NCBI RefSeq assembly: GCF_056712565.1
Contig: NZ_CM160072.1
Length of the DNA stretch: 64,000 nt
Reading direction: 5' to 3' (one strand)
Shown: piece after piece, positions 1 to 64,000 of the stretch
How positions within the stretch are numbered: position 1 is the stretch's first letter
Layout of the letters: the number at the start of each line of letters is the position of its first letter
Notes under the pieces: model-generated
The model's database searches: none
The model's input: only the letters and a program-made list of their open reading frames with translations
What the model was told of the DNA's origin: nothing
Made by a program: the position numbers and the translations under genes

Positions 1-234
1 GGTTATGAGCTGACAGTACTGGCTGCGGTGGTGCTTGGCGGCACTAGTTTGCTCGGCGGGCGCGGCACGTTAACCGGTACTTTGCTCGGCGTGGTGTTGT
101 TGGCAGTGATGCAAAACGGGCTAAATTTATTGGGAGTCTCGTCTTACTGGCAAACATTGATCACCGGCATCATCATCGTTGCCAGCATTAGCGCCACGGC
201 GTGGAGTCAGCATCAGAACCGGAGTCTGCTATGA
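1..234 (+). CDS. ABC transporter permease, C-terminal fragment (CUT2 / RbsC-LsrC-like); gene begins upstream of window
   Basis: Frame open from base 1 to stop at 234; C-terminal motif GGTSLLGGRGTLTGTLLGVVLL...NGLNLLGVSSYWQ typical of monosaccharide-type ABC permeases; overlaps start of next permease gene. Confidence 0.6.
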   Translation, partial: GYELTVLAAVVLGGTSLLGGRGTLTGTLLGVVLLAVMQNGLNLLGVSSYWQTLITGIIIVASISATAWSQHQNRSLL

Positions 235-1187
235 AAAAATCGTGGCGTAATAACGTTGAGTTTTACTTGATCGGCCTGCTGGTGCTAACTGTTGCCGCCT
301 TCAGCATTACTATGCCGGAGATTTTCTGGTCGATAAGTAATTTCCAGTCCGTCGCTTCGCAAATGCCCGTGCTGGGCATTCTGGCGTTGGCTATGGCGGT
401 GACCATGCTTTGCGGTGGCATTAACTTGTCAATTATAGCCACTGCTAACGCCTGTTCACTGGTGATGGCGTGGGTGGCGACTCAGTATCCACCAGGTATT
501 GCTACGGTTGTCGCTACGCTGCTGGCGGGCGCTGGCGCGGCGGTGATAATCGGTTTATGTAACGGCGTATTGATTGCTGGTATTCGAGTGTCGCCAATTC
601 TTGCAACACTTGGGATGATGACGTTGCTCAAAGGGGTTAATATTCTGGTGACAGGCGGTAGCGCCATTGCCAATTATCCCTCATGGGTGCTGTGGTTGAA
701 TCATGCACAGTGGTTCGGTATTCCGCTACCGATGTGGTTGTTTACCGCAGTGGCGCTGGGGCTGTGGATATTGCTGGAGAAAACGCCGCTCGGTAAATCC
801 ATTTATCTGATTGGTTCTAACGAACGAGCAACACTTTACTCCGGTATTAACACTCGTCGGGTGCTGATATGGGTGTATGTCATTTCCGCCTTGCTTTGTG
901 CGGTAGCGGCATTTTTGATGATGTCGAAACTCAACTCGGCTAAGGCCTCTTATGGCGAATCTTACTTGCTGGTGTCAATCCTCGCGGCAGTACTCGGCGG
1001 GGTTAATCCGGACGGCGGCAGCGGGCGGATAATTGGTATGGTGCTGGCGCTGTTTCTTCTGCAAATTATTGAAAGCGGCTTCAATATTCTCGGTATAAGC
1101 CCCTACCTGACGATGGCCTTATGGGGAACGTTGCTGCTCTGTTTCATTCAGGCTCGCGGCATGTTAGGGCTGGATCGGGTGGTTTAA
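201..1187 (+). CDS. ABC transporter permease (CUT2 family, LsrD/RbsC-like)
   Basis: 328-aa hydrophobic ORF; motifs IGSNERATLYSGINTRRV and VLGGVNPDGGSGRIIG resemble the conserved loop and C-terminal region of ribose/AI-2 type permeases; 34-bp overlap with upstream permease suggests operon. Confidence 0.65.
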   Translation: MESASEPESAMKKSWRNNVEFYLIGLLVLTVAAFSITMPEIFWSISNFQSVASQMPVLGILALAMAVTMLCGGINLSIIATANACSLVMAWVATQYPPGIATVVATLLAGAGAAVIIGLCNGVLIAGIRVSPILATLGMMTLLKGVNILVTGGSAIANYPSWVLWLNHAQWFGIPLPMWLFTAVALGLWILLEKTPLGKSIYLIGSNERATLYSGINTRRVLIWVYVISALLCAVAAFLMMSKLNSAKASYGESYLLVSILAAVLGGVNPDGGSGRIIGMVLALFLLQIIESGFNILGISPYLTMALWGTLLLCFIQARGMLGLDRVV

Positions 1188-1273
1188 ATATTGGCTATAT
1201 TCAATGGACGCGTTTTGCCGCGATGACATATCAGGCATCGCCAAATACACATAGCTAATCAGGAGTAAACACA

Positions 1274-2323
1274 ATGAAGATCAAAGCTGTTGGTGCATAT
1301 TCCGCTAAACAACCGCTTGAACCGATGGATATCACCCGGCGTGAACCGGGACCGCATGATGTCAAAATTGAAATCGCTTACTGTGGCGTCTGCCATTCCG
1401 ATATCCACCAGGTCCGTTCCGAGTGGGCGGGGACGGTTTATCCCTGCGTGCCGGGCCATGAAATTGTAGGGCGCGTGGTAGCCGTTGGTGATCAGGTAGA
1501 AAAATATGCGCCGGGCGATCTGGTTGGTGTCGGCTGCATTGTCGACAGTTGTAAACATTGCGAAGAGTGTGAAGATGGGCTGGAAAACTACTGTGATCAC
1601 ATGACCGGAACCTATAACTCGCCGACACCGGATGAACCGGGCCATACTCTGGGCGGCTACTCACAACAGATCGTCGTTCATGAGCGATATGTTCTGCGTA
1701 TTCGTCACCCGCAAGAGCAGCTGGCGGCGGTGGCTCCTTTATTGTGTGCAGGAATCACCACGTACTCGCCGCTACGCCACTGGCTGGCCGGGCCGGGTAA
1801 AAAAGTGGGCGTGGTCGGCATCGGCGGTCTGGGACATATGGGGATTAAACTGGCCCACGCGATGGGGGCGCATGTGGTGGCATTTACCACTTCTGAGTCA
1901 AAACGCGAAGCGGCAAAAGCCCTGGGGGCCGATGAAGTTGTTAACTCACGCAATGCCGATGAGATGGTGGCTCATGTGAAGAGTTTCGATTTCATTTTGA
2001 ATACAGTAGCTGCGCCACATAATCTCGACGATTTTACCACCTTGCTGAAGCGCGATGGCACCATAACGCTGGTTGGTGCGCCTGCGACACCGCATAAATC
2101 GCCGGAAGTTTTCAACCTGATCATGAAACGCCGCGCGATAGCTGGTTCTATGATTGGCGGCATTCCAGAAACTCAGGAGATGCTCGATTTTTGCGCCGAA
2201 CATGGCATCGTGGCTGATATAGAGATGATTCGGGCCGATCAAATTAATGAAGCCTATGAGCGAATGCTGCGTGGTGATGTGAAATATCGTTTTGTTATCG
2301 ATAATCGCACACTAACAGACTGA
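1274..2323 (+). CDS. yahK: NADPH-dependent aldehyde reductase, Zn-dependent alcohol dehydrogenase family
   Basis: 349-aa ORF; GHEIVGRVVAVG zinc-ADH signature, structural-zinc Cys cluster CKHCEECEDGLENYC, Rossmann GVVGIGGLGHMG; RBS aggag 8 bp upstream. Confidence 0.85.
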   Translation: MKIKAVGAYSAKQPLEPMDITRREPGPHDVKIEIAYCGVCHSDIHQVRSEWAGTVYPCVPGHEIVGRVVAVGDQVEKYAPGDLVGVGCIVDSCKHCEECEDGLENYCDHMTGTYNSPTPDEPGHTLGGYSQQIVVHERYVLRIRHPQEQLAAVAPLLCAGITTYSPLRHWLAGPGKKVGVVGIGGLGHMGIKLAHAMGAHVVAFTTSESKREAAKALGADEVVNSRNADEMVAHVKSFDFILNTVAAPHNLDDFTTLLKRDGTITLVGAPATPHKSPEVFNLIMKRRAIAGSMIGGIPETQEMLDFCAEHGIVADIEMIRADQINEAYERMLRGDVKYRFVIDNRTLTD

Positions 2324-2360
2324 AAAAATTAATAAACATCCTGTGGTTTAACATATTAAC

Positions 2361-2396
2361 TTCGCTCCACTTAACTTTTTAGTTAAGGAGAGCGAA
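2361..2396 (+). terminator. Imperfect 16-bp inverted repeat hairpin downstream of yahK (possible terminator)
   Basis: ttcgctccacttaact / tttt / agttaaggagagcgaa, 14 of 16 positions complementary; no clean U-run after stem. Confidence 0.3.
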
Positions 2397-2758
2397 ATAA
2401 TATCAAAGTAGTGGTAAACCTATAGCGTAAATTCAGATTGTTAAATTAACTCCACTACTTTACACGTTAGTTATGAGCGATTTCTGATAGTGTCTGGTTT
2501 AATCAGAGCTTTATTATCTGCGACGTTTATTTTTATTTAAGAGAGCCACCTGCAAGTTGTTATTCCACCAGAGAGTGAATCGCAAAGCAGGTCATCATTT
2601 CATCTGTATATCTGTATGCCAAATGGCATTCCCCCTCCTTTTTCGCCGATATTTTGTTGTGAACGGCGGAGTTTCGCTTAAAAAAGCACCAGTAGTGGTT
2701 TCGCAGCTATATGGTGTATAAAAAATGTTCTCATACAGATGTTTTGTGAATGTGTGGG

Positions 2759-2787
2759 TTGACATTCATATGAAAAAAATCATAATT
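2759..2787 (+). promoter_or_regulatory. Sigma70-like promoter (TTGACA, 16-bp spacer, CATAAT) facing yahM
   Basis: ttgaca at 2759-2764 and cataat at 2781-2786 in AT-rich intergenic DNA. Confidence 0.3.
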
Positions 2788-2944
2788 CCATCATGTTTGT
2801 GTGGGGTCTTTTCTGTATCTTACGCATCGCACTCAAGCCTGACAGAAAATATGCTGTAAGGCTCATATCAAAAACCGCCATTAGCTCATCAGGAAGAGCA
2901 GACGACAACCAGGATTGTTGTATGGTACGGGGTTCGAGGCCTCG

Positions 2945-3190
2945 ATGGCGGTCCAACTTTTCAAAACTCTTCTGAATCAGATCCCCTTATTTTCATCCCT
3001 GCAAAGTGGAACATTGCCATTGTTTGGCTATTCAGGACGGGTCAGAGCAATGAAAAAAGCCCACACAGGGGAGAGTGGGCTGAAATGGGAAGCTAAAGAC
3101 TCAAGTAAACTTATCGGAAATAAGGACCACGCATTACGGGGGCTATCATCGCCGATGGTCGGGATTCGGCAAATCAGGTTGATTACGTAG
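2945..3190 (+). CDS. yahM: Small hypothetical protein (81 aa)
   Basis: ATG at 2945 inside a longer TTG-initiated ORF; ends 17 bp before convergent yahN stop, matching the K-12 arrangement as I recall it. Confidence 0.35.
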   Translation: MAVQLFKTLLNQIPLFSSLQSGTLPLFGYSGRVRAMKKAHTGESGLKWEAKDSSKLIGNKDHALRGLSSPMVGIRQIRLIT

Positions 3191-3206
3191 AGAGTAAATT
3201 ATCTGC

Positions 3207-3878
3207 TCACCGCTGCGTCACCCCTTCGTAAATCAGGCGTAGCGCGAATACACCAATAATTGCACCAATAACCCGACTGGCAACGCGTTGCATACGCCCA
3301 TAAGCACGACGCACTGCGGGCAAAGAAAACGCCTGACTAAGAAAGACTCGCCAGATAATTGATGCGAGCACAATCCCCGCCCAGGCCATTAAACGTGCCC
3401 ATGTTGGTGTTTCGGCATTTAATGTTACTGAGAAAATACTGATAAAAAATAAAACGGTTTGCGGGTTAGAGAGATCGGTAATTAATCCACGGCGGAAAAA
3501 GACATACCAGGGGGCACTAATCGGTTGTTGTAGTGTGCTCATCTGCGGTGTTGACTGGCGGCGCATGCTACACCACGCAAACCATAAGAGATAAGCGCCG
3601 CCGACGATTCTGATAAGCGAAAAAATCTCCTCACACTGCGTAATTAGCGTTGCAAGACCAAACAAACCCAACCCGGAATAAAACGCATCGCCCAGCGCCA
3701 CGCCCAGTCCGGTCAGCACCCCTGCGCGTCGACCGGAAGCCAGGCTGGTTTGTACTACCACAAAGAGATTGGCTCCCGGATTAAAAAAAGTAATCACGAA
3801 CAGTCCTACGGTCAGATAAACGGCGTGCAAAGGATCCATAGTGATTTCATCCATAAATAAGTGAAGTAACTTCATCAT
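3207..3878 (-). CDS. yahN: LysE/RhtB-family amino acid exporter
   Basis: 223-aa multi-TM ORF, minus strand; size and position match yahN. Confidence 0.75.
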   Translation of the reverse strand: MMKLLHLFMDEITMDPLHAVYLTVGLFVITFFNPGANLFVVVQTSLASGRRAGVLTGLGVALGDAFYSGLGLFGLATLITQCEEIFSLIRIVGGAYLLWFAWCSMRRQSTPQMSTLQQPISAPWYVFFRRGLITDLSNPQTVLFFISIFSVTLNAETPTWARLMAWAGIVLASIIWRVFLSQAFSLPAVRRAYGRMQRVASRVIGAIIGVFALRLIYEGVTQR

Positions 3879-4024
3879 ATTTCTACCAAAAATAATCGGG
3901 TGCGAGAGAGATCACAAAGTGTCTTATTTCCGGTTACTGGCGTTTATGCCCTGACTGAACTAATTATTAATCAACCCAATAATGTGGGTGGGTGATAGTG
4001 TGATAACAACTCTGGAGCCGTAAT

Positions 4025-4300
4025 ATGAAAATAATCTCTAAAATGTTAGTCGGTGCGTTAGCGTTTGCCGTTACCAATGTCTATGCCGCAGAATTAATGA
4101 CCAAAGCGGAATTTGAAAAGGTTGAATCGCAATATGAAAAAATAGGTGATATTTCAACCAGCAATGAAATGTCGACCGCAGATGCGAAAGAAGATTTGAT
4201 CAAAAAAGCGGATGAAAAAGGGGCTGATGTGTTGGTGCTGACCTCTGGTCAAACTGACAATAAGATTCACGGCACGGCAAATATTTATAAGAAGAAGTAA
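4025..4300 (+). CDS. yahO: Small periplasmic protein (DUF1471/YdgH-BhsA family)
   Basis: 91-aa ORF with signal peptide [21 protein letters not shown] and lysine-rich mature part. Confidence 0.7.
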
Positions 4301-4400
4301 TTCTGAAACCTATGTAAACATCCCCGATGCGTAAGTTTATCGGTGATCATCATCTATTGAAATTTATGCCGGATAAAGCGTTCGCGCTGCATTCGGCAGT

Positions 4401-5987
4401 TCAGTTTTTCAGCCGCCGCCAGAAGGTCGTCCGGCTTATGCCTAAATAATTCGCCGCTGCTGTTTTATCGCCTTTAAATTTCTCCAGTGCCTGTTGTGGT
4501 GTCAGCAAGCGTGGAGCGGGAGTTTTCGCTGACTCGCGCGCCAGCTCCGGCAGTAGCAGCTGCAAAAATTGCGGCGTTAAATCCGGCGTCGGTTCCACAC
4601 TTAAAAACAGCGCCAGTCGCTCCATCATATTGCGCAGTTCACGAATATTGCCCGGCCAGTCGTAGTGCACCAGCACGGTTTCGCTTGCCTGTAATCCCTG
4701 GCGTAATGCGGCAGAAAACGGGGCGGAGAGCGCCGCCAGAGACACTTTCAAAAAGCTTTCCGCCAGCGGCAGAATATCCGTCACCCGCTCGCGCAGTGGT
4801 GGCAATTGCAGACGCAAAATACTCAGCCGATAAAACAGATCACGGCGAAACTGCCCTTGCCGCATATCTTCTTCCAGATTGCAGTGAGTGGCGCTAATGA
4901 CTCGCACATCCACCGGAACAGGCTGATGCCCGCCGACGCGGGTGACCTCTTTTTCTTCCAGCACCCGCAGCAGCCGAGTCTGCAACGGCAGCGGCATTTC
5001 GCCTATCTCGTCAAGAAACAGCGTGCCACCGTGGGCGATTTCGAACAGCCCGGCGCGACCTCCGCGTCGCGAGCCGGTGAACGCCCCTTCCTCATAGCCA
5101 AACAGCTCTGCTTCCAGCAACGATTCGGCAATCGCCCCGCAGTTGACGGCAACAAACGGATGCGACTTTTTGCCCTGTCGCGCATCGTGGCGGGCAAAAT
5201 ATTCCCGATGAATCGCCTGGGCCGCCAGCTCTTTGCCCGTCCCCGTTTCCCCCTCAATCAACACCGCTGCACTGGAGCGGGCATACAGCAAAATAGTCTG
5301 CCGCACCTGTTCCATCTGTGGTGATTGACCGAGCATATCGCCCAGCACGTAACGAGTACGCAGGGCGTTACGGGTGGCATCGTGAGTGTTATGGCGTAAC
5401 GACATGCGCGTCATATCCAGCGCATCGCTGAATGCCTGGCGCACGGTGGCGGCGGAATAGATAAAAATTCCGGTCATTCCGGCTTCTTCTGCCAGATCGG
5501 TAATCAGCCCCGCACCGACCACCGCTTCGGTGCCGTTAGCTTTTAGCTCGTTAATCTGCCCGCGTGCGTCTTCCTCGGTAATGTAGCTACGTTGATCGAG
5601 GCGCAAATTAAAGGTTTTTTGAAACGCCACCAGTGCCGGAATAGTTTCCTGATAAGTGACAACGCCGATAGAAGAGGTGAGTTTTCCGGCTTTTGCCAGT
5701 GCCTGTAACACATCGTAGCCGCTCGGTTTAATCAAAATAACTGGCACTGACAGGCGGCTTTTCAGATACGCGCCGTTAGAGCCAGCGGCAATGATGGCGT
5801 CACAGCGTTCGCTTGCCAGTTTCTTGCGGATGTAGGTCACCGCTTTTTCAAAGCCAAGCTGAATAGGGGTGATATTCGCCAGGTGATCAAACTCGAGACT
5901 GATATCGCGAAACAGCTCGAACAGGCGCGTTACCGATACCGTCCAGATAACCGGTTTGTCGTCATTAAGCCGTGGTGGATGTGCCAT
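4401..5987 (-). CDS. prpR: Sigma54-dependent transcriptional activator of the propionate operon
   Basis: Start taken at [10 protein letters not shown] (ORF track begins 4 codons earlier); AAA+ sigma54-interaction motifs GETGTGKE and GAFTGS, C-terminal HTH; divergent from prpB. Confidence 0.9.
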
Positions 5988-6030
5988 AGCGCACCGCAAA
6001 GTTAAGAAACCGAATATTGGGTTTAGCCTT

Positions 6031-6088
6031 GTTTCATAATTGTTGCAATGAAACGCGGTGAAACATTGCCTGAAACGTTAACTGAAAC
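6031..6088 (+). promoter_or_regulatory. Array of TGAAAC hexamers (one inverted, four direct at about 10-12 bp spacing); candidate PrpR enhancer
   Basis: gtttca at 6031 then tgaaac at 6049, 6059, 6071 and 6083, located 80-130 bp upstream of the sigma54 promoter. Confidence 0.35.
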
Positions 6089-6163
6089 GCATTTTTGCGG
6101 ATTACTTCATGACTTTATCTCTAACAAATTGAAATTAAACATTTAATTTTATTCAGTCAATTG

Positions 6164-6178
6164 TGGCACACCCCTTGC
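6164..6178 (+). promoter_or_regulatory. Sigma54 (-24/-12) promoter of prpBCDE
   Basis: TGGCAC-N5-TTGC (tggcacaccccttgc), 48 bp upstream of prpB ATG; fits the sigma54 consensus and PrpR being an enhancer-binding protein. Confidence 0.7.
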
Positions 6179-6225
6179 TTTGTCTTTATCAACGCAAATA
6201 ACAAGTTGATAACAAAGGATGGGCT

Positions 6226-7116
6226 ATGTCTCTACACTCTCCAGGTAAAGCGTTTCGCGCTGCACTGTCTAAAGAAAATCCATTGCAGATTGTTGGCACC
6301 ATTAACGCCAACCATGCGCTGTTGGCGCAGCGTGCCGGATATCAGGCAATTTATCTCTCCGGCGGTGGCGTGGCGGCAGGGTCGCTGGGGCTGCCCGATC
6401 TCGGTATTTCTACTCTTGATGACGTGCTGACAGATATTCGCCGTATCACCGACGTTTGTTCGCTGCCGCTGCTGGTGGATGCGGATATCGGTTTTGGTTC
6501 TTCTGCTTTTAACGTGGCGCGCACCGTGAAATCGATGATTAAAGCCGGTGCGGCAGGATTGCATATTGAAGATCAGGTTGGTGCGAAACGCTGCGGTCAT
6601 CGCCCGAACAAAGCGATCGTCTCGAAAGAGGAGATGGTGGATCGGATCCGCGCGGCGGTGGATGCGAAAACCGATCCTGATTTTGTGATCATGGCGCGCA
6701 CCGATGCGCTGGCGGTAGAGGGGCTGGACGCCGCGATCGAGCGTGCGCAGGCCTATGTTGAAGCGGGTGCCGAGATGTTGTTCCCGGAGGCGATTACCGA
6801 ACTCGCCATGTACCGCCAGTTTGCCGATGCGGTGCAGGTGCCGATCCTCGCTAACATTACCGAATTTGGTGCCACGCCGCTGTTTACTACCGATGAATTA
6901 CGCAGTGCCCATGTTGCAATGGCGCTGTACCCGCTTTCAGCGTTCCGTGCCATGAACCGCGCCGCTGAACATGTCTACAACGTCCTGCGTCAGGAAGGCA
7001 CGCAGAAAAGCGTCATCGACACCATGCAGACCCGCAACGAGCTGTACGAAAGCATCAACTACTACCAGTACGAAGAGAAGCTCGACGACCTGTTTGCCCG
7101 TAACCAGGCGAAATAA
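6226..7116 (+). CDS. prpB: 2-methylisocitrate lyase
   Basis: 296-aa ORF, isocitrate lyase/PEP mutase family; first gene of prp operon. Confidence 0.92.
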
Positions 7117-7160
7117 AACACAACGAAAAATATCTCGACCCTACAAATGACGAGGACAAC

Positions 7161-8330
7161 ATGAGCGACACAACGATCCTGCAAAACAGTACCCATGTCA
7201 TTAAACCGAAAAAATCGGTGGCGCTTTCTGGCGTTCCGGCGGGCAATACGGCGCTCTGCACCGTGGGTAAAAGTGGCAATGACTTGCATTACCGTGGCTA
7301 CGATATTCTTGATCTGGCGGCACATTGCGAATTTGAAGAAGTGGCGCATCTGCTGATCCACGGCAAACTGCCGACCCGTGACGAACTTGCCGCCTACAAA
7401 ACGAAACTGAAAGCCCTGCGCGGTTTACCGGCTAACGTGCGTACTGTGCTGGAAGCCTTACCAGCGGCGTCGCACCCGATGGATGTTATGCGCACCGGCG
7501 TTTCCGCGCTCGGCTGCACACTGCCGGAAAAAGAGGGGCACACTGTATCTGGTGCGCGGGATATTGCCGACAAACTGCTGGCGTCACTTAGCTCGATTCT
7601 TCTCTACTGGTATCACTACAGCCATAACGGCGAACGCATCCAGCCGGAAACTGATGACGACTCTATCGGCGGTCACTTCCTGCATCTGCTGCACGGCGAA
7701 AAGCCGTCGCCAAGCTGGGAAAAGGCGATGCATATCTCGCTGGTGCTGTACGCCGAACACGAGTTTAACGCTTCCACCTTTACCAGCCGGGTGATTGCGG
7801 GCACTGGCTCTGATATGTATTCCGCGATTATTGGCGCGATTGGCGCACTGCGCGGACCGAAACACGGCGGGGCGAATGAAGTGTCGCTGGAGATCCAGCA
7901 ACGCTACGAAACGCCGGACGAAGCCGAAGCAGATATCCGCAAGCGGGTGGAAAACAAAGAAGTGGTCATTGGTTTTGGGCATCCGGTTTATACCATCGCC
8001 GACCCGCGCCACCAGGTGATCAAACGCGTGGCAAAGCAGCTCTCGCAGGAAGGCGGCTCGCTGAAGATGTACAACATCGCCGATCGCCTGGAAACAGTGA
8101 TGTGGGAGAGCAAAAAGATGTTCCCCAATCTCGACTGGTTCTCCGCTGTTTCCTACAACATGATGGGTGTTCCCACCGAGATGTTCACACCACTGTTTGT
8201 TATCGCCCGCGTCACCGGCTGGGCGGCGCACATTATCGAACAACGTCAGGACAACAAAATTATCCGTCCTTCCGCCAATTATGTTGGACCGGAAGACCGC
8301 CAGTTTGTCGCGCTGGATAAGCGCCAGTAA
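7161..8330 (+). CDS. prpC: 2-methylcitrate synthase
   Basis: 389-aa ORF, citrate synthase family (GFGHPVY motif). Confidence 0.92.
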
Positions 8331-8363
8331 ACCTCTACGAATAACAATAAGGAAACGTACCCA

Positions 8364-9815
8364 ATGTCAGCTCAAATCAACAACATTCGCCCGGAATTTG
8401 ATCGTGAAATCGTTGATATCGTCGATTACGTGATGAACTACGAAATCAGCTCCAGAGTAGCCTACGACACCGCACATTACTGCCTGCTCGACACGCTCGG
8501 CTGCGGTCTTGAAGCTCTCGAATACCCAGCCTGTAAAAAACTGCTGGGGCCAATTGTCCCCGGCACCGTCGTCCCCAACGGCGTGCGCGTCCCCGGAACT
8601 CAGTTCCAGCTCGACCCCGTCCAGGCGGCATTTAACATCGGCGCGATGATCCGCTGGCTCGATTTCAACGATACCTGGCTGGCGGCGGAGTGGGGGCATC
8701 CTTCCGACAACCTCGGCGGCATTCTGGCAACGGCGGACTGGCTTTCGCGCAACGCGATCGCCAGCGGCAAAGCGCCGTTGACCATGAAACAGGTGCTGAC
8801 CGGAATGATCAAAGCCCATGAAATTCAGGGCTGCATCGCGCTGGAAAACTCCTTTAACCGCGTTGGTCTCGACCACGTTCTGTTAGTGAAAGTGGCTTCC
8901 ACCGCCGTGGTCGCCGAAATGCTCGGCCTGACCCGCGAGGAAATTCTCAACGCCGTTTCGCTGGCATGGGTAGACGGACAGTCGCTGCGCACTTATCGTC
9001 ATGCACCGAACACCGGTACGCGTAAATCCTGGGCGGCGGGCGATGCCACGTCCCGCGCGGTACGTCTGGCGCTGATGGCGAAAACGGGCGAAATGGGTTA
9101 CCCGTCAGCTCTGACCGCGCCGGTGTGGGGTTTCTACGACGTCTCCTTTAAAGGTGAGTCGTTCCGCTTCCAGCGCCCGTACGGTTCTTACGTCATGGAA
9201 AATGTGCTGTTCAAAATCTCCTTTCCGGCGGAGTTCCACTCCCAGACGGCAGTTGAAGCAGCGATGACGCTCTATGAACAGATGCAGGCAGCAGGCAAAA
9301 CGGCGGCGGATATCGAAAAAGTGACCATTCGCACCCACGAAGCCTGTATTCGCATCATCGACAAAAAAGGGCCGCTCAATAACCCGGCTGACCGCGACCA
9401 CTGCATTCAGTACATGGTGGCGATCCCGCTGCTGTTCGGGCGCTTAACGGCGGCAGATTACGAGGACAACGTTGCGCAAGATAAACGCATTGACGCCCTG
9501 CGCGAGAAGATCAATTGCTTTGAAGATCCGGCATTTACTGCTGACTACCACGACCCGGAAAAACGCGCCATCGCCAATGCCATTACCCTTGAGTTCACCG
9601 ACGGCACGCGCTTTGAAGAAGTGGTGGTGGAGTACCCCATTGGTCATGCTCGCCGCCGTCAGGATGGCATTCCGAAACTGGTCGATAAATTCAAAATCAA
9701 TCTCGCGCGCCAGTTCCCGACTCGCCAGCAGCAGCGCATTCTGGAGGTTTCTCTCGACAGAACTCGCCTGGAACAGATGCCGGTCAATGAGTATCTCGAC
9801 CTGTACGTCATTTAA
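8364..9815 (+). CDS. prpD: 2-methylcitrate dehydratase
   Basis: 483-aa ORF, MmgE/PrpD family; operon context. Confidence 0.92.
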
Positions 9816-9854
9816 GTAAACGGCGGTAAGGCGTAAGTTCAACAGGAGAGCATT

Positions 9855-11741
9855 ATGTCTTTTAGCGAATTTTATCAGCGTTCGATTAACGAACCGGAGC
9901 AGTTCTGGGCCGAGCAGGCCCGGCGTATTGACTGGCAGACGCCCTTTACGCAAACGCTCGACCACAGCAACCCGCCGTTTGCCCGTTGGTTTTGTGAAGG
10001 CCGAACCAACTTGTGTCACAACGCTATCGATCGCTGGCTGGAGAAACAGCCAGAGGCGCTGGCATTGATTGCCGTCTCTTCGGAAACAGAGGAAGAGCGT
10101 ACCTTTACCTTTCGTCAGCTGCATGACGAAGTGAACGCGGTGGCCTCAATGTTGCGTTCATTGGGGGTGCAGCGTGGCGATCGGGTGCTGGTGTATATGC
10201 CGATGATTGCCGAAGCGCATATTACTCTGCTGGCCTGCGCGCGTATTGGCGCTATTCACTCGGTGGTGTTTGGTGGATTTGCCTCGCACAGCGTGGCGGC
10301 GCGAATTGATGATGCTAAACCGGTGCTGATTGTCTCGGCTGATGCCGGAGCGCGCGGTGGCAAAATCATTCCCTATAAAAAATTACTCGACGATGCGATA
10401 AGTCAGGCGCAGCATCAGCCGCGCCACGTTTTACTGGTGGATCGCGGACTGGCGAAAATGGCGCGCGTCAGCGGGCGGGATGTCGATTTCGCGTCGTTGC
10501 GCCATCAACACATCGGTGCGCGGGTGCCGGTGGCGTGGCTGGAATCCAACGAAACCTCCTGCATTCTCTACACCTCCGGCACGACCGGCAAACCTAAAGG
10601 TGTGCAGCGTGATGTCGGCGGATATGCGGTGGCGCTGGCGACCTCGATGGACACCATTTTTGGCGGCAAAGCGGGCGGCGTGTTCTTTTGTGCTTCGGAT
10701 ATCGGCTGGGTGGTAGGGCATTCGTATATCGTTTACGCGCCGCTGCTGGCGGGGATGGCGACTATCGTTTACGAAGGATTGCCGACCTGGCCGGACTGCG
10801 GCGTGTGGTGGAAAATTGTCGAGAAATATCAGGTTAGCCGCATGTTCTCAGCGCCGACCGCCATTCGCGTGCTGAAAAAATTCCCTACCGCTGAAATTCG
10901 CAAACACGATCTTTCGTCGCTGGAAGTGCTCTATCTGGCTGGAGAACCGCTGGATGAGCCGACCGCCAGTTGGGTGAGCAATACGCTGGATGTGCCGGTC
11001 ATCGACAACTACTGGCAGACCGAATCCGGCTGGCCGATTATGGCGATTGCTCGCGGTCTGGATGACAGGCCGACGCGTCTGGGAAGCCCCGGCGTGCCGA
11101 TGTATGGCTATAACGTGCAGTTGCTCAATGAAGTCACCGGCGAACCGTGTGGCGTCAATGAGAAAGGGATGCTGGTAGTGGAGGGGCCATTGCCGCCAGG
11201 CTGTATTCAGACCATCTGGGGCGACGACGACCGCTTTGTGAAGACGTACTGGTCGCTGTTTTCCCGTCCGGTGTACGCCACTTTTGACTGGGGCATCCGC
11301 GATGCTGACGGTTATCACTTTATTCTCGGGCGCACTGACGATGTGATTAACGTTGCCGGACATCGGCTGGGTACGCGTGAGATTGAAGAGAGTATCTCCA
11401 GTCATCCGGGCGTTGCCGAAGTGGCGGTGGTTGGGGTGAAAGATGCGCTGAAAGGGCAGGTGGCGGTGGCGTTTGTCATTCCGAAAGAGAGCGACAGTCT
11501 GGAAGACCGTGAGGTGGCGCACTTGCAAGAGAAGGCAATTATGGCGCTGGTAGACAGCCAGATTGGCAACTTTGGCCGCCCGGCGCACGTCTGGTTTGTC
11601 TCGCAATTGCCAAAAACGCGATCCGGAAAAATGCTGCGCCGCACGATCCAGGCGATTTGCGAAGGACGCGATCCTGGGGATCTGACGACCATTGATGATC
11701 CGGCGTCGTTGGATCAGATCCGCCAGGCGATGGAAGAGTAG
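9855..11741 (+). CDS. prpE: Propionyl-CoA synthetase
   Basis: 628-aa ORF, acyl-CoA synthetase AMP-binding motif YTSGTTGKPKG. Confidence 0.92.
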   Translation: MSFSEFYQRSINEPEQFWAEQARRIDWQTPFTQTLDHSNPPFARWFCEGRTNLCHNAIDRWLEKQPEALALIAVSSETEEERTFTFRQLHDEVNAVASMLRSLGVQRGDRVLVYMPMIAEAHITLLACARIGAIHSVVFGGFASHSVAARIDDAKPVLIVSADAGARGGKIIPYKKLLDDAISQAQHQPRHVLLVDRGLAKMARVSGRDVDFASLRHQHIGARVPVAWLESNETSCILYTSGTTGKPKGVQRDVGGYAVALATSMDTIFGGKAGGVFFCASDIGWVVGHSYIVYAPLLAGMATIVYEGLPTWPDCGVWWKIVEKYQVSRMFSAPTAIRVLKKFPTAEIRKHDLSSLEVLYLAGEPLDEPTASWVSNTLDVPVIDNYWQTESGWPIMAIARGLDDRPTRLGSPGVPMYGYNVQLLNEVTGEPCGVNEKGMLVVEGPLPPGCIQTIWGDDDRFVKTYWSLFSRPVYATFDWGIRDADGYHFILGRTDDVINVAGHRLGTREIEESISSHPGVAEVAVVGVKDALKGQVAVAFVIPKESDSLEDREVAHLQEKAIMALVDSQIGNFGRPAHVWFVSQLPKTRSGKMLRRTIQAICEGRDPGDLTTIDDPASLDQIRQAMEE

Positions 11742-11914
11742 GTCGGATAAGGCGCTCGCGCCGCATCCGACACCGTGCGCAGATGCCTGATGCGACGCTG
11801 ACGCGTCTTATCATGCCTACAGGCCTGAACCGTAGGTCGGATAAGGCGCTCGCGCCGCATCCGACACCATGCGCAGATGCCTGATGCGACGCTGACGCGT
11901 CTTATCATGCCTAC
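11741..11914. repeat. BIME/REP cluster: about 1.85 tandem copies of a 94-bp unit containing paired REP sequences
   Basis: ggtcggataaggcgctcgcgccgcatccgaca...gcctgatgcgacgctgacgcgtcttatcatgcctac repeated with one mismatch. Confidence 0.8.
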
Positions 11915-11983
11915 CCACTGTTTTTACACAGATAAGTTTCCCCCGCCTTTTTGCACTCATTCATATAAAAAATATATCCCCCT

Positions 11984-11999
11984 ACGAAAACGATTGCTT
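11984..11999 (+). promoter_or_regulatory. PurR-box-like site upstream of codB
   Basis: acgaaaacgattgctt matches 13/16 of the PurR operator consensus ACGCAAACGTTTGCGT; codBA is a known PurR target. Confidence 0.3.
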
Positions 12000-12065
12000 T
12001 TTATCTTCAGATGAATAGAATGCGGCGGATTTTTTGGGTTTCAAACAGCAAAAAGGGGGAATTTC

Positions 12066-13325
12066 GTGTCGCAAGATAACAACTTTAGCCAGGGGCCAGT
12101 CCCGCAGTCGGCGCGGAAAGGGGTATTGGCATTGACGTTCGTCATGCTGGGATTAACCTTCTTTTCCGCCAGTATGTGGACCGGCGGCACTCTCGGAACC
12201 GGTCTTAGCTATCATGATTTCTTCCTCGCAGTTCTCATCGGTAATCTTCTCCTCGGTATTTACACTTCATTTCTTGGTTACATTGGCGCAAAAACCGGCC
12301 TGACCACCCATCTTCTTGCTCGCTTCTCGTTTGGTGTTAAAGGCTCATGGTTGCCTTCACTGCTGCTGGGCGGCACCCAGGTTGGCTGGTTTGGCGTTGG
12401 CGTGGCGATGTTTTCTATTCCGGTGGGCAAGGCAACCGGGCTGGATATTAATTTGCTGATTGCCGTCTCCGGTTTACTGATGACCGTCACCGTCTTCTTT
12501 GGCATTTCGGCGCTGACGGTTCTTTCGGTGATTGCGGTTCCGGCTATCGCCTGCCTTGGCGGTTATTCCGTGTGGCTGGCCGTTAACGGCATGGGCGGCC
12601 TGGACGTATTAAAAGCGGTCGTTCCCGCACAACCGTTAGATTTCAATGTCGCGCTGGCGCTGGTTGTGGGGTCATTCATCAGTGCGGGTACGCTCACCGC
12701 TGACTTTGTCCGGTTTGGTCGCAATGCCAAACTGGCGGTGCTGGTGGCGATGGTGGCCTTTTTCCTCGGCAACTCGTTGATGTTTATTTTCGGTGCAGCG
12801 GGCGCTGCGGCACTGGGGATGGCGGATATCTCTGATGTGATGATTGCTCAGGGCCTGCTGCTGCCTGCGATTGTGGTGCTGGGGCTGAATATCTGGACCA
12901 CCAACGATAACGCGCTCTATGCGTCGGGTTTAGGTTTCGCCAACATTACCGGTATGTCGAGCAAAACCCTTTCGGTGATTAACGGTATTATCGGTACGGT
13001 CTGCGCATTATGGCTGTATAACAATTTTGTCGGCTGGTTGACCTTCCTTTCGGCAGCTATTCCTCCAGTGGGCGGCGTGATCATCGCTGATTATCTGATG
13101 AACCGTCGCCGCTATGAGCACTTTGCGACCACGCGTATGATGAGTGTCAATTGGGTGGCGATTCTGGCGGTCGCGCTGGGGATTGCCGCAGGCCACTGGT
13201 TACCGGGAATTGTTCCGGTCAACGCGGTATTAGGTGGCGCGCTGAGCTATCTGATCCTTAACCCGATTTTGAATCGTAAAACGACAGCAGCAATGACGCA
13301 TGTGGAGGCTAACAGTGTCGAATAA
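12066..13325 (+). CDS. codB: Cytosine permease (NCS1 family)
   Basis: 419-aa multi-TM ORF with GTG start; overlaps codA by 11 bp. Confidence 0.9.
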
Positions 13326-14598
13326 TGCTTTACAAACAATTATTAACGCCCAGTTACCCGGCAAAGAGGGGCTGTGGCAGATTCATCTTCACGACGGAAA
13401 AATCAGCGCCATTGATGCGCAATCCGGGGTGATGCCCGTAACTGAAAACAGCCTGGATGCCGAACAAGGTTTAGTTTTACCGCCGTTTGTGGAGCCGCAT
13501 ATTCACCTGGACACCACGCAAACCGCCGGACAACCGAACTGGAATCAGTCCGGCACGCTGTTTGAAGGCATTGAACGCTGGGCCGAGCGCAAAGCGTTAT
13601 TAACTCATGACGATGTGAAACAACGCGCATGGCAAACGCTGAAATGGCAGATTGCCAACGGCATTCAGCATGTGCGTACCCATGTCGATGTCTCCGACGC
13701 AACGCTGACTGCGTTGAAAGCGATGCTGGAAGTGAAACAGGAAGTTGCGCCGTGGATTGATCTGCAAATCGTCGCCTTCCCGCAGGAAGGGATTTTGTCG
13801 TATCCCAACGGTGAAGCGTTGCTGGAAGAGGCGCTACGCTTAGGGGCAGATGTTGTTGGGGCGATTCCGCATTTTGAATTTACCCGTGAATACGGCGTGG
13901 AGTCGCTGCATAAAACCTTCGCCCTGGCGCAAAAATACGACCGTCTCATCGACGTTCACTGTGATGAGATCGATGACGAGCAGTCGCGCTTTGTCGAAAC
14001 CGTTGCTGCCCTGGCGCACCGTGAAGGCATGGGCGCGCGAGTCACCGCTAGCCATACTACGGCAATGCACTCCTATAACGGGGCGTATACTTCGCGCCTG
14101 TTCCGTTTGCTGAAAATGTCCGGTATTAACTTTGTCGCCAACCCGTTGGTCAATATTCATCTGCAAGGACGTTTCGATACGTATCCAAAACGTCGCGGCA
14201 TCACGCGCGTTAAAGAGATGCTGGAGTCCGGCATTAACGTCTGCTTTGGTCACGATGATGTCTTCGATCCGTGGTATCCGCTGGGAACGGCGAATATGCT
14301 GCAAGTGCTGCATATGGGGCTGCATGTTTGCCAGCTGATGGGCTACGGGCAGATTAACGACGGCCTGAATTTAATCACCCACCACAGCGCCAGGACGTTG
14401 AATTTGCAGGATTACGGCATTGCCGCCGGAAACAGCGCCAACCTGATTATCCTGCCGGCTGAAAATGGGTTTGATGCGCTGCGCCGTCAGGTTCCGGTAC
14501 GTTATTCGGTACGTGGCGGCAAGGTGATTGCCAGCACACAACCGGCACAAACCACCGTATATCTGGAGCAGCCAGAAGCCATCGATTACAAACGGTAA
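13315..14598 (+). CDS. codA: Cytosine deaminase
   Basis: GTG start at VSNNALQ (track ORF starts 5 codons upstream); amidohydrolase metal-binding HIHLD motif. Confidence 0.9.
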
Positions 14599-14625
14599 TC
14601 GGCTGGGTTACCGCGAGCGTAGTTT

Positions 14626-14707
14626 ATGCCGGATGCGGCGTGAACACCTTATCCGGCCTACGTAGATCTCTGAAATTGTAGGCCTGATAAGCGGAGCGCA
14701 TCAGGCA
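14626..14707. repeat. REP pair between codA and lacA
   Basis: atgccggatgcggcgtgaacaccttatccggcctac and inverted tgtaggcctgataagcggagcgcatcaggca. Confidence 0.8.
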
Positions 14708-14718
14708 ATTTTGCTTAT

Positions 14719-15330
14719 TTAAACTGAAGACTCAACTTTAAAATCTTTGAAATAATATTGCTTATCCCGGTCGTTTATTTCGCGAATAACCCGACAAGGA
14801 ACGCCAGCAGCCACGACGTTTGGTGGAATGTCTTTTGTGACGACACTACCCGCGCCAATAACAGAATTATCCCCGATGGTGACGCCTGGATTAATAACCA
14901 CATGACTTCCGATCCAGACGTTATTGCCAATCGTTATCGGAAAAGAGTACATCTCTCCGTTTTTTCTCAATTCATGGTGTACCGGGTGTCCCGTAACGGA
15001 AAGAGTAACGTTGGGTGCAATCAGTACGTTATCACCGATCGTTACCGTGTAGTCGTCGACAATGGTTAAATTGAAATTTGCATAAAAATTGCGGCCTATA
15101 TAGATGTTGGAACCGTAAGAGAAATAGACGGGGGGTTCTACCCAGGCGTTTTCCCCTACCGTGGCAAACATTTCTTTAATCAGACTTTCTCTTTTATCAA
15201 CTTCTGATGGATGCGAGTGATTAAACTCATACATTAACGTTTTTCCACGAAGTCTTTTTTCAGGTAAGCCTTCGCACATATCGGTAAATAGCTTGCCTGC
15301 TTTTATTCTTTCTGTCATCGACATGTTCAT
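14719..15330 (-). CDS. lacA: Galactoside O-acetyltransferase
   Basis: Start at MNMSMTERIKAGK; hexapeptide-repeat acetyltransferase; track ORF is extended 17 codons by read-through of a REP element. Confidence 0.9.
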   Translation of the reverse strand: MNMSMTERIKAGKLFTDMCEGLPEKRLRGKTLMYEFNHSHPSEVDKRESLIKEMFATVGENAWVEPPVYFSYGSNIYIGRNFYANFNLTIVDDYTVTIGDNVLIAPNVTLSVTGHPVHHELRKNGEMYSFPITIGNNVWIGSHVVINPGVTIGDNSVIGAGSVVTKDIPPNVVAAGVPCRVIREINDRDKQYYFKDFKVESSV

Positions 15331-15354
15331 TGCGATCATTCCGCCCTGATATGT

Positions 15355-15390
15355 TGGTCGGATAAGGCGCTCGCGCCGCATCCGACATTG
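15355..15390. repeat. REP element between lacY and lacA
   Basis: ggtcggataaggcgctcgcgccgcatccgaca. Confidence 0.75.
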
Positions 15391-15395
15391 ATTGC

Positions 15396-16694
<1,299 letters not shown>

Positions 16695-16700
16695 TTATTA

Positions 16701-19813
<3,113 letters not shown>

Positions 19814-19819
19814 TCACAC

Positions 19820-19849
19820 AACATACGAGCCGGACACATAGAGTGTAAA
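19820..19849 (-). promoter_or_regulatory. lacZYA promoter (-35 TTTACA, 18-bp spacer, -10 TATGTT)
   Basis: Sense strand tttacactctatgtgtccggctcgtatgtt; hexamers identical to lacP, three spacer substitutions versus K-12. Confidence 0.85.
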
Positions 19850-19861
19850 GACTGGGGTGCC

Positions 19862-19885
19862 TAATGAGTGAGCTGACTCACATTA
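19862..19885 (-). promoter_or_regulatory. CRP (CAP) binding site of lac promoter
   Basis: Sense strand taatgtgagtcagctcactcatta; TGTGA and TCAC half-sites retained, central T to C change versus K-12. Confidence 0.8.
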
Positions 19886-19906
19886 ATTGTGTTGCGCTCA
19901 CTGCCC
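19886..19906 (-). promoter_or_regulatory. lac auxiliary operator O3 overlapping lacI 3' end
   Basis: Sense strand ggcagtgagcgcaacacaatt (K-12 ggcagtgagcgcaacgcaatt). Confidence 0.7.
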
Positions 19907-20980
19907 GCTTTCCAGTCGGGAAACTTGTCGTGCCAGCTGCATTAATGAATCGGCCAACGCGCGGGGAGAGGCGGTTTGCGTATTGGGCGGAAGGGTGGTT
20001 TTTCTTTTCACCAGTGAGACGGGCAACAGCTGATTGCCCTTCACCGCCTGGCCCTGAGAGAGTTGCAGCAAGCGGTCCACGCTGGTTTGCCCCAGCAGGC
20101 GAAAATCCTGTTTGATGGTGGTTAACGGCGGGATATAACACGAGCTGTCTTCGGTATCGTCGTATCCCACTACCGAGATATCCGCACCAACGCGCAGCCC
20201 GGACTCGGTAATGGCGCGCATTGCGCCCAGCGCCATCTGATCGTTGGCAACCAGCATCGCAGTGGGAACGATGCCCTCATTTAGCATTTGCATGGTTTGT
20301 TGAAAACCGGACATGGCACTCCAGTCGCCTTCCCGTTCCGCTATCGGCTGAATTTGATTGCGTGTGAGATATTTATGCCAGCCTGCCAGACGCAGACGCG
20401 CCGAGACAGAACTTAATGGGCCTGCTAACAGCGCGATTTGCTGGTGACCCAATGCGACCAGGTGCTCCACGCCCAGTCGCGTACCGTCTTCATGGGAGAA
20501 AATAATACTGTTGATGGGAGTCTGGTCAGAGACATCAAGAAATAACGCCGGAACATTAGCGCAGGCAGCTTCCACAGCAATGGCATCCTGGTCATCCAGC
20601 GGATAGTTAATGATCAGCCCACTGACGCGTTGCGCGAGAAGATTGTGCACCGCCGCTTTACAGGCTTCGACGCCGCTTCGTTCTACCATCGACACCACCA
20701 CGCTGGCACCCAGTTGATCGGCGCGAGATTTTATCGCCGCAACAATTTGCGACGGCGCGTGCAGGGCCAGACTGGAGGTGGCAACGCCAATCAGCAACGA
20801 CTGTTTGCCCGCCAGTTGTTGTGCCACGCGGTTGGGAATGTAATTCAGCTCCGCCATCGCCGCTTCCACTTTTTCCCGCGTTTTCGCAGAAACGTGGCAG
20901 GCCTGGTTCACCACGCGGGAAACGGTCTGATAAGAGACACCGGCATACTCTGCGACATCGTATAGCGTTACTGGTTTCAC
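19898..20980 (-). CDS. lacI: Lactose operon repressor
   Basis: GTG start at VKPVTLYDVAEYAGVSYQTVSRVVNQ, ends RLESGQ; 360 aa; track ORF extends 3 codons upstream. Confidence 0.95.
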   Translation of the reverse strand: MKPVTLYDVAEYAGVSYQTVSRVVNQACHVSAKTREKVEAAMAELNYIPNRVAQQLAGKQSLLIGVATSSLALHAPSQIVAAIKSRADQLGASVVVSMVERSGVEACKAAVHNLLAQRVSGLIINYPLDDQDAIAVEAACANVPALFLDVSDQTPINSIIFSHEDGTRLGVEHLVALGHQQIALLAGPLSSVSARLRLAGWHKYLTRNQIQPIAEREGDWSAMSGFQQTMQMLNEGIVPTAMLVANDQMALGAMRAITESGLRVGADISVVGYDDTEDSSCYIPPLTTIKQDFRLLGQTSVDRLLQLSQGQAVKGNQLLPVSLVKRKTTLPPNTQTASPRALADSLMQLARQVSRLESGQ

Positions 20981-21181
20981 ATTCACCACCCTGAATTGAC
21001 TCTCTTCCGGGCGCTATCATGCCATACCGCGAAAGGTTTTGCGCCATTCGGCGAGGCTGACGCCGAAGTGAGATTTAAAATGCTGACGCCAGGTCACAGG
21101 TGAGAGAAAACCCACGCCAATACACCTACGGCGTTTACAGGTATACTCGCTAAAAATTATTCAGCGGGTTTGGAAACAAAG

Positions 21182-21721
21182 ATGGCAAAACTTACCTTAC
21201 AAGAGCAGTTGCTCAAAGCGGGACTAGTCACCAGCAAAAAAGCGGCGAAGGTGGAGAGAACGGCGAAAAAATCGCGCGTTCAGGCGCGTGAAGCTCGGGC
21301 TGCGGTAGAAGAAAATAAAAAGGCACAGCTTGAGCGTGATAAACAGCTTAGCGAACAGCAAAAACAAGCGGCGTTGGCGAAAGAATATAAAGCCCAGGTG
21401 AAGCAGCTCATTGAAATGAACCGAATCACCATTGCCAATGGCGATATTGGTTTTAACTTCACTGACGGCAATCTGATTAAGAAGATTTTTGTCGATAAGC
21501 TCACACAGGCGCAGTTGATTAATGGTCGTCTGGCGATTGCTCGCTTGTTGGTCGATAACAATAGCGAAGGTGAATACGCCATTATTCCCGCCAGCGTTGC
21601 CGATAAAATTGCTCAGCGTGATGCCAGCAGTATTGTGTTGCACAGCGCGCTCAGCGCCGAAGAGCAGGATGAAGACGATCCGTATGCCGACTTCAAAGTG
21701 CCTGATGATTTGATGTGGTAA
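21182..21721 (+). CDS. yaiL: DUF2058-family protein
   Basis: Start at MAKLTLQEQLLKAGL inside a TTG-initiated ORF; lysine/glutamine-rich charged protein, 179 aa. Confidence 0.75.
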   Translation: MAKLTLQEQLLKAGLVTSKKAAKVERTAKKSRVQAREARAAVEENKKAQLERDKQLSEQQKQAALAKEYKAQVKQLIEMNRITIANGDIGFNFTDGNLIKKIFVDKLTQAQLINGRLAIARLLVDNNSEGEYAIIPASVADKIAQRDASSIVLHSALSAEEQDEDDPYADFKVPDDLMW

Positions 21722-21729
21722 ACATAGAT

Positions 21730-21946
<217 letters not shown>

Positions 21947-22780
21947 TCAACGCATATTCAGTTTATTGGCGTGGTACGCAATATGCTCGCCAATAAAACT
22001 GGAGACAAAATAATAGCTGTGATCATAACCCTCGTGATAACGGATTAACGTCTTGATATTCATCTCCTGGCAGATCTTTTCAAGATTTGGAGTCCGCAGC
22101 TGTTCTGCGTAAAAATCATCACTCAATCCCTGATCAACCATGATTTCCGCAACGCGTTGACCTTGTGAAATAAGACTCACCGGGTCGTAATCCAACCAGG
22201 CATCTTTATTTTCACCAAGATATGCGGCAAAGGCTTGCTGTCCCCACGGTACTTGCGATGGGGAGACAATGGGCGAAAACGCCGAGACGCTGACATATTC
22301 ATCTGGGTTACGTAACGCCAGCACCAGCGCGCCCAGCCCGCCCATAGAATGACCTGAGATAGACTTTCTGGCCGTTGCTGGAAAATGATGCATCACTAAA
22401 TTCGGCAGCTCGTTGCGGATATAGTCATACATTTTGTAATGTTCATTCCACGGCGCTTGCGTCGCGTTCAGGTAAAACCCGGCACCTTGCCCGAGATCGT
22501 AACGGTCAGCATCTGCGACATGACTGCCTCGCGGACTGGTGTCCGGCGCAACAACAATAATGTTGTGCTCAGCCGCGTAACGCTGCATCCCCGATTTAGT
22601 AATGAAATTCTGCTCGTTGCAGGTCAGGCCTGAAAGCCAGTACAACACCGGCAATTTTTCATTCTCGGCTTTTGGTGGGAGATAGACGCCGACATTCATT
22701 TCACATTTCAGTGATTGGGAATAATGCCGATACACATTTTGCCAGCCGCCAAAGCTGGCATGTTTTTCAATGAGTTCCAT
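21947..22780 (-). CDS. frmB: S-formylglutathione hydrolase
   Basis: 277-aa esterase D family with GHSMGG nucleophile elbow. Confidence 0.9.
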   Translation of the reverse strand: MELIEKHASFGGWQNVYRHYSQSLKCEMNVGVYLPPKAENEKLPVLYWLSGLTCNEQNFITKSGMQRYAAEHNIIVVAPDTSPRGSHVADADRYDLGQGAGFYLNATQAPWNEHYKMYDYIRNELPNLVMHHFPATARKSISGHSMGGLGALVLALRNPDEYVSVSAFSPIVSPSQVPWGQQAFAAYLGENKDAWLDYDPVSLISQGQRVAEIMVDQGLSDDFYAEQLRTPNLEKICQEMNIKTLIRYHEGYDHSYYFVSSFIGEHIAYHANKLNMR

Positions 22781-22872
22781 CAGTCATTATCTCACGGTTA
22801 ATCCCCCGGACGGCTGCCCGGGGAGAGTATTAAGAACCCCATCTGAACTGGACGGGGTAAACCAGCGGGAAA

Positions 22873-24012
<1,140 letters not shown>

Positions 24013-24016
24013 TCAG

Positions 24017-24292
24017 CTATTTAAGATAGGCACGAACCAGTTCAATAGTGTCGTCAACGGATTGGCTGACTTCGCGGCTGTAGCAGTCATTTCGGTCAAA
24101 CGTTTCCCGGATATGGCTTTCAAGCACTTCTGCCATCAGTCCGTTAGCCGCGCCCCGAACGGCAGCGATCTGTTGGAGTATGGCACGGCATTCGGCATCA
24201 CCCTCCAGCGACCGTTCCAGAGCATCAATCTGCCCCCGAATACGACGAACTCGAGTAAGGACCTTTTTCTTCTCTTCCGGAGTACTGGGCAT
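24017..24292 (-). CDS. frmR: Formaldehyde-responsive repressor (CsoR/RcnR family)
   Basis: Start at [21 protein letters not shown]; 91 aa; track ORF has 7 extra N-terminal codons. Confidence 0.85.
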
Positions 24293-24318
24293 TTCGCACC
24301 TCATCATCTGCACGCAAT

Positions 24319-24367
24319 ATACTATAGGGGGGTATGCTATATGTCAATGCATACCCCCCTATAGTAT
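24319..24367 (-). promoter_or_regulatory. frmRAB operator: perfect 19-bp inverted repeat with G6/C6 tracts
   Basis: atactataggggggtatgc - 11 bp - gcatacccccctatagtat, 27 bp upstream of frmR start; G/C tract flanked by AT-rich inverted repeats is the RcnR/FrmR-type site architecture. Confidence 0.75.
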
Positions 24368-24480
24368 ATAACACTGGAGAATAAAATTTATCCGGTGAAT
24401 GTAGTCGGAAAACAAAGAGGAAAGGGGATAGGGGCTAATCGGCAGGGAAGGCCGCCCCGGATAGCGGGCGGCAGAAGGAA

Positions 24481-25254
24481 TCAGAATTTCCAGGTCAGAT
24501 GGGCTGCAAGTTGCAGACCGTTATAATCATCGGTTGGGGTGTCGTACCACACTTTACCTGCCGTCAACCCGAGATTAAGTTGCTCAGTCAGCGGTTGAAT
24601 ACGTTGCAAACTGATGCTCTTCATGCTGCCGTAGCGTGTTTCTGGCGTCCAGTCGTAGGTGTAAGCACCTGTTCCGCGGCTTAGCCATAGTTGCGTGTAA
24701 CCAGTGCCGCGCGGGTCATTCAGACGCACGGAAATCATATTGCTGTAACTACCACCTGCATCGCTGGAGTCATAATGGGTATAGCGATAGCTGGTGATCA
24801 CCGGGCCAGTATAGAGTGATATGCCACCTTGCCAGGCATCGACTTCGACATCATCGTAATATTTAGTGTAGCGATAACCGGTCGTGAAAAGCGTTTTTGG
24901 CAACAGGGCCAGGTTAATATCCTGACGAAAATCCTGGCGGGCAAAGACCGGCGTATTATCCGCAAAGGCAATACCCGTTCGGGTTGTCAGCCAGTTATTC
25001 CATTTGTACCAGACTGCACCCTGGCCGCGAGTGGCATTGAAATGTTCAGTTTCATAATCACGACGCCCCTGGGAAAGATTAAAAAGCAGCGTTGCGTTTT
25101 CAACTTTCGCCACCAGTTCAGCATACGCTAAATTACGGTTGCCATGATCGCCAGAATAATCGGTAAAATCGTAGCCCGCGGTAATGGAAGTTAACCCGGC
25201 ATAAACGGGTAATGCGCTAAAAATTGCCGCCGCTAATAACGTCCGTTTTATCAT
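24481..25254 (-). CDS. yaiO: Outer-membrane beta-barrel protein
   Basis: 257 aa; signal peptide MIKRTLLAAAIFSALPVYA; alternating aromatic/polar strands; C-terminal TWKF. Confidence 0.75.
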   Translation of the reverse strand: MIKRTLLAAAIFSALPVYAGLTSITAGYDFTDYSGDHGNRNLAYAELVAKVENATLLFNLSQGRRDYETEHFNATRGQGAVWYKWNNWLTTRTGIAFADNTPVFARQDFRQDINLALLPKTLFTTGYRYTKYYDDVEVDAWQGGISLYTGPVITSYRYTHYDSSDAGGSYSNMISVRLNDPRGTGYTQLWLSRGTGAYTYDWTPETRYGSMKSISLQRIQPLTEQLNLGLTAGKVWYDTPTDDYNGLQLAAHLTWKF

Positions 25255-25255
25255 T

Positions 25256-25966
25256 TTAATCTCCTGTACGGATAAGTTCTTGTCGGAGTGAATAAGTTCC
25301 GGTAGGTAAATTACGTTCTACAATCACGCGCGGGCCAAGTTGCGTGTTCGGGGAAATAATTCGCCCAGGCAAAATAATAACTTGTACGCCAAGGCGTGAA
25401 CGCTGCCCGATATAACAACCTAATTTATCGCATCCGGTAGCGATAATTCCATCTGGAGTTCGAACAGACACGGGCTGTTCATCCAGACGATGATTACTGG
25501 TTCGTACTTGTGCGCCCAAATATGCCTGGTTTGCAACTACCGAGTCGGCAATAAAGCATTGCGGACCAATCGTGGCTTCCGCTTCAATAACCGCATTTTT
25601 AATTTCGGTGGCAAAACCAATTCTTACGCCATTGCTGATTATTGTGCCAGGACGAATAAACGCATAATTACCTATTAGGCAGTTTGCGCCAATCACTACC
25701 GGACCCTGAATAACGGCACCGTGGCAAATACGGGTATTCGCGCCGATAACAACCTCACCGGCACTTTCATCAATAATCACCTGGTCTGCAATCTGAATAT
25801 TTTTCTCTTTAACATTAAGCTTCAGATAGTTTTTCAGTTCCTGTGACAGAAGGGTGGGAATAAGCGGTTGACACTTCCACCAGTGCGGAATAGCGGGTGG
25901 GTTTGTCGCGCTGAGGTTCGCGTCCAGTAAAAAAGGCAATAAGTCCATAAATAATCCAGATGGCAT
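25256..25966 (-). CDS. yaiX: Hexapeptide-repeat (left-handed beta-helix) acyl/acetyltransferase; start codon uncertain
   Basis: Repeated [LIV]-G-x-x-x-x hexapeptides (VIGANTRICHGAVIQGPVVIGANCLIGNYAFIRPGTIISNGVRIG); 5' end overlaps yaiP by up to 152 bp; stop is 1 bp from yaiO ATG. Confidence 0.6.
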   Translation of the reverse strand: MPSGLFMDLLPFLLDANLSATNPPAIPHWWKCQPLIPTLLSQELKNYLKLNVKEKNIQIADQVIIDESAGEVVIGANTRICHGAVIQGPVVIGANCLIGNYAFIRPGTIISNGVRIGFATEIKNAVIEAEATIGPQCFIADSVVANQAYLGAQVRTSNHRLDEQPVSVRTPDGIIATGCDKLGCYIGQRSRLGVQVIILPGRIISPNTQLGPRVIVERNLPTGTYSLRQELIRTGD

Positions 25967-27071
25967 AAGCTAATAATACATACACAACGGAAAGCGGTGC
26001 TAAAGGCACCAACAACCAGCAACGATGAAACCAGGCGCTAAATGCACCAATAACACAAACTACGCCGACCCAGATAAGCGGGAACATTGCCAACACCACA
26101 CCATGTGGCCCGGTGGTGATGAATTCATTAAACCAGGTAGTGAGATAAATACCAACGCCATAAAGCACAACCAACAGCATAGGAAATATACTGAAGATAC
26201 CGAAGCGGCTAAATAAAAGTCTTTTATGCAGGCGCATACAGACCGCGTAGCCCACAATCCAACGCCGCCAGCGGCGCCACTCCTCACGCGGACTGTTACA
26301 TTCCTGTGGGTATACGATGCAGCGATTCGCCTGCCGAATACGGTAGCCGTTTGCCACCAATGTCCAGGTGAGATCAAGGTCTTCGACTTTAGTACGATCC
26401 GAGAAACCGAACTTACGCAATACATCAGTACGGAACATCCCGCAGGCACCGCTGATGATAAACGGTGCGCCGCCCAGAAGCTGCTGTAGCGTGCGCTTCA
26501 TAACAATCATCGGCAACTTTACGGTCGCGCGGATGTGTAGCTGCTGTAGCGTGCGCTTCATAACAATCATCGGCAACTTTACGGTCGCGCGGATGTGTGG
26601 TAACAGACCCGCGCCTTTCAACGCAGTAGAGGGAATGCCGCCTACGGCATCAGCGCCACGCTCAATTTCCGCCAGCATATAGCCCATTCCGTCTTGATCG
26701 GGCGGAACATAGGTGTCGGCATCACTTAAAAAAACCTGATCGCAGGTGGCGTAATTGAGGCCATTCATCAGCGCACCACCTTTACCGGTATTTTTTTGCG
26801 TGACGGCAACAAAGCGGTCGCCCCATTTGCGTTTGACTTCCGCCATGACCGCTTCGGTATTGTCCATGGAGCCGTCGTTAACGCAAATTACCCGGCAAAA
26901 ATAAGGGTTACGCAGCAGATTATCCAGTGACTGCGCCAGACACGGGCCTTCGTTATAAGCAGGTATAATGGCGTCAATACAGCCTTTCTTTTGGCTGGGC
27001 TTACGCCTTAACGTACTCAGAAACCATAGCAATATTGCTACGGCCATACATATAAAGATCCAGGTTTTCAT
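25815..27071 (-). CDS. yaiP: Integral-membrane family-2 glycosyltransferase (synthase-like topology)
   Basis: 418 aa; N-terminal TM, CVNDGSMDNT and SDAD (DxD) motifs, EEWRRW (QxxRW-like), four or more C-terminal TM helices; contains a 20-aa tandem duplication. Confidence 0.75.
   Translation of the reverse strand: MKTWIFICMAVAILLWFLSTLRRKPSQKKGCIDAIIPAYNEGPCLAQSLDNLLRNPYFCRVICVNDGSMDNTEAVMAEVKRKWGDRFVAVTQKNTGKGGALMNGLNYATCDQVFLSDADTYVPPDQDGMGYMLAEIERGADAVGGIPSTALKGAGLLPHIRATVKLPMIVMKRTLQQLHIRATVKLPMIVMKRTLQQLLGGAPFIISGACGMFRTDVLRKFGFSDRTKVEDLDLTWTLVANGYRIRQANRCIVYPQECNSPREEWRRWRRWIVGYAVCMRLHKRLLFSRFGIFSIFPMLLVVLYGVGIYLTTWFNEFITTGPHGVVLAMFPLIWVGVVCVIGAFSAWFHRCWLLVPLAPLSVVYVLLAYAIWIIYGLIAFFTGREPQRDKPTRYSALVEVSTAYSHPSVTGTEKLSEA
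26479..26598. repeat. Perfect 60-bp tandem duplication (2 copies) inside yaiP
   Basis: agctgctgtagcgtgcgcttcataacaatcatcggcaactttacggtcgcgcggatgtgt at 26479-26538 repeated exactly at 26539-26598; encodes HIRATVKLPMIVMKRTLQQL twice in frame. Confidence 0.95.
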
Positions 27072-27080
27072 GCAATTTGC

Positions 27081-27767
27081 TCAAAGAATCATTTTATGAA
27101 TAACAAAACCTTCACCCAGATCGCTATTGACCTGTTGCCCGCGAAATTGAGCAACTGCACGCAGACGCTCCGGGCGCATATAATCTCGCTGGCTCTGACT
27201 TTTATGTTTTTTTAACGCAGTCAGTTTAAGAGAAAAATATTCTTCTTTCACGGATTCAAAAACCTGAGGCATAAATGAAAGCCAGGTACTTGGTGTTTCA
27301 TAGCCGAGAATTTGCGGAATAGCGCGACAGGCAACCATTGAGGCTTGATAGACTGCAAGATGATCCTGATGGCGGTCAGCATCATGCATGGTATATACAC
27401 GTATAATTTCAACATCAGAGGGAATTTGATTTTTTATGATGTTTTCCAGGGCAGAAATCATATCATTGAGCTGTAAATGAGCGCGGGTGTCAGCAAAATT
27501 AAGATGAATAGTTTGGTGGCACCCTAATATCTTTAGAGCGTTGCGTGATTCTTCGTGGCGATCGATTATTCCATCTACGCCAGAATTACCGGTAGTCATC
27601 ACTACGGTAGCAATATAAATTCCTTTTTGCGCAAGGCGAGCTAGCGATGCGCCACAGCCTAATTCTATATCGTCAGGATGCGCGCCAATGGCAAGGATAC
27701 CCTTTCTTTTATTTGCCGAAGAAAGGATCGCTGAATCTAAAACCTTATCCACTTTATGACACTCCAT
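27081..27767 (-). CDS. yaiS: PIG-L/LmbE-family de-N-acetylase
   Basis: 228 aa; LAIGAHPDDIELGCG and HQDH metal-binding motifs; stop is 9 bp from yaiP start. Confidence 0.75.
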   Translation of the reverse strand: MECHKVDKVLDSAILSSANKRKGILAIGAHPDDIELGCGASLARLAQKGIYIATVVMTTGNSGVDGIIDRHEESRNALKILGCHQTIHLNFADTRAHLQLNDMISALENIIKNQIPSDVEIIRVYTMHDADRHQDHLAVYQASMVACRAIPQILGYETPSTWLSFMPQVFESVKEEYFSLKLTALKKHKSQSQRDYMRPERLRAVAQFRGQQVNSDLGEGFVIHKMIL

Positions 27768-28359
27768 TTTATTTATTATACTACAAGCACAACGACGCCC
27801 CCAGAGACGTAACCTCTGACGCAGACAGATGCTAATTTTTAAGTGTTAAAAATAGCTGATAGCTGAAAAACAAGGGGCTGTCAGGTACGGGGGTAAGAGT
27901 GTGTAATCTTTTATGTAGTTCATATGTTAAGTGTTTGTGTGTTTGGTTTGTATGGTTATTTTATTTTATATATTGTATTTAAATGTGATTTAGTTTGTCA
28001 ATTAATTGCATATTAAAAATATGTTCTATGCACAAATATTGATTATATACATTATGTGAATACATTATGTGGTTGATTGAGAATGATACATTTATATATG
28101 CAATGTGAATATAATGGTTTCATTATATGTGTTGCTGTTAATAAAATAACAGACATTAGAACCTGCTTGTTTATGCATTAATAAAATGAAGTGCAGTAAT
28201 TTACTGAGTTATCAGAGTGGGCGTAATTGCATATTTAATCTTTCCTTTGCCGCTTTTTTGCTAAGAATAAAATCATCTGTACGATAACGACTAATTCTTT
28301 TAATGAATGTTTTTATTCCTGAATACTGCTCCCATAACAAGACGGGGGAGCAGACAATC

Positions 28360-29322
28360 ATGGTAATTTCATCGCGTAACACATTTCTTGCCGCACTGGC
28401 ATTCATCGCTTTTCAGGCGCAGGCGGTGAACGTCACCGTGGCGTATCAAACCTCCGCCGAACCGGCGAAAGTGGCTCAGGCCGACAACACCTTTGCTAAA
28501 GAAAGCGGAGCAACCGTGGACTGGCGTAAGTTTGACAGTGGAGCCAGCATCGTGCGGGCGCTGGCTTCGGGCGATGTGCAAATCGGCAACCTCGGTTCCA
28601 GCCCGTTAGCGGTTGCAACCAGCCAACAGGTGCCGATTGAAGTCTTCTTGCTGGCGTCAAAACTGGGTAACTCCGAAGCGCTGGTGGTAAAGAAAACTAT
28701 CAGTAAACCGGAAGACTTGATTGGTAAACGCATCGCCGTACCGTTTATCTCCACCACCCACTACAGCCTGCTGGCGGCGCTGAAACACTGGGGTATTAAA
28801 CCTGGGCAAGTTGAGATTGTGAACCTGCAGCCGCCCGCAATTATCGCCGCATGGCAGCGGGGAGATATTGATGGTGCTTATGTCTGGGCACCGGCGGTTA
28901 ACGCCCTGGAAAAAGATGGCAAGGTGCTGACCGATTCTGAACAGGTCGGGCAGTGGGGCGCGCCGACACTGGACGTCTGGGTCGTGCGGAAAGATTTTGC
29001 CGAGAAACATCCAGAGGTCGTGAAAGCGTTCGCTAAAAGCGCCATCGATGCTCAGCAACCGTACATTGCTAACCCAGACGCGTGGCTGAAACAGCCGGAA
29101 AACATCAGCAAACTGGCGCGGTTAAGCGGCGTGCCGGAAGGTGACGTTCCGGGGCTGGTGAAGGGAAATACCTATCTGACGCCGCAGCAACAAACGGCAG
29201 AACTGACCGGACCGGTGAACAAAGCGATCATCGACACCGCGCAGTTTTTGAAAGAGCAGGGCAAAGTCCCGGCTGTAGCGAATGATTACAGCCAGTACGT
29301 TACCTCGCGCTTCGTGCAATAA
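28360..29322 (+). CDS. tauA: Taurine ABC transporter periplasmic binding protein
   Basis: Start at MVISSRNTFLAALAFIAFQAQA (signal peptide); 320 aa; track ORF begins 19 codons upstream. Confidence 0.9.
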   Translation: MVISSRNTFLAALAFIAFQAQAVNVTVAYQTSAEPAKVAQADNTFAKESGATVDWRKFDSGASIVRALASGDVQIGNLGSSPLAVATSQQVPIEVFLLASKLGNSEALVVKKTISKPEDLIGKRIAVPFISTTHYSLLAALKHWGIKPGQVEIVNLQPPAIIAAWQRGDIDGAYVWAPAVNALEKDGKVLTDSEQVGQWGAPTLDVWVVRKDFAEKHPEVVKAFAKSAIDAQQPYIANPDAWLKQPENISKLARLSGVPEGDVPGLVKGNTYLTPQQQTAELTGPVNKAIIDTAQFLKEQGKVPAVANDYSQYVTSRFVQ

Positions 29323-29334
29323 AAGGAGGCGCAG

Positions 29335-30102
29335 ATGCTGCAAATTTCTCATCTTTACGCCGATTATGGCGGCAAACCGGCACTGGAAGATATCAACCTG
29401 ACGCTGGAAAGCGGCGAGCTTCTGGTAGTTCTGGGGCCGTCTGGCTGCGGCAAAACTACGTTGCTGAATTTGATTGCTGGTTTTGTGCCTTATCAGCATG
29501 GCAGCATTCAACTGGCGGGTAAGGGTATTCAGGGACCGGGAGCAGAGCGTGGCGTAGTTTTTCAGAATGAAGGGCTGTTACCGTGGCGCAATGTACAGGA
29601 CAACGTGGCGTTCGGCCTGCAACTGGCAGGTGTAGAGAAAATGCAGCGACTGGAAATCGCACACCAGATGGTGAAAAAAGTCGGGCTGGAAGGCGCAGAA
29701 AAACGCTACATCTGGCAGCTTTCCGGTGGTCAACGTCAGCGGGTGGGGATTGCCCGCGCGTTGGCGGCAAATCCCCAGCTGTTATTACTCGACGAACCGT
29801 TTGGTGCGCTGGACGCCTTCACCCGCGACCAGATGCAAACTCTGCTGCTGAAACTCTGGCAGGAGACGGGAAAGCAGGTGCTGTTGATTACCCACGATAT
29901 AGAAGAAGCGGTGTTTATGGCGACTGAACTGGTTCTGCTTTCACCCGGCCCAGGCCGTGTGCTGGAGCGGCTGCCGCTCAACTTTGCTCGCCGCTTTGTT
30001 GCGGGAGAGTCGAGCCGCAGCATCAAGTCCGATCCACAATTCATCGCCATGCGCGAATATGTTTTAAGCCGCGTATTTGAGCAACGGGAGGCGTTCTCAT
30101 GA
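29335..30102 (+). CDS. tauB: Taurine ABC transporter ATP-binding protein
   Basis: Walker [13 protein letters not shown] signature LSGGQRQRV, Walker B LLLDEP. Confidence 0.92.
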
Positions 30103-30926
30103 GTGTGCTCATTAATGAAAAACTGCATTCGCATCGGCTGAAATGGCGCTGGCCGCTCTCGCGTCAGGTGACCTTAAGCATTGGTACGTTAGCGGTTTTG
30201 CTCACTGTATGGTGGGCAGTCGCGGCGCTGCAACTGATTAGCCCGCTGTTTTTGCCGCCACCGCAACAGGTACTGGCAAAACTGCTCACCATTGCCGGGC
30301 CGCAGGGATTTATGGACGCCACGCTGTGGCAGCATCTGGCAGCCAGCCTGACGCGCATTGTGCTGGCGCTACTCGCGGCGGTGTTGATCGGTATTCCGGT
30401 CGGGATCGCCATGGGGCTAAGCCCGACGGTGCGCGGCATTCTGGATCCGATAATCGAGCTTTATCGTCCGGTGCCGCCGCTGGCTTATTTGCCGCTGATG
30501 GTGATCTGGTTTGGTATTGGCGAAACCTCGAAGATCTTACTGATCTATCTAGCGATTTTTGCGCCGGTGGCGATGTCGGCGCTGGCGGGGGTGAAAAGCG
30601 CGCAGCAGGTTCGCATTCGTGCCGCCCAGTCGCTGGGTGCCAGCCGTGCGCAGGTGCTGTGGTTTGTCATTTTGCCCGGCGCGCTGCCGGAAATCCTCAC
30701 CGGATTACGCATTGGTCTGGGTGTGGGCTGGTCTACGCTGGTGGCGGCGGAGCTGATTGCCGCAACGCGCGGTTTAGGATTTATGGTTCAGTCAGCGGGT
30801 GAATTTCTCGCGACTGACGTGGTGCTGGCGGGGATCGCGGTGATTGCGATTATCGCCTTTCTTTTAGAACTGGGTCTGCGCGCGTTACAGCGCCGCCTGA
30901 CGTCCTGGCATGGAGAAGTACAATGA
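30099..30926 (+). CDS. tauC: Taurine ABC transporter permease
   Basis: 275-aa multi-TM ORF; 4-bp overlaps with tauB and tauD. Confidence 0.92.
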
Positions 30927-31774
30927 GTGAACGTCTGAGCATTACCCCGCTGGGGCCGTATATTGGCGCACAAATTACGGGGGCCGACTTAACGCGCCCG
31001 TTAAGCGATAATCAGTTTGAACAGCTTTACCATGCGGTGCTGCGCCATCATGTGGTGTTTCTGCGCGATCAAGCTATTACGCCGCAGCAGCAACGCGCGC
31101 TGGCCCAGCGTTTTGGCGAGCTGCATATTCACCCTGTTTACCCTCATGCTGAAGGGGTTGACGAGATCATCGTCCTGGATACCCATAACGATAATCCGCC
31201 GGATAACGACAACTGGCACACCGATGTGACATTTATTCAAACGCCACCCGCAGGGGCGATTCTGGCGGCGAAAGAGTTACCCTCGACCGGCGGCGATACG
31301 CTCTGGGCCAGTGGTATTGCCGCATATGAGGCGCTCTCTGTTCCCTTCCGCCAGCTGTTGAGCGGGTTGCGTGCGGAGCATGATTTCCGTAAATCGTTCC
31401 CGGAATACAAGTACCGCAAAACCGAGGCTGAGCATCAACGCTGGCGTGAGGCGGTCGCGAAAAATCCACCGTTGCTACATCCGGTGGTGCGAACGCATCC
31501 GGTGACCGGTAAACAGGCGCTGTTTGTGAACGAAGGTTTTACCACACGAATTGTTGATGTCAGCGAGAAAGAGAGCGAAGCCTTGTTAGGTTTTTTGTTT
31601 GCCCATATCACTAAACCGGAGTTTCAGGTGCGCTGGCGCTGGCAACCGAATGATATTGCGATTTGGGATAACCGCGTGACTCAGCACTATGCCAATGCGG
31701 ATTACCTGCCACAGCGGCGGATTATGCATCGGGCGACGATTCTTGGGGATATTCCGTTTTATCGGGCGGGGTAA
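30923..31774 (+). CDS. tauD: Taurine dioxygenase (Fe/2-oxoglutarate dependent)
   Basis: 283-aa ORF, HTD facial-triad motif (WHTDVTF). Confidence 0.92.
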
Positions 31775-31781
31775 GGGGGAA

Positions 31782-31805
31782 ATGCCGGGTTGGATAACCC
31801 GGCAT
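31782..31805. terminator. Hairpin between convergent tauD and hemB (bidirectional terminator candidate)
   Basis: atgccgggtt ggat aacccggcat, 10-bp perfect stem. Confidence 0.55.
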
Positions 31806-31813
31806 AATGATCA

Positions 31814-32788
31814 TTAACGCAGAATCTTCTTCTCAGCCAAATCCAGCGCAAAGTAGCTGAAAATCAGATCCGCACCCGCACGCTTAATCGAACCTAAGCT
31901 TTCGAGCACGACTTTCTCTTCATCTATAGCACCCGCCAGCGCGGCGAACTTAATCATCGCGTACTCACCGCTCACCTGATACGCGCCAATCGGCAATTCA
32001 GTACGTTCACGCAGCTCACGCACGATGTCGAGGTATGCTCCGGCAGGTTTAACCATCAGGCAGTCTGCGCCCTGGGCTTCATCCAGCAGCGACTCACGAA
32101 TCGCCTCACGACGGTTCATTGGGTTCATCTGATAGCTTTTGCGGTCGCCTTTTAATGCGCTTCCGGCAGCTTCACGGAACGGGCCATAAAAGGAGGAGGC
32201 GAACTTGGTCGAATACGACATAATCGCCGTATCTTTAAAGCCCGCAGCGTCCAGCGCCTGGCGAATCGCCTGTACCTGACCATCCATCGCGGCAGAAGGG
32301 GCGATGAAGTCTGCGCCTGCAGCAGCTGCAACCACAGCTTGCTTGCCTAAATTTTCCAGAGTCGCGTCGTTGTCGACGCCATGCTCGCACAGAACACCGC
32401 AGTGACCGTGAGATGTGTATTCACAGAAGCAGGTGTCTGACATAACGATCATTTCTGGCACGGTCTGCTTGCAGATGCGCGACATACGCGCCACCAGTCC
32501 ATCTTCCCGCCAGGCATCGCTGCCGGTTTCATCGGTATGGTGAGAGATGCCGAAAGTCATCACGGAACGAATACCGGCGTTGGCGATGCGTTCAATTTCG
32601 CGTGCCAGATGTTTCTCTGGAATGCGCATCACGCCTGGCATGGCTTCAACGGCTTTGTAGTCGTCAATTTCTTCTTCAACAAAGATCGGCAACACCAGGT
32701 CGTTAAGGCTAAGTGTTGTCTCTTCAAACATAGCGCGCAGCGCAGGAGATTTGCGCAGGCGACGAGGGCGTTGGATTAAATCTGTCAT
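31814..32788 (-). CDS. hemB: Porphobilinogen synthase (delta-aminolevulinate dehydratase)
   Basis: Start at [18 protein letters not shown]; 324 aa; track ORF extended 11 codons. Confidence 0.92.
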
Positions 32789-33313
32789 GGTCTGCCTGAT
32801 GTTTGTGGAATCGAGGAGCATAGTATACCTGAAGCAGGCTGGGTGTGTTTTACGAAAGTTGTCGCGATGTTGACAAAAAGAGAATGAAAAAGAGGTCAGG
32901 ACATCTTTGTAATAGAAATAGCAATAATTTCATATTCACTGAAAATATTTTTAATTTTTATTTATAGCCATAGATTATTGTTTTTGGGGATTTGGTGACG
33001 TTTCCAAAAAGTGAATAGCTTAAAGTTCATTGCTTATTGATACATTATTTGTCTGTTTTTGTTGTTTTATATTTTCATGGTCTATGTTTTAAAATTAACG
33101 CTTTCATTAACGTATTGAAATATTGTGTTTTTGTTATTTCTTTCTTTGTGTGTGTTCACGTGCTTTATATATGTCCGCAATCGGACTTAGGGGAAAGAAT
33201 AATTGAACCATTCCTCTATAACGCCGCATAATCGTAAACGCGAAACATAATATGTTTTCTATGCATTGATAATTGATGGATCAACTTATTACGTCCCTGA
33301 GGAGGGATGACAA

Positions 33314-33970
33314 ATGCACTCCTGGAAAAAGAAACTTGTAGTATCACAATTAGCATTGGCTTGCACTCTGGCTATCACCTCTCAGGCTAATGCAGCAAAC
33401 TATGATACCTGGGGGTATCATGACAACACCACGACCGATTTAGTTTGGCCGTATGACACTGACAATGATGGAATTGCCGATGCTGGCGGCATGGACCCGA
33501 TGGGTTCAGACGGTAACTACGTAACTTACAATGGTTTTGTTTACTATAACAATGCCAATGGCGATTTCGATACTGTCTTTAAAGGCGATACCGTTAACGG
33601 TACCATTTCTACTTATTACTTGAATCATGATTACGCTAGCGGTTCTGTTAACCAGGTAGATATCAGCAATTCAGTAATTCATGGGGCAATCACCTCTGAA
33701 CTGCCATTTGGTTATTACAGCATTACTCCTGCAGAAGTTAATGCTAAAGGTGAAGTTGTAACTCCACAGACCTATAATGGCTATAATTTCTATAACGGAA
33801 TCACTACTGACCTTGACTACAATTGGTACGATGGTGACGTATTCACTCTGAACGTATCCAATTCCACCATTGATGATGACTATGAAGCTCTTTACTTCAC
33901 TGACACATATCTTGATGGTGATAAATCTAAGTCAACCAATGAAACGTTCTATACCGCTCTGGGTGTTGCA
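33314..33970 (+). pseudogene. yaiT: Autotransporter-family protein, N-terminal fragment, truncated by IS2
   Basis: Signal peptide MHSWKKKLVVSQLALACTLAITSQANA, N/T/D-rich passenger repeats; reading frame runs into the IS2 end at 33971. Confidence 0.7.
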
Positions 33971-33981
33971 TGGATTTGCCC

Positions 33982-34887
33982 CTATATTTCCAGACACCTG
34001 TTATCACTTAACCCATTACTGGCTTGCTGCCGTAGATATTCCCGTGGCGAGCGATAACCCAGTGCACTATGCGGATGCCATTCGTTATAATGCTCGAACG
34101 CCTCTGCAAGGTTCTTTGCTGCCGTTAACCCGTCTGGTTTGGGCATGACACTGATGTAGTCACGCTTTATCGTTTTCACGAAGCTCTCTGCTATGCCGTT
34201 ACTCTCCGGACTCCGCACCGCCGTGCTCTTCGGTTCAAGCCCCAACATCCGGGCAAACTGCCGTGTTTCATTAGCCCGGTAGCATGAACCATTATCCGTC
34301 AGCCACTCTACTGGAGACGCCGGAAGCTCGTTGCCGAAGCGGCGTTCCACCGCTCCCAGCATGACGTCCTGTACTGTTTCACTGTTGAAGCCGCCCGTAG
34401 TGACCGCCCAGTGCAGTGCCTCACGGTCACAGCAGTCCAGCGCGAACGTGACTCGCAGTTTTTCTCCGTTATCACAGCGGAACTCGAACCCGTCAGAGCA
34501 CCATCGCTGATTACTTTCTTTCACAGCCACTCTGCCTGTATGTGCCCGTTTCGATGGCGGTACAGCAGGTTTTCGCTCAAGCAACAGCGCATTCTGGCGC
34601 ATGATCCGGTAAACACGTTTGGCATTGATCGCAGGCATACCATCAAGTTCTGCCTGTCTGCGAAGCAGCGCCCATACCCGACGATAACCATACGTGGGCA
34701 GCTCTCCGATAACATGGTGTATACGGAGAAGCACATCCGTATCATCAGTGTGACGACTGCGGCGGCCATCCATCCAGTCATCGGTTCGTCTGAGAATGAC
34801 GTGCAACTGCGCACGCGACACCCGGAGACAACGGCTGACTAAGCTTACTCCCCATCCCCGGGCAATAAGGGCGCGTGCGCTATCCAC
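33982..34887 (-). CDS. insD: IS2 transposase OrfB
   Basis: 301-aa ORF with DDE integrase core, ends [29 protein letters not shown]. Confidence 0.9.
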
Positions 34888-35210
34888 TTTTTTGCCCGTC
34901 CATATTCAACGGCTTCTTTGAGGAGTTCATTTTCCATCGTTTTCTTGCCGAGCAGGCGCTGGAGTTCTTTAATCTGCTTCATGGCGGCAGCAAGTTCAGA
35001 GGCAGGAACAACCTGTTCTCCGGCGGCGACAGCAGTAAGACTTCCTTCCTGGTATTGCTTACGCCAGAGAAATAACTGGCTGGCTGCTACACCATGTTGC
35101 CGGGCAACGAGGGAGACCGTCATCCCTGGTTCAAAGCTCTGCTGAACAATTGCGATCTTTTCCTGTGTGGTACGCCGTCTGCGTTTCTCCGGTCCTAAGA
35201 CATCAATCAT
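34845..35210 (-). CDS. insC: IS2 transposase OrfA (HTH)
   Basis: Start at [26 protein letters not shown]; 121 aa; overlaps insD as expected for programmed -1 frameshifting. Confidence 0.9.
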
Positions 35211-49621: not shown

Positions 49622-50146
49622 ATGACACAACCTCTTTTTCTGATCGGGCCTCGGGGCTGTGGTAAAACAACGGTCGGAATGGCCCTTGCCGATTCGCTTA
49701 ACCGTCGGTTTGTCGATACCGACCTGTGGTTGCAATCACAGCTCAATATGACGGTCGCGGAGATCGTCGAAAGGGAAGAGTGGGCGGGATTCCGCGCCAG
49801 AGAAACGGCGGCGCTGGAAGCGGTAACTGCGCCATCCACCGTTATCGCTACAGGCGGCGGCATTATTCTGACGGAATTTAATCGTCACTTCATGCAAAAT
49901 AACGGGATCGTGGTTTATTTGTGTGCGCCAGTATCAGTCCTGGTTAACCGACTGCAAGCTGCACCGGAAGAAGATTTACGGCCAACCTTAACGGGAAAAC
50001 CACTGAGCGAAGAAGTTCAGGAAGTGCTGGAAGAACGCGATGCGCTATATCGCGAAGTTGCGCATATTATCATCGACGCAACAAACGAACCCAGCCAGGT
50101 GATTTCTGAAATTCGCAGCGCTCTGGCACAGACGATCAATTGTTGA
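49622..50146 (+). CDS. aroL: Shikimate kinase II
   Basis: 174 aa; Walker [10 protein letters not shown]. Confidence 0.92.
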
Positions 50147-50186
50147 TTTTCGAGCGCCTATACTTAACGTTCATCCCGTGAAATAA

Positions 50187-50387
<201 letters not shown>

Positions 50388-50644
50388 CCGCATCAGACTG
50401 CTCGGAAGGGATTCTGAGTGCCGCCACAAGGGATCTGCGTCACATTTTTCACAATTCATGTTTTTCAAATAATTAGAATATTAAACAATAACAATCCATT
50501 ACTGGAATCATTTGGAATCTTTACATTATGCAGTGCAGGTCTGCTGCTACGCTTTTTGTCATTTGTAGCACAAGTAAGTGTCAGCAGTGGTGCTTAACAC
50601 TTGCCCGGTAATTAACGACGAAATAAAAGTAAGGTGGAAGAACA

Positions 50645-51322
50645 ATGAGTGCGTCGTTGGCGATCCTGACTATCGGCATTGTACCTATGCAGGAAGTTTT
50701 GCCGCTCCTGACAGAATACATTGACGAAGATAATATTTCCCATCATAGCCTGCTGGGGAAGTTAAGCCGCGAAGAAGTGATGGCGGAGTACGCGCCAGAA
50801 GCAGGCGAAGACACAATTCTCACATTATTAAATGACAACCATCTGGCCCATGTTTCGCGTCGCAAAGTGGAGCGAGACCTGCAAGGTGTGGTTGAAGTGC
50901 TCGATAATCAGGGTTACGACGTCATTATATTAATGAGTACAGCAAACATTAGTAGTATGACCGCGCGTAATACGATCTTTCTTGAGCCGTCGCGGATATT
51001 GCCACCGCTGGTTTCCTCTATTGTTGAAGATCATCAGGTGGGGGTTATCGTACCGGTTGAGGAGTTGCTGACCGTTCAGGCGCAAAAATGGCAAATTTTG
51101 CAGAAACCGCCAGTATTTTCATTGGGTAACCCCATTCATGATTCGGAACAAAAAATCATTGATGCCGGGAAAGAATTACTGGCAAAAGGTGCAGATGTCA
51201 TCATGCTGGATTGTTTGGGATTTAACCAGCGTCATCGCGATTTACTGCAAAAACAGCTCGATGTTCCTGTCTTGCTCTCTAACGTATTGATTGCACGGCT
51301 GGCTGCGGAATTACTAATGTAA
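50645..51322 (+). CDS. aroM: AroM family protein
   Basis: 225-aa ORF in aroL-yaiA-aroM arrangement. Confidence 0.8.
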
Positions 51323-51393
51323 TTTTGCGTGACAGCCAGCGCCTCTGGCCCCTATAGTGAAGTAGATGTTCAACTACCAGACAGGGCCAGTTT

Positions 51394-51678
51394 ATGCTTC
51401 AAAGTAATGAGTACTTTTCCGGCAAAGTGAAATCGATCGGCTTTTCCAGCAGCAGCACTGGTCGCGCCAGCGTGGGTGTTATGGTTGAAGGTGAATACAC
51501 CTTCAGCACCGCTGAGCCTGAAGAGATGACGGTAATCAGTGGCGCGCTGAATGTGTTACTGCCTGACGCGACCGACTGGCAAGTGTATGAAGCCGGTTCG
51601 GTGTTTAATGTTCCCGGTCACAGCGAGTTTCATCTGCAAGTTGCCGAACCCACCTCTTATCTGTGCCGCTATCTGTAA
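51394..51678 (+). CDS. ppnP: Pyrimidine/purine nucleoside phosphorylase (cupin, UPF0345)
   Basis: 94-aa [20 protein letters not shown]. Confidence 0.8.
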
Positions 51679-51684
51679 TTCCTC

Positions 51685-51715
51685 GCCTTCCCCTTGAACG
51701 GGAGGGCATTTTTCT
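51685..51715 (+). terminator. Terminator hairpin after ppnP
   Basis: gccttccc / cttgaac / gggagggc (one G-U pair) followed by atttttctg. Confidence 0.5.
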
Positions 51716-51885
51716 GAAATGTCCTCTCTTTAACCCATAATAATATTTCCTTTGCTGGGATTTTTTCGATTTCCGATATATTCATAATTCATCAAGGTTG
51801 ATATAAATATCAGCGAAGATCTCCAGATATTGTTGCGGAACTGGCGACGATAAAAGATAAATCAGATGATGAATGGTGGCGTGCA

Positions 51886-52167
51886 TTGCTGCAAAGTCGC
51901 AATGATCATTTGCGCCAAACGGCATTGCACAACGCACATACCCCGGTGTTGTTGTTAACGACATTGACTGAGCCTCAGGAGCGGTCGCTGGCTATTAATA
52001 ATTCACAGCTGGCTGCCGATGTGAAAACGGCGTGGTTAAAAGAGGAGCCATCATTACTCTTATTTGTCGAACAACCCGATCTTTCGCTGTTACGTGATTT
52101 AGTGAAAACCGGGGCAACGCGAAAAATTCGCAGTGAAGCGCGTCACCGGCTTGAGGAAAAACAATGA
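51886..52167 (+). CDS. Hypothetical protein or gene remnant (ykiA-like)
   Basis: Frame is open from 51802 but has no ATG before the TTG at 51886; leucine-rich 93-aa product; no recognisable RBS. Confidence 0.3.
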   Translation: MLQSRNDHLRQTALHNAHTPVLLLTTLTEPQERSLAINNSQLAADVKTAWLKEEPSLLLFVEQPDLSLLRDLVKTGATRKIRSEARHRLEEKQ

Positions 52168-52272
52168 CACAACGCCCCTGGAGCAAGTTACAGCATAAAA
52201 CGCATAATATTGCTGCGCTAAGAATTATTGCCCGCTGTAGCTAACGATTATATTCCTGGTGTGGCTTTGTAC

Positions 52273-52305
52273 GCCGGATAAGACGCGGCAGGCGTCGCAT
52301 CCGGC
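52273..52305. repeat. REP element downstream of rdgC
   Basis: gccggataagacgcggcaggcgtcgcatccggc. Confidence 0.7.
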
Positions 52306-52324
52306 ATTAAAGGTAAATCAGCAA

Positions 52325-53236
52325 TTAACGTTGTGCTTCGCCACCTAATCCTTCAATCAGGTTTTGAATTAACGCTGCCAGTTCACCAGTCATCAGGATG
52401 AAATCGGCATCAAAGCGCTGGGCGAAATCTTCACGGTCGATATCTTCGTTTTGATCGCGCAGCTCGTCGCAGAACTTCAGACGCTTGAGCGAACCATCGT
52501 CGCACATCACAAACTGAATGCGCTGCTGCCAGTCAAGCGCCAGTTTAGTCACCACTTTTCCGGCTTCAATGTGGTTGGTGATCTCTTCGCTGGTCAGATC
52601 TTGTTTCTTCGCGCGGATCACGCCGCCATCTTCCAGCAACGATTTCAGCTCGGCTTCATCAAGCAGCTGGAAGCCCTGTGCCGCGCTGCCGGAACGTACC
52701 CATTCGGTCAGCGTCAGTTCAATCGGGTTTTCCATGCTCAATGGTACAACCGGTAACGACCCCAGGCTTTTACGCAGCAGTGCCAGCGTATCTTCCGCTT
52801 TTTTGGCGCTGGCGCAGTCCACCATAATCAAACCGTTAACCGTGTCGATCCACATCATTGTCTGGCTAAAACGGCTGAAAGCACGCGGCAGCAGAGAGTG
52901 CAGCACTTCGTCTTTCAGCGAATCTTTTTCGGTTTTCTTCAGCTTACGCGCCTGTTCTGCTTCCAGTTTGGCGATTTTCGCTTCCAGCGCCTGTTTAATC
53001 ACCGGGGACGGGAGGATTTTTTCTTCTTTGCGCGCACAGATAACAATTTGACCATTGGCAACGTGCGTTAACGCATCGCTGTGCGATCCCATCGGAGGTA
53101 CCCAGCCCATCTTCGCCATGTCCTGGCTGCCGCATGGGGTAAATGCCATCGAGGCTAGCTGTTTTTCCATCTCTTCTGCACGCAGCGAAATCTCGCGGCT
53201 AAGACGGTAAACCATTAAATTTTTGAACCACAGCAT
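52325..53236 (-). CDS. rdgC: Recombination-associated protein RdgC
   Basis: Start at [12 protein letters not shown]; 303 aa; track ORF extended 24 codons. Confidence 0.9.
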
Positions 53237-53360
53237 GATAATTTCCACGGCCTTGTCGTTAAATTTAGCGGGCATGATAACGAATTGTCGGCGGCCTTGC
53301 ATTGCCAATCCGGTTGTCCGTCTCTACGCTATTGATATTGAAAAAAATAAGGAGAGTACC

Positions 53361-54269
53361 GTGCGTATAGGTATCGATTTAGGCGGCACCAAAACTGAAG
53401 TGATTGCATTGGGCGATGCAGGGGAGCAGTTGTACCGCCATCGTCTGCCCACGCCGCGTGATGATTACCGGCAGACTATTGAAACGATCGCCACGTTGGT
53501 TGATATGGCGGAGCAGGCAACAGGGCAGCGCGGAACGGTAGGTATGGGCATTCCAGGTTCGATTTCGCCCTACACCGGCGTGGTGAAGAATGCCAATTCA
53601 ACCTGGCTCAACGGTCAGCCATTCGATAAAGACTTAAGCGCGCGGTTGCAGCGGGAAGTGCGGCTGGCAAATGACGCCAACTGTCTGGCGGTTTCAGAAG
53701 CGGTAGATGGCGCGGCAGCGGGAGCGCAGACGGTATTTGCCGTGATTATCGGCACGGGATGCGGCGCGGGCGTGGCATTCAATGGGCGGGCGCATATCGG
53801 CGGCAATGGCACGGCAGGCGAGTGGGGACACAATCCGCTACCGTGGATGGACGAAGACGAACTGCGTTATCGCGAGGAAGTCCCTTGTTATTGCGGTAAA
53901 CAAGGTTGTATTGAAACCTTTATTTCAGGCACGGGATTCGCGACGGATTATCGTCGTTTGAGCGGACATGCGCTGAAAGGCAGTGAAATTATCCGCCTGG
54001 TTGAAGAAAGCGATCCGGTAGCGGAACTGGCATTGCGTCGCTACGAGCTGCGGCTGGCAAAATCGCTGGCACATGTCGTGAATATTCTCGATCCGGATGT
54101 GATTGTCCTGGGCGGCGGAATGAGCAATGTAGACCGTTTATATCAAACGGTTCCACAGTTGATTAAACAATTTGTCTTCGGCGGAGAATGTGAAACGCCG
54201 GTACGCAAGGCGAAACATGGTGATTCGAGCGGCGTACGCGGCGCTGCATGGTTATGGCCACAAGAGTAA
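53361..54269 (+). CDS. mak: Fructokinase/mannokinase (ROK family)
   Basis: GTG start at [14 protein letters not shown] with RBS aaggagag; ROK zinc motif CYCGKQGC; 302 aa. Confidence 0.88.
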
Positions 54270-54289
54270 AAAAACCAGGCAATTGGCGT

Positions 54290-54530
54290 ATCATGCCTGA
54301 TGCGACGCTTGCCGCGTCTTATCAGGCCTACAAAGTGAGCCGTCCGGTAGGCCGGATAAGGCGCTCGCGCCGCATCCGACAACAAATAACGCGCACAGTG
54401 GCGGCAACCCCCCAGTGCTCCGATGCCTGATGCGACACTGGCGTGTCTTATCAGGCCTACAAAATGAACAGTCCCGTAGGCCGGATAAGGCGTTCACGCC
54501 GCATCCGGCAACAAGCGATGCGCACTGCGA
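54290..54530. repeat. REP/BIME cluster (four REP copies) between mak and araJ
   Basis: Alternating gcctgatgcgacgct...cgtcttatcaggcctac and ggccggataaggcgctcgcgccgcatccgaca units. Confidence 0.8.
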
Positions 54531-54537
54531 CTGCTAT

Positions 54538-55722
54538 CTACCCCAGTGGTTTCGCCAGCACCGAACTATCCGCCGCTTGCTGGCGCTTATAGCGACCATA
54601 CAGCAGCAACGACGACATCGCAGCAAACGAAAGCAGGGCGGCGGGCAGCGCCACGTAATTATATGCCAGCCCCAGCGTCAGCATCATACCACCGCAATAT
54701 GCGCCGACGGCGCTACCGAGGTTAAACGCTATTTGCCCACCTGCGGCACCTAATAACTCTCCGCCTTTGGCATTTTGCAGTAATAATATTTGTAGAGGTG
54801 CTGATAGGGCAAATAATCCCGCGCAACAAATAAAAGCAAAAATAAGCGACGTTGTTTTCATACCGCCGAAGAAAAAGAGCATCAGCAGTGCCAGTACAAT
54901 GATAAAGTCAGTCACTGCTGCAATGCGCAGTGGTGAATAACGTCCTGAAATCCTGCCACTTAGCATATTCCCCAGCACCATCCCTAGCCCAACTAACATC
55001 ATAATAAAGGTCATCGCCGTTTCCGAAAAACCGGAAATAAACATCATGTATGGCTTTACGTAGCTGAACCAGGCAAACACACCTGCGTTGCCAAACATCG
55101 TAGCGGCGAAAATTAACCACGGGGCAGGGCTGCGTAAAAAGTGAAATTGTTCGCGTAGTTTTCCTTTCGCCTCGTCGCGAATATCCGGCACCCAAAAATA
55201 GACCGATGCCATCACCGCAATATTAAAAACAGCGATCAACAAAAAGGTGTAGCGCCAGCTAAATTCCTGACTTAAATACGTTCCCAGTGGAATGCCCAGC
55301 AAATTGGCGACTGTCATCCCGGAAACCATCCCTGCCACGGCGGCGGTGACTTTGCCGGGTTTGATAATTTTTGATAACACGATCGCGCCGACGCCAAAAA
55401 ATGCACCATGCGGAAAGCCGGAAACCAGCCGACCAATGGCGAGCATCAGGTAAGACGAAGAGAGCGTGAACATGGCGTTGCCAATGACGCACAACGCCAC
55501 CAGAAACAACAAGATATGTTTGAGTGAGTAGCGGCTGGAAAAAAGCGCGATTATAGGCGCACCGACCACCACCCCCAGCGCATAATACGAGATCATATGC
55601 CCGGCGGCAGGAATCGAAATTCCTACGTTATGCGCCAGCTCCGTGAGCACGCCCATAATGCCAAATTCGGCCATCCCCAAACCAAACGTGCCCAGAGCCA
55701 AAGATAAAATAACTTTTTTCAT
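54538..55722 (-). CDS. araJ: MFS transporter AraJ
   Basis: Start at MKKVILSLALGTFGLGMAEFGIMGVL; 394 aa, 12 TM. Confidence 0.88.
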   Translation of the reverse strand: MKKVILSLALGTFGLGMAEFGIMGVLTELAHNVGISIPAAGHMISYYALGVVVGAPIIALFSSRYSLKHILLFLVALCVIGNAMFTLSSSYLMLAIGRLVSGFPHGAFFGVGAIVLSKIIKPGKVTAAVAGMVSGMTVANLLGIPLGTYLSQEFSWRYTFLLIAVFNIAVMASVYFWVPDIRDEAKGKLREQFHFLRSPAPWLIFAATMFGNAGVFAWFSYVKPYMMFISGFSETAMTFIMMLVGLGMVLGNMLSGRISGRYSPLRIAAVTDFIIVLALLMLFFFGGMKTTSLIFAFICCAGLFALSAPLQILLLQNAKGGELLGAAGGQIAFNLGSAVGAYCGGMMLTLGLAYNYVALPAALLSFAAMSSLLLYGRYKRQQAADSSVLAKPLG

Positions 55723-55847
55723 ACCACCATCACAACCACCAGAACGGCTACCAATCACCGTAGCCAATAAAGTGATAGATTGCAGGATAACGACCAGCGA
55801 GGCCAAGAGATAATTCGCCCCTCTGTATTCATTATCCTGCTGAATAG

Positions 55848-58800
55848 TTATTTCATTGCAAACGCACTTTCCAGTTTGCTGTAGCCCAGTCCATTGATCT
55901 TCTTCACTTTGATCTGCACCGGAATACGCTCTTTCATCGCCTCAACGTGGCTAATCACCCCGATGGTTTTGCCACTGGCATTCAGGGCATCCAACGCATC
56001 AAGGGCGGTATCCAGCGTTTCGCTATCCAGTGTGCCAAAACCTTCATCAAGGAACAGCGAGTCAATACGCGTTTTATGGCTGACCAGATCTGAAAGCGCC
56101 AGTGCCAGCGCCAGACTGACGAGGAAACTTTCGCCGCCGGAAAGGGTACGGGTATCGCGTACCGCATCAGCCTGCCAGGTATCAACAACCTCAACTTCCA
56201 GCGCTTCGCTGGCTTTGCGCTGTAACAGATAGCGCCCGTGTAGCCGGGTGAGTTGCTGATTAGCGAGATGGACTAAATTATCCAGCGTCAGCCCTTGGGC
56301 AAACTTGCGGAATTTATCGCCCTCTTTGGAACCTATTAGCGAATTCAGATATCCCCAGTCCTCAACCTGCTGCGTCATTTGAGCAATTTGCTGCATTAAG
56401 GTTTGTTGTTGCTGACGGTTATCTGCATCCTGCTTCAGCTGCTGGCGAATCTCGCCTTGACTCGTGGTGTTTTCACGCAACTTTTGGTGAGTTTGCGCTA
56501 ACTCTTGCTGAATCTGCTCCACCGTCACAGTGAGAGACAACCCGCCAGGTCGGTGTTGCTGATGCTGTGTCAGCGTTTCTGCTGTCTGAGTGACCAGCGT
56601 TTGCGCCTGACGGCGCTGGTTTTCCAGATTCTGCTTGAGCTGTTCCAGCTGCGTTAGTGTTTGTTCATCCATTAGCGCCGCAAGGAACGCCTGCTGATCG
56701 TCAAAGACGCTCGCCTGTAGCGCGGTGTCAAACTGCGCCTGGGCTTTTTGCAGACTTTGCGCCGCCAGAACATCCTGTTGCTGTAACGTCTGCTGCTGGC
56801 TGTGTAATGCGAGACATTGTTCATGAACCTGCCGCCAGTTTTCCAGCGCCACAGTTTCTTCGCTGTGCGGGAGTTCATCACTTTGCGGCAACGTTTCCAG
56901 AATCGGCGTCAGTTGCTGAATACGGTTTTGCAGCGCGGTTAATTCGTTCTGGCGATGCTGCCAGCTCTGCGCTTCTTGCTGACGCGTCGCCAACCAGCTC
57001 TCTTCTTCATCTTCCTGTGGCAATGTCAGTGCATAACCCGCCAATGCCGTTAAGAGCTGCTGCTGGCGTTGTTCAATTTGCTGTTGATACTGGATAATTT
57101 GCTGATTATGCGCGGCAATCTGCCCTTGTAATTCATGCCGTTGGCTGAGTAACCGCAGCTGGCGTTCGTGCTCATCTTGTGCATCTAGCCACGGTTGAAT
57201 ATCGTCCTGTGGCTGCAAGGTGATATTGAGGCTGGCCGTGACGGCTTGCCATTGTTGAGTAAGTGCTTGCTCATCTTGTCGGAGGCTTTGCGCTTCGTTT
57301 TCATCACGCTGAAGTTGCTTTGTTAAGGCGTCCAGTTGCCCACGTAGCGTCGCACCTTCTTCGCCGAGCTTTTTCACTTCTTTTTCCAGCGTTAATAGCC
57401 GGGCCTGATTAACGCCCGGTTCCAGCGCCTGATACGCCTCGACCGCCGGGTGGCTGGTGGAACCACAAAGTGGACAAGGCTGACCCGCTTGTAACTGCGC
57501 GCGCTGGGCTTCCAGCGTTTTAATGCGAGTTTCCTGCTCGCAAATGGTTTTCACATCGGCAAGTTGTTGCGTTTTTTCTTTATAACGATGGCGCATTTCG
57601 TTAAGTGCGGCATTACGTTGCGTCTGTTCCAGAGTGACATTCTGGATAGCGACCTGTAACTGCGCCAGACGTTTTTGTTGGGGAACAATCTGCCCATGCA
57701 GTGCGACCAGGCGCTGACGCAGTGGGCGTTGCTCAGCATGTTGCGCCAGGGCGCTAGCAACTTCATCGGCGGTTAACGTCAACGTGATCGCCGCAAGTGC
57801 ATTAAGTTTTTGCTCAGCATGAGTTAACTGTTGCTGCCATTGCCGCAGATGCTCGCGATCGCTGGTTTGTTGGGAGAACTGCGCACGCCAACCCGCCAGT
57901 TCGTTGTTCCACTGACGTAAGCGGTCGTGTTCCTGTAACCAGGCATTCAGGCTTTGTTGCTGCTGCTGTAATTCTGCTGACTGCTTCGCCGCGTGGTGGC
58001 GAATGCTCGCACGAAGCGCCATTGTGCTCTGTAAGCGAGTATTTACTTCTTCAATCTGCTGGCGAGTATGCGCCAGCGCCGTGCTGTATTCTGCGATGCG
58101 TTCCCAGTGCGGACGAAGATTTCGTGCCGGTTGTGCCAGACTGAGCGCCGCCAGTTGAGGTTGCGCTTTTTCTTCTTCGGCTAACGCCTGTTGCAAGGCC
58201 TGTTGACGGCGGCTGCCTTCTTGCTGCAATTCGTCCAGACGCGTTAACCAGTTTAGCGATTGTTGTTCTTGCTGCTGCGCGGTAATTAACTGTTTTTCTT
58301 CGTCAGTAAGTACCTGCAAACTCGCTGTCAGCGATTGCACTTGTTCTGGCGTGAGCAACGCGACGCCGCTGGCCTGCGCTTGCAGCTTCTCCAGCTCTGT
58401 GCGGGCCGATTTGTGCTGCTCAAAAACCATCGCCGAGATTTGCCCGTAGATTTCAGTGCCGGTTAACTCCTCGAGCAATTCTGCGCGTTCTTTGGGTTTG
58501 GCATTCAGGAAGGCAGCAAATTGCCCCTGCGAAAGCAGCATCGAACGGGTGAAGCGCCCGTAATCCAGTCCGGTTAACGTCGCCGTCAGTTCCAGCTTAT
58601 CTTTCACTTTGTCGGCGAGAATTTTGCCGTCTGCACAGCGCGCCAGCTCTACGCGTGGCACCTGCAAATTACCGTCCGGCTGGTTACGCGCCCGATTCTG
58701 GCTCCAGAACGCGCGATACGCTTCACCTTTGACTTCAAACTCCACTTCCGCCAGACATTCGGCGGTATCGCGGGTCATGAGATCATTTTGCGATTGTGAA

Positions 58801-58991
58801 ACGTTAGAGAGGCGCGGGGTTTCGTGATACAGCGCCAGACAAATGGCGTCCAGCAGGGTGGTTTTCCCCGCACCGGTTGGGCCGGTAATAGCAAACAGCC
58901 CGTTGCTGGCGAACGGCTCGCGGGTGAAATCAATCTTCCATTCGCCTTTTAATGAGTTCAGGTTTTTCAGGCGCAGGCTGAGAATTTTCAT
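55848..58991 (-). CDS. sbcC: SbcCD nuclease ATPase subunit (SMC-like)
   Basis: 1047 aa; N-terminal Walker [10 protein letters not shown], long coiled coil with CPLCGS zinc hook, C-terminal signature LSGGESF and DEGFGTLD. Confidence 0.93.
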
Positions 58992-60190
58992 GCTTCGTGT
59001 TCTCCGGCGAGGCTATGCAACGTCGTGGCGAAAAGATGCTGCAGACGTTGCTGCTGTGATTCATCCAGTTCTTCCAGTGCCAGACGGCGATTGAACACCT
59101 CTTCGACGCTGAGTTCGCTGAGGGTTTCACGCTGTTGGCTGGCTAACACACGCTCGCGCTGTTCACGACTCCGGCGTACCAGCAATACTTCGACAGGCAA
59201 TGATTCGGTTAATGCCTGGATTTTGCGCTGAATATCATGCAGATACTCATCAGTAGTGATTTCGATATCCAGCCAGACAGGCGGCTCCTGTGATATATCG
59301 CGCCACTGTTCCAGCTGTGCGGTAATCGACGCCAGATCGCCTTTCAGCACCGCCATGGGTTGCGTTACCGGTACGTTCAGGTTTTCCACGCTCTCTAATT
59401 TGCCGTTTGAAAATGTCACCAGATGGACATATTTACTCTTACCGCATTCATCAAAACTCAGTGGTATGGGGGAACCGCAATAGCGAACATGTTCCATGCC
59501 GCCAATAATCTGCGCGCGGTGAATATGCCCGAGCGCGATGTAGTCGGCTGGTGGAAAGTTTTGTGCCGGAAACGCGTCCAGCGTGCCAATATAAATGTCA
59601 CGCACGGCGTCACTTTTACTGGCACCCACGGTCGTTAAATGTCCAGTGGTGATGATGGGCAGAGGCTGAGCGCCGCGCAGTTTGCAGGCATCGGCATAAT
59701 GTTGTTGATAATAATCAGTAATAGCCGCCAGCAAATGCTGCTGTTTTTCAATACCGTTAAGCCCCGCCTGGCTGGTAATAATGTCACGCGGGCGTAAAAA
59801 AGGTATGGGACACAGCACCGCGCCTGGCGTCCCGTCGCGACGGGGCAATATTTGCGGCGCATGTCCGGCGCTGGCGACCACGGTAGTATTGAGGAACGCC
59901 ATGATATCGCGCGATTCATTCAGCGTGGCGACCGAGTCATGGTTTCCTGCCAGTACCACCAGATGACAGCCAGTTTGCTGTAAATTGACAACAAAACGGT
60001 TGTATAACGTGCGGGCGTAACTGGGCGGCGAGCCGGTATCGAAAACATCACCGGCAACAATAATCGCATCCACCTGATGGGCTTGTGCTGTCTCCAGCAG
60101 CCAGTCAAGAAAAGCCTGATGTTCGGCTTCGCGGCTTTTACTGTAGAAGTTCTGGCCGAGATGCCAGTCTGAGGTGTGAAGGATGCGCAT
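58988..60190 (-). CDS. sbcD: SbcCD nuclease subunit (Mre11-like phosphoesterase)
   Basis: Start at [12 protein letters not shown]; GDVFD and GNHD phosphoesterase motifs; 4-bp overlap with sbcC. Confidence 0.93.
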
Positions 60191-60298
60191 AACGGTTCCC
60201 TGGCGAAAAAGCATGGGCGCGATTATACCCAAACAGATGTGCCATTTGCTTTTTTCTGCGCCACGGAAATCAATAACCTGAAGATATGTGCGACGAGC

Positions 60299-60327
60299 TT
60301 TTCATAAATCTGTCATAAATCTGACGC
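60299..60327 (+). promoter_or_regulatory. Pho boxes of phoBR promoter
   Basis: ttttcat aaat ctgtcat aaat ctgacgc: three 7-bp PhoB half-sites at 11-bp periodicity. Confidence 0.8.
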
Positions 60328-60379
60328 ATAATGACGTCGCATTAATGATCGCAACCTATTTATTACAACAGGGCAAATC

Positions 60380-61069
60380 ATGGCGAGACGTATTCTGGTC
60401 GTAGAAGATGAAGCTCCAATTCGCGAAATGGTCTGCTTCGTGCTCGAACAAAATGGCTTTCAGCCGGTCGAAGCGGAAGATTATGACAGTGCTGTGAATC
60501 AACTGAATGAACCCTGGCCGGATTTAATTCTCCTTGACTGGATGTTACCTGGCGGCTCCGGTATCCAGTTCATCAAACACCTCAAGCGCGAGTCGATGAC
60601 CCGGGATATTCCAGTGGTGATGTTGACCGCCAGAGGGGAAGAAGAAGATCGCGTGCGCGGCCTTGAAACCGGTGCGGATGACTATATCACCAAGCCGTTT
60701 TCTCCGAAGGAGCTGGTGGCGCGAATCAAAGCGGTAATGCGCCGTATTTCGCCAATGGCGGTGGAAGAGGTGATCGAGATGCAGGGGCTAAGTCTGGACC
60801 CGACATCTCACCGGGTGATGGCGGGCGAAGAACCGCTGGAGATGGGGCCGACAGAATTTAAACTGCTGCACTTTTTTATGACGCATCCTGAGCGCGTGTA
60901 CAGTCGCGAGCAACTGTTAAATCACGTATGGGGAACCAACGTGTATGTGGAAGATCGTACGGTCGATGTCCACATTCGTCGCCTGCGTAAAGCACTGGAG
61001 CCCGGCGGGCATGACCGCATGGTGCAGACCGTGCGCGGTACAGGGTATCGTTTTTCAACCCGCTTTTAA
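60380..61069 (+). CDS. phoB: Phosphate regulon response regulator
   Basis: 229 aa; receiver domain ([10 protein letters not shown]) and OmpR-type winged helix. Confidence 0.95.
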
Positions 61070-61126
61070 GGCCTTGCTCATCGGACGTAGAGCAGGGCTT
61101 ATGATTTCTTAACTGGAGTATCTTAC

Positions 61127-62422
61127 GTGCTGGAACGGCTGTCGTGGAAAAGGCTGGTGCTGGAGCTGCTACTTTGCTGCCTCCCGGCTTTCATCCTGGG
61201 TGCATTTTTTGGTTACCTGCCCTGGTTTTTGCTGGCATCGGTAACAGGACTGCTTATCTGGCATTTCTGGAATTTATTGCGCCTTTCATGGTGGCTGTGG
61301 GTGGATCGTAGTATGACCCCGCCACCGGGGCGTGGTAGCTGGGAACCGCTACTATACGGCTTACACCAGATGCAGCTGCGAAATAAAAAACGCCGCCGTG
61401 AACTGGGCAATCTGATTAAACGCTTTCGTAGCGGCGCGGAGTCGCTGCCCGACGCGGTGGTGCTGACCACGGAAGAGGGCGGTATTTTCTGGTGCAACGG
61501 TCTGGCGCAACAGATTCTTGGCTTGCGCTGGCCGGAAGATAACGGGCAGAACATCCTTAACTTGCTGCGTTACCCGGAGTTTACGCAATATCTGAAAATG
61601 CGTGATTTCTCTCGCCCGCTCAATCTGGTGCTCAATACCGGGCGGCATCTGGAGATTCGCGTCATGCCTTATACCCACAAACAGTTGCTGATGGTGGCGC
61701 GAGATGTCACGCAAATGCATCAACTGGAAGGGGCGCGGCGTAACTTTTTTGCCAACGTGAGCCATGAGTTACGTACGCCATTGACCGTGTTACAGGGTTA
61801 CCTGGAGATGATGGATGAGCAACCGCTGGAAGGCGCGGTACGTGAAAAAGCGTTGCACACCATGCGCGAGCAGACCCAGCGGATGGAAGGGTTGGTGAAG
61901 CAATTGCTGACGCTGTCGAAAATAGAAGCCGCACCGACGCATTTGCTCAATGAAAAGGTTGATGTGCCGATGATGCTGCGCGTCGTTGAGCGCGAGGCTC
62001 AGACTCTGAGTCAGAAAAAACAGACATTTACCTTTGAGATAGATAACGGCCTCAAGGTGTCAGGCAACGAAGATCAGCTACGCAGTGCGATTTCGAACCT
62101 GGTCTATAACGCCGTGAATCATACGCCGGAAGGCACGCATATCACCGTACGCTGGCAGCGAGTGCCGCACGGTGCCGAATTTAGTGTTGAAGATAACGGA
62201 CCGGGCATTGCACCGGAGCATATTCCGCGCCTGACCGAGCGTTTTTATCGCGTTGATAAAGCGCGTTCCCGGCAAACCGGCGGTAGCGGATTAGGGTTAG
62301 CGATCGTGAAACATGCGGTGAATCATCACGAAAGTCGCCTGAATATTGAGAGTACAGTAGGAAAAGGTACACGTTTCAGTTTTGTTATCCCGGAACGTTT
62401 AATTGCCAAAAACAGCGATTAA
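61127..62422 (+). CDS. phoR: Phosphate regulon sensor histidine kinase
   Basis: 431 aa; N-terminal TM helices, H-box [11 protein letters not shown]-box [11 protein letters not shown]. Confidence 0.95.
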
Positions 62423-62449
62423 TTCGCCTTTGTCATCTTTTATTGCCAT

Positions 62450-62478
62450 AAGCCAGCCGATGCTGGCTTATTTTCTTT
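62450..62478 (+). terminator. Rho-independent terminator after phoR
   Basis: aagccagc cgat gctggctt followed by attttcttt. Confidence 0.7.
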
Positions 62479-62828
62479 GCAGTCGAAATACGGGCGTTAG
62501 ATTTTACAACGGTTGGTGATTTTTTGTTCGCATGATTAGCCATGTCTTTTTCACGGAAATAGTGTTTTGTACTGGTTGGTGATTTCTTATCGCTATATAC
62601 CTCTGGTTTTTAGATCCCTTCTTGCTTTAAAACGTTATAAGCGTTTAAATTGCGCTTCAGGTGCTGTCATACTGACTGCATTCACGCGGTAAATCGAAAA
62701 ACTATTCTTCGCCGCGCCTGGTTGGGAGTATTTCCCGCTAAAATTGTTTAAATATACCGCTGTATCATCCCCAGGGATTGGCACAAAAATTTAACGTTAC
62801 AACACCACATCCACAGGCAGTATGATTT

Positions 62829-64000: not shown

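Follow-up and report, generated by a model that had tools for sequence, protein, structure and literature searches.

The hemB-yaiT-iprA locus and an IS2 insertion in yaiT

We analyzed the control region between the divergent genes hemB (minus strand) and yaiT in a window of 64,000 nucleotides (assembly GCF_056712565.1, contig NZ_CM160072.1). The autotransporter adhesin gene yaiT is also known as upaC, ehaB and seaB, and EhaB, UpaC and YaiT have been described as one gene (PMC8281228; PMC13248724); yaiV is the former name of iprA. The locus is 100% identical in sequence to that of ATCC 11775, whose annotation lists hemB, an autotransporter and iprA and places the coding sequence of hemB (porphobilinogen synthase) on the minus strand at 31814-32788. 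The HemB protein is 100% identical across B2, K-12 and O157. With the annotated hemB start at 32788, not 32821, the intergenic region spans 32789-33313 (525 bp). An alignment of 67 related hemB-yaiT loci, on which our architecture map is based, divides it into a hemB promoter block, a 307-bp spacer, the yaiT promoter with a palindrome, and a predicted leader of approximately 75 nt. A sequence-only reading had described some 490 bp as an AT-rich leader of yaiT; the AT-richness stands, but the region is a shared divergent promoter region and only its last part is a predicted leader. The block closest to hemB (32789-32865, minus strand, 49% GC) carries a candidate −10 element (TATACT at 32827-32822) and, from the conservation profile of the 67 intergenic regions, appears to be the promoter and 5' UTR of hemB rather than a part of yaiT.

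The yaiT gene itself is interrupted in this strain. Aligned with the uninterrupted ATCC 11775 gene of 2988 nt, it falls into a 5' fragment (33314-33970, plus strand) that encodes the signal peptide and the first part of the passenger, and a 3' fragment (35302-37637, plus strand) with the remaining passenger, the autochaperone and the beta-barrel. The intact ATCC 11775 protein matches the Pfam families Autotransporter (1e-46), Pertactin and AC_1 as well as TIGR01414 (3e-88), the domain content of a type Va autotransporter of the EhaB/UpaC/SeaB group, which in the window is carried by an ORF split by IS2. This 995-aa B2-type allele would correspond to the “upaC” form of ExPEC/B2 strains (PMC8281228). 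Between the fragments lies, as previously proposed, an IS2 element of the IS3 family (33971-35301, minus strand), recognized from its length of 1331 bp, two overlapping ORFs (HTH_Tnp_1 and rve), an NCBIfam match to “IS2 transposase TnpB” (3e-215) and a duplicated 5-bp target, TTGCA, on either side (33966-33970 and 35302-35306). Identical 1331-bp copies are present in other E. coli, the flanks are 99.98% identical to the intact allele, and this junction is absent from all 5,426 complete genomes searched for E. coli. K-12 has its own IS3 insertion in yaiT, at a different position. The description of the locus as decaying fits this strain only, and even here the regulatory region is intact.

Downstream of yaiT, 85 bp past its stop codon and on the same strand, as the sequence-only reading had noted, is iprA (37723-38346, plus strand), and the check for co-occurrence that it had called for found the two genes side by side at 70 of the 78 species loci that were informative. 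We also examined five loci encoding IprA paralogues, which occupy four or five sites elsewhere on the chromosome, and in every one the paralogue gene follows a YaiT-family autotransporter gene at a distance of 85-90 bp. Each of these relocated cassettes has an AT-rich upstream region, the palindrome described below and a hairpin before iprA. Because all five keep both the autotransporter and the palindrome, we interpret yaiT-iprA as a portable two-gene module with its own regulatory region, a result that is new here. Further, the pair has several properties of a two-gene operon (same strand, short gap, joint inheritance and transfer). The YaiT beta-domain family forms a single cluster at 50% identity, and its next relatives have at most 39% identity. 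One distant Rahnella IprA-like gene adjoins a chaperone-usher fimbrial operon.

Two hairpins lie in the intercistronic region (37640-37703, plus strand), which we compared across genera and paralogues. The weak one (TTCTTC-ACTCC-GAAGAA, 37640-37656) occupies the position of a canonical terminator in other genera; such terminators separate yaiT from iprA in Enterobacter and many others. The second, a perfect 11-bp hairpin (ATGCCCGTCAA-GGAT-TTGACGGGCAT, 37678-37703), sits just before the iprA Shine-Dalgarno sequence, and hairpins with different stems are found at the same place across genera and paralogues. A search of the approximately 420 bp before iprA in E. coli returned no sigma-70-like promoter, and in Salmonella iprA reportedly lies within a two-gene operon. 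In Kluyvera genomosp. 1 and S. diarizonae, where yaiT has been lost, the yaiT promoter is kept directly upstream of iprA. We propose that at least part of the iprA transcription probably starts at the yaiT promoter and passes a leaky hairpin or terminator between the two genes. Given the canonical terminators and the CyuR-like motif reported at position −75 relative to yaiV (PMC11408624), iprA may have a promoter of its own.

The predicted yaiT promoter, a conserved palindrome and IprA

A promoter scan predicted a sigma-70 promoter for yaiT at 33203-33232 (plus strand), with a −35 element TTGAAC (33203-33208), an 18-nt spacer and a −10 element CATAAT (33227-33232), and the start of transcription is predicted from sequence near 33239-33241. 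The two hexamers do not vary in 66-67 of the 67 loci, whereas the sequence of the 18-nt spacer does. Upstream, the column counts of the 67-locus alignment exposed a 14-bp palindrome (GTCCGCAATCGGAC, 33173-33186) of 5-N4-5 geometry, centered approximately at −60 from the predicted start. Its form is GTCCG-N4-CGGAC (counts out of 67: G67 T67 C66 Y67 G62 -N4- C67 G58 G52 A67 C67). It is the sole such site within the window and its spacing to the −35 element is fixed across loci. Alleles of the upaC and ehaB types share 98% identity over the block of promoter, palindrome and leader, as opposed to 79-88% over the spacer on one side and 24-70% over the passenger on the other. We propose the palindrome as a candidate operator for a dimeric regulator, with IprA possibly among the candidates; a position near −60 suits an activator or an anti-silencer. 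Readings of the conserved blocks as Fur or RcsB boxes gave poor matches to the consensus sequences, and a putative CRP box at TGTGTGTTCACG (approximately 33148-33160) was also a poor match and lies inside the unconserved spacer. We found no mention of the conserved architecture of palindrome, promoter and leader in the accessible literature on UpaC, EhaB and SeaB.

IprA (207 aa) is annotated as “hydrogen peroxide resistance inhibitor” on the basis of an NCBIfam equivalog match (1e-137). The CRP/FNR-like C-terminal helix-turn-helix reported from the sequence was borne out by a match to Pfam HTH_46 (6e-31) and by an AlphaFold model (pLDDT 80) whose top Foldseek matches were CRP, Clp, Vfr and NtcA, each over the full length (E approximately 3e-9, probability 1.0). 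The model places strands at residues 23-98, a helix at 112-132 and the helix-turn-helix at 162-200, and the predicted CRP/FNR-like fold would comprise an N-terminal beta-barrel, a long dimerization helix and a winged helix-turn-helix. In the hhalign alignment IprA and CRP are collinear, residue for residue in the helix-turn-helix, where R174, S175 and E179 of IprA align with R180, E181 and R185 of CRP. In the cyclic-nucleotide phosphate-binding cassette of CRP (G71, E72, R82, S83), the cAMP-contacting R82 and S83 correspond to I and P of IprA, and the score for Pfam cNMP_binding (17.6 bits) is under the 27.5 cut-off. The literature describes IprA as a pleiotropic, DNA-binding regulator tied to oxidative-stress resistance and fimbrial regulation (including PMC11408624), and we found no report of its DNA target or of an effect on yaiT in the accessible literature.

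These features raise the question of whether IprA is a dedicated transcription factor of yaiT that binds the palindrome near −60 and activates, counter-silences or represses yaiT-iprA. Several observations are consistent with such a role: the autotransporter and IprA genes are paired at five or more genomic locations, and the palindrome accompanies them at each; IprA has the predicted fold of CRP/FNR proteins, with R174, S175 and E179 at the positions of CRP R180, E181 and R185; its recognition helix (ISRSVVAEVL), invariant in approximately 88 sequences, is matched by a near-invariant site; and FNR-type sites have the same 5-N4-5 geometry. Moreover, the sole paralogue with a changed helix (E179D, locus L090) also has a symmetric change of the palindrome to ATCCG..CGGAT, although this co-variation is one case. 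Against a dedicated role, at least six lineages have an intact iprA although their yaiT has been lost, deleted or degraded; two Kluyvera species have a decayed palindrome and retain iprA and the promoter; IprA has global phenotypes, in peroxide resistance and fimbrial genes; and distant relatives of IprA in Klebsiella and on an Enterobacter plasmid do not adjoin autotransporters, plasmid-borne ones (27-32% identity) having no consistent link to them. The earlier suggestion that yaiV could be a dedicated regulator is strengthened by the five paralogue loci behind autotransporters, but iprA survives the loss of yaiT and its effects are global. We regard a dedicated factor as possible but doubtful.

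The AT-rich spacer and probable H-NS silencing

The region from 32822 to 33313 has 31.9% GC compared to 51.2% in the whole window, and only 0.6% of 492-bp segments have GC as low. The homopolymer T/A runs noted previously are indeed there, as 15 runs of A or T of at least four bases. Among the 36 intergenic regions of the matching 50 kb of ATCC 11775, the region ranks fifth lowest in GC and second in length, which is unusual but not unique, the region upstream of tauA being longer and more AT-rich. The extreme AT-richness is restricted to the spacer (32866-33172, 307 bp, 26.1% GC), which from its composition and conservation profile, and from the H-NS binding published for orthologues, is a probable tract for H-NS binding and nucleation. 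The 67-locus alignment indicates that the spacer is kept in length and composition and not in sequence; across the 67 loci the hemB-yaiT intergenic region ranges from 370 to 620 bp in length and from 31 to 44% in GC, and between E. coli alleles the spacer is 79-88% identical compared to 96-100% for its flanks. Marked AT-richness over hundreds of base pairs at a promoter, a feature of H-NS-silenced promoters, is present at yaiT. A search for the high-affinity H-NS nucleation motif (TCGATAAATT-like) revealed no local enrichment and just two matches with two mismatches in the region; such a motif is not obligatory for H-NS binding. Searching the intergenic region for repeats yielded nothing beyond weak AT-rich imperfect ones.

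UpaC of UPEC is among the genes repressed by H-NS (Allsopp 2012, as cited in PMC5012682). Binding of H-NS to the Salmonella yaiU promoter was demonstrated by EMSA, ITC and ChIP-qPCR, with a Kd of 0.29-0.46 μM, and is relieved by c-di-GMP (PMC10657408). By analogy with these two published cases, upaC and yaiU, we infer that H-NS also silences yaiT in this strain. The sequence-only reading had invoked xenogeneic silencing; published experiments on the orthologues uphold the silencing, but “xenogeneic” is misleading for this copy, because the arrangement hemB-yaiT-iprA-ampH is ancestral, as follows from its presence as a positional orthologue in approximately 70 of 80 Enterobacteriaceae species loci. 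Possible signs of horizontal transfer are the mosaic passenger alleles and the paralogous cassettes located in islands or beside IS elements.

Could the AT-richness instead have arisen passively, through relaxed selection and AT-biased mutation in a long non-coding gap, with no role in yaiT expression? The divergence of the spacer sequence (approximately 20% within E. coli), the lack of enrichment in a specific H-NS motif and the equally AT-rich intergenic region nearby would all be in keeping with this explanation. It is, however, difficult to reconcile with the retention of length and low GC in 67 loci and in the five relocated cassettes, and in Buttiauxella, where the same blocks occur in an AT-rich region of 596 bp although hemB does not lie upstream. 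H-NS binding and repression have, in addition, been demonstrated experimentally for orthologues, and we consider a passive origin improbable. Least credible of all is that the spacer hides an unannotated gene for a small protein or small RNA, which would explain the unusually long gap and to which a 64-codon ORF at 33037-33231 lends some support: the ORF starts with TTG and is interrupted by stop codons in other Escherichia, a scan of 31500-39800 gave no Rfam match at E values up to 1, the spacer has no sequence conservation, and the RefSeq records of K-12-type, O157 and ATCC 11775 genomes have nothing annotated there.

The predicted leader, a model of the control region and known systems

The predicted 5' UTR of yaiT (33239-33313, plus strand) rests on folding and on conservation in the 67 loci, and has a folding energy of −22.1 kcal/mol (z = −2.0). 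Its predicted elements, all on the plus strand, are a 5'-terminal stem-loop (33242-33258), a box (TTGATGGATCAAC, 33273-33285) with a GGA in its loop, and an invariant hairpin (GTCCCT-GAGG-AGGGAT, 33293-33308) over the Shine-Dalgarno sequence. Folding predicts a hairpin over the ribosome-binding site in every species; it has no covariation backing, and none is possible because it is invariant. Four GGA motifs fall within approximately 50 nt around the ribosome-binding site, among them the one at 33278-33280 in the loop of UUGA-UGGA-UCAA (an upstream motif shared by 66 of the 67 loci), a second in GAGGAGGGA over the Shine-Dalgarno sequence, and a UGGAA at codon 4. At least two GGA motifs 10-60 nt apart, one at the Shine-Dalgarno sequence and one in a hairpin loop, constitute the pattern of a CsrA-regulated leader. 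A ribosome-binding site held in a hairpin together with four GGA motifs points to translational repression of the yaiT leader, most likely by CsrA. Published data provide partial support: yaiT is a predicted CsrA target (Kulkarni 2014, per Potts 2017 Supplementary Data 2) and its ribosome footprints increase in a csrA mutant by a significant, if small, +0.63 log2 with RNA unchanged, but CLIP-seq of CsrA in K-12 has no peak on yaiT (Potts 2017 Supplementary Data 2). We also considered and rejected two other readings of the leader. The ATG of an upstream ORF inside TTGATGGAT is ACG in many genera, and the indels there are not multiples of three. Phase variation by Dam and OxyR was dismissed as well, the leader having a single GATC that is lost in most genera (GGATC to GGACC or GGACA).

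Taken together, the results are best explained by a divergent hemB/yaiT control region of three parts that serves a portable yaiT-iprA module, and we consider this model likely. The approximately 77 bp beside hemB would be the hemB promoter. The spacer of approximately 307 bp and 26% GC, kept for its composition, would provide a platform for H-NS binding and the silencing of yaiT. The last 141 bp would hold the sigma-70 promoter (TTGAAC-18-CATAAT, start at approximately 33239-33241) and, near −60, the palindrome for a candidate factor, followed by a predicted leader that could hold the ribosome-binding site in a hairpin and carry GGA motifs for translational repression by CsrA. Transcription from the yaiT promoter would read through the leaky hairpin or terminator into iprA, at least in part. 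In this strain, a recent IS2 insertion has broken yaiT and left the control region untouched. A more tentative extension, which we put forward as conjecture, is that a cAMP-blind IprA binds the palindrome and either counters H-NS or autoregulates, which, because iprA lies behind yaiT, would close a feedback loop and make the cassette a switch of the adhesin. If so, the effects of IprA on peroxide resistance and fimbriae could be secondary outputs of an adhesin-linked regulator.

The locus is already known and its H-NS silencing already published, and the overall advance is modest; the findings on yaiT-iprA leave general principles unchanged. What we add is a map of conserved control elements (promoter, candidate operator and leader) and the togetherness of the adhesin with iprA. 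The conserved E. coli and Salmonella adhesins EhaB, UpaC and SeaB are vaccine candidates that are silent in the laboratory, and knowing the switch that activates them is therefore a practical bottleneck. Should IprA act on the palindrome, an orphan CRP-like regulator of oxidative stress could be connected to the control of a surface adhesin.

UpaC of UPEC CFT073, EhaB of EHEC O157:H7 and SeaB/YaiU of Salmonella are encoded by the same gene at the same position between hemB and iprA, which in our strain is interrupted by a strain-specific IS2. The leader resembles the CsrA-repressed leaders of pgaA, glgC and cstA in having several GGA motifs, one in a loop and one overlapping the Shine-Dalgarno sequence approximately 22 nt apart, and the product of yaiT likewise promotes biofilm formation; it differs in the missing CLIP-seq peak and in a looped GGA that is restricted to the Escherichia/Citrobacter clade. 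The phase-variable antigen 43 (flu) is likewise an autotransporter adhesin of E. coli whose promoter is followed by a regulatory element, but it has an OxyR/Dam switch, which is unsupported for yaiT because the latter has no triple-GATC OxyR site. As described in PMC4844996, AutA/AutR of APEC similarly combines an AT-rich, H-NS-repressed promoter of an autotransporter adhesin with an adjacent regulator of global effects; in contrast, iprA lies downstream of yaiT in the same orientation and encodes a CRP-like fold with a putative action on the adhesin. Within the CRP/FNR superfamily, IprA stands apart in its identity of only approximately 15%, and GTCCG-N4-CGGAC differs from both the CRP box and the FNR box. 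The IprA of Herman et al. 2016 (J Bacteriol) and the window protein are the same by the NCBIfam equivalog match, and to that regulator our analysis adds the coupling of its paralogues to autotransporters.

The locus and its state in this strain

Over 32700-33400, the region upstream of yaiT is identical (100%) to the E. coli type strain ATCC 11775 / DSM 30083 (phylogroup B2). The window is E. coli DNA, and the genes around yaiT run in the order tauABCD (+), hemB (-), the autotransporter gene (+), iprA (+), ampH (-) and sbmA (+). The autotransporter gene is called yaiT (or yaiT/yaiU) in K-12, ehaB in O157:H7, upaC in UPEC and seaB in Salmonella; yaiV (37723-38346) now bears the name iprA, 'hydrogen peroxide resistance inhibitor' (NCBIfam equivalog, 1e-137). 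Comparison with ATCC 11775 bore out every gene identification of the sequence-only reading, as well as its IS2. The hemB-yaiT-iprA-ampH arrangement occurs at 70 of the 78 informative species loci, which makes 'xenogeneic' a poor label for this copy. The arrangement was previously pointed out in the SeaB paper of 2026 (PMC13248724); the locus, the name of the regulator and the synteny are known already. The gap between tauD and hemB (31774-31813) measures 39 bp versus 106 bp in K-12 and O157 (6009-6114 of both loci), which carry an element of about 67 bp that is missing from this B2 background. Further upstream, the yaiP glycosyltransferase gene contains a perfect 60-bp tandem duplication (26479-26598; 2.0 copies, 100% match) that is not in the ATCC 11775 assembly and would add 20 in-frame codons.

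Relative to ATCC 11775, yaiT carries a 1331-bp insertion (33971-35301) that encodes an IS2 transposase and is flanked by a 5-bp target duplication (TTGCA). A search of 5,426 complete E. coli genomes found the IS2/yaiT junction in none, and the sequence on either side of the insertion matches the intact allele at 99.98% identity. What was described as a decaying locus reflects one recent insertion event, not long-term erosion. Strains whose yaiT is intact share this control region base for base. In K-12, yaiT is interrupted at another point by an IS3 that inserted independently.

Anatomy of the hemB-yaiT intergenic region

The stretch 32822-33313 has 31.9% GC, a value as low as which is seen in just 0.6% of stretches of that length, versus 51.2% for the window as a whole; it includes 15 runs of at least 4 A or T bases. 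When 36 intergenic regions from the matching 50 kb of ATCC 11775 are ranked, the hemB-yaiT gap comes fifth lowest in GC and second in length. Its AT-richness is real and unusual, though not unique, as the region upstream of tauA is longer and more AT-rich. The latter (27581-28483) separates tauA from a divergent PIG-L deacetylase gene and has 607 bp and 31% GC in ATCC 11775; 44041-44843 (near iraP and phoA by coordinate conversion) and 2281-2823 also fall below 36% GC in 492-bp windows. The region had been read as a leader of about 490 bp. With hemB starting at 32788, it is instead a divergent promoter region of 525 bp (32789-33313).

Alignment of 67 hemB-yaiT intergenic regions, from a sample of 80 Enterobacteriaceae species loci seeded on IprA, revealed three parts; all 67 regions are 370-620 bp long with 31-44% GC. 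The block adjoining hemB (32789-32865, 49% GC) is strongly conserved and has a candidate -10 (TATACT) on the minus strand; we infer that it is the promoter and leader of hemB. It is followed by a 307-bp AT-rich spacer (32866-33172, 26.1% GC) without sequence conservation and by a highly conserved yaiT promoter and leader block (33173-33313). This last block opens with a palindrome, GTCCG-N4-CGGAC (33173-33186), whose outer positions are kept in 62-67 of the 67 loci. Exactly 16 nt past it lies an invariant -35 (TTGAAC), separated by 18 nt of fixed length and free sequence from an invariant GCATAAT (-10). Such a pattern is the hallmark of a genuine promoter, and a promoter scan picked the same TTGAAC/CATAAT pair. 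The predicted yaiT start (33239-33241) would place the palindrome center at about -60. Buttiauxella has a gene other than hemB upstream, and there too yaiT is preceded by an AT-rich region (596 bp) in which the palindrome, the -35, the GGA box and the Shine-Dalgarno hairpin recur. Thus, the AT-rich region belongs to yaiT.

Alleles within E. coli delimit the same block. Between the upaC-type allele of the window and the ehaB-type allele of O157, identity is 96-100% in hemB, the beta-barrel and iprA, 98% in the promoter and leader block, 79-88% in the spacer and just 24-70% in the passenger domain (33314-33970 and 35302-36500). The promoter and leader block is therefore under constraint, with a fast-evolving stretch on either side. 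The passenger and spacer, for their part, form a sharp within-species island of allelic replacement between the B2 and O157 types.

A spacer kept in composition and length, not in sequence, is as expected if it serves as the platform of a protein that senses AT content and not any particular sequence. The published TCGATAAATT-type H-NS motif was not enriched in the region. The proposal of an H-NS-type silenced adhesin promoter is right for this gene and probably holds in this strain, but the UPEC and Salmonella literature had already published it for yaiT/upaC/yaiU. PMC5012682 cites UpaC as an H-NS-repressed UPEC autotransporter (Allsopp et al., 2012), and Salmonella yaiU is a 'previously reported H-NS-repressed gene' whose promoter binds H-NS by EMSA, ITC (Kd 0.29-0.46 uM) and ChIP-qPCR, binding that c-di-GMP blocks (PMC10657408).

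IprA and the yaiT-iprA module

The CRP/FNR-like C-terminal helix-turn-helix ascribed to yaiV was confirmed: IprA matches Pfam HTH_46 (6e-31), and its AlphaFold model (pLDDT 80) aligns along its whole length with CRP, Clp, Vfr and NtcA (E about 3e-9, probability 1.0). The profile alignment with CRP is collinear and pairs IprA R174, S175 and E179 with CRP R180, E181 and R185, which contact bases. The cNMP_binding match stayed under the Pfam threshold, and the cAMP-contacting R82 and S83 of CRP are replaced by I and P. With fold and helix residues aligned and these two residues replaced, IprA is predicted to work like a CRP-family DNA-binding dimer, yet one without the cyclic-nucleotide feature. 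Of the 5,426 complete E. coli genomes, 5,375 have the gene (39% GC) at no less than 96% identity. The IprA proteins of E. coli and Enterobacter are about 50% identical (AmpH 85%, HemB 94%, SbmA 90%); IprA evolves much faster than its neighbors, and its recognition helix is nevertheless invariant.

Co-occurrence of yaiT and yaiV, the check proposed for a functional link, is near-universal at the canonical locus but confounded there, because the whole neighborhood is syntenic. Loci outside the canonical site are thus the informative cases. We looked up five IprA paralogues (55-59% identity) encoded at other sites. L085 and L088/L089 adjoin LacI and TRAP-transporter genes but differ in their left flanks, L087 is part of an island that has an integrase, L090 follows a chaperone-usher fimbrial operon, and L091 has IS21 remnants on one side and a type VI secretion cluster on the other. 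At all of these loci, a gene for a 950-960-aa YaiT-family autotransporter (beta-domain 80-83% and passenger 44-46% identical to YaiT) lies 85-90 bp upstream in the same orientation. Each cassette also keeps an AT-rich gap of 261-811 bp upstream (32-41% GC), the palindrome, a -35/-10 pair and a hairpin directly 5' of iprA, whose stem varies in sequence and forms at the same place. Adhesin gene, control region and iprA thus make up one portable module, which is not described in the literature consulted and lends real comparative support to a yaiT-iprA link. Two other records deserve mention. A Rahnella victoriana plasmid (NZ_CP089920.1, 1-6606) encodes a distant, full-length IprA-like protein (30% identity), divergent from an adjoining chaperone-usher fimbrial operon with a second winged-helix regulator on its other side, and may hold another adhesin/CRP-like regulator pairing. 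In Enterobacter hormaechei, a 362-kb record typed 'plasmid' (NZ_CP056156.1) carries the chromosomal hemB-autotransporter-iprA-ampH-sbmA-ddlA block; the record is either a replicon of the chromid kind or part of a chromosome that was wrongly assigned.

Other observations count against yaiV as a dedicated regulator of yaiT. In six lineages (three Kluyvera, Pluralibacter, S. diarizonae, one C. amalonaticus), iprA is intact (207-208 aa) where yaiT is absent or in remnants; two Kluyvera species that retain iprA have a decayed palindrome; and the literature on iprA/yaiV describes global mutant phenotypes. About 88 sequences have the recognition helix ISRSVVAEVL without change, the exception being the L090 paralogue (E179D), whose palindrome is the sole one altered symmetrically, to ATCCG-N4-CGGAT. 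This single case is suggestive of IprA as the palindrome's binding protein. On these comparisons, regulation of yaiT by IprA is a candidate reading that we consider rather unlikely. The conserved cis-element map and the palindrome-carrying module are the additions made here, and they make it testable.

Herman et al. (2016) are reported to have described a two-gene operon for iprA in Salmonella, and iprA mutants with global phenotypes. After losing yaiT, Kluyvera genomosp. 1 retained TTGAAC-N18-CATAAT 123 bp upstream of iprA, and S. diarizonae retained both palindrome and promoter. No sigma-70-like site was found in about 420 bp scanned 5' of iprA in E. coli. Counting against a simple operon are a canonical terminator directly after yaiT in Enterobacter and several other genera and a CyuR-type site reported 75 nt upstream of yaiV (PMC11408624). 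Co-transcription with partial termination, perhaps with a minor promoter too, is most likely; if so, IS2 could lower iprA expression in this strain. The CyuR-like motif reads GAAGAAATACTGGTAATTTAATC in E. coli W; the window (37651-37671) and one other fetched Escherichia locus (L007) share a 2-bp deletion, GAAGAAATA--GGTAATTTAATC, that would alter half-site spacing.

The yaiT leader and CsrA

The predicted yaiT leader is 57-79 nt long across genera (about 75 nt in the window). Its 5'-terminal stem-loop varies in sequence by genus yet forms in each (GAAACAU/AUGUUUU, GCAAU/AUUGC, GGCAAUA/UAUUGCC). A box, UUGAYGGAYMAAC, keeps its GGA in 66 of 67 loci, and an invariant hairpin (GUCCCU-GAGG-AGGGAU) encloses the Shine-Dalgarno sequence. 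Independent support for CsrA control is given by Supplementary Data 2 of Potts et al. (2017), which list yaiT' (b4580) among the CsrA targets that Kulkarni (2014) predicted; in the csrA mutant its ribosome-protected fragments rose significantly (+0.63 log2) with RNA unchanged, and a CLIP-seq peak for CsrA on yaiT' was absent. CsrA control of yaiT is possible but on balance doubtful, and the invariant hairpin over the Shine-Dalgarno sequence could act alone, without CsrA. Four GGA motifs lie within about 50 nt; a small hairpin holds one of them in its loop, and two are in and around the Shine-Dalgarno sequence. In this GGA layout the yaiT leader resembles CsrA-repressed leaders.

Follow-up and report, generated by a model that had tools for sequence, protein, structure and literature searches.

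In the genome of Escherichia coli ATCC 11775, to which the analysed stretch of DNA (64,000 nucleotides of contig NZ_CM160072.1 in assembly GCF_056712565.1, hereafter the window) is 100% identical, the genes ppnP and rdgC converge on a 646-nt interval, which is likewise 100% identical to that of ATCC 11775. Of the complete E. coli genomes, 5426 in number, all but two (5424) contain sequence related to this interval. The features of the region are collected in Table 1. The original prediction had placed a 93-aa leucine-rich open reading frame (ORF) with a TTG start between the two genes, and this ORF was found as claimed, with leucine accounting for 20% of its residues (19/93). Translation of 51802..52167 gave 121 sense codons followed by TGA, and the frame was bounded on its 5′ side by a TGA at 51799–51801. 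The further claim, that the frame stays open for 28 codons upstream of the TTG without an ATG or a clear ribosome-binding site, was confirmed by this translation and by a scan of the sequence. No in-frame ATG occurred anywhere in the 121-codon frame, and neither ATG nor GTG was present 5′ of codon 49. The only near-cognate in-frame codons 5′ of the TTG were ATT at 51829, CTG at 51841 and ATA at 51850, and no good Shine–Dalgarno sequence preceded any of these three or the TTG at 51886. On the opposite strand, the ORF of rdgC runs mechanically beyond its annotated start to a TTG at 53308 (52325..53308, 327 aa); translation probably does not include these 24 additional codons.

Table 1. Features in and around the ppnP–rdgC interval of the window.
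Feature	Position	Strand	Remarks
ppnP	51394..51678	+	Upstream neighbour
Retained 5′ intergenic/promoter region of the ancestral gene	51679..51820	+	Ends 1 nt before the lost ATG
Terminator-like hairpin and T run	51685..51707	+	Just after ppnP; consensus scan, pattern match only
Sigma-70-like promoter match	51714..51741	+	CTGAAA-16-CATAAT; scan
Antisense ORF, 60 aa	51782..51964		From the ORF list; taken as a mechanical by-product
Second CATAAT	51783–51788	+	Read from the sequence
Eight codons YKYQRRSP	51802..51825	+	Not homologous to the ancestral protein (O157 alignment, both registers)
Deletion junction 1	51815..51825	+	GAAGAT, then 5-nt filler CTCCA
ykiA pseudogene	51826..52167	+	Codons 647–759 and stop of the ancestral 759-aa DUF2773 protein
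93-aa ORF, TTG start	51886..52167	+	From the ORF list; inside the ykiA pseudogene
Antisense ORF, 63 aa	51995..52186		From the ORF list; taken as a mechanical by-product
GAGGA Shine–Dalgarno sequence	52153..52157	+	6 nt before the ATG of the 26-aa ORF; read from the sequence
26-aa ORF (ykiD orthologue; WP_122083095.1)	52164..52244	+	PGAP coding sequence; ATG overlaps the ykiA stop (ATGA)
Deletion junction 2	52186..52194	+	9-nt microhomology AGTTACAGC
REP-type palindromic element	52272..52319	.	Separates ykiD from the rdgC 3′ end (convergent)
rdgC	52325..53236	-	Downstream neighbour; 303 aa as annotated

The gene to which this frame belongs is already known, as it is recorded as a pseudogene in both curated and automatic annotation. 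In the MG1655 reference (NC_000913.3), ykiA (b0392) is marked as a pseudogene and is followed by ykiD (b4732), and PGAP labels 51826..52167 as a DUF2773 domain-containing protein, “incomplete; missing N-terminus”. The K-12 MG1655 locus is orthologous to that of the window, with 95.8% DNA identity, and shares with it junction 1, the 342-nt length of the pseudogene and the neighbouring genes ppnP, ykiD and rdgC. The window differs from K-12 by five amino acids within 113 codons. In addition, it carries CAGCGA where K-12 has CAGTGA, an in-frame TGA (CAG TGA AGA). Consequently, the frame is open four codons further upstream in the window than in K-12, to 51802, and this upstream extension is not conserved.

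The extended frame matched the Pfam model PF10971 (DUF2773) with an E-value of 1.5e-42 and a score of 144 bits (gathering score, 25 bits). Positions 1–81 of the 81-position model aligned to residues 41–121 of the frame (window 51922..52164). No LRV or HEAT model matched the 121-aa frame at E ≤ 10, and searches of NCBIfam with the remnant and with the full-length protein described below returned noise only. Rfam, searched at a permissive threshold over 51500..52500, gave only sub-threshold REP/naRNA4 matches and a chance anti-hemB match, with no RNA family in the frame. The REP-derived family naRNA4 scored 27.8 and 20.4 bits on the two strands of 52272..52319 (gathering score, 59.5 bits), and these nucleotides contain a palindrome (GCCGGATAAG...CATCCGGC; GCCGGATAAGACGCGGCAGGCGTCGCATCCGGC), which we take to be a REP element.

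The absence of an ATG and of a ribosome-binding site, the modest length and the TTG start are all features that an ORF arising by chance in an intergenic spacer, with no coding history, would be expected to show. Such an origin was refuted by the DUF2773 match, together with an alignment in which the frame shared 95% DNA identity with the 3′ portion of a 2280-nt gene that E. coli O157 carries intact at this locus, and we give it practically no chance of being correct.

A search for a full-length homologue had been proposed with the original prediction, and such homologues exist at the same locus in O157:H7, in GCA_018578905 and in Escherichia sp. E4930. In O157:H7, the 2280-nt gene between ppnP and rdgC encodes a 759-aa DUF2773 protein (WP_120795310.1) and is overlapped (ATGA) by a 149-aa SF0329-family gene. 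A divergent E. coli lineage (GCA_018578905) carries a full-length protein with 90% identity between ppnP and rdgC, and a 149–151-aa SF0329-family gene follows the 759-aa gene in both E. coli lineages. Escherichia sp. E4930 has a full-length 759-aa gene, with 73% identity, in the same slot. The ppnP of E4930 differs from that of E. coli at a pS (synonymous differences per synonymous site) of 0.43–0.46, a species-level distance. This places E4930 in a separate species, and hence the full-length state is ancestral.

Relative to the O157:H7 gene, nucleotides 51826..52167 of the window are 95% identical to nucleotides 1939–2280. The encoded tail is 88% identical to residues 647–759 of the protein, with 13 non-synonymous differences in 113 codons, and both sequences carry the complete Pfam DUF2773 segment. 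The start codon of the O157:H7 gene has no counterpart in the window, nor do the putative signal peptide, the beta-helix domain and approximately 460 residues of an alpha-solenoid. The intact architecture of the family is thus absent, as only codons 647–759 are present and 85% of the protein is missing.

The boundaries of the loss could be read at base level. On the left-hand side of junction 1, the segment 51679..51820 shares 94% identity with the 142-nt spacer that separates the ppnP stop from the ATG of the 759-aa gene in O157. Downstream, 51826..52194 aligns to O157 from codon 647 to just beyond the stop. A deletion of approximately 1.94 kb has therefore taken the start codon and codons 1–646. 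The GAAGAT at the junction corresponds to the native 5′-UTR and resembles GAGGAT, which makes up codons 644–645. The first eight codons of the open frame appear from this alignment to be 5′-UTR and junction filler, read in frame by chance. Junction 1 was identical in all eight of the diverse remnant alleles that were aligned, which points to a single event, and it was also present in the allele of E. coli MS 145-7 and in Escherichia sp. MOD1-EC7003. The syntenic homologues and the base-level junctions support the proposal that the frame is the 3′ remnant of a longer gene whose 5′ part was lost. In our view, the frame is very probably what is left of a dead gene, namely the pseudogene ykiA, and we infer that it makes no functional protein.

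The nature of the lost protein was approached through an AlphaFold model of the full-length sequence, built with a 41-sequence alignment (pLDDT 91, pTM 0.80). The model has a hydrophobic N-terminal helix (residues 2–16), a beta-helix-like domain at residues ~68–176 and then an alpha-solenoid that extends up to residue 758. The N-terminal helix, with its NACA/TE motif, is a putative Sec signal peptide. Residues 646–758 form paired helices that are continuous with the solenoid, and the remnant in the window would accordingly represent the last few helical repeats of the modelled ancestral alpha-solenoid. The helical part of the ancestral protein is similar to LRV/HEAT solenoids (1LRV; PF01816, PF25591, PF02985). 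The family profile matched PDB entry 1LRV at E 7e-13, over profile positions 330–435, which lie outside the tail kept in the window. LRV, LRV_2 or HEAT models were matched by 6–10 of the 41 relatives, whereas the O157 protein itself fell below the Pfam thresholds for both LRV and HEAT. A Foldseek comparison of the full-length model with the PDB retrieved HEAT/ARM solenoids only, with TM values of 0.12–0.30; these matches look like generic solenoid similarity and offer no functional lead. No PADLOC defence model matched the full-length protein or SF0329, and a PDB sequence search with SF0329 gave nothing below E 0.1. A literature search by title returned nothing relevant on DUF2773 or bacterial SF0329, and no member of the DUF2773 family is known to have a tested function.

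An exhaustive HMMER search recovered 169 relatives, many of them of 750–800 aa at 25–35% identity; the ~760-aa DUF2773 proteins constitute a real family. The 81 positions of the DUF2773 model correspond to the C-terminal tail only (residues 679–759 of the O157 protein), and the model was matched by only six of the 41 full-length relatives. This suggests that the Pfam entry was seeded from pseudogene remnants such as ykiA. DUF2773 appears to cover no more than the tail that survives of a much larger family, which is uncharacterised and made up of exported proteins with a beta-helix and an alpha-solenoid. A further homologue of 746 aa, 49% identical to the O157 protein, was observed on a Logan contig of SRR28530750 (6001..8241), which appears to come from another enterobacterium. 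It is located between sprT-like and MFS sugar-transporter (galP-like) genes, and the family is therefore not tied to the ppnP–rdgC slot.

The second gene of the locus has also been shortened. In the 26-aa ORF, the first 10 and the last ~16 residues correspond to the two termini of SF0329 as found in O157 and MOD1-EC7003, and approximately 363 nt of SF0329 are gone, in frame, at junction 2. At this position O157 has AGTTACAGC on the left and AGTTACGGC on the right. The K-12 protein YkiD (b4732) likewise consists of SF0329 residues 1–10 joined to residues 135–151. The products of ATCC 11775 and K-12 differ in length (26 versus 27 aa) and at four of 26 aligned positions. The SF0329 models PF25753 and NF049912 did not match the 26-aa product. 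Its 26 residues are too few for these models to score, and its descent was read from the DNA alignment across junction 2. With 124 internal residues missing, the 26-aa ORF is not a functional SF0329 member. By this alignment, YkiD is not a small gene that arose de novo, but an in-frame fusion remnant of an SF0329-family gene. YkiD of K-12 (27 aa) has been detected via epitope tagging (PMC6001520), and its composition as a fused SF0329 remnant calls for caution in the reading of “validated” small proteins.

Two other alleles bear on the order of events. A junction-1 scan of species-representative genomes identified MOD1-EC7003, which carries the remnant together with an intact 151-aa SF0329 gene (5476..6280 of its locus). 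This allele represents the intermediate state, having undergone deletion 1 alone. The E. coli MS 145-7 allele (1600..1700 of its locus) contains junction 1 and a further deletion that extends from just after “GCGGAACTG” to the SF0329 ATG. Only the first five of the 113 remnant codons are left in this allele, and SF0329 is frameshifted. Taken together, these two alleles indicate that deletion 1 came first and that it was followed either by the loss of most of SF0329, as in the allele of the window, or by the loss of the ykiA remnant. Among the 5426 complete E. coli genomes, 4500 (~83%) carry a remnant allele of the window type and 444, mostly O157:H7-like, have kept 80% or more of the intact locus. 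Most of the other ~480 belong to the MS 145-7 type, as estimated from evenly spaced rows.

As a whole, the data support the following course of decay. Between ppnP and rdgC, the ancestor of E. coli had two genes that formed a unit. One encoded a 759-aa protein, presumably exported, in which a Sec-type signal peptide and an N-terminal beta-helix preceded a long alpha-solenoid of the LRV/HEAT-like kind; the other, translationally overlapped (ATGA), encoded an SF0329-family protein of 149–151 aa. One illegitimate deletion of ~1.94 kb then fused the 5′-UTR, at a point 1 nt upstream of the ATG, with codon 647. The start codon was lost, together with the parts that encoded the signal peptide, the beta-helix and most of the solenoid, and the native promoter survived along with the final 113 codons and their stop. 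No functional start appears to have been recreated; that the frame is open today reflects only its coding past and the fact that no stop has arisen in it yet. Later, SF0329 was cut down in one lineage to the 26–27-aa YkiD by an in-frame deletion at the 9-nt microhomology, which gave the allele of the window, and another lineage lost the ykiA remnant itself. The finding matters little beyond annotation quality; the locus offers a clean, datable case of stepwise gene decay, from an intact pair through a 5′ deletion to partner collapse or remnant loss.

Selection on the remnant was examined by pooling pN/pS over all pairs of nine sequences, consisting of the eight remnant alleles and the matching O157 codons. 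The 1-nt insertion column of one allele was removed before codon analysis, and out-of-frame controls were added. In the true frame, pS was 0.061 and pN 0.0365 (pN/pS 0.60), and the two out-of-frame controls gave pS values of 0.045 and 0.037 and pN values of 0.042 and 0.042 (pN/pS 0.93 and 1.14). In the same strains, the ratio was 0.023 for ppnP (pS 0.044, pN 0.0010) and 0.040 for rdgC (pS 0.053, pN 0.0021), so that the pN of the remnant is 17–36 times that of the flanking genes. Three pairwise comparisons of intact alleles yielded pN/pS values of 0.21–0.24 for the whole gene (pS 0.215–0.618, pN 0.045–0.148) and 0.27–0.41 for the last 113 codons (pS 0.238–0.557, pN 0.063–0.220). Variant codons among the eight remnant alleles comprised 14 synonymous and 26 non-synonymous changes. 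These counts are compatible with neutrality (P 0.10–0.39, depending on the assumed transition bias), and they reject an omega of 0.22 (P 1e-3 to 2e-5) and one of 0.03 (P < 1e-18). Selection on the remnant is therefore relaxed relative to the intact orthologues and the flanking genes, and its pattern is indistinguishable from drift in the eight alleles compared base by base, out of ~4500 remnant alleles. The value of 0.60, below 1, could reflect weak residual constraint, polymorphism that predates the deletion or recombination with intact alleles.

Within its homologous part, the frame contains no stop or frameshift in the eight remnant alleles. This says little, since a frame with ~40 neutral substitutions stays free of stops with a probability of 0.10–0.15. 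Three alleles share a 3-nt deletion inside a TTGTTGTTG run. Slippage in such a run is in frame by construction, and the deletion is thus no evidence of frame conservation.

These results also bear on whether the remnant has been kept as a new cytoplasmic protein of ~93–112 aa with LRV-like repeats, initiated at the TTG at 51886 or at the near-cognate ATT at 51829. The intact frame of the eight alleles and the lower pN/pS of the true frame relative to the out-of-frame controls agree with such a protein. A native Shine–Dalgarno-like GAAGA is retained 9 nt before the in-frame ATT, the promoter is retained and is regulated in K-12 by BglJ–RcsB (PMC3950696), and the ORF directly downstream, ykiD, is translated in K-12 (PMC6001520). 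However, no ATG or GTG lies near the 5′ end and no Shine–Dalgarno sequence precedes the TTG, one allele has 1 nt inserted close to the junction, which puts any start upstream of it, including the ATT at 51829, out of frame, and the signal peptide with which the protein would leave the cytoplasm is gone. Furthermore, the substitutions fit neutrality and reject even the moderate constraint of the intact alleles, pN far exceeds that of the flanking genes, and several hundred genomes do without the remnant. We therefore regard a retained new protein as very unlikely. The same evidence speaks against the conserved short protein from the TTG that had been named as the alternative to the original prediction: the substitutions behave as neutral, the constraint of the intact alleles is rejected, and some genomes have deleted the remnant itself. 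Slightly less credible still is a version in which the ykiA tail is translated at a low level from a non-ATG codon, under the inherited envelope-stress/BglJ–RcsB promoter, yielding a signal-less, cytoplasmic mini-solenoid of ~93–112 aa with a new role, alone or with the co-transcribed YkiD peptide. If true, what a deletion left behind would have been reborn as a gene, and this gene would be fixed in ~83% of the complete E. coli genomes.

The literature found on ykiA consists of transcription and promoter data only. According to PMC3950696, the ykiA promoter of K-12 is one of ten activated by the BglJ–RcsB heteromer, its transcription start is mapped by 5′-RACE, and the BglJ–RcsB site is centred 79 nt upstream of that start. 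We carried this result over to the window on the basis of the 95.8% DNA identity. Here, TTTTCTGA at 51710–51717 fits the BglJ–RcsB core wwTTCykA given in PMC3950696, and it would lie ~79 nt before the start expected from the CATAAT at 51783–51788, our presumptive -10 element. The terminator-like hairpin that follows ppnP has an 8-bp stem with six GC pairs and the tail ATTTTTCT. Since the promoter region coincides with the retained upstream 142 nt, the ykiA promoter is the orphaned promoter of the lost gene, and its biology would be better studied in strains with the full gene, such as O157:H7.

The retained promoter probably still drives transcription of the remnant, as a leader of ykiD, and the remnant may matter as RNA, namely as a ~370-nt 5′ leader of a BglJ–RcsB-controlled ykiA–ykiD transcript that feeds ribosomes or stability to ykiD. 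The start of ykiD and the stop of ykiA overlap in an ATGA, the ykiD start is preceded by a GAGGA Shine–Dalgarno sequence of its own, YkiD is detectably made in K-12 (PMC6001520), and on the + strand the scan returned nothing promoter-like from the ykiA promoter region to ykiD. On the other hand, YkiD is itself a deletion remnant of SF0329, variable among strains in sequence and length, which makes a selected role doubtful, and the region contained no Rfam family or conspicuous structure. Although it is the least improbable of the alternatives considered here, a function as leader seems unlikely to us; it is also compatible with ykiA being a pseudogene.

Additional rearrangements were observed at this slot apart from those that produced the allele of the window. 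Escherichia sp. E4930 has lost SF0329 independently, and the right-hand breakpoint of this loss, GTTACGGCG, is nearly that of the E. coli deletion (6270..6430 of its locus), as would be expected of a site prone to deletion. The ppnP–rdgC slot occurs in at least five allelic states, with repeated independent deletions. In GCA_018578905, which carries the allele with 90% identity, rdgC (6810..7721 of its locus) differs from that of other E. coli at a pS of 0.16–0.18, whereas ppnP of the same genome differs at a pS of only 0.03–0.05. Such a contrast suggests that a boundary of recombination lies inside the locus or close to it.
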